A stretch of DNA of 62,396 bases, the filler included, from Collodictyon triciliatum (taxonomy: Eukaryota): NCBI GenBank assembly GCA_043381765.1. It is 13 parts of 13 records of this genome, joined end to end, with 100 filler letters (N's around TTAATTAATTAA, not from the genome) between each part and the next. Parts side by side here need not be neighbours in the genome. Positions count along the whole stretch, not along the records: positions 4,997 to 9,891 come from JBHJMP010005668.1; 12 more parts are not named here. One strand, written 5' to 3'. The translations under genes were made by a program, and so were the position numbers. This document shows, one piece after another, positions 1 to 62,396 of the stretch. Position 1 is the stretch's first letter. Every line of letters begins with the position of its first letter. The notes under the pieces were generated by a model. It ran no database searches. It saw only the letters and a list, made by a program, of their open reading frames with translations, and was not told the origin of the DNA.

Positions 1-760
1 TTTTCTTCTCCTGCAACAAAGGCGCTACTTCATGAGCCACTCAAAATCTGCTGGAATCCTGTCCCCTGAAGACCCACAAGTCCAGTTCAACCCCGATGAT
101 ATCATCGAATCAGAGAGAATCGATAGGATCGATATCAAATAAAAGAGCTGAGCCGTACCACCCTCGGAGATGAATAAAGTCTCAGTAGAGTTAACAGAAA
201 AAGGAAAGAAAAAGAAGAAGCATTCCTCCGCACATACCTGCCATATCTACACCGTGATTCTTTTGTCTCTTTACGATTTGTTGAGCGAACCAGCAAGCCC
301 ACTTCCCATACGCCACATGTTGGTGTGACGACTCCCATGCGGGGCGTGCGAGACTCTCTCCTTGTGGCTGTTGGACTCTGTCCATTTCCCAGCCGAATGA
401 ATGAATGAATGAATGAATGGAAGAATGATTGGATGAATCTCGCCCAATTTGTCCGGCCACATTCGATCGCAAGGAAATCACAAACGGGACACAAGAAGAG
501 AGATGGAGCATTGAGAGAATTGGAAGGAGCGGAGCGTTTACTTGCTGGGTGGAGAATATCCAGAGGGCGAGAAAGGAACAAGTTCTGTGCAATGGTCGAC
601 GAAGGGAAGCTTAATGTGAAAGGGCATGATATGAATGCGTCGGGCTTTTAAGGAATTGTTGAAAGGAAGAAAAAGAAAAGAAGTCGATGGTTTAAGGGAG
701 CGACTTTGGCCTTTTTAACAAAAAGAACAGACTTGTCAGGCGAAGGCAGATCATAGGAGG

Positions 761-1948
761 ATGGGCGACGATCCGGTAGGGAAGGAAACAAGCGTCGACC
801 TCACTGCCCCAGCAAGAGTTGGGCGAGACTTACAACTCTACAAAGATGGAGTGCGGCAAGCTGCTGGGTAAGTTATGCAAACACTCCTAGAGTTATCGAG
901 TCAGCCCATATATAAAAGACAAGAAGCAATCATAAAGCGAGACAAAAAGCAAAAGTAAAAAGATTGGATGCCGTTTTTCATTCAATTCAGAATATTTATT
1001 ATAATTCTTATTATTTTATCTTTATTTTATATCTCTATGACTTTATTCACAAGGAGCATATCATCTTGCGTCATAATCAAGTATTAACTATAAACAAAAA
1101 CAACTGCAAAAAAAAAAAAAGGACTATACCCTTGCAGTATCAGGATGGCTGTTTGATGCTTCTTCTTGTCCAGTCAACCAAAAGGGATGATTGGATCTTG
1201 CCTAAAGGCGGCTGGGAAGTCGATGAGACTCGAGAGGCTGCTGCTGCCAGAGAGACTTATGAGGAGTCTGGGGTATGAATTAACCTTACATTGGAGTTGT
1301 CATCCTTCCTTTTTTTTCTTCTTCTTTTCCTTATTATACAAGATTTAAGCTCACTATGCCACGAACATACGATTTGCAAGGCGATCGGCAGACTTGGTGA
1401 ATACATCGGTGACTTCAATACAAATTACCCCAAGGAACCGTCGATAGATTCGCACTTTTATATTATGAAGGTCAACTCCATTAACTATCTCCTTGCGACC
1501 TCCACCGTTTTGCATAAATTGAAAGGAAGAATAATAAATAAATAAAAACTTTCCTCGCAAATGTATTTTCATTTTTTATTTTATTAATGCATATATTTTC
1601 TATTTGACAACCATAAAATCTCGGTAGGTAACTAAACTATTGGACGAATGGCCAGAAGCCAACATACGATCCAGAAAATGGGTACAGTTTATCCCGATTC
1701 CATAATTTGGATATTTAGGCATGTTTAGTGTCAGATATCCATGTTCAAAATGTGGTAGACAGACTGAAGGTAGTTTTGTTTCGCAGGTTCCCTTTTCTGA
1801 TGCCACTTCCTACTCCCAGCGGCCTTCGATGGGCATTGTAATCAAAGCAGCTCAGAATCTTATCGTAATCCAGCTTCTTTTTTATTCTTTCATTTACTTA
1901 CTTTGCGAAAGAAAAATTGAATACGAAATGAAGCTCTCTATACATTGA
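761..1948 (+). CDS. Diphosphoinositol-polyphosphate (DIPP/Ddp1/Aps1-type) Nudix hydrolase, at least 5 exons, 3' end uncertain
   Basis: Exons 761-867, 1122-1272, 1381-1470, 1628-1681 and 1787-onward join in frame at GT-AG sites: ARVGRDLQLYKDGVRQAAGTIP...WILPKGGWEVDETREAAAARETYEESG (Nudix box)...DEWPEANIRSRKW. Confidence 0.88.
1494..1545 (+). repeat. Copy of a short dispersed repeat (core TGCACAAAATTGAAAGGAAGAATAA)
   Basis: Similar sequence at 33669-33702 (+), 34762-34794 (-), 41043-41100 (+) and 44320-44365 (+). Confidence 0.7.
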
Positions 1949-2174
1949 AAGGTACTTTTTTTTTTTTTAATAAATATCTAAAAACAACATCTTAGGCTGA
2001 AAGACCTGAAATATTGACTTTCTTGTCGCAAGAATAATTCCAGACCAAACATTATAATTATATCAGCCTTAAAGAGAAATAAAAGAAACTATTCGAAACA
2101 CAATGACCAATCACTTCGCTGCGTGGTGTCTGCATCCTCTTGTATCTTTTTTTAATCATATCTTTTTTTATGTT

Positions 2175-2278
2175 TTTTTTTATCTTTTTTATCTTTTTTA
2201 TCTTTTTTATCTTTTTTATCTTTTTTATCTTTTTTATCTTTTTTATCTTTTTTATCTTTTTTATCTTTTTTATCTTTT
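2175..2278. repeat. (TTTTTATCT)n microsatellite
   Basis: Direct reading. Confidence 0.9.
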
Positions 2279-2651
2279 GTACCACAAACTTTAAGCCTGA
2301 GAACAGGCAAGCGCGGAATCAGTTGATGAATACAGATATGGTATGAATAACTAAAATATCGCTATTCGCTGAGGCACTAAAAAAGGGGTTATTATTGAAT
2401 TATTTTTATTATCATCAAAGGGATATTAAAACACACACAAAAAGGAGGGAGAGCGAAAACTGATTAACAACACAAACGACGAAGACGACGGAAGAACTAT
2501 TGCTCAAACCTCAGTGCCGCGACAATAACGAGAAGACAGACAGCTACAGCATATTATTTGGGTGCAAACGCTTGCGACTCGATATTTATACTAACAATAA
2601 TTATTTTATTTTATTTTTAAAAAAGAAATATAGAAGGCTCTTAGTTAAAAC

Positions 2652-4870
2652 ATGGGGGATATTGTGTCGCACTTTGCCTCTGCCTCCAAAGCACAGAAAC
2701 TTGTTGTGGTGTTTCTCCCCTGGAAGTTCTTGGGCAAAGCACTTCGACTCATCAAGTAAGTCGCTGTCCTTGTGCCTTTTTGTCCTTTGCCGCCCTAGTT
2801 ATTATAAGATGCTTTTTGTAAGCGACAAAGGAATAAATAATAAATAATAATAATAAATGTTGTTTTAATGGGCCACTCCCACCAAAAAAAAATTATATTT
2901 TGTTGCTATACAAGTAAGAGAGTGTGGCACAGAAGCTATTGCTGCAATCACAAGTTAAAAAATACCACTGTATCTATTTAGATATTTCATAACTCAGGTA
3001 TCACGGCAAGAAGCTTCCACCAGAAGTATTCACCTACTTGCCATACGGACTTGACAGCATTTTTGTGACATTATTATGTAATTCAAACTCAATTATTCAC
3101 AAATATAATATCTTTCCCTTTTCTTCTCTTTTGAAAAGAAATAAATAAGTAAATAAATAAAAGGACTTGTCTACAGGCACTTTGATTTTCTCGCGTGACT
3201 GACTTTCCTTTCGTACACCTGTTAGACGAGCTGACCAACCCTACGGAAAATTTGAAAGATTGAGGCAGACTTATGGAAACACATACAGATACGATCTCCT
3301 CGGTCGCTCACGAGTCACTGTTTTCGACCCATCTTCCGTGCAACACTTCCTGGCCAAAAACTGGGAAAACTACGAGAAAGGACCCTTTTTTATGTATGAA
3401 TGAAAGCTTATTATTTACAACCTTTTTTTTTTAGTTTAACTTGCCAACGCGTTTAAAATTTATATTATCTCGAAGGGATAGAAGTTCAATATCACGAATA
3501 ATCTGTATTCAATAGTGAGTCCTTTTATTCTCTCCTCGGACGCGGTATCTTCAATGTAAATGGGTATGTGACACATAATTTGCTTTGTACCTTTTATGTA
3601 TATTCTCGTTTTGAGTCATCTTAAGGTGACTAACTTTGCCACAAAAAATATAAAGAGAAGAGCGGAGATTTCATCGCCAAACTGCTCGCCCTCATTTTCA
3701 GAAGGTAACAGTAATTCTAGTAAACGATATTATTACATCATGATTGGCGTATCCATATGTAGATATACACAAAAAAATATTAATTTTACACTAACACTAC
3801 CATACATAGGTTGAGTTGGGAACTATGGTCCCTACATTCATTAAACATGCAAACTACCTGCTACACTATTTGGAATCGTCTTCATCTGATGGAGACGTGA
3901 TTGACGTTCAGGACATTTTTTTCAGGTTACAATTGTAAACACTGCAATCATAAGCATCTCTCTGATATTGAATTATGCATGTTAAGAATAACTCATTATC
4001 ACTCTTTTCTACCATATTTATAAATTTGCGCGTTCACTCTCTATAAACTAGATTCACCATGGATAGCGTTGGTGACGTTCTGTTTGGACACAACATTGTT
4101 TCCCTCAATACACCCAACGCATTTGCAAGGGCTTTTGATACAGCGCAGAAGCTGAGTATTACAAGAACATTGATACATCCTCTTTGGAAATATCTTTCAT
4201 CCCCAAAATTTGATGAAAATATTGCGATTATTCAAAATTTCGTAGAAAAGGTCATCCCTGATATTTTTATGATTGGTTTTAGTATCTCTAAAATTAAATT
4301 TCGTCTCAATTCATATGTTTTGTGAATGTAAAAATAAACCTTTTCCCCCAGGTTGCAGACCAAAGTATCGCCGACCCAAGGCTCAGCGAAAGACAAGATT
4401 TGCTCGCAGAATATGTCAAATCAGGGCCAACACCTACAAGGTTAGTGTCTTTCCTAAAAGAAAAATGGATTTCATTATCATCACAGCCTCTTTGAATAAT
4501 ATAATTTCTCGAGTTTTTTTTTTAAAAAAATGAATACCATAGGCTAGAGACTTTAAGTCTGTGACATTTGCATAGGGATTATTTGAAAGACATGTTGAGC
4601 AACATGCTTATTGCTGGGCGCGATACAACTGCTGTTCTGCTTACTTGGTTCTTCTACGAGTTGTCCTTCCACCCGAACGTCGAAGCTCGCGTGGTTGCTG
4701 AAATAGACTAAGTTATCGGTATGACAATATGAAGCTCGCCCTCATCATGTCAAACTCCCTGCATCAATATCTATATTCTCTCGGGCGTAATCATCATCTT
4801 GCATTTCAGGTGATGAGCTTCCGTCTGCTGACAAGCTCGATAGCCTCCGTTACCTCAAGAATGTCTGTCC
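2652..4870 (+). pseudogene. Cytochrome P450 (CYP52/CYP86/CYP704-like); multi-exon, in-frame TAA at 4709-4711, truncated by contig end
   Basis: Spliced translation gives DPSSVQHFLAKNWENYEKG, LLGRGIFNVNG, DVQDIFFRFTMDS, I-helix IAGRDTTAVLLTW, EID*VIG and LRYLKN. The WxxxR motif reads RRFHR. Confidence 0.8.
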
Positions 4871-4896
4871 CAACCGCCCTTTTAATCACTGCTCCC

Positions 4897-4996
4897 NNNN
4901 NNNNNNNNNNNNNNNNNNNNNNNNNNNNNNNNNNNNNNNNTTAATTAATTAANNNNNNNNNNNNNNNNNNNNNNNNNNNNNNNNNNNNNNNNNNNN
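4897..4996. other. Artificial contig linker N44-TTAATTAATTAA-N44; also at 9892, 14884, 19873, 24861, 29849, 34837, 39820, 44805, 49784, 54785 and 59768
   Basis: The same 100-nt spacer, with stops in all six frames, recurs about every 5 kb. Confidence 0.98.
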
Positions 4997-7900
4997 GGCG
5001 GATCGACTCGATTGGAAATGGGAATCTTCAGGTGCATCCGAAGTATGGATGGGAGATGTGTATGACATTTGATGTCTCCACACGAACGATTCGGGTACGC
5101 AGCGGTTGCTATATCTGTATTAGTCCATATTGTACAAACGAGTTATGAATAAGCTCATTTGAAATTACGATTGTAATTTATTTGAAGGTTGACGCAGTCA
5201 CTGGGACATTCTATTTTACGGGTATGTCTATTCAAAAATCGTGGATAGTCGGTAGCATTCCTCTCAGTGGACTCGGTATGTCTCATGTATCGCCTGATTG
5301 GAGTTACACGATAATATCTGGTGTCAGGAAAGGTAAGCTTCATGAAATTTTATGTGGCCTTCTTTTAAAAACAACTGAATACTCGATTATTGATGATTCT
5401 ACGTCGACCATTAGAATACATGACTTTCATGGAATTTAAATCAAGTGCCTCTAATGAAGAACTGGGCGGAGGAGATGATAGCGATTATGACCCAAATGTT
5501 GTTGATTTCTTCGTTCCGCAAGGTTTTTCAATCTCTATTCTTGTGGTTTGCTATTTGCTGTAACATTTTCAGCATCCAAGGTCTCCAGAAAGTAGACTTA
5601 CCAAAAGAAATAAAATAAAAAAAAAAACATCAGGAGCTGACCAGACTACTATTTTGGACTCATGGGACAAAGCGGCTCAGATGATTGCATTTGCCCCTGC
5701 TGTTGGCTCAAAAGTGCACTATCTGACATCAGATTACATATTCAAGGTTTTTTTTTTTTTTTGCTCAACATTATAAAGATAAAATCGTACTTAACGTCGC
5801 GATATTTCTGAACTTACTCTATTTGAACCAGGATTCTAGTAACGACGAATATGGTTCTTATCCTTTGTCGGATGTGTTCTACCCTAAAAAAGGTTTTTTT
5901 TTCCTGCGTTACATTCGTATCATTTTTCCATGATTGTATATGTACTGAATCTGTTGTTGAAATGATATGAAACACTTTTTTAGGCCTGTTTGACCTGCAA
6001 TACATATCGGTCCAGCATGACGATGAGTTTGTGTACCTTAGTGCCAATGTTATCAATATGGCAACAAAGGTGGAGACCGAGAATGGGATGGGCTTACTGG
6101 GCATTCAAATTTATGTCGACACTGACCGAGTATGGTCGAGTGGGTGCACCCAGGCGTATTTGAATCCTGGACTCCAAATGAGTCCTTTCTATGCCTGGGA
6201 GTTTGCAGCTCATGTCACCGCAATTGACTCGGCACTACTACTGTCCGGTGGACAAGATACTTACAATGTTACTACCGAAGTTGATGCGCACGCAGAAGGG
6301 AATGCCGTTGTGATTAAGATTCCGATATCTATTGTTGGCACTCCAAACTCCAACTGGAACTACGTTGTTGTCAGTGGCTCCGTCGTCAACAACAAAGGAA
6401 AGGTAATCACTCCTTCACATACTATAATGACTCGTAATTTCATATTTGGATGTGGTTCACTACAAATCTCAACTCATGCCATCGGCTGGTATCCTTAATA
6501 TGCTTCTATGTCCTTCAGTCAGCATTCAGCTTGAGAAACTCCGACCCGAGTGCATTCGAGTTCGGCGGAGGAGACGCCTGCGACTACGACCCCAACATTT
6601 CAGACATCATACTGCCGCCTTCAGTAGACCAGGAGAAGATGTTCAAGTCCTTCAGCATGATGAGGTCATCCATCCAAACAATCATGTGCCATAGATTCGT
6701 CAAGAAAACTTTACAACCTAAAGGGTAGCTTCCGTGACTCTATTGATTTCAAAATCTAGGAGGCGATATCCTGAAGTCAGTCCCGTTGGCGCATTGATAA
6801 ACTATGGGTACTCAACGTGGGGACAAAAGGACTCGCAGAGCGATGAGCGAGGAGTGTATCCCACAAACTTTCCTAAGGCATGCTACACCGATACAAGACA
6901 ACTTGAAGATACAAATACTTCTTTTCCTTTTTTTTCGGATATGAGCTTCCGTATTGGAATCATCAATATCGAAACGATTCATGGCTGTCTTGCATTTCCT
7001 TTGTTTTGTTGACGGCTTTCTCTTTCTCTTTTTCTTTATTTTTTTCCCATAGACCCGCGGACTTTTCGATATGGTGTATTTCCAGGTGGGGTCTTTCCAG
7101 ACAAAGCTCTGGGTACGCATCAGCATGAGCAACATGGTCACATCGAACCCGTCCCAAAGCGCATTCGACCACACCCTGATTAGTGTCTACATCAACACCA
7201 AGGCGGGAGCTGCGGGCTCGCAAGAAGTAAACACATCAGCACTAAAGAGCGATACAAAGCGGCTGTGATATATCCATGTTTTGGTTTGATTATGACTTGT
7301 AGGGACTTGTGCAAAGGCGGTGATTAAAACGAGTTTATTTTTGACAAGGTTATGGGTAACGGACAGTTCAAGCTGGAGGCAGGATACAAATGGCAATATG
7401 CGATGCTCATCAATGGCGAAGGAGTCAGTGTATATGAGTACGACCCCAAGAAGAGAAGCAGCTACAAGGTACCAAACAAACAGGCCGTGAATATGCATAT
7501 ATTTTATTCTCCATACCTTTGTATTTGCTTTTTTTGGTCATGGCTATAATGATTTTTTGTTTTATTCTATTACTTGGCGCACACACACAGACGCTATCGG
7601 TCGACTCTCATGTACGGCGGGACGGAAAGACGATTGTTGCAGAAGTCGACTGGGCGATGCTTCCAGAGCTGGATGTGTATTGGAGCTATGTGGTAGTAGC
7701 TGGTGAGTAAACATAAGAGCACATGCATATGTATGTGTGTATGCAGAGTCAAAGTGTATTGGATATGAATTCCGCGATGACGATATGTGTGAATAGGGGG
7801 GCACCAAAGCAGCAACAAGCTTGTGTATTGCAGTGTCAACAAGAATGCCGGGAACGATATGTTCGGAGGCGGAGCGGACGGGGATTTCGACAGCAACGTC

Positions 7901-9755
7901 GTGGACATACTCACACGACCAGGAACGTCACAGAATGAGGCAAGTCGAAAGGATTTGATATATGTAGCTGTGAACAAGCCTATGGCTTACTCCAAACGAT
8001 TATGTCGGTCTTTGATGCGTTTTTAGTATTTTATAGAATAGCTGATGATATGTGTACATGTAGGTACTTGGAGATTTCTCAGAATCGGAAAAGAAGAGCG
8101 TAGTAATTGGAAAGGTCGGAGGCAGTGTGTACGAAAAAATCTATGATGCGGTGGACATGATTGGAGACGAGTTTGGAAGCTACCCGAACGCACCGATATT
8201 TAAGGGAACGAAAACGAAGGGATGGATGGACCTCAGCGGGTTCTCGATTCAACGGAACGCCACACACGCCGAAATCGATGTTTCGTTCGCAAAAGCTCTT
8301 GAAAATCCTTTAAAATTTCGATATGGATTTAGCTTTCCTATTGTCACTGTTTATACACATCAATCTTCTAGTGTGAGTATTTTTAATGCCTTTATTATCT
8401 GATGAATGCCATTTTTAAAATTCCTTTTGGTCGTATGGCTAGTTCTGAAACCACTTATTATATTCAACTGATTTGATTTCAAAGAAAACGCTCACCTTAT
8501 TCTAACTGGCATCGAAAAATAGAAATCTTTATCGCGACCCGTTGATTTATCTGGAGTGATGCTAGAATCTCCCTGGGTTACTAATATCAGGGCATCGGGA
8601 AATAATCTGCGAGTTCAGTATTCTGACCCTCGCCCGATTATGTCTCTGTCAGCGTTAAATGCGAGCCAAATAGCCCAAGTTTCCAAGATAAATGATACAT
8701 CTATTCGCGTAAGTGCTCATACGCTGTATACTTTGTTAAAACATTTGCTTCTGAATAAATCTCACATTTTCTTTAAAAAAAATTAGTAAAATTAAATTAT
8801 TTTGTTATCTTTTTGGCCTCGCCAGGTCTCCATCATGATTGAAGGGTTTGGTGACCCGGACGAACAGTGGAGCTACACAGTGATGTCCGGGCTGTACAAC
8901 TTAGAGAACGACGACTTTGTCTTACGAAATGCGCAATCTTCATACGTGAGCCACTATATATCTGGTTTAACATGATTACAATTCTGCTAATTAAAAATCC
9001 ATACCTTTTCTAATGCAAGCGATTCCTTGGTGGTGGTGAGGATGAAGACTTCGACCCAAATGTTGTGGATATCCTTTTCCCCGACAATACCCGAGTACTT
9101 GAACTCAAGGTTTGTTTCTTAGTAAAATTTCTTTTGTCCTTATTGCCATTATGTTTTCGCATGAAATAGAGGCAATAAAAGAATTTTTTTTTTTTTAGAA
9201 ATCAGGAGTAGATATTCAATCTTTGGTACTGAAGAGCTTCGACACAATCATGGAGAAGCGAGCTCTTGTTCCTTCTGTTGGAAGTCAACGCAGCTTCGAC
9301 TTTTCTCAGTATCCGCAAGAATGTACGGCCATCGAAATCAACACAGAGTTTTTTTTTTATTGCAATCTTACTATGTAGTATAGTCTGTTTAAATCATTGT
9401 CAATCACTAAATTGGTCATCTCGATTTTTACTCGTCCACCAGATACGAAGAAATGTGAGTCTAGCATTCATGTTACATTTCTAGTAAATTAAATTTCTCC
9501 TTTTTATATTTTATTACTATTAGTTATTTACCTCAATTCTTCTTGAATATAGCATCAAGCAAGGATAACGGAGCTCTTATTGGTGGCGTGGTTGGCGGCG
9601 TGGTTGGCTTCATTTTTGTTGTCGCCCTATTCATCGGACTCCGATATCGAAAGAAGCTTCAGGTAATGGAGAAAAAAGAAAAGCAATTGTTTGTTCATGT
9701 GGAATACGGAGACCTCGACTTCGGAAAACATCTCGGCTCGGGTAGTTTTGGTGAT
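4997..9755 (+). CDS. Receptor-like TKL kinase fragment: at least 4 tandem glucodextranase-C/DOMON-like ectodomain repeats, single TM helix, start of kinase domain
   Basis: Repeat motifs DxxxDExGxYP (~5832, ~6830, ~8155) and GGGxxxDYDPNVVD (~5465, ~6564, ~7865, ~9029). TM segment GALIGGVVGGVVGFIFVVALFIGL followed by RYRKK, then kinase subdomain I LDFGKHLGSGSFGD. Both ends are cut by contig limits. Confidence 0.72.
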
Positions 9756-9792
9756 GTGAGTTTTTTTATATATTTATTTTATTTATTTATAT

Positions 9793-9891
9793 ATACATAC
9801 ATACATACATACATACATACATACATACATACATACATACATACATACATACATACATACATACATACATACATACATACATACATACATA
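9793..9891. repeat. (ATAC)n microsatellite; another copy at 17493-17610
   Basis: Direct reading. Confidence 0.95.
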
Positions 9892-9991
9892 NNNNNNNNN
9901 NNNNNNNNNNNNNNNNNNNNNNNNNNNNNNNNNNNTTAATTAATTAANNNNNNNNNNNNNNNNNNNNNNNNNNNNNNNNNNNNNNNNNNNN

Positions 9992-10800
9992 GATGGTGGA
10001 CAGATATGCTTACCCATCCGAAAGGATTCTGGCAGCGTGGAATGTGGCATCTCATCCATCGCATATGCCCGAACTTCAAGGCACAGCTCTGTGAGAGCAG
10101 AATCCCATCACCACCACCAAACACGCCCGAGCCGCTACTAGCGCGGTGGAAGGTTCTGTATGAAAACTGTGAAATGTGCGAGTCTACCCAACTACATGCG
10201 GGTACAGGCCAACTTTGCTGGGATAGAGCAAAAGGCTTCTGTATCATCAAGTCGAGAGAAGGAAACAGCTCCTTCATCCTGCAACAAGTCACATTCCAAA
10301 AGGATGGGAGCTTCGCACCGTCGAAAAATGCATCGATATTCCACTCCACGAATGCAACCCCAACCACAGCCGTCCTGAACAACAAAGGAGAATGGCGCTC
10401 ACGACGTCCCAATCTCATATGGAGCGCCGTCGCCATTTTTCTTTCTCCTGAAAAACCAAAACAGTCCATTACGCCTGACTCTCCGCGATTCTCGATGGCC
10501 ATGGCATATTCCAAGCTGTTTCGATACAAAATCATCAGTCCTAATCCCTACAAGCTGGAAAATGAGTCGTTGGGCCGAAACTATGCGCATTACAGACAAA
10601 TACTTGAAAAAGAAGAAAGCCAGCATTATTCGATAGTTTGACTGCAGGAACATAGAGATGTGAAAACACGACGTGCGATACCTCCCACAATATAATCAAC
10701 CCTGCAACTCATGCAATCAATCAACCAGTTGGGCCACCCACCTAGCCATCACGTCCACTAAGTTTTTCCAGTGCTAGACTCTTCTCAGTAACATCTTCTC
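9992..10800 (+). mobile_element. Degenerate non-LTR (L1/Tx1-like) ORF2 C-terminal fragment
   Basis: Intronless ORF open from the contig start. Past its TGA it continues as V*LQEHRDVKTRR and, frameshifted, PCNSCNQSTSWATHLA, a zf-RVT-like W..H..T..CxxC..H pattern. Confidence 0.5.
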
Positions 10801-11567
10801 CTAATCGCGTTAGCTCTGTGCCATGTGCACCATCTCATCCCTTTTTATGGCATTAATCTCTTTCCCTTAATTCTAACAAGGAGTAAAAATATGCTAAAGC
10901 CTCGCAAATCACAACAAAATGGACCAAGTTGCACATAATAATTCAAATACATAGAGCTTTTATTGTAAATTACAAAAAAACTAATTGTGATTTACAACCA
11001 GAAATATATGTCATGGGCTTCAATACCATGTGAGTTTCATATTACAAGTTACAAAAGATAGTACTTCACTTTGCATTTCAATTTCTAATAAAATATATTA
11101 ATATAACAAATGAATGAATTTACAACAGAACGATATTATTTGCTTTATTATTCCATTGGATTTTGATGCTTAAATAACTAAAACTTGATTAAGTTTAATT
11201 TTAATAGGTAATTTATATGAATTCTCTATGTTTCGTAAACATAATATAGAATTTCAGAACCCTAATTTCTGCAAATAATAATCATCCTAACAATATTGAC
11301 ATTCTCCAAAAAAAGAATATTTATTGGCTGATTTTTATCCTTTACATTTAAAAGCATCGAGCTAGAAATTTCAATTATCTCTTTATCTCAAATCGATGAG
11401 CTGTTACATGATTTCAAAATTGTTAAGATTAAAAAATTCATCTGCATTTCTGATTCAATCGTGGTTTATGATGTAATTTATGCTTTGGTTTATTAACTTT
11501 TGTAGCAAAAGCTAATTGGAGATTATGTTTCCTGGACGAAAAGATATTATGAAAGCATAAAATTCAT

Positions 11568-13170
11568 TCAAGAGAAGACGTTTATCCACCACATAGTATA
11601 GAGAAAACAAAGGCTCGAAAAAAAGAATAGTATAATTCTATTCATAGGTCTCCAAATTTTAAACCCACCCTCACTTATATGACCCTTGTGTATTTCAATC
11701 GAAAGTGTTGTGATGTCTGACAAAATCTCAAATATTAGTTGTATTATAATTTGATAGAAGCATTCAGAAAACGATTCAATTACTTGAAATTTTGATTCTT
11801 TCGCCAAAGGTTGCATAAAATACATGAGCAAGGGTGCAAATATGATTGAATAGAACTCCGATATGATACCGTCATAGATGTATTTTGCCTTGAATAAAAT
11901 TGATTTCCTCACAAAATTTGCTTCTTTTTCTGATATACTTAATTGATTATCATGCTCTCTTACATGCAAGCCTTGAGAATACTGAGCCTCATCTCCAGAG
12001 ACGATGGGAGCAAGCTTTCTCGATTTCAATCGATATGATAATTTTGACTGAATACTAGATGCCAAATTTTGTATCCGAAACACACATTTCATCCTTTGTT
12101 CGAAAAATACAGTCGAAAGTATCTCAATCACAGCTGCTGCAAAGTTGACCATGATGAATTCAATAGAAAGAGCACCGTCCGTGGATATGTTTGAAATCAA
12201 TGTCCTTCCAACTAACTGAATGTAGTGATTACAAATCTTGTTCATAATCAACCTTTTATTCATGTGCTCTTTCGATAAGCCGTATATCAGCCTCAGCTGA
12301 ATCCAGTGTGATAAAATAAAGCAAACAGGGAAAACAACAAAACGGAAAACAAGCTGCATGGTAAATGAAGAATTTATATAAATATCCAATATGTTGGAAA
12401 TAAAGAATCCAACAAGAACGTAAAATGCAGTCAATCCTTTCAGTAAAGCAGATACCGAGCCGTCTTTTGTTGCAGTGTAATATCGCTCCTCCTCATTGCT
12501 TATTCTCTCAGGTTTTTTTGATTTAGGCACCATGAATAGGCCGATAGCAATCCAAATGAATTGATTAATGACAAGTTTGTTTATTAACACCGTATTATTT
12601 GATGGCAACAAGAAGCTAACGATATTGTCCAAAATACATCCTGGTAAGAGTGCATATAATATTGCATTTTTTGAGAACTGGAAGCTGAAAATCTCAACAG
12701 ATGCAAAGGCCGATGGATGACCAAGATGCAAACGCGCTCAAAAGAACTCTTCCATTTATGTAGATAATATCCTTGACCGTCCCAAGCAAAGTTGGAGACA
12801 GAAAAATGGCGGGTATGAAGTAAATCCAAAGAGAAAATAGATTTGCTGAGAAGACGGGCAATATCTCATATACGGCCTTAAACTATAACATGAATGCCAG
12901 CCTCACGGAACTAATGCACGATGTTTTGATTACAGCTCCTTCATTTCCCTCCTGCTCACTCTTTCTGTATGCATTTATTGTTCCCGGTTGATTATTCTGT
13001 GCATTACTTCCAACTGTCCCGTCTGCATTCTGAAAGCTCGTTGTATTTTTACAGCTTTCTGGACGTGTGACTATTTTTCCTGTCTGTTCATCTCTCTTGT
13101 GCGGCTCTGGTTGCCTTTGTGTTTTGATCTGGTCTGGTGCTTCCTCTTCGATGTCCTCAAATCCCATGCC
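11568..13170 (-). pseudogene. Intronless multi-pass membrane protein of unknown family; 5' part broken by a TAG and frameshifts
   Basis: 387-aa ORF with several hydrophobic segments. Upstream frames (MGFEDIEEE..., FLWIYFIPAIFLSPTLLG...) look like its N-terminus but need a TAG at 12883-12885 and frame changes to join. Confidence 0.45.
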
Positions 13171-13509
13171 TTTGTTTTTTGCGTTTGTTAACACATAGGT
13201 ATTTTATGATAAGTGATTCTACTTTGTTCTTTACTTTGTTCTTTACTTTGTTTTTTCTTTTTCATTTTTAAGGTTTCTGTTTCCTGTCATTACAAGGTTT
13301 CTGGCATTTGTTCAGATCAAAAAACTTGACGAACAAAAATAGTATGTTCAAACCAGATTATAAACACAAGAATGATGATGAATGGATTCACTGATGTAAT
13401 TTGATGCATCAAAACATGTGTCATCTGCACTTAATTCCTTGTTCTGAATGCATAAACACCAGACAAATCTTAATCTCGCTCACTCAGCCACAATGGGCAA
13501 ACCATACAC

Positions 13510-14370
13510 CTGAATTGCGGAGCTCTTTGCAGCATCGGTCATGCACCTCCGAATCCGCTCCAGCATCCCAACCACACTCTCCATATTCCAATCACACATC
13601 GCCTCTTCGAAGCATGCTCGGGTGAGGTCTGCATATTAAGCATCGCGGTCGTGGGAAGCGGAGCCAAGTTTTTGCAGAAGCGGATAAGCCGGACAACCTG
13701 GAGTGCGGGCATCGAGCTGAACGGTCTCCATTGTCCAGAGCTCCCAGATGATGACATCCGTGCCGAAGACATCCGCCTTTTCGTTGGACTTTTCCCTGCA
13801 GTTTTAATGTTATGGTGGGTAGATTTTTGTTTCTTTTGTTTTTTCCTTTATTTACTGAATTGGGAATGTGATGGAGTAAGGCTGATGACACCTGAAACAA
13901 AACAAAAAACAATCGGGATATACCTGTCTATAAAAAAGCATCAGCGACCCAGCACGGCGTGCCAATCGTCCCGTTCGAAAAGGATGAATTTCGCTTGACC
14001 TTGTTCATTCCAAAATACGCCACTTTGGCAGCCCGGTTTTCTGTCAATCTGTTTATGAGTCCAGTGTGAAAAAAAAGCAGAAATAATGTTTTAAAACGAG
14101 TTATGATTCATAAAAAAAACATGTTTGACGATTTCAGGTCTCGGCGAATCATGTGCAGTTTTTTCTTACGTGCAAATAGCTGACATACAACGATACATCA
14201 AAGGCGACGTGCAATCTGTGCGAAGAGAGGCAAAGGCGGGCGGTGGTTTTTTATGGTACCGTTGAGAGAACCTCGAGCACAGAATTCCATGACGATACAC
14301 AAGTCATGAAGCTCTATCCACGCACCCATAAACAGACAAACATCCGGACGTCTCGAGTGGCTATGTGCGG
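13510..14370 (-). pseudogene. TKL-family protein kinase pseudogene with introns
   Basis: Exon remnants RRPDVCLFMGAWIELHDLCIVMEFCAR, RLHVAFDVSLYVSYLH, AKVAYFGMNK...GTPCWVADA (DFG changed to YFG, APE to ADA) and EKADVFGTDVIIWELWT, followed by a frameshift. Confidence 0.75.
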
Positions 14371-15239
14371 TGTTTCTTAAATTTTATCACACGCTTACTT
14401 ACATAATTTGGTTTATAAAACGATGAGTTGAACAAATATAATTCCTTCAGGAAGCATTTTGAATTTTGTCCACGAATGCAATAAGGGGTTTGCAATAATG
14501 GGGAAAAAACATCAAATGTGTTTTTGGTATATCTTGCGAGTTAAAAACGCAAAGAAATTTAGACTTCTGCTCGAAATTCTCGGACTAGCTACTTTGATGG
14601 ATGTTGTGAGAAGAGCTTCTAAATCGCAACCTCTGTTCCACGATACCATCCTTGGTAAACCTGGCCGATTTGATGACAGATAAGTTGGGCATGGCGAATT
14701 GGTCTTTACTTTGTTTCGACACACAAATTATATTTACATGAAATATCTGGTTAAGTTTTGGTGAAATATTTGGCGAAATCATCCCGCCCTCCTCTGAATG
14801 ATTCGACGATAAATGGACATTTGTTAGTGGTGCTCATAGCTAGGCTGATGGCTTAACAAAATTTTTAGTCTCAGTTTTCTCGTNNNNNNNNNNNNNNNNN
14901 NNNNNNNNNNNNNNNNNNNNNNNNNNNTTAATTAATTAANNNNNNNNNNNNNNNNNNNNNNNNNNNNNNNNNNNNNNNNNNNNAAAAGAAAAAAGAAAAA
15001 AGAAAAAAGAAAAAAGAAAAAAGAAAAAAGAAAAAAGAAAAAAGAAAAAAGAAAAAAGAAAAAAGAAAAAAGAAAAAAGAAAAAAGAAAAAAGAAAAAGA
15101 AAAAGAAAAAGAAAAAGAAAAAGAAAAAGAAAAAGAAAAAGAAAAAGAAAAAGAAAAAGAAAAAGAAAAGAAAAGAAAAAAAGAAAAGAAAAAAAGAAAA
15201 GAAACACAAAGAAAAGAAAAAGAAACAAAAAGAAGGTTA

Positions 15240-18200
15240 AAACGAACATGAGACCCCATGGCGATATTCATATTCAATGGGCCTTGGATTTTGAAGACAA
15301 TAGAGCCTCGTTGGAATGCCACCCTCCACGTAGTGCGGAATCTAATTTTTATATGATTCATGCGCATTTATCATTTGAAAGAGTTTGAGAAAATTTTAAG
15401 AAGAAAAAAGATCAAGATAGAAGAACAAGAAAAAATAATACAAAGCAAGAATAATGATGAAAGAATAGAAGCGACACCTTCATCAACGGAGAGTTTGGAT
15501 ACCGCTCGTCCATCAATAACTGATTCACAATAACAGAGGCAAGAATGCTTAGTTGATTCAAGTAAAGTGATTATATGTCATGTTTATAATAGTGTCATCA
15601 ATTATTTTGGCACTTCCATTTTCATAAAATTTGGAAATAATGAGGTAGTGAAATACTGACGATGTACAATTCCGTTACAAGAAAGAATTGAAATCTTGAA
15701 AATGGATGCTTTTCTAATATACAGAACTTCCCATTCAGCTCGGCAAAGTTGTTTGCAAAATATTCTCGAATTACTCTAGCCTTGCTATCCTATTATTTCG
15801 TTAAGGGAAAGGATAAACAGAAAGACTTAAGTGACATAAAAACTAGAACAGTCATTGCTCTGCCAGATACAAGATAAATGAATTCATAAAAATGGTGGAA
15901 AGGTACACATGTGGAGAAAAAGCAGGAAATAAGATATTTTAACATGACTAGATTGTTACTTTGATATCTATGCATTTACAATCCTTTTCTCGAGCCGCTA
16001 TTACGATTCGAGGATGAGAGCCAAAAGTACACCACTGGTATATACGTTTTGATAAAAATGAATGATTATTGTCTGCATATTGTCACTTTAAAACCTCTAG
16101 ATAAACATTCAATATTATTTTTTTTACCATGGCCGCATTTTTCTTTGCAGTAACGTTTTCGTAAACCTTCCTAATCCTGAAATGCAACTCAAGAAATTAA
16201 AATTTATGCATGTTTTCTGTCCAATTTTTTCTATTAATCATACATTGGTCGCCTATATTATATTGTATTATATTATTGTATAATGAAATGATGAAGACCG
16301 TGTGCTAACGTACTTTCCACTTGTAGACACATAAATGGAGCCATCACTCCCCCAATGAAGAAATTCGTCCCAATTAAAAGGGCTAGCAGTTGTTCTGTGT
16401 TTATGAATTAAAATAATGATTGTGCAAAAGTTTTCATCCAGATAAAAAAATATCATCAAATAAATTGTGGTCCAACAAACCCGAAGGAGTTGTGAGGAAT
16501 TTTTAATTCGGCAAGAAGCGCTACACGAATTTTTGGAGAACTAACACTCAATATCATTCTGTATATAAATGAAGCGGCAGCAGTATCCACAACCAAAAGT
16601 GGCCCACAGCCATCTGCAGTTAATTTTGGTGGTATGAGAATGGTTAAAGACCTAAAATCGATCCATGAAAACCTTCTGGGAAAGAGTACCTTCTGGGTCG
16701 ATGGAAACTGCAATATGCTCCACCATCCTCTTGTATTGAATAGTAACAAAGTTTGATGAAGTGTTTGGTTCACACATGTTGTCACATTCCCTCGTCTATA
16801 CAAAAGAGAACTGGCTGAGTAAATGGATATTTTGAATTGTAGAAGACACTCAACATATATCTAATTTTTATTAAAAATCAATATATACATAACATGAATG
16901 TTGACGCACCTGTTTGGTTGGTTGGATATCATGAACGTGCATAGGGCATTCTTCATTGTGCTTTTGTGCAAATATTTCGCATATATCTAGACGGTGGTTT
17001 CCCATGTATGAGTAGCAATAGACAGGACTTCAAAATGGTATAATGGGCCGGAAAATGGATTACTCACACAATGTAAATCGAGGGACACCCCCGACATATA
17101 TTAGAAAATCTCTGTTGGACACCTAAAACAAGTAAATATATTATATTTTTTCTTTTTCATTTTGATCTTATTAAAAAAAAAGTTACGAAAGGGCTCGGTG
17201 AGACGATTTTCTACGTGGTGTTTTTCATGCAAGATAAAAGCGAAATAATGATAATTTTACAAAGACCTTGCATTTAACAATGTGATTATGTCCTCTCAGC
17301 CTTTTATGTGGCTCCTCGATGTGTTCCAAAGCCGGCTCGATCACGTTGTCTCGCAAATCAAACTCTGGAAGTTTTTGAACCACATATGCCTCCTACTTGC
17401 GTTAAAATTGTTGCAGATTTTGATTGATAGCAAGGTTAAAAAGTACCATAAACCATGCTACAACTAGCTCATTTATCCTCATATTCTTTGGCATACATAC
17501 ATACATACATACATACATACATACATACATACATACATACATACATACATACATACATACATACATACATACATACATACATACATACATACATACATAC
17601 ATACATACATGAAAAAAGCCTCACCATGTGGGACTTAAATTCTGACAAATATGAAGGTTTGACTCTTGAGTCTGAGTAGGTCGAAAATATGAATGAATTA
17701 ATTCCTCCTCGGGATAAACGAAGGCCAGGAAATATGAGTGGTTGCAGAGGGCTTATTGAACGGGGGCAATACCGCATTTCTATAAGTTGAGATGTACGTA
17801 TGAATCAATACCATGCCAATTTAAATTGCCAATAATAATATGAATTGGTTTCTGAGAACACTAGCTTCGTCTCATAAGAATGCCGCGGTGCTATTGATGT
17901 TTCCAAAACCCTCAGAAAACCTGCCTTCCTCAGATGTGTTTGCACCTTCTTGCAAATCAGTCCAGTTGACGTCGTTTCGTATTGAGAAGCGAAAGAACTT
18001 TGACCAGGAGGGGTTTGTTTTAGCCAAGGCGTATTCGGCCTTACCTAGTTCATGGATAGCGCAATTTAATATTATATTCGTGTCTTTTAAGTTTTTTTTT
18101 ATTTATCCTTATTTAAATAACATATCAAATAATTGTTTTATTATAAGTTGAAAGTAACAGAACAAACGAATGGCTTTGCAAATACGGTTTCATTAAGATA

Positions 18201-18340
18201 GTAAATTAGGATACAAAGAAGAAAAAAGAAGCACGAATAGGATCGACGGCCTCTCCAACGAAATGCAAGGGGATAGGAAGAAGCGGCAGCCAGCCGTGCT
18301 CTTTCAAAGGCTTTTCGGCTGTGTAATGGCCGTCGTCCAT
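15240..18340 (-). CDS. Multi-exon gene, possibly TAF1C/Rrn6-like RNA polymerase I core-factor subunit
   Basis: Exons give SPFNWDEFLHWGSDGSIY, WCTFGSHPRIVIAAREKD and KHPFSRFQFFL, which resemble TAF1C propeller motifs (W..F..HPR). The exon model is incomplete. Confidence 0.35.
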
Positions 18341-18549
18341 CGTCGATCTGTTTTGTCTGAAGTGGTAGGGATTCTGTGAGTTTGCAGCTGGCCTTTCTGG
18401 CGAAAAGGAACGCTCGAGTAAGCCGCGCTTGAGAGGAAGCAAATATCAGTAGAAACTTCTTTTTTTATATCCACGATATACTTAGCTGTTGGCGCCCGTG
18501 CCAACAATCTTTTTTCCAACCACCAAGCAAGTATTCCGAGGTAAAAAAG

Positions 18550-19872
18550 AGAAAGTGATGGCGGATGTGCTATCAGAGGAGTATAGAGACGGGGGATAGA
18601 TAAAGGAGAGAGAAGGGGATGAGAAGGAAGAAAAAAGGAGGTAAAGACCCTGGGGCTTGATAAGAGGCCCAGGGATTCCTTTCAGGATAGGACTTGTGGT
18701 GAAGTCCTTGGGAGAGGGAAAGTAGCGGGCTTGATTATGTTTAGAGGGGAGTGGAAGAGGATGGGAATACTACTTTGGTGGCGCAAGGTGTTGAAAGGAT
18801 GGTGGACAGGAGAAGTTCGCATTGAGTTAGAAAGGCACTAGGTCGAGTGCAAAGACAACTTCTCTGCATAGTTTACGCACTTCCTTCCAGACCGCAGAGC
18901 GGTCTTTAGAGTATGTTTGTTGCATTTGGGACGTTTCCCAAGTGCTGGTAATGACCTTGGCCATGACATCGATGTGGTTTGTGGGCGAGTTTGGGTTTGA
19001 GAGTCGACTGATACGCCCTGCCCAAAGGGCTCCAAGGACGTGGCTTCTCAAAAGTGCGAAGTTTTCAAGCCCGATATCAAGAGGGTTGCTGTCTCCGATG
19101 AGGGCTGCCCGGATGGTGAGTTTGTGTAATTTGGTCGAGGGTACACACATCAATCGCATCCCAAGCTTCCACGCCTGTTTTGCAATACTGCATTCAAAGA
19201 AAAAGTGAAGCAGGTAGTCTCTGTCATTATTACAGAACGCGCATGTTGATGGTTGCTTTGTTATCTTCTCGAGTCTTTCTCCTGTGAGAAGGTTTTTCCA
19301 CACGATATTCAGGAGGAGTACTCTTAGGGATGGTCTCATGAAGTTGATTTGTGTTTGTCTCCATACATTAGGCCAAAAAACATCCTTCTCACCGAGTTCA
19401 TTCCAGAAATTAATAACTTTAGGACGAGGAAGTGTTATTGGGAAGAACTTTGTCTCAAAGGATGGTGTTCTGACTAATGAAAGGTTGATTTCATTGTTTG
19501 ATTTAAGGAGGAAGAGAGTCGGCGATGGAATACCATTCATCCATTCCCGGCGAGGCACCCATGCATTCTTCCTGGTTTGTACTGCCGTGGTAATTCTCAC
19601 TTCCTTAACATCAATTATTGGTCCATATGCAATTTGAGGGGTACTGTCATCACTAATATAGGCAGGCTGAATTCCGATGGTTTGGTCCAAGTTTATTTTC
19701 TTGAAGAAACCAAACTCTCCATCGTATTCCACCAATGTGTCCTCCTCTAGTGAGATATTTTCCAGTTTTTTTGGAATCAGTTTAAACCTCTTAAAGAGGA
19801 GTTCCATTCTCTGTCGGCAGAAGGGACCCATCATTTTAACTGCTTGTTTAATGTTTTTTTCATTCCAGATGA
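18550..19872 (-). mobile_element. Non-LTR retrotransposon (L1/Tx1-like) ORF2 3' end with zf-RVT, plus 3' UTR
   Basis: Intronless ORF 18827-19834 containing VWKNLLTGERL...CAFCNNDRDYLLHFFFECSIAKQAW, followed on the element strand by a pyrimidine-rich UTR with a stem-loop. Confidence 0.8.
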
Positions 19873-20068
19873 NNNNNNNNNNNNNNNNNNNNNNNNNNNN
19901 NNNNNNNNNNNNNNNNTTAATTAATTAANNNNNNNNNNNNNNNNNNNNNNNNNNNNNNNNNNNNNNNNNNNNGTGTGTTGTGTGTTTGGGAGTTATGCCT
20001 TTTGGGGTTCATTGTTTGTTTTGTTTCCTTCCCTTTTTTTTTTTGACTTGGGTTTAGTTCGTTTTCTT

Positions 20069-20500
20069 TTACTCATGCATTGCCTCCTGGAGACTTTCCC
20101 GGCCTGGATACACCGATATCTCGCTTCGTGCGGTTCTTGGAGTTAGTGGGAGAGAGCACACAGAAGGCACGCACATACACACCCCATGAGTGCCGCAACA
20201 TGTGTCCCGTCGTGTGACTGTCCAGAGTATTCCTGAGTCGTGGGGCATTCCATGTCGTGTGCCAAATAGAATGTCAGAGGTATTTGCTGCTGGGAGATGA
20301 ACTCCATCAATCTTGGAGAGGACTCTGCTACTCATTGAGCAAAAGAGGATTCTATATAGTCGTGTGTTCGGCCGAGGCGCGTTTCTACAATGATTCATGG
20401 TGCGTGCAAAACCTACTTCATCAGAGACTATACTTCTCTGGACTGTTTGGCTGTTTCTTCTTTCAAATCATCGCATTTTACTCTCCCCTTTGTTATGGCT
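20069..20500 (-). mobile_element. Possible highly degenerate non-LTR ORF2 C-terminus
   Basis: NHC...YRILFC...SDILFG...LW spacing resembles the zf-RVT tail at 18827-19300. An A-rich tract follows on the element strand. Confidence 0.3.
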
Positions 20501-20658
20501 GTCCGTGCGACCGAAAAGACGAAAAGAAAAGAAAAAAGCAGAAAAATTAATCTCTGTTTTTATTAAGGATAGAATGGAGGGGCCGGCAGACGTAATTCCG
20601 ATGAAATGTTGAAGCAGACTGACTCAAGTTTAGAAGCTTTTTTGGGCAACTTGTCAGG

Positions 20659-22078
20659 TCATGTGGACATCGTTGCGATTTTGCGGATGGTCGAAACGAA
20701 GTGTGCGTACCAATTATCCCTGTCAGCCTATTCAACCAATCGCATGAATTACCCAATTTATTTTTTTTTTTTCAGACTCTCGAAGCAACATTTATGTGTG
20801 CTTCTCTGAATGAATAATTTACCTCATTTTCGCTACGAATGGACAAACTTGATTGGTGAGCAAGGTCGAGGGAATAGGAGCCGCTTTTGGTTATGTTTCG
20901 CACATCCCTCATCTTCACAGAGCGCAAATTAAATTATTATGGTAATTATTATAATTATTATTGCATTCGTTTGATTACTGGAATAGCAAACTAGAAGACA
21001 GACGTGCTTAAGTTGTTTGGGTATTATCCTTGCCATATAATTATTTTTTAATTCTTGTTCATGCAAAACAAAACAAAACAAAACAAAACAAAACAAAACA
21101 AAACAAAACAAAACAAAACAAAACAAAACAAAACAAAACAAAACAAAACAAAACAAAACAAAACAAAACAATGATAATCTAAAAGGGAGATAATCAGTAA
21201 CGAACCTGAATAACTGTCAAGGGGTGCATTTCATGGTCATTATTAAATACCATGAATTTCTTGTCAAATAAATATGCAAAACAAGACGACATGGTATGTC
21301 CTGAGTACTGAACGTCGATATATCCTTTGCGTACAAGGCATCCAGTGCCAAGCTGGTCAAACAAAAAAAATTTTTTTAATTAAGGTGTCAACAAAATTGG
21401 GGAGGGGAATATATCACACACATTCATAAATTATTGGTCAATTCGACTTACATCCGAGGGGAGAGATACTGTCGAATTTGATATTATTATCTGCAAAAGA
21501 CGACAAAGGTCCTTGAAATCTCCCATGTGTGGAACAATAATCTCGTAGCTTATAACATATGGGAATTCAACCCTCTTAATCATGATTCAGTACATCATTC
21601 AAAATATATACACATATTGGAAAGGGCTCTTATTCCTCACATATTTGCACAATCTCAAACCCTTTGGTATACACTCTATTTCAGAGGCTTAGAAATAAAA
21701 GGGCAAAAAGAAAAAGAAAAGGCTTGTTTGATACGTACTGATGAAATTCTCGGAAATATATCTGGATATTTTTTTCGCTTGGATTGCTTTTGAATTCCGA
21801 TATCTGATTAAAAGTCCATTGCTTGTGGCTGTCTCCCTCAGATAAATTGTTGAGGTACTATATACAACATTTTTGAATACAAATGATAAAAACTAAAAAA
21901 TAAAATAAAATATTAAGCATATGTGAATTTCTGGAACATTGTACATTAGGATATTGGAGATATGAAGAGGATGCTATCAAGCTGCAAGAGCATAAAAAAA
22001 TATATATAATACCAATCTTACTTTATTAGCAAAATCAATTTGGAAGACTCTCATCTGCAACACTACACCAAAAACGAA

Positions 22079-22148
<70 letters not shown>

Positions 22149-24410
22149 AAAAAAGAGATAAGGAATGAAAAGGAAAGGTAAAGGACGTTTGCTATGCTGA
22201 AAACAAAAGCTGTGATAAAATTATTTTGACAAATTTTATCACTATAGATGGGCCCCTAGAATATTTCCATGATAGTTTAAATATGCCACAAACAAACCTC
22301 CTCGTTTGTTGACTTTAAATACGGGATAGCATGCTGACTCAGCAGCACAAATGACCGACGGGTTTAATTTTGGATCAGGGAATTCTTTTGCTGCATCAGA
22401 GATGGCAGAGAACCACCCATTTCTTTCCGTCTTTAAGCAGAGGTGGTAAGTAACTTGAAGAGAGAAAGGAAAAAGAGGAGGAGAAGGAGAAATACAGACG
22501 TCAAGAATGATCACAATATGGCACTTACCTTGGTTTTAAATCGAAAGGGATGTACCGCACGCATGACAGTAATGTCTATTTGTAGGTCGCCGACTTTAGA
22601 ACATTCAACATGACTCCGACTCACCGGAATAACGTGCAGTGGATAAAACTCCTTCATAAGCATCATTTTGATGAATATACATATATATCAGTACAACTAA
22701 AGAAACAGAACTCTTGGGGTGAAATAATATGAAACGTGCAGATACGTATGCAAAGTATTTGTTTTCTTTTTACATAAATGCAAAGGAGAGCTGAAAGAAT
22801 TTTCTCGTGGTTTACCTGTTGTGATTTGTACAACAACAACTTTCCTCGGTAAAGTAATGCCCAAATTTTGCTCCAGTTTCGGCCAATCTGCTTTTCAATC
22901 ATTCCCCGCTTTATACACTCTCCAACTTTGAACTGATGATATAAATTTTAAAGCGACTGAGAACCATAAAATTTTTTATTGGAAGATGATTTGTCGTATT
23001 GTGTTTTTTTTTATATACATTTTTCTAAAAAAGAAAACCTTTGAAGGCACTGCTTTACTATTAAATGTAATCAAATCCCGGATGGCATCAATCATTTCAT
23101 CTCTTTCATCCCTCGTGTCTGAGTGAATCTCGTAGCTATGTGGATGCAGAATCCATAAGTTTTTCCCTTTTTATTATGATATTTCTTTACAATACAACAT
23201 TTGCAATGGAAGAGAAGCCATCATTGCGAGACCATTTATTGATACAGTTTTGAGAAATAAACCCATACTGGACAGAGTTGCGTAAAGTAATGTTCACAAT
23301 AGTATCTGTAAGAGCATCCACGTCACAACTAACTATGTCAACAAACGCAAATGACTTTCTGATTGTTCCTGTTATGCGATAAAAGAAAAAAAGAAACGTG
23401 TTTAAATGACATGAATCATAGACACATGATATGTAATATTGAAATTCGATTTCATAAAAATGCCTTTTACAATAATGTGACACCTTTTAGAATGTTGAGA
23501 AGCTTTTGTTGGGAATAGTCTATTTGCATAATACGACGTTCCATTTCCTGAGACCTCTAAGAATATAAAGGAGACGAACAAGAGTGGGTATTCAAAGAGA
23601 AAATGAGAAATGTAGTCGAATTGATAAGACCAAATACTAAACTACAGATTGCAGAACAGCCAACGTTTTATTGTTGATGAAAATATTAAAAACCTTGTTT
23701 GGTTTTTCACATTCGAAATTCAGACATGTCACGGCAGACACGATAGAAGAGTATGCAGATTGCATGGATATCTCTAAAGGACAAAATAGTGAGAATTGTT
23801 GATGAAGTAAATAATTATTTAAGTATACGTAGAGCTGGAAATAATTGATTCCAAGAAAGGTCGATTAAATTGGAAAAAAAAAAGTAAAAACCTGATGCTT
23901 TCGAGAAATCAGTTGATATGCTAATAGCCTTCTCTAAATCTGTGAACCAAGTCTTAAGTTGAGCGGAGGGTTCGCAACTTGAAGTGGAGGTGAGCAGAGA
24001 AAACGTTAGTGAAACGGAATCTTTTGGAATGAAAAAAGAAAAAGAAAAAGAAAAAGGGTGTGCATTTTGTAGAGAGGGATTAATACTACCCAAAAATGAA
24101 AGTCTTTTCAGGATGTGAAATCTGTGCGAGGTTTGGGTGTGCTGCACGAAGGTATTTTTTTTTTTTTTAAAAAAAAGAAGGAATTAATGTAAGCCTCAAA
24201 ATAAAAGAAAATTTCAACATGATACGAATTTTTAAAATTAGACAAATAAAAATATAATTAATCAGTAATAAGGATATCCAAATATTTTTTTGGTAGATGG
24301 AATTCCGAACCTTCAACTTCTCGTACTTCTGAGAGGCGGCACTGAGCAAGAAATAACAATCGGTTGAGAAAATACAACCTATCACCACTTGTTGAAATAG
24401 GAGTTGCATA
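20659..24410 (-). CDS. Multi-PH-domain protein, many exons, 5' end not seen
   Basis: PH-like segments GMIEKQIGRNWSKIWALLYRGKLLLYKSQ, FKTKTERNGWFSAI, VRKGYIDVQ and SENEADRDNWYAHF. Stop TGA at 20661-20659. Confidence 0.65.
21065..21171. repeat. (AAAAC)n microsatellite
   Basis: Direct reading. Confidence 0.95.
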
Positions 24411-25258
24411 ACTGAATAATGATATAATTAATGTTTAGACATTCACGTTCTACAAAAATGCCAATGTAAATAAAATGTTCAAGTCTCAAAAGGTAAGAAA
24501 GGAACAGGAAAAGAAAAGAAAAAAAAGAAGATAGAAATTACAGAGAAGTGATATTTTAATGCTTACATGATACAATCATCAAACATGAACATGTGTTTTT
24601 GCTTAAATGATCCACTTTTGTAGAATCTGACTGGCCCTTCTCGTATAAACCTCCGCATTGGGTCAAAAAGTTTAACCTACATTAGTTACAATAGTTTAGT
24701 ATTATACATCGATCAGTTATTCAAAAAAAATTCAAAAAGTTATTGCCATATTTACATATCCCCCCCCCCCCCCCTTTTTTTTTTTTTTTTTTTTTTATCT
24801 TAAAATAAAAAATTTTTTTAATTTTTTTTCTATATCTCCCTATACTATTTTTTTTTTTTTNNNNNNNNNNNNNNNNNNNNNNNNNNNNNNNNNNNNNNNN
24901 NNNNTTAATTAATTAANNNNNNNNNNNNNNNNNNNNNNNNNNNNNNNNNNNNNNNNNNNNATCTGTGTGTCTGTGTTATCTATCTGTGTGTCTGTGTTAT
25001 CTATCTGTGTGTCTGTGTTATCTATCTGTGTGTCTGTGTTATCTATCTGTGTGTCTGTGTTTTCTATCTGTGTGTCTGTGTTTTCTATCTGTGTGTGTTT
25101 TCTATCTGCATGTATTTTCTATCTGTGTGTGCGTGTGTGTTTTCTATCTGTGTGTGTTTTCTACGTGTGTTTTGAGTGCAAGAAATGGAGGAGTAATGTG
25201 GTCGGGCGTAGATAAGCAAACAACGGCGAGAAAAAATACAAGAAGCTAGGCAACAAAC

Positions 25259-28200
25259 CCTTGTTGAGAGGATTGCGTCCAGACAGCGAGTATGCGACAG
25301 CCTGTCCAGTCTTGAACGGCGAGTTGTATGCCCCGGGGCCGGGCACCTCGTCCGCTGCAGAATGGGAGGTCGTTGGGGTTACACAATAGAGAACAGTATA
25401 CATATACGCTCGATTGATTGTGTCTTTCCTTTTCATGGTTTCATTTCATCGATGTTCTTCGTATAAGAAAAAAAAAGTATTTGGGGAGGCCGCCATAGAA
25501 TGCGACTGGTCTGTTTGCATATGTAGAGACGGCAGCAAAGGAGGGTTTGCAGGGTCAGATAAGTGGGTATATAGAAAAGTTACCTTTCGGTGGCTTTGTT
25601 CGGCCGCCCATAGAATATGCAGGAGCCTCCCCGACGCGTGACTTCACTTCGTATGCACCGGGAGCAGGTGTAACCGTGGCTATGATTGAAAGAGTACATG
25701 AGTATAGCATTGCATAGTAAGTCGATGTATTATGTCTACCGTGTGTGCATTTCGTTAATGACCCAGTAGTGTGGGCACAAATGTTTAAATGGAGCACAAT
25801 CGCATATTGAGCATTTCATATTTGTAGTTCCCTCTTCTTTTCCTTTTTTTTTTCTCCTTCTCCTCTTCTATATCTTTACTTTGAATATCCTTCTGCATTC
25901 TTTCCCCCTTTCATACCACATAAAGGTTTAAAATATAGACGCTTGCTTTTCTCACCTTTCTCCGCTGCAGAGCGGCCGCTGAGAGTGTATCGGGGCGCCT
26001 CTCCGATTTTTGACTTGATTTCGTATGCGTTTGGCCCGGGAGTCACGTCTCCTTTTCCTATGGGGTTGCGGGGAACCATAGAGTAAGCCGGAGCTGTTCC
26101 CATCAGGGAGCGGATGGAATACGCGCCGGGGCCAGGATGACCTTCACCTTTGGTACAAAAAGCGAGGTTATATTTATTTAGTTGATTGGATAAAAATTTT
26201 TTGTATTCTTGTGTTTTGTTTGTGTTTGCGAATATAGCTGAGTTTAATCGTCTTCAGCTACATGTTTGGGGAAAGTTAAAAAGTGTCCCTCGCTTGGACC
26301 ATAATTTGTTTTTTGATTGTTATTCTTTTTTCTCTCTTTTTTTGTTTCGAGCGATTTAGAATATATTGATGCAAAAGATGAATATCAGACTTTTATTGTT
26401 TGTGGGTATTGAATCCTGAGTATTATAAGATAATGCCGAGAATGAACGATACTGGTGGAGCATAATGAAAAGGAAGTACCTTTTCCGAGTGGGTTACGAC
26501 CACTCAGAGTGTATGCAGGCGCCTTGCCCATAAATGTTCCAAGTTCATATTGACTTGGGCCAGGCACAATGTCCCCTGCAAGAAACACCGTTGTGTTGAG
26601 GTTTGGATAGATGTGAATAGGCACATGAACATAGAGCCATACAATCAAAACATATACAGTATTCATATATTATAGCAAAAATAAAATTGCACGTGTGTAC
26701 AGGAATGTCTAATAGTACGGTTCAGGGATGGATATGTCGAAGTTTAGGCGGCTTGAATAAAAAGAAAACCTTTGAGGGCAGGATGTCTACCCGCCATTGT
26801 GTATGCGGATGCTTCTCCAACGAATTTCTTGTGCTCATACTGCCCTGGTCCAGGGAAATTGGCCGCTGAAAAAAGTATTAAATGAGGATTTTTTAGATGA
26901 ATATAGTTAGAGCATGCAATATTTCCAGTCGCATTATAAGGTGAGTTGAGTTCTTGGCCACGTAGATGTTCTCACTTTTACTTGCTGCTATGAATATTTC
27001 AATGTAGATATGATGGAGAGAAGCTGCATCTATCGTAGAACGATTATTGGTGATATTGAGTCACTTACGCTTTTCAAAGGATGTACGCCCGCTCAATGTG
27101 TATTTCGGTGCCACTCCAACAAATGTTCGAAGCTCATATGTGCCTGGTCCAGGAACATTATCACCTACAATTCATGAATGATATATTGGAGTTCAGAAGT
27201 TCATGATTTAAAATCAAACTTTTGGATGGGCTGTTATGTGAACGATTATAGTAAAATAGATCTGATGGAAACTGCTATCATATATTTTTCTTGTAAATTG
27301 ATTTTGAAATTCTAAGCTGTTGGCTCCACAATTAAGCTCGAATCCTACCCTTATGTGGCTCAAAGCGTTTTGAGAGTGTATATGCAGGTGCATGTCCGAT
27401 GTTACTTTTAATGTCGTACGCACTCGGCCCCGGCGTGACTGACGCTAGAATTGTATGGTTGGTATTTTTGAAAGATTGAGCTTCCTGTTTCAGACGATAA
27501 TATGTAGGTCAAATTGAAGAGATAGTGAGTTACTACATTAGTCCCAACTGGTCACTCATGATTTCAAGTACCTTTTTCAGGAGCATGGCGACTGGAAAGA
27601 GTATAAGCAGGAGCTTTTCCCATGACCGATTTTTGTTCGTATGTACCGGGCCCAGGAGGATTATCGCCTAACATTTACAAGGAAAATTGCATTTGATCGG
27701 TCACCATGTGAATCGTACGTGAATCTTTTATATACTGAATAAGATCGGAAGAGTTCTCATCGCTCGAACTTCGTACCCTTTCGAATTTCGTGTCGGGCCT
27801 TGATGGAAGGCCCGTGGCTGTGTCCCACATATGTGGGTGAGTTGTAAGCTCCAGGCCCAGGTGTTTCGGTTGCTTTGAAAGGGAAAGTCAGATACTAGAG
27901 GCCATGAAAACGCACAATGAAACCCAGCACATGAAATGTACAGGTATACATCAATATTTGGGCAGAGTATCTTGAACTCAATAATTTGTTTTAAAAAAAA
28001 AGAAGAGAAAATAGGGAACATGCCAACCCAAACTAACTATTCATATATGAGGTGTGATAGTGTCTCAGATGTATCGATGTCACAACGATATGAAATCAAA
28101 GTGAATTATCGTCGAAGTGACTGACGCTACATCTTCAACTCTCGTATGGGGCACTTTGAGGACTAAAGAAAACGCTGTTCGAGACTGGACTGCAATGCTG

Positions 28201-40770: not shown

Positions 40771-42663
40771 ATGACGAAAAGAAAACGTCTTCAGTCTCAG
40801 AATCTAAAGTCTGTAAAACCAGACTATAGTAATATGAAAACATCTCTAAAGTCGATTGTTAAGAATCTGGATGGCTATGACAAAATCAACGATACGGTTT
40901 ATCGTGTCATAATTCGGTTACCGACACTTATCTGTCTGCAAGATGTTACCTAATGAAATCACAACTCCCAACAATCGATGAAAAGTTTTTTTTTTTTTTT
41001 TTGTACGCTTTAAAGACTGTCGGAATAGTTTCATAAGATAAAGCCAGCATCTCCACCATCCTGTACAAAATTGAAAGGAAGAATAATAATAATAAAAAAA
41101 TAATCCACATATGAGAGATGACATGGTGACATTTTATCTTAATGATTTTCTATTCCTTTTGTCCCAAGAAGAACGCTTTCCGTTGGTTGGACTGTCTCAT
41201 ACATTACCGTACTTGGCGAAGCAAGTGCTAACAGCTTATCATGATAACATTAAGGAGCATTTGGTAAAGAGGCTACTGCGCTTTATAAATCAAACAGTTC
41301 CTAAAGATGAGAATATTACGGAAGCTATTAAAAAGCCAGAGTTACCAAAGTTGAAAAAAAAAGCCATCTTCAGGAAACTCGAAATACCGAAACAATACAA
41401 AGGATGGACAATGACGCATTTGCATCATATCATTCCCAGCGATATTGTAAATTGTATCAAATAAATCGTCAAAGTCAATCCAAATAAGTACATTCCATAT
41501 CCGATTTACATGTATCGCATTTTTGAGGACATTGGAACCAAACGGTTTCAACCAGTTTCTATAAGAACTACCAATATACGTGTCATTTGCTCTAGATACT
41601 GCATGTTTGATAGTTCTATTAGTATTATATGGAAAACATTATTAATGAAGAATATATCAGGAAGCAAAGAGACACTTTGGGAAAAGTTATTTGAAATGAA
41701 GAAGAGGGTCTTTCATCAAACAGACTACATTTTTAAATAGATGATACAAACAGACGGTGGTGTGGTGTCATTATTGTTTGAGAAGAAAGGTATTTCAAAT
41801 TCAAGATTCAAATATAACCAAATGCCCCAAGAATATGTTTATACAGATGAACTTTCCAAAGGCAGTTATCTTTACTAGCGAAAAAAAAATAATAGTTGGA
41901 GTGGACGCAGGCAAGTTTAATTTTGTTTACATGGTGGGTGAGACAGGTAAGTAATCACGCTACACGGCTCACCAAACAAGACATGATAGCAAATCTCTTA
42001 AAAATTACAAAATACTCTTGCGCGAGAAAAAAAAAGTACAATTCTTTAGATTTATTCATGACGACAGATTTATAAAGTGCTGTTTCTTTTGGTCATATGA
42101 CTTTTGAAGAGAATAAGCAGTTTGAGATATTAAGAGTATCTTTTAATGGATTTAGAGACAGAACTGAGTAAACATAATTCATGCACAGTCGATTATGGAC
42201 AATTTCGAAAATATGTATCTATGAAATTAAGATTCCAGATAGAACTATCCAGATTTTATGAACGAATAACTTTTCGAAAGATGAGATGGAGATAGTATGT
42301 AAATACAAAAAGAAGTGAAGAATTGTTTATGGACCGAATCGAAAAGACATTTGGCAAGGATGTTGTTCTGGCGTATGGAGACTGGAGCAGAAAATGTCCG
42401 ATGAGCCATTTTATGCCAACAATCGGAAGGGGATTACGAAAAATAATATCCAAACGTTTTGAAACAGTTAGCGTAGATGAATTTAGAACCTCCAAGATGT
42501 GTTGCAACTGCGAAAAAGAACTGGAATATATAATACTGAAAGGAAACTCAAAAAAATGTATAGATGCCTCATATGTAAAGTATGCAATCGCCCAGAAAGC
42601 AAACAAAGTGTATTCTTGACAAGGGACTTTAACAGCGCTAATAGTATACTCAAGTTCTTTTAA
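40771..42663 (+). mobile_element. Fanzor1 (eukaryotic TnpB-like RuvC nuclease), full length but disrupted by stops and frameshifts
   Basis: N-terminal KTSLKSIV..KINDTVYR; EHLVKRLLRFIN; IQTDGGVVSLLF; RuvC-I IVGVDAG (D at 41904); LAYGDWS; RuvC-II VDEFRTSK (E at 42479); zinc finger CCNC..CKVC; RuvC-III TRDFNSANSI (D at 42625). Confidence 0.88.
41043..41100 (+). repeat. Same dispersed repeat, inside the Fanzor coding sequence
   Basis: GCCAGCATCTCCACCATCCTGTACAAAATTGAAAGGAAGAATAA is nearly identical to 44320-44365. Confidence 0.75.
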
Positions 42664-42830
42664 TCCTTCAAAAATGCATACACCTCTCTCTAAAAAACAG
42701 GCTGTCGAGCCTTTCCTGGCAGCCTTCACCACTACACGACCTCTGTGAAAATAGTGGTGAGACCTTGGATACTAGCGCACCAAGTTTGCCAATCGACAGA
42801 TGGTATACCCCTAGTTGAAAGTAAATGGCC
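42664..42830 (+). ncRNA. Candidate Fanzor omegaRNA scaffold region
   Basis: Three tandem stem-loops just 3' of the Fanzor ORF: AGGCTG/CAGCCT (42699-42725), TCACCACTA/TAGTGGTGA (42726-42760) and CTTGG/CCAAG (42764-42784). Confidence 0.4.
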
Positions 42831-43332
42831 ACAAGCAATGACAGATAATCATTCTTGGTATGATTTGTTCACGAATGCACATGCTGGGCTACTTCGTAAG
42901 TCAATCAACTGCAGCTTCAACCGCGACCTCGACTGAACCGAAACAAAAACCTACATCCAAAATTAACAAAAAACAAAAAACAAAAAACAAAAAACAAAAA
43001 ACAAAAAACAAAAAACAAAAAACAAAAAACAAAAAAACAAAAAACTATTGATGAACTTAAGGTAAGTTATCTTGTATCGAAGCTTCAGAGACCCAATAAA
43101 GAAAAAGGATTTTATACAAGAGTTTGATAAGAGGATTTGGGTTTGAAAAGAGAATCATAAAAGAGGCATAGCTTATAACATAGTTTCAAGTGAAAATTAA
43201 GAAACAATGAGGTGTCAACGAGAAGTCACAGCACACAAGACAAAAACAAAATCCTCAGAGAGAAGAATATGAAGAGAACGAGACTGGATATATCTTCAAG
43301 AGACTGTCATATCTCATGTCTCTAGAAGTATC

Positions 43333-44516
43333 CTAGGCGCTGCTCTGGAATCGCACACCGTCTCCTTCGTTATCTAGATGGCCTTTTTCTTCCGATTCCC
43401 CGGCTAGCTCAGAGTCAGTTTCACTGCTCGATTCATCATCGTAGGCGCGTTGCTCTCGACTGCAAACGGCGAGTAATTCTGCATCGAGAATTCTTCTTGC
43501 AAAATACCCAACGTTGTCATCCGTATCCTGGTTCTGTTTTAAAACCGTCATTTTGACGTGAAAAAATAAGAAAAAAAAGAAATGATTGATGCAAAATATC
43601 GTTACATAGGTATATTGGTACCGACCTGCCAACTACACACAAAAATGGCCCTTTCTCTGAGACTGTTAATCGTTTCAGGTTTACAGGATTCGTTGAGTCC
43701 TTGAATGGCCTCTTCATACTCTTTGAGAGTGAGCTCTGCCTTGACTCTCTGCGGATTAGAGTTAAAATATAAAAGGTACTCTATCGAATAGAGACGGATA
43801 AATCTGTCTAGTACATCAGCTGGCACAGAGAGCCTTACACACAGAAAAGAAAAAGGATGTATAGATAACCTTGTTGAGAAGAGACCTCGGTCGCAAGTTG
43901 TGTTTTCGCAAAACCATAATAAAGTTTGAAATTGTGATAACATCATCAGCACCTGCATTCAATTCGCGAAACATACCCAAAGCCTGTATATAATGAGGAT
44001 TACTACATCGCGATAATATTTCCAAGGAGAAAAAAAATTAAGGAGAGATTAAGTCACAACTTTGAATCGAATAAAGAAAAAAAAAGGGGAGTTCAATCCA
44101 TAATAAGTTTTATATGATTAACGCGCCAAGCAGATAAATAGAATATTCGGTTACTGAAAGGATACATACGTACCGCTCTAAGAGATATGGTCGAGTCAAT
44201 AGCTTGAACAGCTGCCATAAACTCTTCGAAACATAATACTGCATCACGATTGATATCGGCTGCTTGAAAAAATTGGTCCATTGACTAAAAAAAAAATTAT
44301 AAAATAGTTTATTTGAATAGCCAACATCTCCACCATCATGCACAAAATTGAAAGGAAGAATAAAATTTTTTTTTGTTTATCTGAATGAAACACAGTCAAA
44401 AGGGTTCCCACATTAGTTGTGGTATTCCAAAATATAGTCAATACCTTCTGGTCTTCCGTATCTAGCTGAATCCAAATATTGAGGAACATGTGAGTGAGAA
44501 GGTCAAAATCGATACT
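43333..44516 (-). CDS. EF-hand protein, 3' exons
   Basis: FQAADINRDAVLCFEEF and MFRELNAGADDVITISNF lie in separate exons. Stop at 43333. Confidence 0.65.
44320..44365 (+). repeat. Same dispersed repeat, in an intron of the EF-hand gene
   Basis: GCCAACATCTCCACCATCATGCACAAAATTGAAAGGAAGAATAA. Confidence 0.75.
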
Positions 44517-45526
44517 ACAAAGTACGAATATACGTAAATGATAACTTTTATTCCATTATGGAAGATGTACAATTCTTTGGAAAGCAAACATGAACTTCAA
44601 ACCTATCACCCACTGAGAATTGATAAATCTGCTTCCTAATATCTTCCCTTATCTAATAAATATCAATCTATTTAAATACATTGAACATAGTGTTTTTATA
44701 TTCTCAAAAGAAAGAGAAAGAGAAAGAGAAAGAGAAAGAGAAAGAGAAAGAGAAAGAGAAAGAGAAAGAGAAAGAGAAAGAGAAAGAGAAAGAGAAAGAG
44801 AAAGNNNNNNNNNNNNNNNNNNNNNNNNNNNNNNNNNNNNNNNNNNNNTTAATTAATTAANNNNNNNNNNNNNNNNNNNNNNNNNNNNNNNNNNNNNNNN
44901 NNNNAAAAGATAAAAGATAAAAGATAAAAGATAAAAGATAAAAGATAAAAGATAAAAGATAAAAGAAAAAAGAAAAAAGAAAAAAGAAAAAAGAAAAAAG
45001 AAAAAAGAAAAGATGGGACAATTGAAAAAATATCGATTAACTAGAGACCCCCGCGCGGCCCAGTATCTATTGTTAACCAAAGATATTATCAGCCATCAAA
45101 AAAATATAATAAACTAATAGCAAACATTATCTACCTAGACCAGGTATAACCGCCCCATCATTTCTACCAAGCATAATACCACTCCCCTTCCAACGCAGAA
45201 GAAATCACGCCCAAAGCACCGCCCCTGTAAAACAACCTGAATAAATAGCCACCCCATCCAAAGCGTCGGTCATGCGCTCGCTGGTTTCTTTTTCCACTAC
45301 CGCCTGTCACTTGCAAGTGGTGGCACTCCTTGACAGCATTTTCTTGACTCCTTATCCTGAACTCCTCTTTCATAAACTCCCTTGGAACAGCACGTTTTGC
45401 GACTCAGCCACGCACCATAACGCAGCCCCGTACACATTCAGGCTCGGCAAACCACAGCAGCCAAGGCGAAGAGCCCATCCGCGATTGATTCTGCCTCGAT
45501 AGGAAAAAGCAGCGCACCTGACTGGA

Positions 45527-48500
45527 ATGAGTGTTGATCTGAGCCCGTACCGCGTCTTTGGGGTGTATGTCTTCCGCAACGACACGTCCGCACAGATTGC
45601 ACAAAGCCGAAGCCCTGCGAATGTGACTCCCGCTCAAACAGCGCCGGGCACGCCGTCCTCGGCTCAGCTCTTGGTGTTTGGCCAGGGCGATACGCTCCAC
45701 GCTGCCGTCAGCCACACGCCCGAGACAGCAGATGAAGCGCTGCTGCGTCCTTCGAATCAGGCAGCACAACACAGGTCGCTGCATGTGCAGTCTGCTTCGC
45801 CTCCGCTGATAACAAAAGGTTAATCCCTTTTCTCCTGTCCCACTTCATTTCTTTTAATGCATGCCGACATGATAGACATTGAATATATATACAAGGTGTT
45901 GTTGCTTGTTGCTTTGTCTTATATGTAAGAGAAACTAGGTGATACGTAAACTGATGTCAATATTTTCTTTTATCTTTGTACCGTAACGCTCATAGTTATT
46001 TTCTGATTTATCCGCTTGTTGTTTATTTAAGTTATTTCCCCTAGTTTGTGTGGTATTGATAAACATCAGGTGTATTTGTTGGCTTCATTGCTATTCATAA
46101 GCATACCATTTTGTATTATATCTAGTAATATTCCATCGCAATGATATTCTCGACCGAATTGATGGGCTCTTAAACTCCTTGAACCACGAGAAGCTAGTCC
46201 AAGTTCAACTGGATGACATATTTTCTCAAAGTGATTTTTTATATTATATGCACATACATCATGAACACGTACATCTTGTTGTCATTCTATATGAAGAAAT
46301 AAATTAATTCCTCAGATATTCGTAATTTACAATCTTATATCCCTAATTTTTTTAGATAAAAAAATTCTAACATCATATGGTTCATGGGTATTTATTAACA
46401 AGTTTTATAATATGATTTTCTTCAAAGTATGAACCAAGAAAAAAAAAAGGAGATTGTTTCTTCAAACACTAGCATTGATTACATATTGAAAGATTTTTCA
46501 GACAAGTTATGTAATTACTGAACCTAATATGTTTTTCGATATCGCTTTGAAAACCGCAAACAAGGTCGAGTTCTTTGCCAACGAACATGTGACCATCGGA
46601 GCCACACTTAGTCAAGGAGTTAACATAATGTAGGTTAAGCTTGAGTCATATTCTAGTATTTTTAGCGACTCTATTACTTTCCTATAAATATATATTTTCC
46701 TCTTTTACAAATTTCTTTTCATAGAGTTCTAGTGTTGTCGGACAGAGGATGCTCAACTATAAAAAATCGCACTTCTAAGCTGATGAGGTATTCTATTTGA
46801 TGATAATACGATGCAGTATTTTTCAACTCAACAATTATGATCAACTTCTCAACAATTTTAATTACTTAATCATCATATATTTAATCTTATAATCCATTTT
46901 TAACNNNNNNNNNNNNNNNNNNNNNNNNNNNNNNNNNNNNNNNNNNNNNNNNNNNNNNNNNNNNNNNNNNNNNNNNNNNNNNNNNNNNNNNNNNNNNNNN
47001 NNNNNNNNNNNNNNNNNNNNNNNNNNNNNNNNNNNNNNNNNNNNNNNNNNNNNNNNNNNNNNNNNNNNNNNNNNNNNNNNNNNNNNNNNNNNNNNNNNNN
47101 NNNNNNNNNNNNNNNNNNNNNNNNNNNNNNNNNNNNNNNNNNNNNNNNNNNNNNNNNNNNNNNNNNNNNNNNNNNNNNNNNNNNNNNNNNNNNNNNNNNN
47201 NNNNNNNNNNNNNNNNNNNNNNNNNNNNNNNNNNNNNNNNNNNNNNNNNNNNNNNNNNNNNNNNNNNNNNNNNNNNNNNNNNNNNNNNNNNNNNNNNNNN
47301 NNNNNNNNNNNNNNNNNNNNNNNNNNNNNNNNNNNNNNNNNNNNNNNNNNNNNNNNNNNNNNNNNNNNNNNNNNNNNNNNNNNNNNNNNNNNNNNNNNNN
47401 NNNNNNNNNNNNNNNNNNNNNNNNTTTTTTTTATCATAATAGAACTTTAGACTCAGAGCTCAGAGATACAACACAAAGAGTACCATCGTATCGAGATTTG
47501 AATAAGTGTTCTGATAGGTGCTTAGGTACAAATCATTCAAAATCACCTAATTTATGTTGCTGTGGTAACTTATCACCTTTTGTGACTAGTTATATGTCGA
47601 AGATATATATCTTCCAGCGCAATATATACAATCAATGGTGCTCACATCGCAAATTTATGGTCTTGTATATTGGAGATTATATCAGATTACATATCGAATT
47701 GGAGTTCAAGTTTTCTGAAGTGCTTCCTCATCACCATATTGCTTTGACGAACGAGCACTCTCTTGAATCGGATAGACCGCTATCTATGATATCTGATCTG
47801 GCGGATAAAGTGAGTTTTCTTTGGAAGTTCGATGTATCTTGAATAAAAAATAGATAAGTAAATAGGTAATAAATGAGCCAGTAAATTGATAAATAACCCA
47901 ATAAGTTAATGAATAAGCCAATAAATATTAAATAGACAAAACTGTACCTCAATCATCTTTAGCTGAATTCTATAGCTCGACCAATCACAAAAAGATTAAT
48001 CAGTGCATTTATCATTCAACGAATAAATATTCAATTTGAAACGTTTCCACACAGCTCCGTATACTAGGTATTTGGCCAAAAGATTCCTTCTGGCCAACAA
48101 CGGCGGATATGAGCCCACAATTTCATGAATCGGGCTCTTGGAGATTACAAAACTCTGTTGCCACAACAACTGTGTGTTTATTCATATAGTTATATCATTC
48201 GCAGCAGCCTGAGAAAATTATCGATATTTAAAAGTGACCACTGAAGCAACACATGCTTGACTCAATCCAATTCACAATATTTATCCACCTTTACGATTGA
48301 AATTCACAACACCGCACTCATTAGATCCAGTACAATTTATCTGATTATGCCTTATCACTTCGAACAGAATACTTTAGTCGTGAAAGAGACCCTGTAAGTA
48401 TGGTGTCACTAAAAATTATGTGCAATTGGATAATGTGGCGAATATCGCCCACGGATGTAAAATTCCCTTTAATATTTAACTTACTGATGACATGTGCAAT

Positions 48501-49400
48501 TTTGTGTATTTCCGTATTTGATACGTATTGATGGTACTAAATCTTGATTTAGTCAAGTATATGGAACATGCCGATATATGAAATGGCTGTCAGTATCGGA
48601 AGGGAGGACTCAATATCTGACGTTGTAAGCTTCCTTCGCTTGTGTTCTAACAAGGTGAGCATTTCTTTTTCAGATTCGGGTAACAATCATGTCAATGACA
48701 TAAATAAAGCAATCGATCCACAACTCATTCTAAAAATATTAAAGCTTTTCTTTTTTGGTACTTGACAATTTTTATTCTGAATATGCCCCATTTGAGTAAT
48801 TATGGATAAAAAAAGTCTATTTTTCCGATAAATGAGATATAGATTTAATTACTCACTATTATTTTAGGGACTAATTCAAACAGTGAGAAAGTTGAAAAAT
48901 ACAGACATATTTACATTGACTCTAAAAGGCTATAATATTTTGTCTATCAGAGACAAAGCAGCATTTTGGAAGGTCCTCAAATCAGAGTTTTTATATTTCA
49001 TTTGTTTTATTTTTATATTACATGACTTTTATCCCTTTCATATCAATTTCTTTTTCAATTTTTTTTTGGGATTAATGGTTTTACCTGAGCAGAAAAAGTC
49101 TGAACAGTGGAAGCTAGGTCGGGTGATAGACTTCTCTCCACTATTAAAGGCGATGATGTCTGTAAATACAGTTGAACACGCCCAAAAGCTATTAAAAAGG
49201 ACTTCACTTTCGAGTATTGTATGTTCTTGTCTTTTTTTTTTTTTTACGCCTTCCTCCTCTATATGGTCCATGATTCAAGCGAAGCAGTTGAAAAATTCGA
49301 TACCATATTTTTACTTCAAAAAACCAAATAGATACTTGACTCGCTGTTTGCAAAGTGCCTGGCATTTTTGCTTGAAGATGGGATTATAAAACAAGTATTT
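45527..49400 (+). CDS. Hypothetical multi-exon protein spanning an internal scaffold gap (46905-47423)
   Basis: GC-richer first exon from ATG 45527 ending at a GT donor, then several short helical-looking exons. No family recognised. Confidence 0.4.
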
Positions 49401-49687
49401 TTAGTTCCGAGGTTGGTAATATACCAAAAATCGGTTTGACTTTTTCAATTGAATATGAATAAGCAGTCATAACGAGTTATCGTTCCATAGTATCAGGAAA
49501 GAAAATTATTGTATCTACCCATGCTATCATATGCTATTAAATATACTATAATATTATGGCCCGATTTGTGAGGCTAAATAACGGCCTCATCGACCGCGAC
49601 CTGGCACTGTCAAACCTGGATGAAAAGGCCACTGACCGCATTAGTATTATTAGAAAGTATTAGCCTACCCAATAGCGCAATTTTAAT

Positions 49688-49783
<96 letters not shown>

Positions 49784-50162
49784 NNNNNNNNNNNNNNNNN
49801 NNNNNNNNNNNNNNNNNNNNNNNNNNNTTAATTAATTAANNNNNNNNNNNNNNNNNNNNNNNNNNNNNNNNNNNNNNNNNNNNCTTTTTCTTTTTCTTTT
49901 TCTTTTTCTTTTTCTTTTTCTTTTTCTTTTTCTTTTTCTTTTTCTTTTTCTTTTTCTTTTTCTTTTTCTTTTTCTTTTATTACCCTAACTTTTTTCTCTC
50001 TTTTTCTCTTATTTTTTCTCTTATCTGTTTTCTCTTATCTTGTTTGCTTTTCTTTTTTATTTTTGAAAATAATTCGCAATTACAAAGTTTTACTGTGGAT
50101 TTATCATATTTTGGAAATAATATTATTTTTGAATAGTACACTGCTTGAAGCCAGAGCAAAAC

Positions 50163-52130
50163 ATGTCGTAAATATGCGCGAATGTATTATTCAAAAGTTT
50201 CCCATCGTTTCCATCTGCAAGCAATGCTGACCCATAGCTGAAATGTGTGATAGATGTGGTTTTCAAGATGTAAAAACCTCCAAAACGCACGAATATATCA
50301 AAGTTGAGAATATAGAGTATGACGCTATCAAGGAGGACGACTTGATTGGGGAGATGGAAAGGAAAATCAACGCAATGGCTGATATCAAGTCAAAAGTCGA
50401 GAGCGAAATAAAAAAGGTTTTCTCATGAAGTGCTCATGCTATATGTTTCTTCTTTTTTCTGTTTACTTCCTCAAATATTCAATTCCTTAGATTGATGATG
50501 AGGAGCGAGACCAAAATGCAAAGATCGACAACTTGTACGATGATATTGTACAAAAAGCAGCACAGTTGAAGGAGAAGCTGAAAGAGACTGTAATCATTCC
50601 TCTTGTCATTATCGTTATTGTCCGATATTGACAATGCAAATGGGTTTTTTTTTTGTGTGTGTGTGGCTGTTTCCATAATTCACTAAACATGGAAAATGAT
50701 ATGATGATAATGAATTCAGGCTATCGTAGCCTTGCAGCCAGCGAGCAGCAAAATCAAGTACATATAGCATCGAATGGCGGTATCAGAGAAAATTCTAAGG
50801 CACTCCATAACCACGCTCAGAATGTCCAAGGAGATATACGAGCGCGAAAGAGTCGTGACCTAGCTTTTCAAGAGCGCCATGTTTGCTCGCACAGCTTTGC
50901 AGATAGACATAGAAGAAGTCGGCAATGTGGATGTGGAGAAGCCGAAGCAAGCATCGAGATTGGCGGCAACGTTGTGATAGAAGAAGGCGGGGCGCATGTG
51001 CTGAAGGAAATCCACGCAAAGTGTGAGTCGGCCTTGGAAGAGCTGCGAAGAGAAAACGCCTAGTGGCAGACACATGGACGAGACAGACAAGCACATGAAA
51101 GAGTTGGAGAGTGAGGTACAGGAGCATCGCGTAATGAAGGAACAGATTGCAAAGATGTAACAAGGGAAGATGAAAGAGGAGGAAATGAAGAACAGAATGA
51201 ACATAGACTTGTATCAGAAGCCGTGGAAATACAACATCAAAGACTATGTGTTTCAGAAGAAGGTCGGGTCAAATGGAAGTGGAGCCCAACATTTTTCTTA
51301 TCCATGGGGAATCGCAGCTCGTCCAAAGACAAATCAGATGTTCGCAGTTAATTGTGACAACCATCGAGTTCAAGTTCTAAATGAGGATTTGAGTTTTTCT
51401 CGCACAGTTGGCACGAATGGCACGAATGGCCCAAGTCAATTCAGCAATCCAATCGGAATCGCCATTTCGCATGATGGGTGCATCGCTGTTTGTGACCGTT
51501 CCAATCATCGTGTGCAAATCTTTGATGATAACTTCAAGATGATTAAGACAATCCAATCGGGTCCCAAAAGAAGCGCACAAAGCACAGAATCCAGTGAGTT
51601 TGGTGAATTATCCAATCCGTTTAATCCATGCTTTGATAGTGAAGGCAATCTTAATGTTACAAACAATGGCAAGAATCAAGTGGACAAGTTCGACCGTGTG
51701 TTTGAGTAAGAACGCTCGTTTGCGAGAGCATCCTCTGGCGATGAAGGAATCGCATCCCCGGAGGGCATTTGCGTGACTGAAAAGAGCGAAGTGTGTGTGA
51801 TTGGACACGGCGGTGACAAAATCAAAATTTATGAAGTGATGGGGAGATGTATGCGCGCTGTCAGAATCAATAATGTGTCGGGTCGTGTTTCGATTGCAGA
51901 TGGTCCGAACAACACAATTGTAGTGAGTGAATGGAATAATCATCACATCCGCGTTTATGACACGACAAAAGACAATGTCGTTGTTCACACGTTCGGCACA
52001 TCGTCGCAATCTTCATCAAATGATGGACACTTTTATCGTCGGATGTGAGTCTGCTTTGGACTGAATCAGAAACTCTATGTTTGTGACAATGCAAAATCAC
52101 CGCATCCAAATGTTTGGCAAAAGCGAATGA
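50163..52130 (+). pseudogene. B-box/coiled-coil/NHL-repeat (TRIM-NHL-like) pseudogene
   Basis: B-box-like ICKQC*PIAEMCDRC...H, a coiled coil, and NHL repeats (FSYPWGIAA...DNHRVQV; FSNPIGIAIS...DRSNHRVQIF). Several in-frame TAA/TAG/TGA codons and frameshifts. Confidence 0.8.
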
Positions 52131-52283
52131 GAATATAATTGGAGAGAATGACGGAGAAAAATCCTCAAAGGAGGATAAAAAGGCAAAATAAGAAAAGTCT
52201 GATTGAATAAAAGCAAAATAGATTAATCGCAGCTATTTGTGTGTATTTATGAAAATACCTAATAGTAAAAATGGATGTGAATA

Positions 52284-52397
52284 TTTGATTTGATTTGATT
52301 TGATTTGATTTGATTTGATTTGATTTGATTTGATTTGATTTGATTTGATTTGATTTGATTTGATTTGATTTGATTTGATTTGATTTGATTTGATTTG
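52284..52397. repeat. (TTTGA)n microsatellite
   Basis: Direct reading. Confidence 0.95.
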
Positions 52398-54884
52398 ATA
52401 ATATCATTTTGCAATAAATCCCAGGGTGATTACGCGCAATAACTCGGCATCATTCATCCTCCTTCATAATCAATCTCGCTTCGAGGAACTGATGCTCCAT
52501 CAATCATTCAAACATGATAAACTGCGATAAAGGTAATGCGGCCCACAAAACGCCTCTTGAAAAACGATGACTGTGTTGTACACCTTCGAGAAAAGTCATA
52601 ACCAGTTTTCTGCTCTACTAATCTCTTGGGAAAGAAAAAGGCAGCCAACCGCAGAGTATGATGGAAGTACGGAGCTACTGTCGAAAGGATGTGACTCTTT
52701 TATCGGTGAATCCTGATTGCAACCTCGGACTCTTATATCATCAGAAGAAAAAGGGAAGAAATGAAGCTGTTTTTATAAAGACTGCGCCCTCCTATCTCGC
52801 AACTTATAATTATATTCATTTGTTAGACATGGCATCAGAAAGATGCATATTTATTGAACAGCTGAGTTTGGACAGAGCTGCAAGATGTATTGTATCCCTG
52901 TAAAAGGCGTATTCTTTACAATCAAATGCAAGCGAATGAAACCTTCGGCAGAATCATGAGTAACAAAGCCTTTTTTTTTCTTTTTTTTTTTAAGGAGGAC
53001 GGAGAAAAATAATCCTTTCTGTTTGGGATTGGCAAAATAACTTTCTTGCAGATACTCCAAAGATGCTGACATCCAGACTTTTCCTTCCAATACAATACAA
53101 GTTCAATTGCACAAGAGACCTATTCGCACCAATAAAGGGAAAGAAAGAAGAAAAAGGGAAAAAAGAGACACCATTCTCGTAAAAAAAATAATCGCATTTG
53201 TAGGATTCTTGCATGACATTCAGCTCCAATAAACCCACTACCGACTCTAAAACCAATTAAGTGTTACGGATGACATGGGCGAATAATCGAATATTATCAT
53301 CAAACATGTCGCTTCGCTGACAACAGCCAGCACAAAGAGACAGAATCGGTACCGAACCTCTTTTTTTCGAAGATATCAGGATAGCCTTGCAATCACCCAA
53401 GATGTTGAAGCCTTCTTTTCACACCAACCGGATTTCATCAGTTTGATTATGTGATGTTGTGATGAATGATAATTTGTAAGTCTCGCATTAGATTTAAAAC
53501 AGTGTCTGACGATAGTAACATAACATGCAGCAATACAACCTCGTGGGCTCATTCAGATATGGTCGCTTCCATCAACTTATTTCTGCTGGCGTCGTTTGCC
53601 TACGAGTCAGACTTAAACTCAACCCATCTGCTGCTTATCCAACGCACTTCAATCGGTCTATCTTATGGCTCAATCTATTGATGTTTTTCCAAGCCAAGAA
53701 GGTAGCAAAAGAGAGGAAACTAACTGTAGGGGAAGGTTTTGTGTGAGTGCTTGATTTATCCACTTGTTGCTGGCTGCAAAATAAATTTTATTTCATGAGG
53801 AAATGGCAAGATATCTGAAAAATTAATGTCAGAATATGATTTTGAAAGACGGTCGAGGACAGGCAGTTATCCCAATAAAAAAAAACTTTCTAGTTAAATA
53901 TAGACACCCTTTTAAAATAACAATAACCGAAAGTACATATATCAACCCGAGCATCACCATCTATTAGAACAGTTTGTCCGCCGTTGGGTATCTTATCTTA
54001 CATAGACAGAGTTCCCAATCAAAGAGAAGACCTAATCCAGGGAGTTCGATTCTTTAAATTGTATTGCTAATTATATTTCTTTGTTTTGAAATTCGTGCGG
54101 TTCAGCAAATACAACTCAAAGGAATTTGATAGAATTGTGAAAGTAAATATCGTATATGTGAGTATTACAAATTATTATTAAAAAAGAATGATGGTAGAGA
54201 ACGTGTCCATTTTGAATAGCACGAACTCTTGGGCGTACTGCAACAGAAGTCGAGGTAGGACGTTCTCTATTGTATGGACTATGTAGAGCAATATGCAAGG
54301 AACTGATGATGTGGTCTACAAGATTACGTTGACATATTTGATGTTTATCATTACTAGCATTATATATATATAGTTGAAAGATGTGCTTCTGGAAACAAAA
54401 CTAAGTAAAATAAAGAGGCTGTCATTTCATGCCTACTCTTTTTTGATAGGAGATGACAGGGAGTTAAATAGAATAATTTTAAATGATTTATGAAAATAGC
54501 CTATAATTCGCACTATTTTTTCTTAATTTTAATACTTCGAGGTCTATAAAAAATCATATTAAAACAAACCCTTTAGCCATTAATACACTTTTATCTACGC
54601 TGTTTGGCCTACCGCTATTTCGAGAATATTTAATGAGGATTTGTTTTGATGGTGTTATTGCCACATCCTTTCAATAGTATTAAGACAGGACAGAAAAAGA
54701 AAGTAAATTATAGAAAACTCAGACTCAAAAACTAATTAAAAATTATGCGTAAATTTCTGTTGTTTTGTTGTTTTGTTTTTTTGTNNNNNNNNNNNNNNNN
54801 NNNNNNNNNNNNNNNNNNNNNNNNNNNNTTAATTAATTAANNNNNNNNNNNNNNNNNNNNNNNNNNNNNNNNNNNNNNNNNNNN

Positions 54885-56520
54885 CGTCCCCAATTGTGGT
54901 ATTTGAATCCCATGACATGACTTTTGCATGGAGCCGATGAAGTAGCATTTTGTTCATGTTCAAGATTTCAGGGAGACTGAGGAAAATGCGAGGACATTCT
55001 TTCTCCAGCACAGGGTCTTCTTGCATTGGTATTTTATATTCCTATTTAAAAAAATATGCAAAAGTTCAAAATTAGGAATCCGGATGTTAGTCTCTCATCT
55101 TCTGGAACTTATTTCTCATTTTTGCATCGATACATAATTTAATGAGCGACTTTTTCTGTAAATTTGGTGATGTTAATATATTACTCGCCCAAACATCATG
55201 ACAAAATGATAAAAGTAATAATCAATAGTCCTAATAGGGTAAAAAAGGAATATAATTGAATCTAACGTTTATGAGAAATGTGAGATTTCTGACGTAGCTT
55301 TGCTCCGTTGTAAATAATTCTCTAACCACATAATCACGACGAGTGGTGAACTTGGATGGGTCAGGGGTGTCGGAAAAGATGTCTTCAAATTCTTGTATCT
55401 TGGTGAGGGCACTGAATTCTAAATACAATTTTATCTGAAGGTTACTTTGCGCATCATGAAATGGCTCTTTTATGAAATCTGATCATAGCACGAAAAGAAC
55501 AAAGTAGCAAATACCTGTAAAATCGGTCTTTTTTTATTGGTCCCATTTACAATCGAATAGAATAAGAGAAATAGTGAGTATTTATGCCTTTTGCAACCGA
55601 CACTATGTTCAAATCGACTCGCATATTTTTCCTTATAGAAAAGATGAGAACATAAGATAATGTTTGAACTCTTACCACAGGTTGAAACAAAGTCTGGGAG
55701 TGCGGATTCTGCCCTCTTGGTGACAACAACGCAGATTGCGATCTTGCCTTAACCATTGGGGGTGGGTCCGGCCTGCAAGTGGTGGCCGTTGTATTTAGGG
55801 CTGAACCAGAAACTCCATCATCTTCTTCCTCAGCAGTGGCATCCAATTCGTTTTCATGAAGTAAATCCTCCGTCGAAAAGGAGTCGGCAATTGACTGCTT
55901 TCTCTGATTACGGTACAGAATTTGGTGCATGCGTAAGAAATATAATATGTAACGTATACTAACAGTCAATATGTGATGAAATGATTGGAAAGTGGTATGT
56001 GAACGGAAGGGAAACAAAAGTGACATGTCAAATCCGTAAATAATCTTTATGTAAATGTATGCAAACATGTCCAATAGAATTCGAATCGGCAAGTGATTGA
56101 ATCAGGGATGTTTTTGACAAAGAGAAGCTTGTTTCGCTAATATGGACACATTAGATATTAGCCCATCAACCAAGCACAAGTCTTACAAAGGCAGAAAAGG
56201 AAGGGGAAATTATAAGAGAGTTTTGGTGATAAAGTAATCAATAGGCGAGCCAAATAAAAGAAACGCTCAGTAATCCTTTATCTCAGTTACATACACGGTC
56301 TCTGCCTCAACATCATGGAAATCTGCAAGGTGGCCGCAGTCGATGCAGCTGAGAGTAAACTTGAATCGATGGACGTTGTAGCGAGTGCATGAACATCCTT
56401 CGTAGCGACATCGGAACGACTTTTGTGACGCAATCTCCATGACTCAGGGACTGTTCTAATTCTTTCGACTTGCACACTCCGGCCTATGACTACAGACTTT
56501 AAGCCTACAACTTCTTCAAC
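54885..56520 (-). CDS. Rho guanine-nucleotide exchange factor (DH domain), 3'-truncated
   Basis: RRDYVVRELFTTEQSYVRNLTFL and IFLSLPEILNMNKMLLHRL...IGD are canonical DH-domain motifs. Confidence 0.8.
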
Positions 56521-56574
56521 AGAGCACCGAAGAAAAGAGACCACGCAGCTTTGAGGGAACACAGAACACAGAAC

Positions 56575-56807
56575 ACAGGACAGGACAGGACAGGACAGGA
56601 CAGGACAGGACAGGAAAGAAAGAAAAGAAAGGAAGAAACGAAAGAAAAAAGAAAGAAATCAAAGAAAAAAAAAAGAAAGAAAGAAAAGAAAGAAAAAAGA
56701 AAGAAAGAAAGAAAGAAAAGAAAGAAAGAAAAGAAAGAAAAGAAAGAAAAGAAAGAAAAGAAAGAAAAGAAAGAAAAGAAAGAAAAGAAAGAAAAGAAAG
56801 AAAAGAA

Positions 56808-56871
<64 letters not shown>

Positions 56872-56945
56872 AGGAAAGAGAGAAAGAAAGAAAGAAAAGG
56901 AAAAAGAAAGAAAAACAAGAAAAAAAAGGAAAAAAGAAAGCAAAA
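56575..56945. repeat. (CAGGA)n plus polypurine (AAAG)n-type low-complexity tract
   Basis: Direct reading. Confidence 0.9.
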
Positions 56946-57460
56946 AAGGCACAGATCCCTTTCAGTCCGAGTTAAAGAAAGAAACATAATAAAGATTGGG
57001 TGTGTTGCATATTTGGGTCCTCTTCCACGGGACTGACTCGCACGTCTCCACCTCGTATACCGCGGCGAAAGAAAGGAAAGAGCGTATAGAAAGCCGGCGG
57101 TCTCGCAAACAGCACATGCGAAAGGGCTGTCTGGACTTCCCACAAACCCAAAACGCAGGGATGAGCGCGATCGCCCAGAAACATCGACATCCACATTTGG
57201 TATGCACTCTTATGTATTGTACCCACGCGACCATGCTTTGTGGGGATGCAGCGAAGAAGGGCAAGTGTCTTTGGGATTCTTCGCGCTCCTTTTATTCGGT
57301 CAGCATGGGCCTTGACATCGATAAGGGAGACGAAGGGACAAGAATATTAAAGAAAAAAACAAAAAAAGAAGCAAAAGCAAAAGCAAAAGCAAAAGCAAAA
57401 CACAAAAAACAAAAAACAAAATTGAAAGAAAACATTGCTAAACAGAACGCCGTCTCATGG

Positions 57461-59308
57461 TCACGAATCCGGTTCCCACAAAACAGGGTGTTTGGACATC
57501 CTACGGCGCACCCCATCCGCGAAGCGCAGGATGTTGTTTTTGTCATCGGGAATGGGCTTGGTAAAATGCAGGCTTCTCATCCACTCCTTCTTAAGCAGCG
57601 AGTCGGTCCACTTTGAGATTCTGGCGGCAGTGTCGCCTTTCCTCCTGTCGGTAAACTCTTCCCAGGAGCGGAAGCGGTAGTGAAACGTCATAAAGTCCTC
57701 GTCTGTAGTCACGTTCTTGCTGCGGGGACGGACGCCAAGATCGGCCTTCAGGCGGGGGAAGTGTGGCCCGTAAGTCTGCACCCCAGCAACATACAGTGGC
57801 TGGAAGGTGGACTTGGGCAGGACGAAAAAGGATTTTGTCAGGTTGCGGCATTGCTCCATAGTCAGCTCGCCCGGTCGCTTTGCCTTTTCGCCGCACGACC
57901 CAAACGTCAGCCACGTGGCGTGCAGAATCGGGTGCGGCTCATACTTTGCCTTGAGTATGTCGCGTATGTTTGAGTGCTGCGGAGACGGCACCATAAACTC
58001 GTCCACGTCAAAGATCGACATCCACTTCGTGGACGGCCCAAAACGCAGGATGCAGTCCGTGCAGGCCTCCGTCTGCGCATGGCGATGGGCCCAGGTCACC
58101 CGGACCACGTTTTTCTGGTAGATCTTCAATATCTCCTCCATCAGCGGGTCCGGGTCGTCGTTGTTGTCGTACAGAACCATGCGCTCATACCCCATCATCA
58201 GGTGGAACTCGATCCACTCCTGCAGATTCTTGCCTTCCTTCTTGACGATCGCGCATATGGTCATATACACGGTCGGCAGCTTGGCGGGATAGTCGATCTG
58301 GTATTGGTACGGCTCGCTGTAAATATCGTGGTCATATGTCAGGCGGATGATGGGCTGCTCCCCAACCCGCGAGGGCTTTGGGCAGAAGGTGAAGGACATG
58401 TCTCCGGGCAGCGCTTGAAAGCGCTCGATCTCGCCATAGCCATACTCGTAGAAACAGTACAGGGTATTGCACCCATCGGGCTGGATGATGCTTGGGGTAA
58501 AGAATGTGATAATCTGAATGTAATTCGGGTTTTCCGTTTCATATATCCCTTTGATGGTGAAAGGGCGCTCCACCTGAATCTGAAGGTTGTAATACTTTGT
58601 CTGGTATGTATAGTCGTAGACATGTGCTTTCAAGACCCATTCACTCCACCCGTGCTCCTCGCAGTCCAGTAGGGTGGGAGGTGGGCAGACGAGCTGTTGA
58701 TCGTTCAAGCATATGCCTTTTGACGTAAAGGTGAATCGGTCAAAGATAGCAATATCGTAATGTAAGGGCCATTGTGAAACATAGACACATGGTGCATTAG
58801 GGATGCATTTGATGTCCGCCGGCAGCTGAACTACTTGCGAGCCTCTGTCAGTGCAGTGTCGGACGCACGAAACTGGCTTTGCGTAGAGCCGGTTCACACG
58901 CTCGGCGAAGGACAGCTTAAGGATGTGACTAGTCAGGCCATCTGAAAGCTGAGACGTGTCCTGGCAGAAAGGAAGGTCTGTCTCTATGGAAGCCGGGGTT
59001 GGTGCGTTTTTTTTTTTAAAAAAAAAAATAACAATTGAGATGCTGGTCATAATGTAGAGACCAGGCCTTGGTCTTTCCCGTTTAAATCGAGTAGATAAGC
59101 ATGAATTAAACCAGGGTTGAATGAAAGGGAAATAAAGAGATCTCTAAAGTAGCCTACCAGGAACCATGTTTGTTGTCAGCGGGGGTGTAGGCCGAATGGA
59201 GTGGGCGATAAACCAGGTCACATTCAGAACAACAACAATCACCAATATGGACCGCATCCAACCGGACGAAGTCAATGGCGCCAGAGATCCAAAGAGGTTC
59301 TGCTGCAT
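57461..59308 (-). CDS. Type II membrane glycosyltransferase, GT92/GT2-like
   Basis: Exon 1 59308-59158 encodes a TM anchor (ILVIVVVLNVTWFI) and splices in phase 1 to 58983. Motifs ICAIVKKEGKNLQEWIEFH..G...LYDN and DxD motif FDVDEF. Confidence 0.8.
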
Positions 59309-59670
59309 CGCTCAAAGCTGTTCCAAAGTTACTATGCCTGGATCCCCTTGTGGAGAATGTGAATACCTTAGAGTCTCTTCGGCCTTTCGAAGCTACTTTG
59401 TGGCTTTTGGTTGTCGTTGTTTGTTTTTGTTTTTTTTTTGAGTTCACTCCACCGGAGATCCGTGCGCGCTGTATTTGTATCAGCCATAAATGTAGGGACA
59501 TAAACAAAGAAAAAAATAGGGGATGAGAAAAGAGAAAAGAGGAAGATAAAAAGAAAACAAAAACAAGAAAGCAGAAAAGAAAAGGAGAAAGAGGAGAAAA
59601 GAAAGGAGAAAAGAAAGGAGAAAAGAAAGGAGAAAAGAAAGGAGAAAAGAAAGGAGAAAAGAAAGGAGAA

Positions 59671-59766
<96 letters not shown>

Positions 59767-62396
59767 ANNNNNNNNNNNNNNNNNNNNNNNNNNNNNNNNN
59801 NNNNNNNNNNNTTAATTAATTAANNNNNNNNNNNNNNNNNNNNNNNNNNNNNNNNNNNNNNNNNNNNTTTTATTGTTTTTTTATTGTTTTTTTATTGTTT
59901 TTTTATTGTTTTTTTATTGTTTTTTTATTGTTTTTATTCGACTCTGCTGAATTCATAAATATTACTCTAAATCATCGCTCTATGGCTATTAAAATAGCAC
60001 ATTCAGACTTATGGATACGTAGAGTCTTGAAAAAACTATTCAGTATCCTTCAAGAATAAAGTCCCCCGAAGAATGGGGACAACTCTATTGAGCACAAACA
60101 TCTATATGAATTATCATCCCAAATCTATGTGACACCAGGGCGAGACTATGCGATGCACTCTCGTGATTAATACTGCTTTCAGCTTATTCAAGAGATATTT
60201 GGACCCAGCATAAACGGTATCCAGAAACAAAAGCACTATGTGGAGCCATGTTGGTTTTTTTTTTCCATAAAGTCAATGAATGACTCATGCGTCTCCAACC
60301 CAACTTCTACAATCATACACCATATTTGATGGCGATACGCTAAATTACATCAAGTAGACATTTAATCTTAATTGCTCTCTTGCTATCTTTATATGTTTAC
60401 ACAATCATGGCAAGTGGCAATTAGGGAACGCGAGGCAAATGAATGCTTGATTTCCAAATAGATTCACCATTATTTACCCTTATATCCCGTCAATATGTCG
60501 TCTCACTCGCCCAAAATCCAATCGCCTCCGCTATTTCTCAATCGTCTTTTCTCTTCAATCATCAGGCACAAACCATCTACCATCTGTAATGCGCACAATT
60601 GCCTCTTTTTTGTAACAGTATTGATGAGGATAGGGCTGTTTTAATTAAAGATAGAAGTCATGCAATATTGTTGCATCTAATCTACATATGATACGATACT
60701 CCACTCGCGTGCTTTTGTGAATAACAAAGAGTGGCAACATTAATTGAGTGCAGTAAGCGTTCGAGATTATGAAAAGCATGAAAGGAAATATTACGCTAGG
60801 TATATATAATACGTTTCTCAGTATTCGATTTCCTTAAATTTTAATAATACATTAATTATATTTTCCAATTTATAATATTTCCATATTTGATTATTTTGAT
60901 TTTCTACGAGAATTCTTAGAATATATCTAAAATAAGATACTAAAATTTATAATTCAGTAAATAAGAACCAATGTGAAGAAAGTTTTGTTTTTTCCTAATT
61001 AGGGTGATAAATTAGCCACAATTATCGAACCATTCAAAGAAATACAGCAAATTCGAACAAAAGACACTCCAGCTTTTAGATAACTAGCGCTATTTTAACC
61101 AACGTTGCTGTTCTGTTTCGGGTCATTAGCTATTTTTACTATCGTCATAGCTCTCAGTAGCCCAAATTTCTTGGACTTGTGGGTTGTTCTTGATTAGCGC
61201 ATGTGGTAGATGTGTGCATTCTGAATACCGAACATGCTGCGTAACTCTGTGGAATCGGTACGTATAATAAGAATGTTACATGCAATCAAATAATTGCACC
61301 AGAGAATATATAAATCGAACAATAATAATATCAAAAAATTATTATCTATATAATATCCGCTTTTGTATATTAGGGATTATTTCTATTTATGGAATTATTT
61401 GGATGCATTTGCTTCAATCCAATCTGCTTTTGTTCATATTTACGCATTATGAAAGAGTTTTTTTTGCCTTTCCTCTTACTGTTATATTAACAAGGAAGCA
61501 AAGCTGCAGAGTTTCTGTCAGAATAATTATTATGCTGCGTATGCCTCAGGGATGTATGGGCAATAAGGACAGAAATCAACAATAGACTGAGCAGAAGCCT
61601 CAAAACCCGCAAATTATAACAAATGGAATGAGAGATGGTTGAGAAATGCCGAGCTTACGACTGTCTGGTCTCCTCCATATTAGTTCAGCTTGCTCGAGGA
61701 GGATGTTGAACTCTAAGAATAAGAGTTCTCACATGCAACCAACTCGCTATCACCGTTTTCTTCCCAGTGCTAGTCTCTCCACAGTAGTGTCTTCCGCCCG
61801 CGTTTGCTCTTTACAATACGCACTTAACACGCTCCTTTGTGTGGCATAACCTCGCCACGCTTTGACTAGGGATAAGGAAAAAGTATAGGTAAAGTTTTAT
61901 TTTTTAATTCCAATGTAGAAACATAACTGATATCAATTTGATTATCATTTTTTTCCTTTATTCGATTCTAAGAATTCCGATTATCATTTAAGTTGATATT
62001 GTATATTTATTATCCACTTTTGTATAATTGACACCAATTTGGTGACTTCCCATTCTGTGAAGCGTATTTCAGTTACGTGCGCCACAGGCTCGCGGAGGAA
62101 TCAGGTTTTTTCTCCGACACAACATATTAGCAATCTAGAAAAAGCTACTTCTATTCAGGATAAAAAAAAGCGGAGTACAAATTCTTTTGTGTTTTCTTTA
62201 TTCAGTTGTGGGGTGCGATAGGGGTGTGCGTGGGGATGGGGACAGAGATCAGCAAGGGGTCAGGCGAATGCTACATAACCCATGAAATGAACGAGGGAGT
62301 GGGGGGGGGGGGGGGGGGAAGGTTGGGGCGGGGGCCTTTTGGGAGAAATGCCGGCCCCGCCCTGGGGGGCATTTTTTTTACCCTTGCCAAACATTT

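Follow-up and report, generated by a model that had tools for sequence, protein, structure and literature searches.

Plant immunity and symbiosis depend centrally on receptor kinases whose ectodomains bind carbohydrates. The glycan-sensing kinases of plants (LysM-RLKs, malectin-like and LRR-malectin RLKs, lectin RLKs) display one or more modules of carbohydrate-binding type outside the cell, connected through one transmembrane (TM) helix to a kinase of the TKL group in the interior. To our knowledge, almost nothing is known about food sensing by free-living predatory protists. The module described below is found in another setting, namely as domain C of the Arthrobacter globiformis glucodextranase (1UG9), where one C-terminal copy belonging to Pfam family PF09985 (Glucodextran_C) is attached to a bacterial GH15 enzyme. 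The same module is present on alpha-glucan enzymes with GH57 amylopullulanase-type (P0004, P0011), GH13-type (P0006, P0017) and GH65 (MdDDE) catalytic domains, in each case as a single copy and with no TM-kinase output.

Here we report a gene of Collodictyon triciliatum that very probably encodes a receptor composed of six Glucodextran_C modules, a TM helix and a TKL kinase. It follows the same logic as the plant receptors but uses another ectodomain family. The Arthrobacter domain shares the Pfam family and the predicted fold with its modules, which differ in occurring as six tandem copies, without a glycosidase catalytic domain, as the ectodomain of a eukaryotic TM kinase. A prokaryote-type module of alpha-glucan enzymes and surface proteins would thereby form an entire kinase ectodomain in two species of the deep-branching orphan CRuMs. 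A literature search for an architecture combining Glucodextran_C with a receptor kinase found no description, and the architecture appears to be undescribed, as the original prediction, made from the DNA sequence alone, had supposed.

Gene fragment and exon-intron structure

The window, i.e., the whole stretch of DNA that was analyzed (62,396 nucleotides), consists of unrelated contigs of ~4.9 kb strung together by N linkers. The receptor gene occupies the whole of one 4895-bp contig between two artificial linkers, so that the rest of the window holds none of its genomic neighbors. The assembly is highly fragmented, and the gene is incomplete at both contig ends. As shown in Table 1, the contig contains the 3′ two-thirds of this intron-rich nuclear gene, from a partial module 3 through modules 4 to 6, stalk, TM helix and juxtamembrane segment to the glycine loop; of the kinase, only the initial ~7 residues of subdomain I are included.

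Table 1. Features of the receptor gene fragment (positions in the window)
Feature	Position	Strand	Remarks
Carrier contig, entire	4997..9891	+	artificial N44-TTAATTAATTAA-N44 linker on each side
Spliced model, 19 exons	4999..9755	+	2799 nt, 933 aa, stop-free, both ends open
Exons 1-7	4999-5094, 5188-5332, 5415-5522, 5634-5746, 5832-5892, 5984-6402, 6519-6664	+	
Exons 8-13	6760-6877, 7053-7226, 7349-7468, 7591-7702, 7797-7939, 8064-8372	+	
Exons 14-19	8523-8708, 8826-8945, 9020-9109, 9199-9322, 9443-9454, 9553-9755	+	
Partial Glucodextran_C module, orthologue repeat 3	4999..5740	+	N-terminal third lost at contig end; i-E 4.2e-24, profile positions 89-239/243; pairs with Drot_R3, support 99/99
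Complete module, repeat 4	5741..6820	+	i-E 5.6e-49; pairs with Drot_R4, 100/99; frames 5971-6495 (47.6 bits) and 6438-6725 (27.4 bits) vs PF09985
Complete module, repeat 5	6821..8135	+	i-E 6.6e-36; pairs with Drot_R5, 100/100; frames 7053-7265 (24.3 bits) and 7793-8023 (17.8 bits, under cut-off) vs PF09985
Complete module, repeat 6	8136..9312	+	i-E 4.2e-25; pairs with Drot_R6, 100/100; most divergent module; frame 8064-8399 (30.6 bits) vs PF09985
GGG..D.D.N..D motif, 4 copies	5465-5506, 6564-6605, 7865-7906, 9029-9070	+	
D...DE.G.YP motif, 3 copies	5832-5864, 6830-6862, 8154-8186	+	
GC-AG intron, inferred	6878..7052	+	donor GCATGC; sole frame-keeping junction giving orthologue spacing (after P0018 residue 973)
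GC-AG intron, inferred	7940..8063	+	donor GCAAGT; same position as intron-retention point in D. rotans isoform P0019
Short Ser/Lys-rich stalk	9313..9572	+	between last module and membrane; contains possible microexon 9443-9454
Single TM helix	9573..9641	+	followed by basic RYRKK stop-transfer stretch; aligns with P0018 TM segment
Cytoplasmic juxtamembrane segment	9642..9734	+	conserved with P0018 residues 1466-1499; tblastn 57% identity over 42 aa
Kinase domain start, glycine-rich loop GSGSFG-D	9735..9755	+	GSGSFG itself at 9735-9752
Next intron, beginning	9756..9891	+	runs into (TACA)n microsatellite, about 9790-9891, where the contig breaks

The gene proved to be as intron-rich as predicted. 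The spliced model has 18 inferred introns of 74 to 175 nt, with AG at all 18 internal acceptors (exon 1 is bounded on its 5′ side by the end of the contig) and with 17 GT and two GC donors; the final exon ends at a GTGAGT donor. The coding sequence cannot be read as one prokaryotic open reading frame (ORF). All splice sites, including both GC donors and those of the candidate 12-nt microexon, were placed by inference. The microexon, flanked by AG and GTGAGT, preserves the reading frame; as the model also stays open when it is omitted, this exon is uncertain.

A transcript with the same organization is present in Diphylleia rotans, another species of the CRuMs (TRINITY_DN156_c0_g1, EukProt EP00002; isoforms P0018, P0001, and P0019). 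Its public record is that of an unannotated transcriptome ORF, whose cluster representative is labelled PF09985 only. The model from the window is colinear from end to end with residues 572 to 1506 of P0018 at 46% identity. We regard P0018 as the orthologue of the window gene, although an old paralogue could be identical to the same degree. The two share the order of the modules, the TM and juxtamembrane segments and three intron positions: all three isoforms are seen truncated by read-through, and window introns lie after the equivalents of P0018 residues 1153, 1320, and 1360, which are the three points (3/3) at which P0019 and P0001 diverge by read-through. Inference and conservation together establish the exon-intron structure, and the window gene is a eukaryotic gene of a relative of D. 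rotans (Collodictyonidae, CRuMs).

P0018 contains, in a single reading frame, a predicted signal peptide, six modules, a TM helix (residues 1445 to 1463) and the N-lobe of a TKL-type kinase, within which it ends in apparent read-through sequence. The hydrophobic N-terminal segment (residues 6 to 24) was located by a simple hydropathy scan in the orthologue only, as the window does not include the 5′ end. Ectodomain, TM helix and kinase are thus physically linked in one D. rotans mRNA, with which the model from the window remains colinear as far as the glycine loop, in agreement with the earlier assignment of repeats, TM helix and kinase to one gene. Repeats 3, 4, 5, and 6 of the window each paired with the D. 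rotans repeat of the same number (support, 99 to 100%); the six-module array is older than the split of the two species.

Glucodextran_C modules by sequence and predicted fold

The prediction had listed at least four repeats of roughly 200 aa, followed by one TM helix and a glycine-rich loop. All of the motifs were found on the plus strand in the spliced model. Besides the motif copies listed in Table 1, G[LW].D[LM] and W.Y.V occur three times each. The number of four modules was confirmed, but one of them is represented by its C-terminal two-thirds, the other three being complete, and their length is ~230 aa.

When 17 stop-to-stop frames were scanned with PF09985, for which the curated gathering score is 22 bits, six matched at E <= 1, four of these above 22 bits, and 11 gave no PF09985 match. 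An independent profile made from 10 prokaryote-type domains only detected four modules in the spliced model (i-E 4.2e-24 to 5.6e-49) and six in P0018, whereas none of 50 shuffled models matched it at E <= 10. The repeat matches far exceed chance. P0018 scored 444.7 bits against PF09985 in six stretches. In the ESM Atlas, 16 of 30 feature matches were clusters with Pfam family PF09985, the three displayed being labelled bacterial. Pfam assigns the family to the superfamily DOMON_like. A phmmer search of the ectodomain against PDB sequences returned nothing at E <= 1; sequence identity between 1UG9 and the receptor modules is only 15 to 21%, and phmmer finds no connection between them.

Structural comparison was made with predicted models. 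The AF2 model of P0018 repeat 4 was of middling confidence (pLDDT 64.8, pTM 0.73). Its one Foldseek match at E <= 0.001 was 1UG9 (1.1e-8), and VIA comparison with 1UG9 residues 776 to 1017 gave a Z score of 18.6 (rmsd 3.3 Å, 205 aligned residues). A model of the window's own 140-aa exon (about 5983-6402; pLDDT 74.6) likewise had 1UG9 as its top match (Z 10.9, rmsd 2.9 Å, 130 aligned residues), the sole chain among 998 with Z >= 8. For repeat 4, the runners-up were the CBM74 of Sas6 (Z 10.0), 4JPQ (7.6), EBDH gamma (7.4) and CBM9 (7.0). The Ruminococcus bromii Sas6 CBM74 (7UWU/7UWV/7UWW) and CBM9 are the second-best fold neighbors, the exon reaching Z 7.3 to 7.4; their sequence identity is 9 to 10%, they belong to different families, and a common fold does not imply a common function. 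The predicted models show that the modules have the beta-sandwich fold of glucodextranase domain C. Sequence profiles and predicted fold agree in showing the repeats to be Glucodextran_C (PF09985)/DOMON-like modules, the identity first proposed for them.

Membrane helix and kinase

The TM helix corresponds to a hydropathy window at model residues 871 to 889 with a mean of 2.08. With so little of the kinase domain in it, the last frame of the window gave no match to a kinase family at E <= 1 in a Pfam scan. The classification of the kinase was taken from P0018, which matched PF07714 (PK_Tyr_Ser-Thr) with 77.3 bits over residues 1493 to 1602 (profile positions 1-115/258) and contains VAVK at residue 1517. 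The best PDB sequence matches of this kinase were CTR1, KSR2, TNNI3K, and MLK4, in keeping with the proposed TKL-like character. The nearest database kinases were TM kinases of D. rotans, followed by the plant Raf-like EDR1/STY kinases. Judged by P0018, the kinase is closest to the Raf/MLK-like branch (CTR1, EDR1, STY) and not to the IRAK/Pelle RLK branch; found in a CRuMs flagellate, the receptor would have arisen independently of the plant RLKs. HRD and DFG motifs do not occur in P0018, as its ORF and the contig both end before these positions, so that the kinase may be a pseudokinase.

Origin and possible ligands of the receptor

Outside these receptors, all relatives of the module that were found have prokaryote-type architectures, and for this reason horizontal acquisition of the module, already suggested in the original prediction, is plausible from the sequence comparisons. 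The module tree leaves this part of the proposal less firm: it is unrooted, includes only 11 prokaryote-type rows and has a weak backbone, with a single eukaryotic module group supported at 56/76 and present in 52% of bootstrap trees. One relative, P0006, is a secreted GH13-type enzyme of D. rotans itself with a Glucodextran_C module at its N-terminus, which groups weakly with the receptor modules.

We favor, as the probable overall explanation, a type-I single-pass receptor kinase with prokaryote-derived modules that is clustered by a glycan. The full-length protein would consist of a signal peptide, six tandem Glucodextran_C modules (DOMON-like/CBM9-like beta-sandwiches), a short stalk, the TM helix, the juxtamembrane segment and the TKL kinase. 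In prokaryotes, the module occurs together with GH15, GH57, GH13, and GH65 alpha-glucan enzymes and archaeal-type surface proteins; acquired from there, it would have increased in copy number and been joined to a TM-TKL kinase that was already present. The ectodomain would bind an extended polysaccharide, and such a multivalent ligand would cluster the receptors and switch the kinase on, as for other single-pass receptor kinases. Chances are about even that the ligand is a glycan. Glucan binding is suggested by the company of the module in prokaryotes; if a single ligand had to be named, it would, tentatively, be an alpha-glucan (starch, glycogen or dextran of the organisms eaten). Equally speculative is the wider proposal that phagotrophic CRuMs flagellates captured a prokaryotic polysaccharide-recognition module and joined six copies to a Raf/MLK-like TKL kinase, perhaps with a cyclase, as a receptor for food or prey polysaccharides invented independently of plants. 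A glucan ligand would give Glucodextran_C its first sensory and first proven sugar-binding role, provide a clean case of gene transfer with subsequent amplification and fusion of the module, and open a testable way into prey and food recognition in Diphyllatea; if the receptor does not sense glycans, its gene is a domain-architecture curiosity.

It is possible, though rather unlikely, that the same architecture serves another purpose, with the modules acting as a rigid stalk, as an adhesion array or as binding sites for a non-carbohydrate ligand (protein or cell-surface polymer). As far as the available portion of PMC10074034 goes, sugar binding has been demonstrated for no member of Glucodextran_C and the domain is not a recognized carbohydrate-binding module; the same portion gives a hint in the opposite direction, as the kinetics of MdDDE suggest that its Glucodextran_C domain recognizes alpha-glucan chains. 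Pfam terms PF09985 "SLH-like", and in five relatives that lack an enzyme domain and end in a hydrophobic anchor (P0003, P0010, P0012, P0014, P0016), PEGA or Big_7 are the only further domains, if there are any; a non-glycan role would fit such enzyme-free surface proteins of prokaryotes. The best-conserved motifs, D.D and GGG..D.D.N..D, seem more like loops with a structural or metal-binding role than like a specificity site. Against this reading, the module recurs beside alpha-glucan enzymes, including the one in D. rotans, and the fold neighbors after 1UG9 bind carbohydrate (CBM74, a putative carbohydrate-binding protein, CBM9). For CBM74, the accessible part of bioRxiv 10.1101/2022.11.20.514607 describes binding of starch as single and double alpha-glucan helices.

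The output of the favored receptor kinase might extend beyond a plain kinase. A nucleotide cyclase, a second kinase or both could follow, giving a receptor cyclase with a kinase-homology domain, which we consider improbable. Of the kinases found, P0022 and P0021 of D. rotans are the closest. In P0022, a small ectodomain rich in Cys is followed by a TM helix, a kinase and Guanylate_cyc (23.0 bits; cut-off, 21.9), whereas P0021 combines a TM helix with two kinase domains; in Stenamoeba P0023, the order is kinase, cyclase, kinase. The true C-terminus lies beyond the point at which P0018 stops inside the N-lobe. Nothing direct from the window gene supports such an output, however, and P0018 is only 41 to 50% identical to the paralogues P0022 and P0021 over the N-lobe. 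A cyclase output and a glycan-clustered receptor kinase are compatible and do not exclude each other.

That the modules are haem-binding DOMON domains sensing redox state rather than sugars is very improbable: EBDH gamma (2IVF_C, Z 7.4) and the cytochrome domain of cellobiose dehydrogenase (Z 6.1 to 6.2) are among the fold neighbors, but they score far below 1UG9, in a range that the tool calls common, and the Pfam scan of P0018 and the exons gave PF09985 only and no haem-type DOMON/EB_dh family. An artefact, in which prokaryotic contamination or an assembly error supplied the repeats and another gene the TM/kinase exon, might be suspected for a short contig of a strongly fragmented assembly and an otherwise prokaryotic family, but is close to refuted by the 18 short introns (AG acceptors, GT or GC donors) that break the coding sequence, by the TM exon lying 98 to 230 nt downstream on the same strand and in phase, by the intron positions common to the window gene and the D. 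rotans transcript, and by the identical fusion in that independent transcriptome of another species.

Gene model and its contig

The window (1-62396) consists of ~4.9-kb contigs joined by linkers, and as the contigs were concatenated, adjacency inside it has no genomic meaning and no other part of it is a genomic neighbour of the gene fragment. The fragment fills exactly one contig, and both gene ends are cut off. The contig stops inside a (TACA)n microsatellite, located in the intron after the glycine-loop exon, and so this repeat probably caused the assembly to break. A tblastn search of the window with P0018, the putative orthologue from a Diphylleia rotans transcript, detected neither the 5′ half nor the kinase remainder of the gene. 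The only kinase match on another contig was a distant protein-kinase-like coding stretch with 25-28% identity to D. rotans TKL kinases and 39.5% identity to P0018 over a short stretch of 43 aa; it is unrelated to the gene and does not represent its missing part. On contig 1, a frame with an AGRDTT-type motif contains a stretch that we take to be cytochrome-P450-like.

Features of the window and of the gene fragment
Feature	Position	Strand	Remark
Linkers	4897-4996, 9892-9991, 14884-14983, and onward		44 N + TTAATTAATTAA + 44 N
N run	46905-47424		one gap of 520 N
Frame with cytochrome-P450-like stretch	4565-4711	+	contig 1
Gene fragment	4997-9891	+	one contig
Frame	5971-6495	+	PF09985 47.6 bits, E 2e-12
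Exon used for database scan	5983-6402		140 aa
Frame	6438-6725	+	PF09985 27.4 bits
Inferred GC-donor intron	6878-7052	+	donor GCATGC
Frame	7053-7265	+	PF09985 24.3 bits
Inferred GC-donor intron	7940-8063	+	donor GCAAGT; coincides with D. rotans intron-retention point
Frame	8064-8399	+	PF09985 30.6 bits
Putative microexon	9443-9454		12 nt
Hydrophobic helix	~9573-9641		followed by RYRKK
Glycine loop	9735-9755		GSGSFG-D
(TACA)n microsatellite	9790-9891		contig stops inside
Protein-kinase-like stretch	13931-14353	-	contig 9992-14883

When 17 stop-to-stop frames of the plus strand were scanned against Pfam, Glucodextran_C (PF09985) matched 6 of the 17 at E ≤ 1 and 4 of the 17 above its gathering score of 22 bits, and the remaining 11 were without a PF09985 match. 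Reading of the frames led to a stop-free model of 19 exons (2799 nt, 933 aa), whose 3′ end is a GTGAGT donor directly after the glycine loop. At the inferred splice sites, all 18 internal acceptors are AG and the donors comprise 17 GT and 2 GC. With 18 inferred introns of 74-175 nt each, the gene is as intron-rich as the original prediction had stated. Every motif listed there is also present in the spliced model, in which GGG..D.D.N..D occurs four times and D...DE.G.YP, G[LW].D[LM] and W.Y.V occur three times each.

Glucodextran_C modules and their relatives

A profile built from 10 prokaryote-type Glucodextran_C domains only, with the second D. rotans protein P0006 excluded, recognized four modules in the model (i-E values between 4.2e-24 and 5.6e-49), and in a set of 50 shuffled models it had no match at E ≤ 10. 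Instead of at least four repeats of roughly 200 aa, as had been proposed, there are thus three complete modules and a partial one (profile positions 89-239 of 243), each of ~230 aa. Identity between modules is 25-30% over >130 aligned residues, and a shorter local alignment has 44% over 93 residues. The module is not represented in NCBIfam. A sequence search with the ectodomain against the PDB gave no match at E ≤ 1, so that the link to 1UG9, the Arthrobacter glucodextranase with Glucodextran_C as domain C, rests on profile and fold.

An AF2 model of repeat 4 of P0018, predicted from an 11-row alignment, had a pLDDT of 64.8 and a pTM of 0.73. In a Foldseek search against the PDB its sole match at E ≤ 0.001 was 1UG9 (E 1.1e-8), and VIA-align superimposed it on residues 776-1017 of 1UG9 with a Z score of 18.6 and an rmsd of 3.3 Å over 205 aligned residues. 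Only 2 of 1000 chains reached Z ≥ 8. The second was Sas6 (7UWU_B, residues 238-538; Z 10.0), and the matched stretch falls in CBM74, which a preprint places at residues 242-572 (bioRxiv 10.1101/2022.11.20.514607). For the window's exon, which covers part of the domain and was predicted with a pLDDT of 74.6, the top match was again 1UG9 (Z 10.9, rmsd 2.9 Å, 130 aligned residues; the only one of 998 chains with Z ≥ 8), followed by the CBM74 of Sas6 (Z 7.3-7.4). Lower neighbours of P0018 repeat 4 were 4JPQ (Z 7.6), EBDH gamma (7.4), CBM9 (6.7-7.0) and the CDH cytochrome domain (6.1-6.2); a haem-type DOMON identity of the modules was considered, but rejected as very unlikely in view of the EBDH gamma and CDH values compared to that of 1UG9. 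The PF09985 frames, the prokaryote-type profile and the predicted fold all agree with the Glucodextran_C/DOMON identity assigned originally.

The 140-aa exon was scanned as a single sequence, with phmmer and no profile, against 1.84 billion representatives using HMMER. The scan gave 16 proteins at E ≤ 0.001, 13 of which contain PF09985; it is absent from P0002, P0009 and P0013. The best match (E 2.1e-51) was P0001, an ORF of the D. rotans transcriptome in EukProt; D. rotans belongs to the Collodictyonidae within CRuMs. A further match, P0006, likewise comes from D. rotans. The remaining 11 PF09985 matches derive from metagenomes or MAGs and show architectures of prokaryote type (GH57, PEGA, Big_7, FlgD_ig, PMT_2). 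One of nine prokaryote-type relatives (P0007 and P0015 lie outside the nine) is named, as a MAG 'glucodextranase DOMON-like domain-containing protein'. The ESM Atlas placed the module among PF09985 clusters, of which three are labelled bacterial. No longer protein matched the exon in a word-indexed search, a search with P0001 retrieved itself and one bacterial protein only among 7999 scored candidates, and a scan of metagenomes for the last exon yielded 520 pattern matches, none of which was confirmed. In a screen of sequencing runs, part of the stretch occurred in 18 of 19, and the best shares, 0.38 and 0.25, came from two small runs whose RNA label is a guess; these shares are evidence neither for expression nor for habitat.

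P0006 (891 aa, EukProt) has a signal-like N-terminus followed by PF09985, CBM_48, and the alpha-amylase catalytic and C-terminal domains. It is a secreted GH13-type enzyme nearest to the TreZ and GlgB models, with scores below their cut-offs. This protein may be the source of the receptor module or a sibling to it; contamination of the transcriptome is conceivable. The C-termini of the metagenomic, enzyme-free proteins P0010, P0014 and P0016 (Glucodextran_C plus Big_7) consist of a P/N-G-F/Y motif followed by a hydrophobic helix and then a basic tail, an arrangement that presumably resembles the archaeal PGF-CTERM sorting signal.

Connection of the ectodomain to the kinase

Past module 6, the model continues with a short stalk, the hydrophobic helix, RYRKK, a juxtamembrane segment and the glycine loop. 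P0018, the longer isoform in the cluster of P0001, comprises 1633 aa with an N-terminal hydrophobic segment (6-24), PF09985 in six stretches (444.7 bits in total), a TM-like helix (1445-1463) and, at 1493-1602, a PK_Tyr_Ser-Thr match that covers profile positions 1-115 of 258, scores 77.3 bits and includes VAVK at 1517. The model aligned with residues 572-1506 of P0018 in one piece, with 46% identity, 64% positives and 30 gap positions in 949 columns, and the alignment takes in the TM helix, the juxtamembrane segment and the glycine loop. As P0018 carries all parts, an mRNA of the sister species joins ectodomain, TM helix and kinase. The layout appears to be that of a type-I receptor, whose extracellular part is formed by six DOMON-like/CBM9-like beta-sandwich modules and whose intracellular side bears a TKL kinase N-lobe; for the species of the window, colinearity and in-phase splice sites are the evidence that the three parts are joined. 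The introns and the independent transcript led to rejection of the reading as a prokaryotic contaminant or chimera.

In comparisons with the PDB, the N-lobe of P0018 was nearest to CTR1 (4.8e-23), followed by KSR2, TNNI3K, MLK4, MLK1, RAF and ZAK (best 60 of 902 matches, E ≤ 0.001). In the protein database, D. rotans TM kinases were nearest, followed by plant Raf-like EDR1/STY kinases (49 matches, 1481 candidates). Judged by its sequence, the N-lobe is closest to TKL kinases. The single TM helix predicted to follow the repeats is present, and separate genes for repeats and kinase, the reading that would have undone the prediction, can be dismissed for the family. The glycine-rich loop was borne out by GSGSFG, and the N-lobe of P0018 agrees with its proposed TKL-like character. 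Only the first kinase residues lie in the window. Kinase coverage ends before the catalytic core in both the contig and P0018. Among the nearest kinases, P0022 (D. rotans) combines a small Cys-rich ectodomain, a TM helix, a TKL kinase and a nucleotide cyclase (Guanylate_cyc 23.0 bits, cut-off 21.9), P0021 (D. rotans) has a TM helix and two kinases, and P0023 from the amoebozoan Stenamoeba stenopodia has the order kinase, cyclase, kinase. By analogy with these closest paralogues, which have a cyclase or another kinase after the first, the actual output module may comprise more than a kinase.

Age of the array, origin and proposed function

A tree was calculated from 22 modules, namely six of P0018, four of the window, that of P0006 and 11 of prokaryote type; the domainless P0002, P0009 and P0013 as well as P0017 were left out. 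Window repeats 3, 4, 5 and 6 each paired with the same-numbered D. rotans repeat (99-100% bootstrap), and tree paths between different repeats were much longer than those between same-numbered pairs. This pairing indicates that the six-module array is older than the species split. In the unrooted tree, one branch separated the 11 Diphyllatea modules from the 11 prokaryote-type rows, with a low support of 56/76 and in just 52% of bootstrap trees; a single acquisition with later internal duplication would be compatible with this. Since the only eukaryotic members among the 1.84 billion representatives, as found by phmmer with one exon, are from D. rotans, transfer from a prokaryote to the Diphylleia/Collodictyon lineage is the economical reading.

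The inferred window introns after positions equivalent to P0018 residues 1153, 1320 and 1360 exactly matched three D. rotans isoform events, i.e., the divergence of P0019, a 21-residue insertion in P0001, and the divergence of P0001 with a stop; all three events seen thus fall on introns, on 3 of the 18. By our reading, the first residue of the read-through peptides is Val, as expected from a GTN donor. For these two reasons, the 'complete' short ORFs P0001 and P0019 are most simply intron-retention products and no evidence for soluble isoforms.

Both Diphylleia and Collodictyon live in freshwater and prey on algae and cyanobacteria. We infer that the ectodomain modules would bind polysaccharide, as the prokaryotic module sits on alpha-glucan enzymes of families GH57, GH13, GH15 and GH65, P0006 bears Glucodextran_C at its N-terminus, and the fold neighbour next to 1UG9 is a starch-binding CBM. 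Also in favour, deletion of the Glucodextran_C domain from the GH65 enzyme MdDDE altered its kinetics, which its authors interpreted as alpha-glucan chain recognition (PMC10074034). Two points argue against polysaccharide binding: the MdDDE study itself states outright that sugar binding had been demonstrated for no Glucodextran_C domain (PMC10074034), and several relatives are surface proteins without an enzyme domain. By analogy with single-pass receptors in general, a ligand would cluster the receptors and thereby switch on the kinase.

As first supposed, the architecture appears undescribed: no description was found in the searched literature, which was judged partly by titles, with subscription journals and InterPro architectures outside its scope. 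There, papers that name Glucodextran_C do not deal with kinases, those that name both glucodextranase and protein kinase are unrelated by title, and D. rotans kinase papers were without receptors by title. The fragment appears to encode a receptor kinase with a carbohydrate-module ectodomain, an already known class, and the orthologous D. rotans transcript is already public, yet undescribed.

Follow-up and report, generated by a model that had tools for sequence, protein, structure and literature searches.

By homology, the stretch at positions 40771–42753 on the plus strand is a full-length, frame-broken relic of a Fanzor1 gene: a pseudogene colinear with residues 1–648 of an intact environmental protein, P0001, as traced by frameshift-aware alignment and by the chain of tblastn frames. 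We consider it very probable that it represents a dead gene copy in the nuclear genome of a eukaryote and belongs, as a decayed member, to a mobile-element family with multiple copies. No ORF able to give a whole Fanzor1 protein was found in the reading frame of the relic, which is therefore classed as a pseudogene of the family and not as a working member.

The window, the whole stretch of 62,396 nucleotides that was analysed, consists of 13 pieces of approximately 4.9 kb with N44-TTAATTAATTAA-N44 spacers between them, and contains one gap of 520 N. Since it strings together short contigs, no meaningful context can be read across the spacers. The actual contig of the relic comprises 4,885 bases (39920–44804), bounded by artificial spacers on both sides, and opens in a microsatellite, with 850 bases between this end and the ATG. 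Microsatellites and poly-A-tailed retroposon stubs with target duplications occur on this contig, and 3′ of the relic the minus strand carries an apparent gene split by introns, whose EF-hand match is weak (E 3.9e-04, below the Pfam cut-off). WD40/ephrin-receptor-like, GT92, NHL and zf-RVT ORFs sit on other contigs of the window, and no tRNAs were found in it.

Identity, extent and catalytic residues

In the frameshift-aware alignment residue 1 of P0001 falls on the ATG at 40771 and residue 648 on the codon at 42751–42753. Identical residues occupy 373 of the 637 aligned codons (59% over the whole length), figures that are somewhat optimistic because P0001 itself guided the stitching of the relic. 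The first-pass annotation had described a full-length Fanzor1 relic hidden by stops and frameshifts, and the alignment over residues 1–648 bears this out; the proposed start at 40771 was retained, while the proposed end at 42663 has to be moved about 90 bases further, to near 42753. When P0001 was compared with the window by tblastn, its residues 1–642 mapped to 40771–42736 in the frame order 1>3>2>3>1>2>1, and the net frame switches in the relic number at least seven. Stop-to-stop plus-strand ORFs of 40756–42663 yield the peptide pieces quoted at first pass. With 12 homologues as tblastn queries, no further copy was detected in the window outside 40600–42900 below E 0.02.

A profile built from nine relatives, P0001 not among them, gave the stitched reading, with an X at each break, a score of 478 bits (E 3e-145), and none of 200 shuffles of this reading was reported at E ≤ 10. 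Pfam searches with nine isolated fragments of the relic returned only a sub-threshold Cas12f1-like_TNB match (E 0.009). In a PDB search the fragment 42134–42616, with one TAG read through, matched the Fanzor1 proteins of Parasitella (PpFz1, E 1.6e-11), Spizellomyces (E 2.4e-07) and Guillardia (E 7.5e-07), and nothing other than these three was matched below E 0.2.

P0001 (648 aa) was the best of 12 longer proteins found among 5.8 billion clusters, being 72% identical to the relic over the matched C-terminal part; no protein of at least 283 aa in these clusters exceeded 72% identity to that part. Its own sequence matched GtFz1 (2.1e-28), PpFz1 (2.7e-24) and SpuFz1 (3.7e-23) in the PDB, and neither the window fragment nor P0001 retrieved a Fanzor2 or TnpB chain in these sequence searches. 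An AlphaFold model of P0001 (mean pLDDT 68, pTM 0.63) had Fanzor1 structures as its seven best PDB fold matches, with E values of 6.7e-25 to 1.4e-22 and TMq of 0.59–0.64 (TM 0.64–0.67). Fold matches to Cas12f, TnpB and Fanzor2 start at E 2e-05 with TMq of at most 0.32 (Fanzor2 5e-04; TnpB 5.5e-04 or worse). Sequence and predicted structure thus both place the family of the relic closer to Fanzor1 than to Fanzor2 or TnpB. The first-pass assignment had been staked on a significant HMM or structural match to Fanzor/TnpB RuvC, and matches of both kinds were found, in the profile score of the stitched reading and in the Fanzor1 fold matches of P0001.

The motifs and the three catalytic acids named at first pass were all confirmed in the sequence at the positions given there. 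The relic begins with a start codon and a basic N-terminus, MTKRKR (40771–40812), where P0001 has MKKRKR; this segment resembles, and may have served as, a nuclear localisation signal. Such signals have been reported for Fanzors (PMC10530073). KTSLKSIV and INDTVYR follow in the frame 40756–40953, and TDGGVVSLLF reads from 41741. The RuvC-I aspartate (GAC, 41904–41906) stands in IVGVDAG and corresponds to the invariant D364 of alignment A1, which comprises ten homologues and supplies all residue numbers used here; the family-invariant proline of the RuvC-I DPG motif is replaced by alanine. GDWS, whose four residues are invariant in the family, occupies 42377–42388, and its G521 probably marks the old RuvC-II position. 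The conserved glutamate of DEFRTS (GAA, 42479–42481; E555, invariant) would then be the relocated RuvC-II glutamate, a relocation described for Fanzors (PMC10530073). Zinc-finger cysteines are encoded at 42500–42585, as CCNC (42500–42511) and CLICKVC (42565–42585); a one-base loss near 42548 splits the finger, which sister contigs ending loosely at 42555 read in frame as KKVYRCLICKEC. TRDFNSAN contains the RuvC-III aspartate (GAC, 42625–42627), R603 and D604 being invariant. The putative catalytic triad D 41904, E 42479 and D 42625 is therefore still encoded in its entirety. At first pass this survival was taken as a sign that intact sister copies may exist, an argument that we abandon: three kept residues in a pseudogene are no evidence of that.

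Bao and Jurka formulated a Fanzor1 motif in 2013, D-X(125,275)-[TS]-[TS]-X-X-[C4 zinc finger]-X(5,50)-RD (PMC3627910). All of its elements occur in order in the stitched reading: D at 41904; T-S at 42488–42493, approximately 195 codons on, followed by K-M; cysteines at 42500/42509 and at 42565/42574(/42583); and R-D at 42622–42627, approximately 13 codons past the last cysteine.

Carriers, guide RNA and genomic setting

Scans with alignment A1 gave 79 locus rows of relatives, duplicates included (65 metagenome and 14 IMG/VR). The IMG/VR loci include giant-virus MAG contigs 254 kb and 173 kb long; the relatives stand at 41–47% identity, and none of the IMG/VR or JGI loci exceeds 47% to P0001 over the full length. 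Their mobile units measure approximately 3.3 kb and have 33-base terminal inverted repeats (TIRs), with Fanzor-only units of approximately 1.9 kb. The terminal repeat, TTTACACCCTTGAACATTTAAAACGCCGACTT (also given as TTTACACC...AAAACGCC), is conserved across sub-clades. Upstream of Fanzor the 3.3-kb unit contains a divergent ORF of 343–346 aa with DDE_3 and HTH domains, and the ORF is therefore read as a Tc1/mariner-type transposase; 31 of the 79 locus rows (duplicates counted) have it adjoining Fanzor. This architecture agrees with the Mariner elements carrying Fanzor1 that Bao and Jurka described in 2013 from giant viruses and oomycetes (PMC3627910), and with the reported association of Fanzor1c with Mariner/Tc1 (PMC10530073).

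No remnant of such a carrier, and no target duplication, was recognized around the relic. With two transposases of the relatives as tblastn queries the window yielded no transposase relic, the best match (E 0.76) lying on a different contig; the first-pass remark that no transposase is visible on the contig is borne out, for a contig of only 4,885 bases. The TIR of the relatives had no match in the window at up to three mismatches. Local alignments with three versions of the TIR, and of the upstream with the downstream flank of the relic, were no better than shuffles, and a repeat search returned only low-complexity pairs flanking the relic. DNA comparison of the flanks with the 79 loci matched only coding sequence at 42254–42650 and A-rich runs. 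That this particular copy belonged to a mobile element is suggested by its relatives and by copy number, and by analogy the element type of its sub-lineage was presumably the Tc1/mariner type of the relatives.

In Fanzor systems the omega/fRNA is reported to lie between the ORF 3′ end and the right repeat (PMC10432273, PMC10530073). The last approximately 125 bases before the right end of the relatives contain two short hairpins; RNAalifold found one of them on the relatives' 3′ ends, and the other was entered by hand before counting. Across this element 86% of paired cells form pairs as compared with 59% in shuffles and 36–43% in slid controls, there are 35 double-sided changes, and none of 500 shuffles reaches the observed values. 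The two-hairpin element fits the reported position of the omega/fRNA. A covariance model built from the relatives (R1), which are only 41–47% identical, had no match at the 3′ flank of the relic, its best match in the window lying elsewhere at E ≥ 1.7. Rfam gave nothing on 39900–43700 at E ≤ 1 and nothing window-wide at gathering score. Because neither the covariance model nor Rfam found anything there, the guide-RNA region of the relic would be either decayed or of a different kind. The segment 42775–42885, which by eye resembles '...CAATCAGTTGATTTTACC-hairpin...TIR', was considered as a guide-RNA trace and dropped when the covariance model gave no support.

By homology, the ancestor would have been an RNA-guided DNA endonuclease of approximately 650 aa with a RuvC domain of the TnpB/Cas12 type. 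The omega/fRNA that it carried would have been transcribed from the nuclease gene's 3′ end together with the right end of the transposon. The more distant relatives travel in Tc1/mariner-type (DDE) transposons that end in 33-base terminal repeats, and several lie on giant-virus contigs. The role is assigned by analogy: TnpB cuts vacant sites, and repair restores the element (PMC10690162); likewise the Fanzor1 nuclease probably cut element-free sites and had the element copied back by repair.

The viral contigs among the relatives raise the question whether the relic is part of an endogenised giant-virus fragment or came directly from a giant virus. Fourteen relatives lie on IMG/VR contigs, including the giant-virus MAGs of 254 kb and 173 kb, the relic–P0001 pair nests in a well supported 27-row clade with six such viral rows, and Bao and Jurka suggested that viruses spread Fanzor1-Mariner elements (PMC3627910). 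We nevertheless consider this origin improbable: no IMG/VR or JGI locus comes closer than 47% to P0001 over the full length, the many diverged copies described below fit amplification within a genome, and the contig, only 4.9 kb long, carries microsatellites, retroposon stubs and a weak EF-hand exon and no recognisable viral gene. Ultimate viral delivery of the family would be compatible with a dead copy in a nuclear genome.

Somewhat less likely still is that the contig is a contaminant or mis-binned, and so uninformative on the host of the other window contigs. The artificial joining of 13 contigs of approximately 4.9 kb leaves room for this, as does the distribution of the relic in public runs, where parts of 40700–42800 were found only in freshwater or lake metagenomes and two coded organisms. 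At most 12% of the words sampled from that stretch occurred in any one of these runs, and no RNA run was among the matches listed, a result that is uninformative as to expression or habitat. Against contamination, the 17-base retroposon-tail motif of the relic contig recurs on the last contig (61955–61971; 4 matches as against 0.05 expected), linking at least two contigs of the window, and composition and microsatellite content are similar across contigs. The preferred reading remains that of a decayed nuclear copy.

Lesions and sister copies

With P0001 as the guide the frameshift-aware alignment places 13 frame shifts in the relic. The count fell to 11 under a harsher shift penalty and to 10 with either of two other guide proteins; the core stops were unchanged. 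Five in-frame stops lie in homologous codons: TAA at 41462–41464, where homologues have Tyr; TAG at 41738–41740, where they have Tyr or Phe; TAA at 41952–41954, where sister contigs have AAA (Lys); TAA at 42073–42075, where P0001 has Gln; and TAG at 42293–42295, where homologues have Gln. Each is one base change from the homologue codon. An insert of approximately 57 bases at 41039–41095 contains six stops and has no counterpart in homologues; its core (41042–41086) is repeated at 44319–44363 with 93% identity. Two or three one-base shifts fall across the PCHIRLDTACLI block at 41579–41645. Substitution has also been at work: the relic keeps 44 of 51 invariant family positions and has lost 7, and of the near-invariant positions it keeps 28 of 40 and has lost 12. 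In a tree of 44 rows its tip branch is 0.54, compared with 0.23 for its sister P0001.

To place these lesions among related copies, the stretch 40700–42800 was compared with the contigs of four public runs (X1–X4) at ≥80% likeness; the resulting copy numbers are counts of assembled contigs of public runs and not of the source genome, and X3 is a coded organism, possibly RNA. X3 contributed 351 aligned contigs, X4 148, X1 23 and X2 one. Likeness ranged from >99% down to <90%, and as many as 15 distinct contigs cover a single position. Record 1 of X1 is identical to the window over 40718–40975 and record 9 of X2 over 40743–40976. The two come from separate studies and both carry the shift at 40903, which therefore is no quirk of a single assembly, provided that they do not both go back to the source sample. 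At either end of 40700–42800 the sister homology continues beyond the stretch, so that the element ends are not readable from it.

Several of the relic's lesions are absent from its sisters. All sister contigs covering 41464 have T there, turning TAA into TAT (two in X1, ten in X3 and six in X4), and all those covering 41952 have A, turning TAA into AAA (eleven in X3 and five in X4). The extra base at 42141–2 is absent from most sister contigs, and two X3 contigs carry at 40897 an extra T that the relic is missing. At 41590 (within the PCHIRLDTACLI block), 41882 and 42555 the loose ends of sister contigs are in frame, as P0001 is. Among the differences listed, none concerned TAG 41738, TAA 42073 or TAG 42293, and these three stops may be shared with some sisters.

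Two sister fragments are known as proteins. P0033 is an open fragment of 143 aa, 77% identical to the relic over 141 aa, and has Tyr at the stop 41462. P0031 (136 aa; NCBI source, 582-base contig) is a broken copy with lesions unlike those of the relic, namely its own frame shift and a retroposon-tail insert after RDFNSAN. Given the many 80–99% sister pieces that lack several of the relic's lesions, and given P0031, the relic family is judged from these sequences to be multi-copy, its copies having decayed independently. The first-pass suggestion that intact sister copies may exist is supported in part, by these pieces and by the open P0033; no whole intact sister was found, and P0031 is frameshifted and interrupted.

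The same evidence bears on whether the gene could be functional, its breaks being introns, a variant code (TAA/TAG = Gln) or homopolymer assembly errors. GTAAGT occurs at 41947, two shifts adjoin A-runs (41869–41878 and 42551–42557), and the stops are TAA in three of five cases and TAG in two, with a Gln reading giving good searches. Genetic code 6 served only to read through stops in such searches and was rejected as biology. The alignment to intron-less homologues is continuous over every break, only the 57-base repeat insert being unmatched, and introns therefore are no explanation. The stops stand opposite Tyr, Tyr/Phe, Lys, Gln and Gln, a set that no single reassignment fits; the insert contains TGA as well, and on other window contigs ORFs of 864 and 560 aa, which may be another organism's, are open under the standard code (table 11). 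Assembly error is contradicted by the exact reproduction of the shift at 40903 in contigs of two separate studies and by sisters that differ at the relic's lesions in the direction of the homologue reading. With 7 of 51 invariant positions lost by substitution as well, we regard a functional gene as scarcely credible.

On the dead-copy reading the present copy, which has lost its frame many times and taken up a short repeat insert, makes neither protein nor element and drifts neutrally without function.

The sub-lineage and characterised Fanzor1 systems

In the 44-row tree P0001 and the relic come out as sisters, with an SH-aLRT of 100. P0001 and P0014 are both intact and 648 aa long, and come from ENA and JGI metagenomes, on contigs of their own of at most 2.6 kb. 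A phmmer search with P0001 against 1.84 billion representatives returned 3,147 at E ≤ 0.001, 1,703 at E ≤ 1e-10 and 537 at E ≤ 1e-30, and the nearest other full-length representative of the 50% clusters is 48% identical to P0001. By these sequence comparisons the wider family is heavily sampled in public data, and the relic, P0001/P0014 and P0033 form a distinct sub-lineage of which an intact member is already public. The prospect raised at first pass, of a new Fanzor from an unsampled protist lineage, gains no support here: intact P0001 and P0014 belong to the same sub-lineage, and 537 representatives are found at E ≤ 1e-30. P0001-like proteins, or the 3′ RNA element of the Tc1/mariner carriers, might already appear in the supplementary locus or clade tables of Fanzor papers.

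Dead Fanzor1 copies are expected wherever the family was active, and the relic alone matters little. RNA-guided activity of Fanzors has been known since 2023. What the relic offers is a pointer to a sub-lineage, approximately 20% identical to the characterised Fanzor1 enzymes, that appears to have been amplified to many copies in some freshwater eukaryote, with less-decayed copies and an intact 648-aa relative in public data that are testable as nucleases. We hold it possible, with some doubt, that the relic marks a recently active Fanzor1 sub-lineage in a freshwater eukaryote, with intact copies in the source organism and with ends and a guide RNA of its own, unlike the Tc1/mariner repeat and two-hairpin element of the relatives. 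A live sub-lineage of this kind would constitute a new, testable compact RNA-guided nuclease system. The relatives, for their part, show a clean Tc1/mariner-Fanzor1 element with a conserved terminal repeat, a covarying two-hairpin 3′ RNA element and giant-virus contigs.

Descriptions of the Fanzor family, of the transposons that carry it and of its connection with giant viruses date back to 2013 (PMC3627910). Among the elements described then, PGv-1 (Phaeocystis globosa virus) and PUl-1/PUl-4 (Pythium) are matched by the relic's relatives in architecture. The shared features are a Mariner-like DDE transposase divergent from Fanzor1, TIRs, Fanzor-only derivatives and occurrence on giant-virus contigs; in contrast, neither transposase nor TIR is detectable in the window.

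Within its own sub-lineage the broken window copy differs from the intact P0001 and P0014 and from the open P0033. The solved Fanzor1 enzymes SpuFz1 (8GKH, Spizellomyces punctatus), GtFz1 (9CER, Guillardia theta) and PpFz1 (9CF0, Parasitella parasitica) belong to the same family by sequence, although identity at the level of the fold alignment is only approximately 18–20% and the window copy is a pseudogene. They have their fold in common with P0001, the relic's closest intact homologue, and share with the relic the D...TS-x-x-C4 zinc finger...RD layout and the same glutamate in D-E-x-x-T-S.

Contig composition and other reading frames

Thirteen contigs, each of approximately 4.9 kb, have been strung together artificially to give the window, with N44-TTAATTAATTAA-N44 spacers between them (4897-4996, 9892-9991, 14884-14983, 19873-19972, 24861-24960, 29849-29948, 34837-34936, 39820-39919, 44805-44904, 49784-49883, 54785-54884 and 59768-59867), and gene neighbourhood across the spacers is therefore not real. 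Besides the spacers there is a 520-N gap at 46905-47424. An ORF on the minus strand at 18830-19870 carries a zf-RVT domain (E 8.9e-09) and is truncated by the contig end; it probably corresponds to the tail of a reverse transcriptase from a non-LTR retrotransposon. This ORF and the Fanzor relic lie on different contigs. An 864-aa open frame (29896-32487, minus strand), which encodes a WD40 propeller and 11 ephrin-receptor-like cysteine repeats, is likewise cut at a contig end. Downstream of the relic, a possible EF-hand exon, DINRDAVLCFEEF (44096-44284, minus strand; Pfam EF-hand_1 E 3.9e-04, below the cut-off), apparently belongs to an intron-split gene.

Repeats around the Fanzor relic

A short dispersed repeat consists of CTTTGAATCGAATAAAGG followed by an A-run (AATAAA signal and poly-A tail). 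Its copies lie at 40250-40276 (plus), 40435-40461 (minus), 44060-44085 (plus) and 61955-61971 (minus), and the motif has four matches against 0.05 expected. A direct duplication of 9 bases, AGCGGTTGC, brackets the first copy (at 40240-40248 and 40276-40284), and a 16-base duplication brackets the second (at 40419-40434 and 40463-40478). These repeats look like retroposon tails with extreme 5' truncation. The same motif breaks up two sister Fanzor copies, including P0031, a 136-aa NCBI-sourced ORF.

A 45-base direct repeat has two copies that are 93% identical. The one at 41042-41086 forms the stop-filled insert within the relic, and the other is found at 44319-44363, 3.3 kb further downstream in this contig.

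The element carrying the Fanzor1 relatives

On giant-virus and metagenome contigs, the distant Fanzor1 relatives form a Tc1/mariner-type element with a TIR of 33 bases, in which Fanzor1 is accompanied by a divergent DDE_3+HTH transposase and by a 3' element; the latter contains two covarying hairpins and has the right TIR at its end. The Tc1/mariner-type element spans 3637-6953 at locus L003 and is also found at L004, L002, L005, L015-L018, L068, L070 and others. Fanzor-only versions of approximately 1.9-2.0 kb occur as well.
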